NCBI GenBank assembly: GCA_040882355.1
Contig: JBBEBM010000031.1
Coordinates: 1 to 32,094 of the forward strand
Length of the DNA stretch: 32,094 nt
DNA from: Dehalococcoidia bacterium
GTDB lineage: Bacteria > Chloroflexota > Dehalococcoidia > DSTF01 > RBG-16-68-14
Reading direction: 5' to 3'
Shown here: positions 1-32,094 of the stretch, in pieces
Numbering within the stretch: the stretch's first letter is position 1
Layout: each line of letters opens with the position of its first letter
Program-made: the position numbers and the translations under genes
Notes under the pieces: generated by a model
Told to the model about the DNA's origin: nothing
What the model saw: the letters and a program-made list of their open reading frames with translations, nothing else
Databases searched by the model: none

Positions 1-1333
1 CCGACTCCAGCTCCTCGGCCGGGTCAGCGCCCGCCGTCAACACGAGCTCGAACGCGACACGGATACGGTCTCTCACTTCGTTGAACGGTCCCAGCAGCGC
101 GCCGCGCGCAGCGGGCGTGTCGGGCGAAACCCGCAGTTGCTCGACAGCCGTCGTGAACTGTGGGAACTGCTCCCGCCGCTGCACGGCTACCGGCAGATCG
201 TAGGCGGAGAGGCGCACGGGTAGATAGCCGGTGTCGACGTGCCACTGCGCTTGCTGCTCAGCACTGGAGGCGAACTTGATGAACTCCCACGCACCCTCCC
301 GCTCACCCTCGGATGCCCGGCTCACCACCCAGAGCGAGCCGCCTCCCAGGACGATACCGCCATCGCCAGCCGGGGCAGGCAGCGGAGCTGTCCCATACTG
401 GTCAGTGTTTCCGCCAAGGAGGGTCAGGAGGGCAGCGCCACCGGCCAGGACCGCGCTCGAACCCATCACCATCGTCGCTTCACCGCCCGCAAACTTGAGG
501 AGGGCGTCCCGGTCTTCCCGTCCTGCGTTGTAGCCCAAGCCTGACTCCACCATCTCATCCCACCAGCGGATGATCTCCAGGCCTGCTTCGCTGTCGAACG
601 CCGCCTCCACGGCGCGACCGGCTCGCCCGTTTTCGTGGTCAACATACGGCCCGCCCGACTTCGCGAGCATCTGCTCGAACAACCACGGGCTGATCTGCAG
701 CGATATGCCGTAGCGGGTCACGTTGCCCTGCGCGTCCCGGCGAACGAGCTGCTCGGAGTAGGCGCGCACGTCATCAAGGGTCTGCGGCGGTCGGTCCGGG
801 TCGAGACCTGCTTCGCGAAACGCCTCGCGGTCGTAGATCAAGATCGGGCCCGCCGGGTTGAAGGGCATCGAGTAGAGCGTGTCGTTCACCGTGTAGTACG
901 CGAGCGCCTTCGGGTCATAGTCCGAGAGATCGTAGTCCTCATCATCGATGAACTGCTGGACAGGAGTCATCTCTTCGCTGTCGATCAGGATCTGCGTCGA
1001 CACATCGTCGGCCTGGAACAGCGTCGGGATATCACCGGAACCGAGTGAGTTTATCAGCTTGGTCAGCGAGTCACCGTACCCGCCCTGGTAGATCGGCTCC
1101 ACGCGGTAGTCCGAGTGTGACTCGTTGAACTCATCGACGATGCGCTGCAGCGCCACCTGGTTGAGCGAGCTCATCGAATGCCAGAACTCGACCACGGTTC
1201 GCCTGTCCGTGCCGTTCGGACCACTGAGCCCGTTGCCGTTGCCGTCCTCGTTCCCGTCGCCGCCGCAGAGGCCGCAGGAGGCAACCGTGAACCCCAGCAG
1301 CAACGGCAGAAGCCAGCGCACCCATCGCGTCAT
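1..1333 (-). CDS. ABC transporter substrate-binding lipoprotein, UgpB/sugar-binding family 1 like; 3' end runs off the window
   Basis: Not in the ORF track. Manual translation from ATG 1333 gives MTRWVRWLLPLLLGFTVASC (lipobox)...VEFWHSMS...PIYQGGY...LYSMPFN...YDREAFREAGLDP...GGGSLWV...AWEFIKF...QWHVDTGYLP, open to base 1. SD-like AGAGGTG upstream. Confidence 0.9.
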   Translation of the reverse strand, partial: MTRWVRWLLPLLLGFTVASCGLCGGDGNEDGNGNGLSGPNGTDRRTVVEFWHSMSSLNQVALQRIVDEFNESHSDYRVEPIYQGGYGDSLTKLINSLGSGDIPTLFQADDVSTQILIDSEEMTPVQQFIDDEDYDLSDYDPKALAYYTVNDTLYSMPFNPAGPILIYDREAFREAGLDPDRPPQTLDDVRAYSEQLVRRDAQGNVTRYGISLQISPWLFEQMLAKSGGPYVDHENGRAGRAVEAAFDSEAGLEIIRWWDEMVESGLGYNAGREDRDALLKFAGGEATMVMGSSAVLAGGAALLTLLGGNTDQYGTAPLPAPAGDGGIVLGGGSLWVVSRASEGEREGAWEFIKFASSAEQQAQWHVDTGYLPVRLSAYDLPVAVQRREQFPQFTTAVEQLRVSPDTPAARGALLGPFNEVRDRIRVAFELVLTAGADPAEELES

Positions 1334-1495
1334 GGCAGCAACACCTCTCTTCCCATCGACCTGATCCTACCGCGCCGCCGCCCTAGCGTCATCCGCGCGG
1401 GAGGAGCGCGTGCTGTCGCGTCTGCGGATTCAGTTGATGGCCGCGCGTTGCCCGCTTGCCGTGGGGTTGCCTGGTACGTTAGGCTGGCGCTCGCC

Positions 1496-2986
1496 ATGAG
1501 CACCGGCCAGTTCGACCTGCTAATTCGCAACGGTACCGTCGTCGACGGCACGGGCGCTCCCAGGCGCCAGGCCGACATCGCCGTCACGAACGAACGCATC
1601 GCCGCCGTCGGTGAGGTCGAGGGCACCGCCATCCGCGAGATCGACGCGAGCGGCCTCATCGTGGCGCCGGGCTTCATCGACGTGCACTCGCACGACGACG
1701 TGGCGCTGATGAGCAATCCGGGCCTCGATTTCAAGGCCGCGCAGGGCGTAACGACCGTCGTTTGCGGCAACTGCGGCGCAGGCGTCGCCCCCGTGAACGA
1801 GCGCATGCAGGCGTACTACAAGCTCGGCGTCGAGGGCATCCTCGGGCCGGTGGAGGCGTTCGCCTGGAGCACGATCGGCGAGTTCTACGACGCAGTGCGC
1901 GCGGCCCGGCCGTCGGTCAACGCCGCGTTTCTCGTACCGCACAACCCCGTTCGCGTCGCAGCGATGGGCACCGAACGTCGCGCGCCGACGGACGCCGAGC
2001 TCGCGCAGATGCGCGAGTACGTTGCCGAGGGCATGGAAGCCGGCGCGGTCGGCTTCTCGACCGGCCTCATCTACCGGCCTGGCGCGTATGCGCAGACTGA
2101 GGAGCTGATCGAGCTGGCGAAGGTCGCCGCGCGATACGGCGGTATCTACGCCAGCCACATTCGAGGCGAGGGCGGCGAGCTGATGGACGCGGTGCAGGAG
2201 GCGCTCCGCATCGGCGAGGAGGCCGGGTTGCCGGTGCAGATCTCGCACCACAAGGCGGCGGGCCGCGAGAACTGGGGTCGCACGAAGCAGTCGCTCGCGC
2301 TGATCGACGAGACACGGGCGCGCGGCGCGGACGTGACGATCGACGTCTACCCGTACGTCGCGAGCAGCACCGCCCTGGCAGCGTACGTGTACCGCGGGCA
2401 ACTCATGCCCCAGGTCGACCCCCACGACCTGATGGTGGCGGCGGTCAAGCACCAGCACGAGTACGAAGGCAAGCGCCTGGATGAGATTGCGGCGACAATG
2501 GACCTACCGCCGGACCAGGCAGCGGGTCGACTGCTCCGCGAGGAGGACAACGCGGTCGTCATCGTCCACTTCTCGATGGAGGAGGGCGACGTGCGCCGCG
2601 TCCTCCAACACGAGACCTGTATGGTCGGGTCGGACGGCCTACCATCGCCCGGCGGCAAGCCCCACCCCCGCCTGTACGGGACGTTCGCGCGGGTGCTGGG
2701 CCACTACGTGCGAGACGAAGGGCTTTGCTCGTTGGAGGATGTTGTGCGGCGGATGAGCGCCCTGCCCGCCGGCAAGTTCCGTCTGGCCGACCGCGGCGAG
2801 CTACGCCCTGGCCGCTGGGCGGACATCGTCGTCTTCGATCTCGAGCGGATCGATGATACCGCCACATACGAAGACCCCCGGCGCTATCCGTCGGGGGTCT
2901 CTTACGTCTTCGTCAACGGCTCCGCGGTGATCGAGGCAGGCGCTCCGATGAACCCGGGGCGAGGACAGGTGCTGGCGCGCGCCTAG
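1496..2986 (+). CDS. N-acyl-D-amino-acid deacylase (D-aminoacylase, amidohydrolase superfamily)
   Basis: Motifs FDLLIRNGTVVDGTG, PGFIDVHSH, GNCG, SHIRGE, ISHHKAAG, GSDG, PHPRLYGTF. Start moved from 1178 to ATG 1496 because family similarity begins there and the extension overlaps the divergent gene. Confidence 0.92.
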   Translation: MSTGQFDLLIRNGTVVDGTGAPRRQADIAVTNERIAAVGEVEGTAIREIDASGLIVAPGFIDVHSHDDVALMSNPGLDFKAAQGVTTVVCGNCGAGVAPVNERMQAYYKLGVEGILGPVEAFAWSTIGEFYDAVRAARPSVNAAFLVPHNPVRVAAMGTERRAPTDAELAQMREYVAEGMEAGAVGFSTGLIYRPGAYAQTEELIELAKVAARYGGIYASHIRGEGGELMDAVQEALRIGEEAGLPVQISHHKAAGRENWGRTKQSLALIDETRARGADVTIDVYPYVASSTALAAYVYRGQLMPQVDPHDLMVAAVKHQHEYEGKRLDEIAATMDLPPDQAAGRLLREEDNAVVIVHFSMEEGDVRRVLQHETCMVGSDGLPSPGGKPHPRLYGTFARVLGHYVRDEGLCSLEDVVRRMSALPAGKFRLADRGELRPGRWADIVVFDLERIDDTATYEDPRRYPSGVSYVFVNGSAVIEAGAPMNPGRGQVLARA

Positions 2987-3198
2987 GGGTCACACGACCC
3001 GTCGAAGCAGCCGACCAGGTCGGAGAAGGGCGCCGAAACGGCGTCGCGGAAGGCGACGAGCACGGTCACCGTCACAAAAGCGACGAGGACCGAGACCATC
3101 ACCCCGTACTCCGCCAGCGTCTGGCCACGTTCCACCCGGAGTCGTACATAGACGCGCAGGACGGCGAGCGCTAGGGCGTCCGTAGCTGAGCGCAACAT
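2983..3198 (-). CDS. Flp/Fap family type IVb pilin
   Basis: ERG|QTLAEYG prepilin/Flp motif followed by a hydrophobic helix; SD GAGGAGG upstream. Confidence 0.8.
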   Translation of the reverse strand: MLRSATDALALAVLRVYVRLRVERGQTLAEYGVMVSVLVAFVTVTVLVAFRDAVSAPFSDLVGCFDGSCDP

Positions 3199-3259
3199 TG
3201 GGGTGGTCTGCCTCCTCTTGGGCTGACGGTGGCTACACCGACGCAGTTTCCTGCCATCA

Positions 3260-3286
3260 GTATCGGTCGGATGGGGGAAATCTGTC
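3260..3286 (-). promoter_or_regulatory. possible sigma28-like promoter for the flp pilin
   Basis: Minus strand GACAGATT-N11-ACCGATAC compared with the extended sigma28 consensus TAAAGTTT-N11-GCCGATAA. Confidence 0.35.
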
Positions 3287-3310
3287 AGTTTTCAGATTCG
3301 AGCTGTAACA

Positions 3311-3679
3311 TCAGTCCAGGCCGATGCGTTGCAGCTCTTCGTCGGAGAGGCCAAAGTGGTGGGCTAACTCGTGCAGCACCGTGCGGCGCACCTCAGCCAC
3401 AAGTTCCGCATCGTCCTTGAACGCGCGCTCCAGCGGCTCCTGGAAGATGCTGACTTTGTCCGGGAGCACCATGCCGTAGTCGCTCATCCGTTCGGTCAGC
3501 GGAAGGCCTTCATAGAGACCAAAGAGCGTCTCTCCTGGGCGAAGGCCGGCCGCGCGCCTGTGATGAGGTCGCACCCGCCGCTCCACGACCACGTCGACGT
3601 TCGCCAGCCAGTCACAATACGGAGGAGGAAGGTCGGCGAGCGCTTGACGCACCAGACGCAGGAAACTGCGGCGCTCCAT
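3311..3679 (-). CDS. zincin-like metallopeptidase family protein (Zincin_1/DUF1025 like)
   Basis: LFGLYEGLPLTER...PDKVSIFQ...VRRTVLHELAHHFGLSDEEL with an HExxH motif. Confidence 0.88.
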   Translation of the reverse strand: MERRSFLRLVRQALADLPPPYCDWLANVDVVVERRVRPHHRRAAGLRPGETLFGLYEGLPLTERMSDYGMVLPDKVSIFQEPLERAFKDDAELVAEVRRTVLHELAHHFGLSDEELQRIGLD

Positions 3680-3688
3680 ATCGGGCGG

Positions 3689-4147
3689 TTACTTCTCCCA
3701 GAGCGCCTGGTAGCCCTCGCCGATGATGGCGTTGCGGATCTCCTGCCGCTCCAGGTCACGGAGCTCTTCGATCACCCGGTCGCACTCGCGAGCGGCCTCG
3801 GAAAAGCCGCTCGCGATGATTCGCTGAATGACGGCGTCCCAAACCCCGTGCTCGACGAGGCCGTTGACGTACTTTGGCCAAGAGACCGCGCTGATCTTCT
3901 CAGGCAGGCGAAACCGAGGTCGCAGTTGCTTCAGGCTGCGAAACCGCTCCTCTGCACTGGTGGCGCGCGGTACGAGCTTTACGAGCGGGGGGTCTATCTC
4001 TGATGACCGGTTGTCGATCAGGAGACGTTGACTCACAATGACAAAGCGGAAGGTCAGGACTTCAGCCGTGCGGACGGTCTTGATCACCTCTTCATAATCT
4101 AAGAGGTACTCGCTATCCATGCCCGGGCTGGCCCACGGCCCCTCCAT
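3689..4147 (-). CDS. hypothetical protein (alternative start ATG 4120)
   Basis: 152-aa ORF with protein-like composition, 9 bp upstream of the zincin gene, with its own promoter-like sequence. Confidence 0.75.
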   Translation of the reverse strand: MEGPWASPGMDSEYLLDYEEVIKTVRTAEVLTFRFVIVSQRLLIDNRSSEIDPPLVKLVPRATSAEERFRSLKQLRPRFRLPEKISAVSWPKYVNGLVEHGVWDAVIQRIIASGFSEAARECDRVIEELRDLERQEIRNAIIGEGYQALWEK

Positions 4148-4162
4148 CTCGCCTTCGGCGCC

Positions 4163-4192
4163 ATTCTAGCATCGCCCGAAGCGGCCCGGCAA
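4163..4192 (-). promoter_or_regulatory. sigma70-type promoter for the hypothetical-zincin pair
   Basis: TTGCCG-N18-TAGAAT with extended -10 TG. Confidence 0.6.
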
Positions 4193-4214
4193 GATGAGCC
4201 GTAACCTCCGCTGG

Positions 4215-4242
4215 TTGACACGACGACCGGGCGGGGTACAAT
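4215..4242 (+). promoter_or_regulatory. near-consensus sigma70 promoter
   Basis: TTGACA (4215-4220)-N16-TACAAT (4237-4242), 14 nt before ATG 4257. Confidence 0.7.
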
Positions 4243-4256
4243 CACCAGATCACCAC

Positions 4257-5360
4257 ATGAAGCTGTTCATCGTTCTCTTCGCCGTCGCCGCGATCGCACT
4301 CGCGCTAGCCTCGTGCGACAACGGAGACGAAGGCCCGGCCGTCGAGGAAGACACCAGCGGCTCGCCGCGCAGCTTCGCGATGGGCTTCAGCTCGCTGCCG
4401 GCGGAGCTAACGGAAGAGAGTTACGCCGACGCGTTCAAACTGGCGGCGGACACGGGCGAAGTGATCCTCATCCAGCGTACTCCACCGTGGGACGACCTGC
4501 TCTCCGGCGGCATCTCAGACGACGACGCCGGCGCCACGCAACGCGAACTGCAGCTCGCCAAGCAGTACGACCTCGACGTCTTCTTCGCCATCGATCCCAT
4601 TGAGACGACGGAACGAGGAAGCGAGCTCGCCGGGGTACCCGCCGACCTGCGCGGCAGCGGCTTCGGCGATTCACGGGTACGGGAGGCGTTCTTGGAGTAC
4701 GCCCAGTACGTCGCGCTCAACTACCAGCCGCGTTACCTGGCGCTCGGTGTCGAAGTCAACAGCTACGAACGGCAGAACCCTGACGACTTCGCCCAATTCG
4801 TCTCTCTGTACGCTGAGGCCTACGGTGCGGTGAAGGAGCAGTCGCCGGACACCCTGGTCTTCCCGAGCTTTCAACTGGAGGACATGACGGGTCGTCTGCC
4901 CGCAGGCGAAACGCAGCAGTCGCAGTGGCATGTGATCGACGACTTTGAGCCGAACATGGACTTGCTGGCAGTCAGTACCTACCCCAGCCGGGTGTTCGAG
5001 ACACCAGCGGACATCCCGAGCGATTACTATCGGCAGCTTACCGCTCACACCGACAAGCCCGTCGGCATCGCGGAGATGGGCTACGCCACGGAGCCTGACA
5101 CCGAGGGCGACGAGAGTGCCGGCGAGCTGCGCCAGGCGGCGTTCCTGGACCGCATCATGCGCGACGCGGATCGCCTGGGGATGTCGCTCGTCGTTTGGTC
5201 CGTGCGGCAGGACCCCAAGTACACCGGCGATCCAGCCGTGAGCAGCCTGCTCCAGCACATCGGCCTCGTCCGGACGGACGGCTCGGAGAAGGCAGCGTGG
5301 TCGGTCTGGGAGAACGCCGCGCAACGACCGCTGACCGCTGACCACGCGCAAGCGCCCTAG
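4257..5360 (+). CDS. lipoprotein with glycoside hydrolase clan GH-A-like TIM barrel, substrate unknown
   Basis: Signal peptide and lipobox MKLFIV...LALASC; YLALGVEVN (strand 4 Glu), LLAVSTYP, KPVGIAEMGY (strand 7 Glu), C-terminal IGLVRTDGSEKAAW. Confidence 0.7.
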   Translation: MKLFIVLFAVAAIALALASCDNGDEGPAVEEDTSGSPRSFAMGFSSLPAELTEESYADAFKLAADTGEVILIQRTPPWDDLLSGGISDDDAGATQRELQLAKQYDLDVFFAIDPIETTERGSELAGVPADLRGSGFGDSRVREAFLEYAQYVALNYQPRYLALGVEVNSYERQNPDDFAQFVSLYAEAYGAVKEQSPDTLVFPSFQLEDMTGRLPAGETQQSQWHVIDDFEPNMDLLAVSTYPSRVFETPADIPSDYYRQLTAHTDKPVGIAEMGYATEPDTEGDESAGELRQAAFLDRIMRDADRLGMSLVVWSVRQDPKYTGDPAVSSLLQHIGLVRTDGSEKAAWSVWENAAQRPLTADHAQAP

Positions 5361-5396
5361 CCACAAAGGCTCGTGCCGGCTCGGTCCCGCTCTTCT

Positions 5397-6563
5397 CTAG
5401 GGGTAGACGAGCTCGCGCTCAAGTAGCGCGCGCGCGATGACGACGCGCTGCACCTGGCTCGTGCCCTCGACGATCATGAGCTGGCGAGCGTCGCGGTAGT
5501 GGCGCTCCAGGGGGTGGTCCATCATGTACCCCTGCGCGCCCAGCACCTGAAGCGCGTCCGATGAGACCTTGACCGCGACCTCTGTCGCGTAGGCCTTGGC
5601 GATCGAGAGGAGCGCGGCGTGCTCGCGCTGGTATTTGCCGTGATCGACCAGCCACGCGCCCTGATAGACCAGTAGACGCGCCGCTTCGATCTGAATCGCC
5701 ATGTCGGCGAACATGAACTGGATCGCCTGGAGCTCCGCTATCGGCTTGCCGAAGGCCTGGCGTTGACGCGCGTATTCCAGGGCGTAGGTCATCGCGCCTT
5801 CTGCCAACCCGACCCCGCGCGCGCCAACAACAGGCCGGCATGTGTTGAGCGTCAGCATCGCGTGGTTGAAGCCGCGCCCCTCCTCGCCGCCCAGCAAGAG
5901 ATCGCGCGGGAGGCGCACGTTGTCGAAGACGATGTTCGCCGTGGGCACGCCGCGCACGCCCATCTTGCGGTCTGTGCGCGCGACCGAGAAGCCGGGGCTG
6001 TCGGTGGGCACAATGAAGCCGGACATGCCCTTTGCGCCATCGGACGAATCGGTCTTGGCGAAGGCCACGACGAAGTCGGCGACGGTCCCGCCGGAGATGA
6101 AGACCTTCTCTCCAGTCAGAAGGTAGTCATCGCCATCGCGGACAGCGCGGCTCTCGATGGCGGAGGCATCGGAGCCGGCGTTGGGTTCCGTGAGACAGAA
6201 CGCGCCTTTGATCTCGCCTCTGGCGGCGCGCGGAAGCCACGAACCCTTCTGAGCTTCGGTGCCGCCCAGCAGGATCGGATGGGTTGGCAGCGCTGACAGA
6301 AGAAGCAGGAGACCGGTCGCGCAGCAGTACTTCGCCGCCTCTTCTACGGCGAGGGCCAGCGGAAGCGTGCCGGCGCCGCTGCCGCCGTACTCCTGAGGGA
6401 TCGTCAACCCCATCAGGCCCACCTCACGGTAGGCCTCGAAGATATCGTGCGGGTATTCGCCCGTCTCGTCCATCTCGGTCGCGCGCGGCGCCACGCGCTC
6501 GCGCGCGATGCGGCGAGCGGTCTCCTGGATGAGCCGGTGCTCCTCGGTAAGCTGAAAGTCCAT
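5397..6563 (-). CDS. acyl-CoA dehydrogenase
   Basis: AFCLTEPNAGSD, GEKVFIS, KMGVRG, RQAFGKPI, QVLGAQGY, YRDAR, IVEGTSQVQR; SD GGAGG. Confidence 0.95.
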   Translation of the reverse strand: MDFQLTEEHRLIQETARRIARERVAPRATEMDETGEYPHDIFEAYREVGLMGLTIPQEYGGSGAGTLPLALAVEEAAKYCCATGLLLLLSALPTHPILLGGTEAQKGSWLPRAARGEIKGAFCLTEPNAGSDASAIESRAVRDGDDYLLTGEKVFISGGTVADFVVAFAKTDSSDGAKGMSGFIVPTDSPGFSVARTDRKMGVRGVPTANIVFDNVRLPRDLLLGGEEGRGFNHAMLTLNTCRPVVGARGVGLAEGAMTYALEYARQRQAFGKPIAELQAIQFMFADMAIQIEAARLLVYQGAWLVDHGKYQREHAALLSIAKAYATEVAVKVSSDALQVLGAQGYMMDHPLERHYRDARQLMIVEGTSQVQRVVIARALLERELVYP

Positions 6564-6678
6564 CTGCGCCTCCGGAATCGGAACCAGGCCAGCTTAGCGC
6601 AGACGTCCCCGGTCGGGCCAGACGGCGCGAAGCGTGGACGGCCAATATCGGCCTACCGGAAAATCGGCCACCAGGGGG

Positions 6679-6742
6679 TTGCAAATCGGGTGCTCCCCCA
6701 GTATGCTAGAGAATTGACACTCCCTGACAGAGTTGCTAGACT
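6679..6742 (+). promoter_or_regulatory. tandem sigma70 promoters upstream of rpoB
   Basis: P1 TTGCAA (6679)-N17-TATGCT (6702); P2 TTGACA (6714)-N17-TAGACT (6737) with extended -10 TG. Confidence 0.75.
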
Positions 6743-6802
6743 AAGGTCACGGTTAGACAGACCCCTTTGTATCCATCTCCCCGGAGTAGGCTGCGAGCAC
6801 GC

Positions 6803-6831
6803 GCCCGTTCCTAAGGGAACAGGGCTATTTT
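6803..6831 (+). terminator. hairpin plus T-rich tail in the rpoB 5' leader (possible attenuator)
   Basis: GCCCGTTCC-TAAG-GGAAC(A)GGGC followed by TATTTT. Confidence 0.4.
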
Positions 6832-6862
6832 GCCGTCCTCAAATCGGCAGGAGCGGAGTCTC

Positions 6863-15179
<8,317 letters not shown>

Positions 15180-15202
15180 GGAGCGGACCTCAGCGATTGA
15201 CA

Positions 15203-15234
15203 GGGAGCCTCCCGCAGTGGGAGGCTCCCCTTCT
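15203..15234 (+). terminator. probable intrinsic terminator of rpoBC
   Basis: 11-bp stem GGGAGCCTCCC-GCAGT-GGGAGGCTCCC followed by a weak tail CTTCT. Confidence 0.65.
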
Positions 15235-15270
15235 ATCTGAAGCTGGTATCATTGGGACGACGCTGGGACA

Positions 15271-15945
15271 ATGGGCACACCGCTGAAGCCGCCGCCAACC
15301 AACGGCCACCGAGCCTCCGTGGTCGAAGCTCCCACACCCAGTGCAACCCCCAACGAGGTCGAATCAGCACGGAGGCCTGGCTTCTTGCGGCTGGAGTACG
15401 CCCTCCTCGCCGGTGTCGGGCTGCTCATCACTGCCTTCGCCTTCATCTTCTTCTTCTTCGATGTCAGCCTCGCTCAGCTCAACACGTACGGCTACGTCGG
15501 CCTCTTCCTGATCAGCCTGATCAGCGCCGCTTCGATCGTCTTGCCGATGCCCGGGGCCGCGGCGATCGCCGGCGCCGGCGCCCTCCTCGATCCGGTCCTG
15601 GGCATTCCGGTCCCGATCATGGTCGGCCTCGTCGCCGGGCTGGCTGAAGCGCTCGGCGAGTTCACGGGCTACGCGGCGGGCTACGGCGGCAGCGCCCTGT
15701 TCCGGGACCGGCCCATCTATCCGCGCGTCAAGGGCTGGATGGAGCGACGCGGCACCCTCACCATGTTCCTGCTCTCGTGCATACCGAACCCGCTCGTCGA
15801 CGTCGCGGGCGTGGCGGCGGGCGCCGTCCAAATGCGCATCTGGCGTTTCTTCGTCGGCGTATTCTCAGGCAAAGTGGTCAAGAACATCTACCTCTCCTCC
15901 GGCGGCCTGATCGGCGCCGAGATCATTCAACGACTCTTTGGGTAG
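15271..15945 (+). CDS. DedA/VTT (SNARE-associated) family membrane protein
   Basis: YGYVGLFLISLIS...LPMPG, ALGEFTGYAAG, IPNPLVDVAGVAAG, GKVVK; extended -10 TGgTATCAT at 15244-15252. Confidence 0.85.
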   Translation: MGTPLKPPPTNGHRASVVEAPTPSATPNEVESARRPGFLRLEYALLAGVGLLITAFAFIFFFFDVSLAQLNTYGYVGLFLISLISAASIVLPMPGAAAIAGAGALLDPVLGIPVPIMVGLVAGLAEALGEFTGYAAGYGGSALFRDRPIYPRVKGWMERRGTLTMFLLSCIPNPLVDVAGVAAGAVQMRIWRFFVGVFSGKVVKNIYLSSGGLIGAEIIQRLFG

Positions 15946-15950
15946 GGGCC

Positions 15951-16646
15951 GTGTCACGCGACCTCCCATCGAGCGTAGGAGCAATCGTCGTCGCCGCCGG
16001 GCGGAGCCGGCGCATGGACGGCATCGACAAGCTCTGGACGTCTCTTGCACGCCCGGGCGAACCAAAGCCGTTGCTCGCATACCCACTGGCGGCCTTCGAA
16101 GCCTGCCCATCCGTGAGCCGGGTTGTCCTCGTCGTCAGCGAGGAGACCGTCGAGCGAGCACGGTCGCTCGTGTTAGACGAAGCACTCGACAAGGTGCGCG
16201 CCGTCGTGCCCGGCGGCGAACGCCGCCAGGACTCGGTCCGCGCCGGCCTCGACGCCCTGGGGGGCTGCGATTGGGTCGCCATCCACGACGGAGCGCGCCC
16301 GCTGGTTACCGTGGAGCTGATCGAGCAGGGGCTGTTGGAGGCAAGGGAGACGGGCGCATCCTGCCCCGTCCTGCCCGTGGCCGATACCGTCAAGGAGATC
16401 GATGAAGCGGGATTCGCCGTGCACACGCTCCAGCGCGCGCGCCTGCGTCTCGCGCAGACGCCCCAAGTCTTCCGCTACGACCTGCTGCTCGAGGCGCACC
16501 GACAGGCCGGCGACGAAGCGACGGACGACGCCGCCATGGTCGAGGCGTTGGGCGTTCGCGTGCGCCTCTTTCCGGGCACGCGCCGCAACGTCAAGGTGAC
16601 CACACCCGAAGACCTGGCGCTCGTCCACGCGCTGCTCACGCCATGA
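15951..16646 (+). CDS. ispD: 2-C-methyl-D-erythritol 4-phosphate cytidylyltransferase
   Basis: [11 protein letters not shown]...[42 protein letters not shown] 15951 lies just after the dedA stop. Confidence 0.95.
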
Positions 16647-17116
16647 GGAGCGGCATCGGCTACGATATTCACCCCCTGACGCCGGGGCGGCCGCTCGTCT
16701 TGGGTGGAGTGCGCATCCCTCACGAGCAGGGCCTCGCCGGCCACAGCGATGCCGACGCGCTCAGCCACGCCGTCATCGACGCGCTGCTTGGCGCGGCCGC
16801 GCTCGGCGACATCGGCACCCACTTCCCGTCCGGCGACCGGCAGTACCGCGACGCGAACAGCCTCGACCTGCTGCGCCGCGCGGTCGAGCTCGTGACGAAC
16901 GCGGGCTACCGCGTCGTCAACGTCGACGCCACGGTCATCGCCGAAGCCCCGAAGCTCGCCCCGCACATCGGCGCGATGCGGGCGGCGCTGGCGGGAGCGC
17001 TCGGCGTCGAGACGAGCGCCGTGAGCGTGAAGGCGACGAGTTCCGACGGACTGGGCGCGATCGGCCGCGGTGAAGGGATTGCAGCGCTGGCCACCGCCCT
17101 GCTAGACTCTACGTAA
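16643..17116 (+). CDS. ispF: 2-C-methyl-D-erythritol 2,4-cyclodiphosphate synthase
   Basis: [37 protein letters not shown] overlap with ispD. Confidence 0.97.
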
Positions 17117-17140
17117 TCCGCCGCAGGCGGGTCTACCGCT

Positions 17141-17218
17141 ATGAGCATGGCTCGAACACGCAAACCGCCTCTACGCAGGCCGCTCCTTCGGCCCAGGATT
17201 CGCTGCGTTTGTCTCTAG
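17141..17218 (+). CDS. putative Cys-containing leader peptide (MSMARTRKPPLRRPLLRPRIRCVCL) of cysE-cysS
   Basis: Manual translation; two Cys codons (TGC 17204, TGT 17210) near the stop; the coding strand is complementary to the cysE SD region. ATG 17147 is an alternative start. Confidence 0.6.
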   Translation: MSMARTRKPPLRRPLLRPRIRCVCL

Positions 17219-17277
17219 GGGCGTCCGCCTAAGGCGAACGCCCCCAGCCGCGCGAACCTGAGCGGAAGGAGGTCCTG
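17176..17277 (+). promoter_or_regulatory. long SD-sequestering hairpin (candidate translational attenuator) upstream of cysE
   Basis: 17183-17197 pairs with 17257-17271 (13/15), 17199-17203 with 17252-17256, 17205-17211 with 17245-17251, and an apical stem spans 17218-17244. Confidence 0.7.
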
Positions 17278-17282
17278 AGAGC

Positions 17283-18050
17283 GTGTCGCTCCTGAACAAC
17301 ATCGCAAGAGACATTCAAGCCGCCCGCGAACGCGATCCGGCGGCCGCCAGCAACCTGGAAGTCGTCCTCGCGTACCCGGGCTTCCACGCCCGCCAGTTGC
17401 ACCGGCTCGCCCACGCGCTGCACACCAGCGGCGTGCCGGTGCTGCCGCGCGTCATCTCGCACGCGGGGCGCTTCATCACGGGCATCGAGATCCACCCGGG
17501 CGCGAAGATCGGCCAGGGCCTGTTCATCGACCACGGCATGGGCATCGTCATCGGCGAGACGGCCGAGATTGGCGATAACTGCCACCTCTACCAGGGCGTG
17601 ACCCTCGGCGGCACGAGCACGAAGAAGGAGAAGCGCCACCCGACGCTGAAGGACAACGTGCAAGTCGGCGCCGGCGCGAAGCTGATCGGCGCCATCACCG
17701 TGGGCGAGAACGCTTCGATCGGGGCCGGCTCGGTGGTCGTCACGAACGTCCCGCCCAACGCGACGGTCGTCGGTGTGCCGGGGCACATCGTCGCCTACCG
17801 CGACCCCGGCTCGGACACGGTGCTCCATCTACCCGACCCGGAGTGGGACCGCATCACCGCCCTGGAGCAGCAGTTGCAGGAGCTCGGCGAGCGCTTTCGC
17901 TCGCTGGAGGAGCGGCTGGGGGCCACGACGCTGAACAACGCGTCCGGGCCGTTCGGAAGCGCGGCACCGCCGGCTGACGTCGGGGGCATCACCCCGGAAC
18001 CCCGCCCCGAAGCTCCGGAGCGGGAGTATCCCTCCATGGGGAGCCGCTGA
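17283..18050 (+). CDS. cysE: serine O-acetyltransferase
   Basis: [65 protein letters not shown]. Confidence 0.97.
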
Positions 18051-18052
18051 AC

Positions 18053-19423
18053 ATGCCGCTGAAACTGCGCAACACCCTCACCGGCCAGGCCGAGGAGTTC
18101 AAGCCCCAGGGCGACGTCGTGTCGATGTACGTCTGCGGCGTCACGCCTTACGACATGAACCACGTCGGCCACGCGATGAGCTACATCTCCTTCGATGTGC
18201 TCCGGCGCTACCTCGAGTTCAGCGGCTATCAGGTGCGCCACGTCCAGAACTTCACGGACATCGACGACCGGATCATCACCCGCGCGAACAAGGCCGGTGT
18301 GACGATCAACGAGTTCACGGAAGGCATGATCGAGCGCTACCACGAGGACATGCGCGCCCTCAACATCCTGCCGCCGCACGTCTACCCTCGCGCCACTGAA
18401 GAGATCCCCGCCATGATCGAGATGATCACCGGGCTCATCGACCGCGGGTTCGCCTACGTCTCCGAGGGCGACGTCTACTACCGCGTCCAGGGCAAGGACG
18501 ACTACGGCAAGCTCTCGCACCGCACGCTCGATTCGATGATCGCGGGCGCGCGCGTCGAGGTCGACGAGCTGAAGGAGCACCCGATGGACTTCGCGCTCTG
18601 GAAGGCGGCGAAGCCCGACGAGCCATCCTGGGAGAGCCCGTGGGGCCCCGGCCGCCCGGGCTGGCACATCGAGTGCTCAGCGATGTCGCTGCGCTACCTG
18701 GGCGAGCAGATCGACATCCATGGTGGCGGCGAGGACCTGATCTTCCCCCACCACGAGAACGAGATCGCGCAGACCGAGGCCTACACCGGCAAGGCGCCGT
18801 TCGTCCGTTACTGGGTACACAACGCCTGGGTGAAGGCGGGCGAAGAGAAGATGAGCAAGTCGCTCGGCAACTTCGTTACCATCGCCGACGCGCTCGCCCG
18901 CTGGCCCGCGGACGCCATCCGCATGTGGGTGCTCACCTCCCACTACCGGACGCCGCTCTCGTACACGGAGGAAGCGCTGCAGGCGGCGAAGCGCGGCGGC
19001 GAGCGCCTCCGGATCGCGGCGCGCGCGCCATCAGATGGCGCCGCCGCGGGCGGAGAGATCGACGCGGCGCCCTACCGCGACAGCTTCATCGAAGCGATGG
19101 ACGACGACCTGAATACGTCAAAGGCGCTCGCCGCGCTCTTCGACCTCGCGCACGAGATCAGCAGAGCCCGCGACGAGGGCCGTCCGGTCGCCGGCGCGCA
19201 GGCAGCACTCCTCGAGCTGGCCGACGTGCTCGGCCTCACCCTCACCGAGGCGGAGACGGACATGGGCGCCGCGCCATTCATCGAACTGCTCATCGCCCTC
19301 CGCGGCGAGCTGCGCGAGGCGAAGCAGTTCGCCCTCGCCGACCGCGTCCGCGACGGACTTACCGAGCTTGACATCGCCCTGGAAGACACGCCGCAGGGCA
19401 CGGTGTGGCGCCGCCAAGACTGA
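18053..19423 (+). CDS. cysS: cysteine--tRNA ligase
   Basis: MYVCGVTPY...HVGH, NFTDIDD, GRPGWHIECS, HGGGEDLIFPHHENE, KMSKSLGN. Confidence 0.98.
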   Translation: MPLKLRNTLTGQAEEFKPQGDVVSMYVCGVTPYDMNHVGHAMSYISFDVLRRYLEFSGYQVRHVQNFTDIDDRIITRANKAGVTINEFTEGMIERYHEDMRALNILPPHVYPRATEEIPAMIEMITGLIDRGFAYVSEGDVYYRVQGKDDYGKLSHRTLDSMIAGARVEVDELKEHPMDFALWKAAKPDEPSWESPWGPGRPGWHIECSAMSLRYLGEQIDIHGGGEDLIFPHHENEIAQTEAYTGKAPFVRYWVHNAWVKAGEEKMSKSLGNFVTIADALARWPADAIRMWVLTSHYRTPLSYTEEALQAAKRGGERLRIAARAPSDGAAAGGEIDAAPYRDSFIEAMDDDLNTSKALAALFDLAHEISRARDEGRPVAGAQAALLELADVLGLTLTEAETDMGAAPFIELLIALRGELREAKQFALADRVRDGLTELDIALEDTPQGTVWRRQD

Positions 19424-19440
19424 CTGGAAGACACGCTCAT

Positions 19441-19468
19441 CGAAGGCCAGGCTCTAGCCTGGCCTTCG
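19441..19468. repeat. perfect inverted repeat / REP-like hairpin downstream of cysS
   Basis: CGAAGGCCAGGCT-CT-AGCCTGGCCTTCG; 19440-19463 is 22/24 identical to 21906-21929. Confidence 0.7.
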
Positions 19469-19503
19469 TGCGCTAGGAGGAGTTTGGGGTCTATACTCCT
19501 CCC

Positions 19504-20046
19504 GTGACCGCCGGGCCTCACATCGACCTGAAGGCGCTCATCCGCGATGTGCCTGACTTCCCGCAGCCGGGCGTCCTCTTCCGTGACATCACCCCGCTCC
19601 TCCAGGACCCCAACGCCTTCCGCTACGTCATCGACGAGATGACGCGGCTCATCGGCGCGCTGACCCCGGACGCGATCGTGGGCGTGGAGGCGCGTGGGCT
19701 GCTCTTCGGCGCGCCTGTCGCATACAACCTCGGCTTGCCCTTCGCACCGGTGCGCAAGGCGGGCAAGCTGCCCCACCAGCGCATGAGCGTCGAGTTCGCA
19801 CTAGAGTACGGCGAGAGCCAGCTCGACATCCACGTCGACGCTCTCCAGCGCGACCAGCAGGTCGTGGTCGTGGACGACCTGCTCGCCACTGGCGGCACCG
19901 CCGTCGCCACGGCGAAGCTGATCGAGCTGCTCGGCGCATCGGTCAAGGCGATGGCCTTCGTCGTGGAGCTCGCCTTTCTCGGCGGCCGTGAGCGCCTGCG
20001 AGAGTATCCGGTCATCGCCCTCGCCCGCTACGATGAACCCGCTTGA
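19504..20046 (+). CDS. apt: adenine phosphoribosyltransferase
   Basis: IRDVPDFPQPGVLFRDITPLL, EARG, RKAGKLP, LEYG, VDDLLATGGT. Confidence 0.97.
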   Translation: MTAGPHIDLKALIRDVPDFPQPGVLFRDITPLLQDPNAFRYVIDEMTRLIGALTPDAIVGVEARGLLFGAPVAYNLGLPFAPVRKAGKLPHQRMSVEFALEYGESQLDIHVDALQRDQQVVVVDDLLATGGTAVATAKLIELLGASVKAMAFVVELAFLGGRERLREYPVIALARYDEPA

Positions 20047-20143
20047 CCTTAGCTCTCCCACGAGTAATCCTTCCCCCCAGACACCCACGTATTCCTGAGA
20101 GGGCACACTGATGCGCCCATCATCGCCAAAGGGAGGTAGAACG

Positions 20144-20677
20144 ATGAGGAAGTACTTGCTACTGCTGGGAGCGGCCCTGCTGACAGGGGCGTTCGCAATC
20201 GGCGCTGCCGCTTGCGACGATGATGAGGGTGATGGCGGTGATACGGCGACCGCTACCGCAGTGGACGGCGGCGCGGCACCGACCGACGCCGCGGACAGCG
20301 AGGAGCCGACCGCGACGGCGGAGGAGAGCGCTACCGGCGATGCGACGGTGATTGTGTCGGAGAACGCCACCCTCGGCAGCATACTCACCGATGCGGACGG
20401 CGGTACTCTTTACACCTTCGGGAGCGACACGCCCAACACCAGCAATTGCACCGACGCGTGTGCGACCGCGTGGCCGCCCTTCACGGCAGAGGGCGAGCCT
20501 GCGGCTGGCGAGGGCGTCCCAGGTACGCTGGCCACGATCACTCGCGCGGACGGCACCACTCAAGTCACGTACGATGGCAAGCCGCTCTACCACTTCTCGA
20601 ACGACACTGCCCCAGGCGATGCCAAGGGCCAGGGTGTCTTGGACCTCTGGTTTGTAGTCGAGGTTGACGCCGGATAG
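20144..20677 (+). CDS. lipoprotein with COG4315 / Lipoprotein_15-type repeats
   Basis: SD GGGAGGT; lipobox AAAC; GGTLYTF...[25 protein letters not shown]...[11 protein letters not shown]. Confidence 0.85.
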
Positions 20678-20711
20678 CGCGCTCTCACCAGCGCAGTGAA
20701 GGGGAACGCAC

Positions 20712-21500
20712 GTGGAGTTCAAGGAAGTCATCGGCAGCAGGCGCTCGATCCGGTTCTTCGAGCCGGACAAGCCCGTCGAGCGTGAGAAGATCCAGAAGAT
20801 GCTGGAGGCGGCGCGGCTCGCCTCGTGCGCCGTCAACGCCCACTGGGCGAAGGCAATCGTTATCGAGCGCGACAAGCTGCCCGAGGACAAGCTAGAGAAG
20901 ATGAAGACGCCGGTGGCCGCCCTTAACATCGAGCTGGCGCCAGTCCACATCTACTGGTACGCGGACCTGGGCGTGGTCAACCGCGTCCAGGGATCGCGCC
21001 TCAAGGAGCTGGTCGATGTCGGAGCGCTCGCGCCGACGCACGGCTGGAGCCACAAGTTCGTCGACGAGCTGGTCTACCCACAGATCCTCAAGCCGATGAC
21101 GCAGGGCCCCGGCTACCCCATCGCCGCCGCCACAGACTGCGGCGTCGCCATGTGCCAGGCGATGCTCACCGGCGTCGACGAGGGGCTCGGCGTCTGCCTC
21201 AGCTCGTTCATCCCCAACATCGCGAAGGAACTGTTCAAGGTGCCGGACGACTGGGTGCCGCTCTACGTGCTGCTCGTCGGCTATCCGGCCGAGTCGGCGA
21301 AAGGCGGCGGGCAGCGCCCGCGCCCCCCCTTCGAGGAGCAGTACCACTACGGCGAATACGGGACGCCATACACACGCGACGAGGCGGTCGTGGAGGAGCT
21401 GAAGCAGGCGAAGATGATCCAGGAGCCGGCCCAGCCGAACAACCAGGAGCGCACAGACGAGATCAAGCGCCTGGCCGAGCGCCTCGGCCTGCCCCTCTAG
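20712..21500 (+). CDS. nitroreductase family protein (divergent)
   Basis: EVIGSRRSIRFF FMN motif, ATDCGVAMCQAMLTGVDEGLGVC, LLVGYP. Confidence 0.85.
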   Translation: MEFKEVIGSRRSIRFFEPDKPVEREKIQKMLEAARLASCAVNAHWAKAIVIERDKLPEDKLEKMKTPVAALNIELAPVHIYWYADLGVVNRVQGSRLKELVDVGALAPTHGWSHKFVDELVYPQILKPMTQGPGYPIAAATDCGVAMCQAMLTGVDEGLGVCLSSFIPNIAKELFKVPDDWVPLYVLLVGYPAESAKGGGQRPRPPFEEQYHYGEYGTPYTRDEAVVEELKQAKMIQEPAQPNNQERTDEIKRLAERLGLPL

Positions 21501-21505
21501 CGCCC

Positions 21506-21874
21506 GTGGCCGAGCTCCAGCCGCTCACCGGCTACGCCAGCGTCCAGGCCTGGTTCGAAGGCCTGCACCGGCACTGGGGCGGCGACCCGGAGCACGATGA
21601 CCCGGAACGCCTCGAGATCATCGAGGCGTTCTGCCGTTTCGCGGACAGGGACCCGGATGCGGTCATTGCCGAGTGCCTGCTGGTGAAGGACGGCGAGAAA
21701 CGCATCCGCACGAAGGGACGCCAGCGCTGCGCGGACCTCATCGCCGAGTTCCAGTCAGGCGTGGAGGGCCCGCGCATGAAGCGGGCGAAGTGGGGCAACA
21801 CCGTGCGCAGCTTCCTGATCCACAACGGCATCATGCTCCAGTCAGGTGTCCAGGGCGGCGAGTCTGGAAGTTAG
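21506..21874 (+). CDS. hypothetical protein, coupled to the nitroreductase
   Basis: GTG 5 nt after the nitroreductase stop; protein-like part of track ORF 21152..21874 (MAELQPLTGYASVQAW...NTVRSFLIHNG). Confidence 0.75.
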   Translation: MAELQPLTGYASVQAWFEGLHRHWGGDPEHDDPERLEIIEAFCRFADRDPDAVIAECLLVKDGEKRIRTKGRQRCADLIAEFQSGVEGPRMKRAKWGNTVRSFLIHNGIMLQSGVQGGESGS

Positions 21875-21905
21875 ACGCGTGAGGCAACGGGCGAGACGCC
21901 TCATT

Positions 21906-21970
21906 TCGACGGCCACGCTCTAGCCTGGCGGTGAGGCCGTCAACCGCGTAGGCCGGGCCTTACGCCCGGC
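21906..21970. repeat. degenerate REP-like hairpin cluster between convergent genes
   Basis: GACG-GCCACGC-TCTA-GCCTGGC (21908-21929) and GTAG-GCCGGGC-CTTAC-GCCCGGC (21948-21970). Confidence 0.5.
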
Positions 21971-22003
21971 TAGCGGGTAGCGGATGTTGTCGATCCGGCG
22001 CGG

Positions 22004-22267
22004 CTAGGCGGGGGCCGCCGCCTGCTCCAGAAGGGCTGTTCTGGGCAGCATACCTTCGAAGATGCGCTCCAGCGCCATGGTGTGAGCGCAGGCGCCCCAA
22101 CCGGCAAAGAAATCGCAGCTACAGCCCCAGGTGTCGCCGTCGAGCGAAACCTCGTGCTGATCGTTCTCTCCATCGAACTCGACTCGCAGGCCGCGGACGT
22201 GGATACGGCCTCGTTCCTGGGCGTAGCGCTTCGCCTTCTCTATCTTGCCGATGAGGCTGGAGTTCAT
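22004..22267 (-). CDS. small SWIM-like zinc-finger protein
   Basis: WGCSCDFFAGWGACAH (CxC-x8-CxH); strong SD GGGAGGTG 7 nt upstream. Confidence 0.85.
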   Translation of the reverse strand: MNSSLIGKIEKAKRYAQERGRIHVRGLRVEFDGENDQHEVSLDGDTWGCSCDFFAGWGACAHTMALERIFEGMLPRTALLEQAAAPA

Positions 22268-22287
22268 CTAGGCACACCTCCCTGTAT

Positions 22288-22325
22288 GAAAAACAAGATC
22301 GGCACCGGGCAGTCCGGTGCCGATC
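22288..22325 (-). terminator. intrinsic terminator in the 5' leader of the SWIM-like gene
   Basis: Minus strand GATCGGCACCGG-ACTGC-CCGGTGCCGATC (12-bp perfect stem) followed by TTGTTTTTC. Confidence 0.8.
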
Positions 22326-22353
22326 ACTGCGGGAACTGTGTGAGGCGGGACAT
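22324..22353 (-). CDS. putative leader peptide MSRLTQFPQ
   Basis: ATG TCC CGC CTC ACA CAG TTC CCG CAG TGA; the stop overlaps the terminator 5' arm; GAGGG 10 nt upstream. Confidence 0.4.
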   Translation of the reverse strand: MSRLTQFPQ

Positions 22354-22376
22354 CCTTCAGATACCCTCTGGAGCGT

Positions 22377-22405
22377 ATTCTAGCGCCCTTCGCCCGGGAG
22401 ATCAA
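22377..22405 (-). promoter_or_regulatory. sigma70 promoter for the leader and SWIM-like gene
   Basis: TTGATC-N17-TAGAAT. Confidence 0.7.
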
Positions 22406-22471
22406 GCGAGGTCCATCCCTATTATTGGTGAGTCTTGTCCCTCGACGGCCCCACTCGCTACCATCAACACG

Positions 22472-24004
22472 ATGCGCCTGGCTACCCCTATCGTCGCCGT
22501 CGGGCTGCTCGCGAGCCTCGCCCTGCTCACCGCCCTGCCGTCCGCGAGCGCCGGTGGGCCTACCACCGAGCGCGTCAGCGTCGCGAGCGACGCTACGGAG
22601 GCTGACGGCCCAAGCGAGGCGGCCTCAGCGAGCGCGGACGGTCGCTTCGTCGCCTTCGCCTCTGACGCCTCGAACCTGGTACCTGACGACAGCTTCGGCG
22701 CGCGCGACATCTTCGTCCGGGACCTGGACGCCGGCGCCACGGAGCGCGTCAGTGTCGGGACCGGCGGCGCGGAGGCCAACAACCACTCATTCACGCCGGC
22801 CATCAGCGGCGACGGTCGTTACGTCGCCTTCGCCTCGTTCGCCAGCAACATCGTTGCCAACGACCTCAACGACGAGAGCGACATCTTCGTCTACGATCGC
22901 ACCGCAGGCGCCGTCGAACGGGTCAGTGTCGCGAGCAACGCCACGGAAGGAAACAACGAGAGCGTCACCCCCTCCATCAGCGCAGATGGGCGTTATGTCA
23001 CGTTCACCTCCCTCGCCACCAACCTGGTTGTCAGCGACGCGAACAACGATCGCGACGTCTTCCTCCGCGACCGAACCTCGGGGACCACCGAGCTCATCAG
23101 CCAGGCCTCCGACGGCACACAAGGCAACTTCGCCAGCGGCGGACTCGGCGCCGGCCCCGCCCGGGTAAGCGACGACGGTCACCTCATCGTCTTCGGCTCC
23201 TTCGCGAACAACCTCGTCGCGAACGACGCCAATGGCTTCGACGACATCTTCGTCCGCGACCGCCTGGCCAGCACGACCGAGCGCGTCAGCGTTGGTGATG
23301 GCGAGGAAGAGGGCAACGGACACAGCCTCTACGGCTCGATCAGCGACGACGGGCGCTACATCGCATTCGCCTCGGCCGCTGACACCTTTGTTTCGGGCGA
23401 CAACCTCGGCTTCGTCGATATCTTCCTGCGAGATCGCCAGGCGGCGACCACCGTTCGCCTGAGCATCGCGCCCAGCGCTTCGGAGGCAGCCGGCGACAGC
23501 GCATTCGCCATGATCGCCGCCGGCGGCGGGAGCGTGGCCTTCCAGTCTGTCGCATCGAACCTGATCGCGTCCGACGGCAACGGCACAAGCGACATCTTCC
23601 GCTACGACCTCGCCAGCAGCGCGCTTAGCCGCGTCAGCGTCGCGGGCGACGGCGCCGAGGCGCACGGCGCCAGCTCCTTCGTCTCGACGAGCGCCGATGG
23701 CCGGGTTACCGCCTTTCAGTCGGCTGCGCCGGACCTGGTGGGGGGCGACACGTTAGGCTTGGTCGACATCTTCGTCCGCATCGAGCAGGCGCAGGTCAGC
23801 CCGACCCCGACGACCGGCGAGACGGCGACGCCACCAGATGGCGCCACACCCACCAGCGCGCCATCGGCCGTGGGCCTACCTGAGACTGGCGCGGGCGCGA
23901 ACGAGAGCGAACAGACCGCCTTCGTGCCGATGATCGCTGCATTGGTCGCGGGTGTGGCGCTCGCGGGAACAGCACTCGCGCTGCGAGCGCGTCGCCCTAG
24001 CTGA
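22472..24004 (+). CDS. secreted TolB/PD40-like 7-repeat beta-propeller protein with C-terminal LPETG sorting signal
   Basis: Signal peptide MRLATPIVAVGLL...ASA; seven repeats of about 58 aa (TERVSV...ISADGRYVAFxS.ASNLV..D.N...DIFVRD); Pro/Thr linker; LPETG, hydrophobic helix and RARR tail. Confidence 0.85.
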   Translation: MRLATPIVAVGLLASLALLTALPSASAGGPTTERVSVASDATEADGPSEAASASADGRFVAFASDASNLVPDDSFGARDIFVRDLDAGATERVSVGTGGAEANNHSFTPAISGDGRYVAFASFASNIVANDLNDESDIFVYDRTAGAVERVSVASNATEGNNESVTPSISADGRYVTFTSLATNLVVSDANNDRDVFLRDRTSGTTELISQASDGTQGNFASGGLGAGPARVSDDGHLIVFGSFANNLVANDANGFDDIFVRDRLASTTERVSVGDGEEEGNGHSLYGSISDDGRYIAFASAADTFVSGDNLGFVDIFLRDRQAATTVRLSIAPSASEAAGDSAFAMIAAGGGSVAFQSVASNLIASDGNGTSDIFRYDLASSALSRVSVAGDGAEAHGASSFVSTSADGRVTAFQSAAPDLVGGDTLGLVDIFVRIEQAQVSPTPTTGETATPPDGATPTSAPSAVGLPETGAGANESEQTAFVPMIAALVAGVALAGTALALRARRPS

Positions 24005-25499
24005 AGACACTCGCGGCGCGCTGCGCGGCGTCGATGAGCGGCGTCGGCACGATGCCCACAACCAGTACGCCAACTCCGGTGACCGCGAGCGCCGTAGCGA
24101 GCCACGGCCCGGGCCGGATGTCGCCTTCCTCCGGTGCGGGCGCGAGGTACATGTGGCTGACAACTCGCAGGTAGTAGAAGGCGGAAACGACCGTGTTCAG
24201 CACCGCTACGATGACGAGCCAGACCAGATCGCTCTGGACCGCGGCGTTGAAGATGTAGACCTTCGCGATGAAGCCCGCGGTCGGCGGGATGCCCGTGAGC
24301 GATACGAAGCAGAAGGAGAGCACCGCAGCCAATAGCGGCGCTCTCCGCCCCATGCCGGCGTAGTCCTCGATCTCGTCAGACCCGGTGCGCTGCGAGATCG
24401 CGATCACTGCGAAGAAGGCGCCCAGGTTCGTGAAGGCGTACGTCGCAACGAAGAACGCGACGCCGCTCGCGCCCAGCACAACACCGTCCTGCGAGGCGGC
24501 GATCGCCGCGAGGCCGATCGCGAAGTTGCCCGCCTGCGCGATCGAGCTGTAGCCGAGCAGTCGTTTGATGTTGGTCTGGAGCAGCGCCATCACGTTGCCA
24601 GCCGTCATCGAAACAGCGGCGACGGCGGCAAACAGGTTCGACCAGTCGCTGCCGACGAAGCTCTCCGTCCCAAAGCCCTCGTAGAACACGCGCAGCAGCA
24701 CGGCGAAGCCCGCTGCTTTGCTGCCCACCGACAGGAACGCGCCCACAGGCGTCGCGGCGCCCTGGTAGACGTCCGGCACCCACATCTGGAACGGCACAAG
24801 CGCCACCTTGAAGCTGAACCCCGCAGCCAGCAGCACGATTGCGGCGATCAGGCCGGCGCGCGTGCCCGGGTCGCCCTCGGCCACGAACGAGGCGATGCTC
24901 GGCCCGCCGTCCGCCGCGACCAACTTCGTCGTGCCGGAGAGGCCGAAGAGGAAGGCCATGCCGTACAGGATCACGGCGGAGGCGATAGCGCCCAGCAGGA
25001 TGTACTTGAGGCCGGCCTCCGTGGCGCGGTCGTCTCTGAGCAACGCCGCCAACGCATACTGTGAGATGCTCGTCAGCTCGAGCGCGACGAAGATCAGCAT
25101 CAGGTCGCGCGCGCCCGCGAGCAGCATCATGCCGCTCGTCGCGAGCAGGAGCAGCGCCCAGAACTCGCCCTGGTAGCGCAGCTTGCGCACGTAGTCCACG
25201 GAGGCGAGCACCACCATCCCCGCGACGCCGATGAAGACGAACTTGAAGAAGATGCTGAAGACGTCGAGCGAATACGTGCCGCTAAACACGACAGCTTCGC
25301 GATCGCGCTGGATCAGCACGACGGCGTAGATGACCGCGGCCGCCAGCCCCGCGAGCGCGGTGACGGGCAGCCAGGCACGCGGGCCTTCGTCCTCCGACGA
25401 GCCCGGAGGGGGACGCAGCAGCGCATCGACAAGCACGATGCAGGCCGCCGTCACCATCAGGACGAGCTCCGGGCCTATGCGGTCGACGTCTTGCAGCAT
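23997..25499 (-). CDS. nuoN: NADH-quinone oxidoreductase subunit N
   Basis: IFVALELTS, EAGLKY, FKVALVPFQMWVPDVYQGA, KRLLGYSSIA, GIPPTAGFIAK, FYYLRV. Confidence 0.96.
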   Translation of the reverse strand: MLQDVDRIGPELVLMVTAACIVLVDALLRPPPGSSEDEGPRAWLPVTALAGLAAAVIYAVVLIQRDREAVVFSGTYSLDVFSIFFKFVFIGVAGMVVLASVDYVRKLRYQGEFWALLLLATSGMMLLAGARDLMLIFVALELTSISQYALAALLRDDRATEAGLKYILLGAIASAVILYGMAFLFGLSGTTKLVAADGGPSIASFVAEGDPGTRAGLIAAIVLLAAGFSFKVALVPFQMWVPDVYQGAATPVGAFLSVGSKAAGFAVLLRVFYEGFGTESFVGSDWSNLFAAVAAVSMTAGNVMALLQTNIKRLLGYSSIAQAGNFAIGLAAIAASQDGVVLGASGVAFFVATYAFTNLGAFFAVIAISQRTGSDEIEDYAGMGRRAPLLAAVLSFCFVSLTGIPPTAGFIAKVYIFNAAVQSDLVWLVIVAVLNTVVSAFYYLRVVSHMYLAPAPEEGDIRPGPWLATALAVTGVGVLVVGIVPTPLIDAAQRAASVFS

Positions 25500-25505
25500 C
25501 GGTCG

Positions 25506-26993
25506 CTACCCCAACCTCGTCGCGATGGGCAGGATGCCCTGTTCGATCACGTCCACCAGCCGCGCCGGATAGATGCCCACGGCCAGGATGATGGCGAGCA
25601 TCGCCGCAACGGGCACCTGCTCCCACCAGGCCGTCGCGTCGGGCAGATCGGCCCAACGCTCGTTCCTCGGCCCGAACATCGTCCGCTGAATCGTCCAGAG
25701 AATGTAGCCAGCCGACAGCAGCACGCCGATGACACCAAGGACGGTCGGCGCGGCGAAACGATCGCCTGCGCCCAGGAAGACGGTCACCTCCGCTACGAAG
25801 CCGGACATCGCCGGCAGCCCGAGCGAGGCGAGACCGGCCATGAGCATCGCGGTCGCGATCACCGGCGTCACGTGGGCGAGGCCGGAGAGCTCGCGGATGT
25901 CGCGGGTGTGGGCGCGATCGTAGATCATTCCCACGATGACGAAGAGCAGGCCCGTGATCAGGCCGTGGCTGAACATCTGGAGCGCCGCGCCGGTCATGCC
26001 CACCTGCCCAAGCGCCGCGATGCCGAGCAGCACGTAACCCATGTGGCTCACGCTGGAGTAGGCGATCAGTCGCTTCAGGTCGGTCTGGCGCATGGTGACG
26101 ATCGCGCCGTAGATGATACTCCCAGCCGCGAACGACGCCATCCACACCGCGAAGTCCTGGGCGGTGTCGGGCATGATGCTGACCAGGCGTAGCATGCCGT
26201 AGCCGCCCATCTTCAGCAGGACGCCCGCCAGGATCACGCTCACCGCTGTCGGCGCGTCGGTGTGGGCGTCCGGCAGCCAGGTATGCAGCGGCACGATCGG
26301 CAGCTTGATCGCGAACGCGGCGAAGATCAGCACGAAGATCGCGGGCAGCGGCAGCAAGGCGTCGCTGATGTTGGAGTCGCGCAGCGCAACCATGTCGAAC
26401 GTGGACGGGTCCGCGGAGAAGGCGAGCACGAGGAAGCCGACCAGCATCAGGGCGCTGCCAAAGAGGGTGAACAGCACGAACTTCATCGCCGAGTAGCTCT
26501 TCCGCCCGCTCCCCCAGATCGAGATCAGGAGGTACATGGGGATCAGCTCGACCTCCCAGAAGAGGAAGAAGAAGATCAGGTCCTGCGCCGTGAAGACGCC
26601 CATCACACCCGTCTCCAGCGCCAGCAGCCAGGCGAAGTACTCTTTCGCGCGCAGCTCCACGTTCCACGAGACGAGCACGGCGACCACGAAGAGGAGGCCC
26701 GTCAGCACCACCATCGTCAGGCCGAGGCCGTCGACGCCGAGGAAGTACTGGATATCGAAGCCGGCGTCCTCGGCGCGGATCCAGCGAAAGCGCTCCGTGA
26801 ACTGCATCGCCTCGTCCGACCCGCGGTCGAACATCGCGAAGACGGCGAGCGTGAAGCCGAGCACCGCCCCTGTCACGGCCAGCGCCATCCACTTGGCGTG
26901 CCGCTCCTGCTCGCGCGGCAGCGTAGCGAGCACGACCGCGCCGATCACCGGGAAGAAGACGATGAACGTCAGCATTCCGTTGTCGTCGCCCAC
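25506..26993 (-). CDS. nuoM: NADH-quinone oxidoreductase subunit M (start may be ATG 26975)
   Basis: LGVDGL, FFLFWEVELIPMY, HTWLPDAHTDAPT, LLKMGGYG, KRLIAYSSVSHMG, GLPAMSGFVAE. Confidence 0.96.
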   Translation of the reverse strand: MGDDNGMLTFIVFFPVIGAVVLATLPREQERHAKWMALAVTGAVLGFTLAVFAMFDRGSDEAMQFTERFRWIRAEDAGFDIQYFLGVDGLGLTMVVLTGLLFVVAVLVSWNVELRAKEYFAWLLALETGVMGVFTAQDLIFFFLFWEVELIPMYLLISIWGSGRKSYSAMKFVLFTLFGSALMLVGFLVLAFSADPSTFDMVALRDSNISDALLPLPAIFVLIFAAFAIKLPIVPLHTWLPDAHTDAPTAVSVILAGVLLKMGGYGMLRLVSIMPDTAQDFAVWMASFAAGSIIYGAIVTMRQTDLKRLIAYSSVSHMGYVLLGIAALGQVGMTGAALQMFSHGLITGLLFVIVGMIYDRAHTRDIRELSGLAHVTPVIATAMLMAGLASLGLPAMSGFVAEVTVFLGAGDRFAAPTVLGVIGVLLSAGYILWTIQRTMFGPRNERWADLPDATAWWEQVPVAAMLAIILAVGIYPARLVDVIEQGILPIATRLG

Positions 26994-27012
26994 GCGCCGC
27001 AGCGCTCGAAGT

Positions 27013-27077
27013 CGTAGCTGCAGACCTTCAGGTCTGCCTCGGAAGGCGCTCCGCAGGGCTGAAGCCCTGCAGCTACG
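27013..27077. repeat. REPIN: inverted pair of GTAG-family REP sequences
   Basis: Plus strand GTAGCTGCAGACC-TTCA-GGTCTGC (27014-27037) and minus strand GTAGCTGCAGGGC-TTCA-GCCCTGC (27076-27053), with a 15-nt spacer. Confidence 0.8.
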
Positions 27078-27099
27078 GATCTAAGCTGCGGCCAGTTCG

Positions 27100-29037
27100 T
27101 CATAGCGGGTGCAGCAAAAACGCGAGGCTGCCTGCGATAATGATGCCGAGGAACGCGATCGCGCCGTACACTTGCACCTGCCCGGTCTGGAGCAGGCGCA
27201 GGCCCACCGACCCGAGCGCCGTGCCGCGCCCAATGCCGTTAGCGAGGCCGTCGATCACATTCGCGTCGAACCAGGCAAGTGCGCCGGCGATGCCCCGATA
27301 GAAGACAGTGCGGACGATGACGTCTTCGTACAGCTCGTCGAGGAAGTACTTGCGCTCGAGCACGAAGTGGACCGGCCGCAGGGCGACCCGCACCCGCTCG
27401 GCAGAGAGCACATGCGCACCATAGAAGAGCCAGGCGAACCCGATGCCCGACGCGGCGACTGCGGTCGAGCCGAGTGCGATGCCCCAACTGAAGTCGAGCT
27501 CGTGGAGCGCCTCACGCGTCTCCAACGGCAGCGCGCCCAGCAGCAGGTGCTCGACGCCGCCCCAGACGTTTGCGAAGCCGACGAGCGCCGCCGGCACAGC
27601 CAGCACCACGAGCGGTGCGACCATCACGGCCGGCGACTCGTGCGGGTGGGCTGGATCGGCGCCATGGACGGGGTCTTCAGGCGGCTCTCCGCCTCGATAC
27701 TCGCCGTGAAAGGTGAGGAAAATCGCGCGGAACATGTAAAACGCCGTCAGGAAGGCCACGGCCAGCGCCACCCAGAACAGGAGCTGCTGTTCGCTCCAGG
27801 CATCCGCCAGGATCTCGTCCTTGCTCCAGAACCCGGCGAGCGGAAAGATGCCCGCCAGGCTGAGCGAGCCGATCAAGAACGTCGCGTACGTCCACGGCAT
27901 CATGCGGCGCAGGCCGCCCATCTTGCGCATGTCGAAGGTGTTCGTCGAGTGGTTGACGCTGCCGGAGCCGAGGAAGAGCAGCGCCTTGTAGAAGGCGTGG
28001 GTAAACAGGTGGAAGATGCCAGCCACGTACCCGCCAACGCCGAGCGCCAGCATCATGTAACCGAGCTGACTGATCGTCGAATAGGCCAGCACGCGCTTGA
28101 TGTCGGTCATCACCAGGCCCAACAGCGCGGCCATCAGGGCCGTCGTCGCGCCGATGTAGGCGACGGTGAGCCGCGCGTCGTCCGCCACCTCGAAGATCGG
28201 GAAGAGGCGCGCGACCAGGTAGACGCCCGCGGCGACCATCGTCGCGGCGTGGATCAGCGCCGAGACGGGCGTCGGGCCCTCCATCGCGTCGGGGAGCCAG
28301 ACGTGGAGCGGGAACTGCGCCGACTTGCCCGCCGCGCCCGCGAAGACGCCCAGCGCGAACACCGTCAGCACGTTCACGCTGATCGCACCGGTGATCGCCA
28401 GCTCCTGCAGCTCGCCGATGTCGAACGTCCCGGTCTTCGTCCAGATCAGGATGATCCCCAGCAAGAAGCCGACATCACCCAACCGGGTAACCAGGAACGC
28501 CTTCATCGCCGCGCGCACCGCCGCCGGCTTATGGAACCAGAAGCCGATGAGCAGGTACGAGCAGAGCCCCACCAGCTCCCAGAACACGTAGACGACCAGG
28601 ATGCTATCGACGAGGACCAGGCCGAGCATCGACGCCGTGAAGAGCGACAGGTAGGCGTAATAGCGCGAGTAGCCGTGGTCGCCCGCCATGTATCCCTGCG
28701 AGTAGACCTGAACCAGCAGCGACACCGACGTGACCACGATGAGCATGATCGCGGTCAGCCCGTCGACACGTAGGCCGAGGTTGACGATCACGTCGTTGCC
28801 CACAGGCGAGGCGATCGTCAACCATTCGTGCGACGCAAAGGGCAGCGCCGCGCCGTCGGAGGCGATGACGCTGTCCAGCACCCAGAGCGAGAACAGGAAG
28901 CTCAGGCCAACGGCTGCGATGCTGAGGTACCCGTTCGATTGCGGCTCGGGACGCGCCCAGAGCATGTTGATCGCAAGGGCGGCCAAGGGGAGCAGCAGAA
29001 TCGCCCAGACGACGCCTTCCGGGACATCAGGCAGCAT
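27100..29037 (-). CDS. nuoL: NADH-quinone oxidoreductase subunit L
   Basis: FWELVGLCSYLLIGFW, GKSAQFPLHVWLPDAMEGPTPVSALIHAATMVAAG, KRVLAYSTISQLG, GFWSKDEI, LQTGQVQVY. Confidence 0.97.
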   Translation of the reverse strand: MLPDVPEGVVWAILLLPLAALAINMLWARPEPQSNGYLSIAAVGLSFLFSLWVLDSVIASDGAALPFASHEWLTIASPVGNDVIVNLGLRVDGLTAIMLIVVTSVSLLVQVYSQGYMAGDHGYSRYYAYLSLFTASMLGLVLVDSILVVYVFWELVGLCSYLLIGFWFHKPAAVRAAMKAFLVTRLGDVGFLLGIILIWTKTGTFDIGELQELAITGAISVNVLTVFALGVFAGAAGKSAQFPLHVWLPDAMEGPTPVSALIHAATMVAAGVYLVARLFPIFEVADDARLTVAYIGATTALMAALLGLVMTDIKRVLAYSTISQLGYMMLALGVGGYVAGIFHLFTHAFYKALLFLGSGSVNHSTNTFDMRKMGGLRRMMPWTYATFLIGSLSLAGIFPLAGFWSKDEILADAWSEQQLLFWVALAVAFLTAFYMFRAIFLTFHGEYRGGEPPEDPVHGADPAHPHESPAVMVAPLVVLAVPAALVGFANVWGGVEHLLLGALPLETREALHELDFSWGIALGSTAVAASGIGFAWLFYGAHVLSAERVRVALRPVHFVLERKYFLDELYEDVIVRTVFYRGIAGALAWFDANVIDGLANGIGRGTALGSVGLRLLQTGQVQVYGAIAFLGIIIAGSLAFLLHPL

Positions 29038-29039
29038 CG

Positions 29040-29231
29040 CTATATCTTCCTCATCAGCTCGACGGCAACGTGGGTCTTGCTGTTGGGCACCCAGAGCTCG
29101 CGCGCCTGCGTCATCGGCGCGTCTGTCTCCAGTGGCGGCACGATGCGCACCGCGACGCCCTCATGGTGAAAGAACTCCTGCCAGGTCTGGGCCGAGTACC
29201 CGTTCCGCACCTCCATCAGCTTCGCCCACAT
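29040..29231 (-). CDS. small soluble hypothetical protein inside the nuo operon (possibly DUF2007/GlnB-like fold)
   Basis: 63-aa ORF that fills the nuoK-nuoL gap (6 nt and 2 nt spacers); W-x-K-L...F-x-x-E-G-V-x-V...E-L-W-V-P pattern. Confidence 0.75.
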   Translation of the reverse strand: MWAKLMEVRNGYSAQTWQEFFHHEGVAVRIVPPLETDAPMTQARELWVPNSKTHVAVELMRKI

Positions 29232-29237
29232 GTCAAA

Positions 29238-29573
29238 TCACCAGCGCAACACGTTGATCTTGTCGACGTCGATCGTCTCGCGGTAGCGGTAGATCGCGAC
29301 CGCGAGCGCCAGCGCCACCGCCGCCTCCGCGGCTGCCACGGTGATCACGAAGATTGCAAAGACGTGGCCGTCGAGTGGCCGGGGCGACTCGATGAAGCGC
29401 GCGAACGCCACGAACGTGAGGTTCACCGCGTTCAGCATCAGCTCGATGCCCATCAGCACGGCGACGGCGTTCCGTTTCGCGAGGGCGATGTAGAGGCCGA
29501 TGGAGAAGAGCGCGCCGCCGACGATGAGCACCTGCTCCAGAGAAACGCGCGCGCCCAGCAACAGCAGCATCAC
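29238..29573 (-). CDS. nuoK: NADH-quinone oxidoreductase subunit K
   Basis: [40 protein letters not shown]. Confidence 0.95.
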
Positions 29574-29574
29574 C

Positions 29575-30069
29575 CTACTCCTCCTCCTGCACGAGCACGA
29601 TCGCGCCGATCATCGCGGCCACGAGCAGCACGGACGCGATCTCGAAGGGCAGGACGAACGGGCTGAGCAACGCCTCGCCGATGGCGGCGGCCGTCGTGTC
29701 GAAGGAGCCGCGCGTCGCCTCCCGCCAGTCGGTCTCGATCACCACGAAGACGATCCCCGCCAGGAACAGGCCGGCGAGCAGCAGCGCCGGCGCCTGCAGC
29801 AGGTTCTCCGAGTTACCGCGGTCGGAGCGAGGCGTGAGCATCACAGCGAAGATCATCAGCACCGCGATGGCCCCGGCATAGACCAGCACCTGCACCACCG
29901 CGACGAAGTCCGCCGAGAGCGTGATGTAGAGCCCGGCGATGCCGATGAAGCTGAGGATGAGGAAGAGGACGGCGTGAAACAGGTTGCGAACGACGACAAT
30001 CATCGCAGCCGCCCCCAGGGTGAGGGCGGCCAGGACCCAGAACGCAACGGTGATGCCCGTGCTCTCCAG
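29575..30069 (-). CDS. nuoJ: NADH-quinone oxidoreductase subunit J (probable CTG start at 30069)
   Basis: [46 protein letters not shown]. The first TM helix lies upstream of ATG 30003; SD AAGGAG is 6 nt before CTG. Confidence 0.92.
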
Positions 30070-30082
30070 CGGTGGCTCCTTG

Positions 30083-31354
30083 CTACGTCGTGGCGCGCGC
30101 CGCCCTGCGCCGCCTCGGCTGGCCGGACGGCAGCGGCACGTCGATCTCGCTCACCAGACGCGGCTGCTTCGGGAACCGCTCGTACTGACGCACCATGACC
30201 CGTCCCCAGCCGTAGATGAGGGCCCCCGCCATCGCGAAGTTCACCACGGCGAAGATGGGCAGTACGATGCCGGCGCTGATGTCGAATTCGGTCCAGATCG
30301 TGACCTCGAGGGCCAGCACGAAGATGTTGGCGAGGGCCAGCGGCAGCAGGAACTTCCAGGCGAACGCCATCAACTGGTCGACGCGGAAGCGCGGCAGCGT
30401 GCCCCGGAACCAGATCAGGATGAAGTAGCAGGCGTAGATCTTGCCGATGAACAGGACCCAGCCCGGGATGATCTCCTCCAGACCAAACGTCCACCAGCCG
30501 CCGAGGAACAGCGCGGCGATGATCGCAGACACGCCGATCGAGTTCACGAGCTCGACGGCGTAGAAGAGGCCGAACTTCATGCCCGAGTACTCGATGTGGT
30601 AGCCGGCGATGATCTCCGACTCCGCCTCGGCGATGTCGGCCGGAGTCCGGTTCAGCTCGGCCGTAGAGCTGAGCAGGTAGATCAGGAACGGCAGCGGCAG
30701 GAAGAAGATGAGCCACGACCAGTACGTCTGCTGAAACTCGACGATGCCGCTGAGGCTCATGGTGCCCACGAATGTCACGACGGACAGCAGCGCGAGCACG
30801 CCGGGAATCTCGTAGCTGATCAGCATCGCGATCACGCGCATCGAGCCAAGCAGCGCGTACTTGTTGTTCGAGGCGTAGCCCGCCATGAAAACCACGATCG
30901 TCGTCGTCGAACCGAGCGCGAGCAGGTAGAGCACGCCGACGTTCAGGTCGGCGAGCACCATCTTCTCGCTCCAGGGGAAGACGGCGAAGGCGAGAATGGC
31001 AGGGATGAAGATGACGATCGGCGCTAGCGTGAAGACGAGGCCGTCCGCGAGGCGCGGCGTCAGCTCCTCTTTCTGCATCAGCTTGATCGCGTCGGCGACG
31101 GGCTGGAGCAGGCCCCAGGGGCCCAGGCGGTTCGGGCCGCGGCGCACCTGCACTCGCCCGATCAGCCGGCGCTCCACCCAGATATTGATCAGCGTCGTGA
31201 GCCCGACGAACATGAGCACGCCGATGGAGCCGATGAGTGCGAACACAACGTACACGAACCCGTCGGAGGCATCGGCGTCGCGCATGGCCTCGGCCAGCCT
31301 GCCGGCCGCGTTCCCCAAGTCGCGGAAGTCGTACCAAGCGTCGAGGAACGGCAC
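30083..31354 (-). CDS. nuoH: NADH-quinone oxidoreductase subunit H
   Basis: ERR...RRGPNRLGPWGLLQPVADAIKL, SNNKYALLG, ISYE, AELNRTPADIAEAESEIIAGYHIEYSG, LPRFRVDQLM. Confidence 0.96.
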   Translation of the reverse strand: MPFLDAWYDFRDLGNAAGRLAEAMRDADASDGFVYVVFALIGSIGVLMFVGLTTLINIWVERRLIGRVQVRRGPNRLGPWGLLQPVADAIKLMQKEELTPRLADGLVFTLAPIVIFIPAILAFAVFPWSEKMVLADLNVGVLYLLALGSTTTIVVFMAGYASNNKYALLGSMRVIAMLISYEIPGVLALLSVVTFVGTMSLSGIVEFQQTYWSWLIFFLPLPFLIYLLSSTAELNRTPADIAEAESEIIAGYHIEYSGMKFGLFYAVELVNSIGVSAIIAALFLGGWWTFGLEEIIPGWVLFIGKIYACYFILIWFRGTLPRFRVDQLMAFAWKFLLPLALANIFVLALEVTIWTEFDISAGIVLPIFAVVNFAMAGALIYGWGRVMVRQYERFPKQPRLVSEIDVPLPSGQPRRRRAARATT

Positions 31355-32094
31355 TAGCGGTCCACCTCACCCACGTTGATGTCGATGCTGCCAAGCGTCA
31401 CGATCGCGTCGGCCACCGTCTGGCCGATCATCATCTCCTTCAGCGCGGAGAGGTTGATGAGCGAAGGCGATCGCACGTGGAAGCGGAACGGGTTCGGGCC
31501 GCCGTCGCTCACCAGGTAGAAGCCCAACTCACCCTTCGGTGACTCGATGCGCGAGTAGACCTCGCCGGCGGGCGGGCGCACGTGCAGCGGCACCTCGGCC
31601 GTGTGGGCGCCCGGCGGAAGCTGAGCGATGGCTTGCTTGAGGATGCGCACGCTCTGCTTCACCTCGGCCATCCGCACCATGAAGCGGTCGAAGCAGTCGC
31701 CGTTGTGCCCGACCGGGATGTCGAACTCCATGCGGTCGTAGACGCAGTAGGGGTCGGCCTTGCGGATGTCCCAGGCGATGCCCGACCCGCGCAGCATCGG
31801 CCCGCTCAACGAGGCGTTCATCGCCTGCTCCGCTGAGATGATGCCCACGTCTCGCCCGCGCATCAGCAGGATTTCGTTATCGACGAGCAGGTCCTCGTAC
31901 TCACCGATGCGGTCGGGCAGCTCGTCGACGAGGGCGTTGAGCTGCGGCAGGAACTCGTCCGGCACGTCGAAGGCGACGCCACCGATGCGCATGTAGTTCA
32001 CCGTCAGCCGCGCGCCGCATGTCATCTCGAACAGGTCGAGGATCTTCTCGCGCTCGCGGAACATGTAGAAGAGCGGCGTCTGCCAGGCGCCGCA
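31354..32094 (-). CDS. nuoD: NADH-quinone oxidoreductase subunit D (5' part outside the window)
   Basis: REREKILDLFE...GARL...RIGGV, SGPMLRGSG..WDIRK, GDCFDRF, ESPKGELG, GSIDINVGEVDR; no C-terminal CxxC. Confidence 0.96.
   Translation of the reverse strand, partial: CGAWQTPLFYMFREREKILDLFEMTCGARLTVNYMRIGGVAFDVPDEFLPQLNALVDELPDRIGEYEDLLVDNEILLMRGRDVGIISAEQAMNASLSGPMLRGSGIAWDIRKADPYCVYDRMEFDIPVGHNGDCFDRFMVRMAEVKQSVRILKQAIAQLPPGAHTAEVPLHVRPPAGEVYSRIESPKGELGFYLVSDGGPNPFRFHVRSPSLINLSALKEMMIGQTVADAIVTLGSIDINVGEVDR

Follow-up and report, generated by a model that had tools for sequence, protein, structure and literature searches.

In Bacillota the operon cysE-cysS is controlled by a Cys-specific T-box leader. 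T-box RNAs bind the uncharged tRNA directly and translation is not required. In the leader attenuators trpL and hisL as well as in actinobacterial Cys leader peptides, cognate codons are described as enriched near the stop codon, and the position of the ribosome sets the fold of the RNA (Seliverstov et al. 2005, PMC1262725). Mycobacterial polycysteine leaderless sORFs (Ms5788A, Rv2334A) are reported upstream of cysteine-metabolism genes with their Cys codons by the stop; according to the same account a very stable structure without terminator hides the downstream SD sequence, a Cys-stalled ribosome is proposed to unmask it, and the attenuator mechanism was demonstrated by mutation and proteomics (Canestrari et al., 10.1101/834739). 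A conserved uORF upstream of cysS in Rhodobacterales, uORFC-8-2, is described with two Cys codons in a stem and was put forward as a Cys-tRNA sensor. Its Cys codons are given as adjacent and mostly UGC, and an intrinsic terminator, including its U run, closes the motif, for which reason it is assigned to transcriptional control (Brewer et al. 2021, PMC8632094).

The window analysed here comprises 32,094 nucleotides of DNA from a Dehalococcoidia bacterium of the phylum Chloroflexota. To our knowledge, almost no gene regulation has been characterised in this large and mostly uncultured phylum. An earlier note, made from the letters of this DNA, had proposed a Cys leader attenuator in front of cysE-cysS and knew of no such description in Chloroflexota; our literature searches found none either. 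The gene upstream of the region in question is ispF (17,116 being its last position; 16643-17116), which is separated by a gap of 166 nt from cysE, encoding serine acetyltransferase with a GTG start (17283-18050, plus strand; Pfam Hexapep 1.8e-12, SATase_N 2.1e-06). The gene for cysteinyl-tRNA synthetase, cysS (18053-19423, plus strand; Pfam tRNA-synt_1e 1.1e-127, DALR_2), begins 2 nt past the cysE stop codon, and both genes are probably co-translated or co-transcribed. A cysE orthologue is present in 41 of the 41 genomes of the order sample, and the cysE-cysS adjacency is maintained across the relatives' loci inspected.

Within the gap lies a short ORF of 25 codons with an ATG start (17141-17218, plus strand; MSMARTRKPPLRRPLLRPRIRCVCL), identified from the ORF list, its translation and the frame signature in relatives and preceded by a weak SD sequence only (GGCGGG). 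Its product ends in RCVCL. The sole Cys codons, UGC at 17204-06 and UGU at 17210-12, frame a Val codon (UGC-GUU-UGU, 17204-17212, plus strand; Cys22, Val23, Cys24), and the G of the UAG stop codon (17216-17218, plus strand) is the first base of a terminal hairpin. All coordinates given in the earlier note hold, for this ORF and for the other elements. The ORF is absent from the genome annotation.

We consider it probable that this ORF is a ribosome-mediated, Cys-tRNA-sensing translational attenuator of cysE-cysS, which unmasks the cysE SD sequence. The frame signature, the conserved Cys codons, the covariation of hairpin and stem and the link to cysE-cysS are supported entirely by computation; translation, stalling, SD release and the promoter are what we infer.

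In related cysE upstream regions the short ORF was conserved together with its reading frame and the Cys codons at its end, as the earlier note had required of its proposal. Of the 40 genomes of the order that could be assessed, 39 carry the motif UGC-NNN-UGU, followed by 5 nt and a GC hairpin, 55-118 nt upstream of cysE; in another genome this region is truncated. The sole exception reads CGA-UGU-UGU and still provides two Cys codons. In the aligned leaders (55/55) UGC and UGU are invariant, while the middle codon is variable. Among 76 leaders in 45 sequence clusters, the ATG triplets in the 100 nt upstream of the motif are distributed 39/6/7 over the three frames (39/52 in the Cys frame; binomial p 9.6e-10) and the stop triplets in the 60 nt upstream 0/15/37, with 0/52 in the Cys frame. 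The deduced leader peptides range from 11 to about 50 amino acids and have nothing in common except the Cys codons. Extra Cys codons are frequent just upstream of the motif (CCVCL, CCACP), some relatives having CC-x-C or CCC, and the wider sample holds 1 to 4 Cys codons per leader including UGU-NNN-UGU and four alternating Cys codons. The stop codon follows one codon past the second Cys codon in 27/56 leaders and six codons past it, inside the hairpin loop, in 16/56. Three leaders of one genus (g10) have no canonical start codon at the expected place. In a strict pairwise indel test 9 of the 20 gaps inside leader ORFs were of length 3, compared to 18 of 153 gaps in the following 70 nt, a comparison that is partly circular because in-frame starts were chosen; the high-identity pairs L020/L029 and L029/L051, with a single 3-nt gap each, lend weak support to coding. 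The ATG excess and the avoidance of stop triplets in the Cys frame support a coding signature of the leader ORF, whose translation is predicted from sequence.

If the ORF were a by-product of high G+C content, the region might act as an untranslated structured RNA, either a riboswitch-like or protein-binding element or a hairpin that stabilises or terminates the ispDF transcript at its 3′ end. The stable GC hairpin does follow directly after ispF, and open frames are common in a genome of 66% G+C. We nevertheless regard this explanation as highly improbable: the frame-specific excess of ATG and avoidance of stop triplets is unexpected for a non-coding RNA, -10-like hexamers precede in-frame starts preferentially (see below), the loops vary in length and sequence unlike those of an aptamer, no Rfam family matched, and the element also occurs where ispF is not upstream.

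RNAfold predicted that the region 17117-17300 folds into one long hairpin (17183-17271), in which an anti-SD sequence of the leader pairs with the cysE SD sequence. The minimum free energy (MFE) was -83.6 kcal/mol compared to -71.1 +/- 4.4 kcal/mol in 200 shuffles (z = -2.85; 1/200 shuffles equally stable). For the single window sequence the hairpin is moderately above chance, and the comparative data lift the feature beyond chance. The 5′ strand of the sequestering stem (17183-17197, plus strand; paired in the MFE structure) consists of the anti-SD core CUCCUUC (17183-89), which pairs with GAAGGAG (17265-71), and of GGCCCAGG (17190-97), which pairs with CCUGAGC (17257-63). UUCGC pairs with GCGAA, and GCGUUUG (17205-11), the Cys-codon segment, pairs with 17245-51; this partner lies 14 nt before the SD sequence in the same stem, and there is no direct pairing between Cys codons and SD sequence in the window. 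A terminal GC hairpin, GGGGCGU-C-CGCC-UAA-GGCG-A-ACGCCCC (17218-17244, plus strand; RNAfold), caps the structure 5 nt past the second Cys codon. The 3′ strand (17245-17272, plus strand; RNAfold and covariation) ends in the cysE SD sequence GAAGGAGG (17265-72). The long hairpin and these pairings, which the earlier note had drawn from the sequence, were thereby reproduced. It had also pointed to an alternative local hairpin, GGCCG-CUCCUU-CGGCC (17178-93), that might capture the anti-SD sequence. This hairpin is present as written, and a ribosome that stalls at the Cys codons would enclose its 3′ half. Since relatives retain CCG/CGG only (about 3 bp), its role as a conserved element of the switch was rejected.

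The terminal hairpin is preserved in position: it follows at a fixed spacing of 5 nt past the second Cys codon, and of 55 sequences 48, 54 and 54 have G in the first, second and third column of the stem. Its cells were paired in 81.8% compared to at most 57.4% when the hairpin was slid, and 34 double-change cells were counted compared to 15.7 +/- 3.1 in shuffles, while the loops differ in length and sequence between leaders. The long stem was retained in the family of the window with 85.6% (12 sequences) and 84.8% (17 sequences) of cells paired, compared to at most 54.2% for slid partners, and 9 pairs were changed on both sides (4.2-4.7 +/- 1.4 in shuffles). For the helix formed by the anti-SD strand (17183-17197) 89.1% of cells were paired in the 12 as well as in the 17 family sequences; among its 13 pairs, 6 had changed on both sides. 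The anti-SD/SD stem, for which the earlier note had asked for covariation, is retained with some compensatory changes; the covariation of the long stem is modest and derives from related sequences. In a plain MAFFT alignment of 16 leaders the 3′ arm was misaligned, so that RNAalifold returned stem fragments only, and the structure was therefore supplied by hand.

The way in which the SD sequence is masked differs between families. In the family of the window and in Tepidiformaceae its partner is located at positions -17 to -25 relative to the first Cys codon. Direct pairing of the SD sequence with the Cys codons is confined to family f2 and L107, and in family f5 a local hairpin (GAGGAC...GUCCUC) contains the SD sequence. 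Nearly all MFE folds have the Cys codons in base pairs, with partners that differ between families.

A scan for consensus promoters and terminators found no intrinsic terminator or U-tract after the leader in the region 16600-17400; the sequence past the cap reads CAGCCGCG. Rfam reported no T-box at E <= 10 in 16500-17800. Both results agree with the earlier reading of this leader as free of U-tract and T-box. The 12 Rfam matches at E <= 10 in the same region were all far under their gathering scores, the best being chance matches to mir-7558 (25.2 bits; gathering score 80) and weev_FSE (24 bits; gathering score 40).

The same leader might sense Cys-tRNA and act on transcription: early release of the leader ribosome would allow Rho, or the GC hairpin even without a U-tract, to stop transcription, a stalled ribosome would prevent this, and masking of the SD sequence would be secondary. 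This is consistent with the observation that the Cys codons and the hairpin 5 nt downstream, and not the mode of SD masking, are the most conserved part, and with the local SD hairpin of family f5, which is independent of the leader in the model. Moreover, Rho-dependent control is among the proposals made for terminator-less actinobacterial Cys leaders (PMC1262725), and the Cys uORF that precedes cysS in Rhodobacterales is described with an intrinsic terminator (PMC8632094). The window hairpin, however, lacks a U-tract and was not recognised by the terminator scan, and in the family of the window it sits within a longer stem, which runs precisely into the SD sequence and shows compensatory changes. 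A transcriptional output thus seems unlikely to us, and translation initiation is the most likely output.

The promoter suggested in the earlier note, TTGCAG (17079-84) and TAGACT (17103-08) separated by 18 nt in the 3′ end of ispF (17079-17108, plus strand), is present as written, and its -10 box ends 32 nt upstream of the leader ATG. Seven of its 12 positions agree with the consensus, and it is not among the results of the scan, which found no sigma-70 consensus promoter in 16600-17400; it is kept here as a candidate. In relatives a TAGACT, TAGAGT, TACAGT or TAAAGT hexamer occurs at the end of ispF despite different C-termini, and in family f3 the GTG start lies 7-8 nt past TAGAGT. Of the 114 in-frame starts examined, 18 have the -10-like pattern TANNNT 5-8 nt upstream, compared to 1 of 98 out-of-frame ATG or GTG triplets. 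A -10-like box at this distance from the start codon in several relatives suggests leaderless transcripts. No RNA runs were listed that contain this DNA; four sediment DNA runs of one study contain most of the stretch, and its origin may be one of these runs.

A covariance model of the core matched once in the genome of origin (3.3 Mb) with 50.5 bits, the next score being 22.3 bits. A Cys-leader regulon in this genome was rejected, as the model found no second copy and none of the three cysK-like genes is preceded by a Cys leader. Outside the order the class sample yielded 17 matches, 15 of them located directly upstream of cysE-cysS, and in the phylum sample 5 of 8 were upstream of cysE or cysS, one of these before cysS without cysE. 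Thirteen of 80 metagenomic cysE loci matched, always just upstream of cysE, whereas there was no match among 50 cysE loci that were assigned to other phyla or carried no phylum label. With 11 motif loci lacking ispF upstream, the element tracks cysE-cysS and not ispF.

To the stalled ribosome the earlier note had ascribed the liberation of the cysE SD sequence, and footprint-constrained folding backs this in part. In the window the modelled cost of opening the SD sequence and start codon of cysE fell from 18.0 kcal/mol in the free RNA to 10.0 kcal/mol with the first Cys codon in the A site and to 12.6 kcal/mol with the second. The SD sequence was not freed, however. In the model it re-paired with an upstream CCUCU (about 17167-71), and the cost dropped by at least 3 kcal/mol in 22/56 leaders (first Cys codon) and 13/56 leaders (second Cys codon). 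With the ribosome 15 nt further upstream, over the anti-SD sequence, this was the case in 32/56 leaders. In equilibrium folding the mean unpaired probability of the SD sequence was 0.24 in free RNA, 0.30 with the A site on the first and 0.25 on the second Cys codon. In family f5 a ribosome at the Cys codons leaves the local SD hairpin untouched in the model.

That modelled opening is maximal as the ribosome crosses the anti-SD sequence and not at the Cys codons would also suit a short ORF whose translation constitutively opens the masking stem by translational coupling, with no cysteine sensing and with Cys codons kept for pairing, which they do in nearly all MFE folds. The nucleotide invariance of UGC and UGU fits as well. 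UGU is the minor Cys codon (8/48 Cys codons in the high-GC3 frames of the window) and yet invariably the last one of the leader, which points to some nucleotide-level constraint too. Yet the pairing partners of the Cys codons vary by family while the codons persist, adjacent codons often encode Cys too, and the exceptional leader of the order keeps two Cys codons by a shift. Other relatives in the wider sample use UGU-NNN-UGU or four alternating Cys codons, and the element accompanies cysE and cysS, the products of which lead to Cys-tRNA. Constitutive opening is therefore, in our judgement, very unlikely.

For attenuation at the level of translation we propose the following model. The leader ORF would be translated from a transcript that either starts at a promoter in the 3′ end of ispF or continues from ispDF by read-through. 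As long as the RNA is free, the anti-SD sequence CUCCUUC and then the Cys codons, which make up the 5′ half of the leader, would pair with the strand that runs into the cysE SD sequence. Initiation at cysE would be blocked, because the SD sequence would be locked in a stem, about 30 bp long, with the GC hairpin as its cap. When Cys-tRNA(Cys) is plentiful, ribosomes would cross UGC-GUU-UGU, melt the cap, terminate at the UAG codon and depart, and the stem would re-form. When it is scarce, a ribosome would wait with the first Cys codon in the A site, covering or disrupting most of the 5′ strand. As this would deprive the SD strand of its partner, 30S subunits could start cysE, and cysS would follow after 2 nt. 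Since the signal would be charged tRNA(Cys), the product of CysS, a single sensor could serve both cysteine supply (cysE) and charging (cysS).

The combination of a constant sensor region and varied SD masking allows for another, rather doubtful reading, in which evolution has conserved more than Cys codons, namely a portable stall sensor assisted by structure, which is made up of UGU, exactly 5 nt and a strong GC hairpin and has been joined to several output platforms: a distal anti-SD sequence, direct pairing of Cys codons and SD sequence, a local SD hairpin, or cysS without cysE. UGU would serve as a wobble-read minor codon, and the response would be sharpened by the hairpin, which would retain or delay the ribosome at the Cys codons. 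With UGU in the A site the base of the hairpin would lie about 11 nt from the first P-site base, at the mRNA entrance of the ribosome. A hairpin at this place has the geometry of frameshift-stimulating structures. Such a sensor with varied outputs would parallel riboswitch aptamers joined to expression platforms. The fixed spacing of UGU, 5 nt and hairpin together with the varied SD masking would make a compact test system for the influence of mRNA structure at the entrance on stall-based sensing.

If translational attenuation of cysE-cysS applies, Chloroflexota would gain a defined cis-regulatory element recognisable by sequence, and the leader ORF could be added to the genome annotation of these lineages by means of the model built here. 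Like the mycobacterial sORFs, the leader is a short ORF with Cys codons by the stop, a predicted SD-hiding structure and no terminator; as in Ms5788A, the SD sequence of family f2 and L107 has the Cys codons as its pairing partner, and in several relatives the start codon follows 5-8 nt past a -10-like box, which would fit leaderless transcripts. In contrast to the mycobacterial sORFs, the window has two Cys codons as C-x-C and no consecutive run, its start codon is 32 nt past the candidate -10 box, its SD sequence pairs with an anti-SD sequence 15-21 nt upstream of the Cys codons, and a conserved GC hairpin is fixed 5 nt past the last Cys codon. The controlled operon is cysE-cysS in another phylum, and no sequence homology can be claimed. 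With uORFC-8-2, as described, the leader shares a uORF with two Cys codons within a stem upstream of cysS, whereas here the codons form C-x-C with an invariable UGU in last position, a U-tract is absent and the SD sequence is inside the stem. The enrichment of cognate codons near the leader stop and a proposed fold that depends on ribosome position resemble trpL, hisL and the actinobacterial Cys leaders as they have been described, but here there is no terminator/antiterminator pair. With the Bacillota Cys T-box it has in common the operon cysE-cysS and the charging state of tRNA-Cys as the signal, whereas no T-box was found by Rfam in 16500-17800. The proposed attenuator would be a third independent solution for coupling cysE-cysS to tRNA-Cys charging, beside the T-box of Bacillota and the Cys-codon leader ORFs of Actinomycetota and alpha-proteobacteria.

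The ispF-cysE gap of the window holds a genuine, conserved feature, very probably a translated regulatory leader of cysE-cysS that bears Cys codons. Pfam matches identified ispD (15777-16646), ispF (16643-17116), cysE (17283-18050; GTG start; Hexapep and SATase_N) and cysS (18053-19423; tRNA-synt_1e, 1.1e-127). Within the 166 nt between ispF and cysE, an ORF of 25 codons with an ATG start (17141-17218) encodes MSMARTRKPPLRRPLLRPRIRCVCL*; its regulatory Cys codons are UGC at 17204-06 (Cys1) and UGU at 17210-12 (Cys2). The coordinates of the earlier note were all correct when checked against the sequence. A small hairpin, CCGCC-GCA-GGCGG (17118-17130), is located right after the ispF stop and 5′ of the leader ATG. 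The sole SD-like stretch of the window leader, GGCGGG, overlaps the 3′ arm of this hairpin, and a counterpart of the hairpin in the same place, CCGCC-UCA-GGCGG, is present in the related locus L002. Further upstream, 5′ of the ispD region, an open frame of 1495 codons extends from 10692 to 15179 (+).

The named relatives of the cysE locus were MAGs from Chloroflexota. Most carried the label Dehalococcoidia, and the more distant ones included Tepidiformaceae. All 41 genomes of the order sample, including the genome carrying the window, contain a cysE orthologue. Extraction of the upstream regions, one of them on a contig cut 24 nt before cysE, confirmed the proposal that relatives retain a short ORF with terminal Cys codons: in 39 of the 40 order genomes that could be assessed, UGC-NNN-UGU was found 55-118 nt 5′ of the cysE start, and the exception (L035) carries CGA-UGU-UGU, which retains both the frame and two Cys codons. 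ispF lies immediately 5′ of cysE-cysS in 28 of 30 fetched loci, the contigs of the remaining two stopping before ispF. Since 11 loci with the motif have no ispF within 700 nt upstream, ispF is not required.

Order gaps and named Chloroflexota loci yielded 56 distinct leaders after removal of duplicates (L043, L045-L048, L053, L054), cut-off contigs (L004/L044) and loci lacking the motif (L049, L055, L056, L061, L070); L057, with a lone UGC-UGG-UGU and no hairpin, was set aside. Alignment of 55 leaders (all except L035) revealed invariant UGC and UGU codons around a variable middle codon (V, I, A, G, L, D, C, S, T). No gaps occur in the five bases 3′ of UGU, and in the three columns after this spacer G occupies 48, 54 and 54 of the 55 rows. 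The leader peptides comprise 11 to approx. 50 residues and have nothing in common beyond the Cys codons. The stop follows one codon past Cys2 in 27 of the 56 leaders, where it is UAG and the hairpin begins with its G, six codons past Cys2 inside the hairpin loop in 16, and at other positions in 13. Codon usage does not explain the invariant UGU as last Cys codon, because UGC and UGU occur at 40:8 in the high-GC3 frames of the window; pairing or a slower decoding by wobble may account for the UGU.

A covariance model of the core (69 positions, 7 pairs), reaching from 9 nt 5′ of Cys1 through the hairpin, scored 50.5 bits at the window site and 22.3 bits (E = 0.15) at the runner-up in the same genome. 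The two next-best matches coincided with neither a Cys-x-Cys ORF nor a cys gene, and the model detected no second leader copy in these 3.3 Mb. In the class sample, 23 of 151 genomes had a match at E ≤ 0.01; outside the order, 15 of 17 matches were directly 5′ of cysE-cysS and two were unrelated. The phylum sample (151 genomes) contained nine genomes with a match, counting the window's own. The other eight matches were located before cysE-cysS (four), before cysS (one) or at unrelated sites (three). The cysS-associated leader (L158, G295:C4; MMISALRCACP*) lies between ispF and cysS, and cysE is absent, so that here the sensor would act on the synthetase only. Among metagenomic cysE loci 13 of 80 matched at E ≤ 0.1, each just 5′ of cysE, and no match at E ≤ 1 came from 50 cysE loci that carried another phylum label or none.

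cysE was detected at E ≤ 1e-50 in 100 of the 151 class-sample genomes. Upstream regions from 40 cysE-bearing class genomes without a model match, one on a contig ending after 22 nt, were scanned for the simple pattern Cys-x-Cys, 4-6 nt, GGG. The scan returned 13 further candidates, one of them doubtful. Inspection by eye added variants with a single Cys codon (L256, L268), one reading UGU-AUC-UGU (L249) and one in which four Cys codons alternate with others (RCLCACAC...; L250, G141:C1:191335-191605), the last with a TATAAT box 8 nt 5′ of its ATG; some of these genomes have no gap at all before cysE. The covariance model thus undercounts, and the number of Cys codons is flexible. UGU was the last Cys codon in every variant inspected. 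The best cysK of the window's genome (G000:C17:24628-25509, L165; 444.7 bits, above the cut-off) lies directly 3′ of an ORF whose product resembles regulators of the Rrf2/CymR type, and neither this gene nor two further cysK-like genes is preceded by a Cys leader; cysK and cysE-cysS therefore seem to be differently controlled.

The leader ORF looks translated, judging from its frame signature. When 76 leaders, including later finds, were clustered at <60% identity over -100 to -25, the resulting 45 clusters contained 39, 6 and 7 ATG triplets in frames 0, 1 and 2 of the upstream 100 nt (binomial p 9.6e-10) and 0, 15 and 37 stop triplets in the upstream 60 nt. The corresponding numbers for all 76 leaders were 71/14/8 and 1/27/64. 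As divergence precludes an alignment of the N-terminal parts, this signature is strong, though the kin are not independent. Single 3-nt indels within the ORF in the very close pairs L020/L029 and L029/L051 were given little weight because this test is partly circular. A GGAGG-like SD precedes the leader ATG in many members of the window's family, the window itself having only GGCGGG. A -10-like TANNNT occurs 5-8 nt 5′ of 18 of 114 in-frame ATG/GTG codons versus 1 of 98 out-of-frame ones (e.g. TAGAGT-N7-GUG in family f3 and TAAGCT-N8-AUG in Tepidiformaceae), suggesting that the ORFs are leaderless in part of the family. In three leaders of genus g10 in family f2 (L036, L040, L041), the expected position holds no canonical start codon. 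In these leaders a near-palindrome, AUUCUGA(A/U)(U/A)CAGA, is conserved upstream of the Cys codons, right after a strong extended -10 (TGnTATATT or TATAGT). The palindrome may be an operator for a protein; alternatively, AUU, AUC or AUA may serve as the start codon of the ORF.

Folding of 17117-17300 with RNAfold reproduced the long anti-SD/SD hairpin of the earlier note as a single structure, in which CUCCUUC (17183-89) pairs with GAAGGAG (17265-71), most of the cysE SD GAAGGAGG. Further inward, the stem comprises GGCCCAGG/CCUGAGC, UUCGC/GCGAA and the Cys-codon segment 17205-11 paired with 17245-51, closed by a GC cap (17218-44). Its MFE of -83.6 kcal/mol compares with -71.1 ± 4.4 for 200 shuffles (z = -2.85), one of which was as good. 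An alternative hairpin proposed at 17178-93 did not hold up as a conserved element, being reduced to CCG/CGG in relatives. On the cap (17215-17247, both strands), weak Rfam matches to the viral frameshift element weev_FSE (24 and 22.3 bits, gathering score 40) and to mir-7558 were interpreted as chance hits on a GC hairpin.

Across 55 leaders, 81.8% of cap cells are paired compared with at most 57.4% with slid partners, and 34 cells show double changes versus 15.7 ± 3.1 in shuffles (0/500 as high). For the long stem the structure was imposed by hand from L002, so that the test leans towards L002. Twelve sequences of the window's family gave 85.6% pairing (slid, at most 54.2%) and both-side changes in 9 of 30 pairs (4.2 ± 1.4; 0/500). 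With five independent metagenomic sequences added (17 in total), pairing was 84.8% (slid, at most 51.7%), with 9 of 24 pairs and 12 cells double-changed (5.6 ± 1.8 cells; 0/500). The predicted covariation of the anti-SD/SD pairing was supported by double changes in 6 of 13 pairs of this helix and the adjacent one (89.1% paired). The long-stem covariation, while real, is modest. In MFE folds the SD partner lies at -17 to -25 from Cys1 in the window's family and Tepidiformaceae and at -36 to -44 in genus g4, and is formed by the Cys codons themselves in family f2 and L107. Family f5 (L022, L024, L027, L028, L034, L050) has a conserved local hairpin, GAGGAC-N3-4-GUCCUC, in the last 25 nt before cysE, which abuts the AUG and is predicted to mask the SD independently of the leader ORF.

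The mechanism is most likely translational: the leader stem would sequester the cysE SD, and a ribosome stalled at the first Cys codon would relieve the masking. The main rival is a transcriptional output via Rho. A consensus scan of 16600-17400 found neither terminator nor promoter. The candidate promoter TTGCAG-N18-TAGACT (17079-17108) fits only 7 of 12 consensus positions; its hexamer persists at the ispF end as TAGACT, TAGAGT, TACAGT or TAAAGT in families with differing IspF C-termini, a suggestive sign only. Rfam searches of the locus gave no match near any gathering score and, as the earlier note had said, no T-box.

Release of the SD by a stalled ribosome is the weakest link of the case for translational control. 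With a 27-nt footprint, the mean modelled SD unpaired probability was 0.24 in free RNA, 0.30 with Cys1 and 0.25 with Cys2 in the A site, and 0.34-0.40 with the A site 3-30 nt further upstream. With a 31-nt footprint, opening the window SD and start codon cost 18.0 kcal/mol in free RNA, 10.0 with Cys1 and 12.6 with Cys2 in the A site, and 5.4 with a ribosome over the anti-SD. This modelled cost dropped by at least 3 kcal/mol in 22 of 56 leaders for Cys1 (13 for Cys2; 32 for a position 15 nt upstream). In the constrained window fold, an upstream CCUCU pairs with the SD instead. Taken by itself, helix a contributes -9.1 kcal/mol versus -12.3 for a generic 16S anti-SD on the window SD. Since the model permits pairs spanning the ribosome and ignores queued ribosomes, it may understate SD release. 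As it stands, it points to the first Cys codon as the effective stall site in the window's family, and in f5 the modelled ribosome at the Cys codons leaves the local SD hairpin untouched.

The hairpin base lies 5 nt past the last UGU. With UGU in the A site, it would be approx. 11 nt away from the first P-site base, a spacing similar to that of frameshift-stimulating structures.

A full-text literature search, supplements aside, yielded no published description of a Chloroflexota Cys leader, in agreement with the earlier note; in PMC4833913, Chloroflexi are named only as an under-sampled group. In mycobacteria, leaderless poly-Cys short ORFs carry the Cys tract at their 3′ end. The downstream SD is part of an exceptionally stable structure, which ribosome stalling is proposed to block, and Rv2334A is located upstream of cysK1-cysE (10.1101/834739). 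Cys leader peptides without terminators were predicted in Actinobacteria by Seliverstov et al. (PMC1262725). In Rhodobacterales, uORFC-8-2 of Brewer et al. lies upstream of cysS and combines a uORF bearing two Cys codons with a terminator (PMC8632094). Among Cys-codon leader ORFs, the leader described here is distinguished by its C-x-C arrangement, a terminal UGU that does not vary, a hairpin always 5 nt further on and several output platforms.
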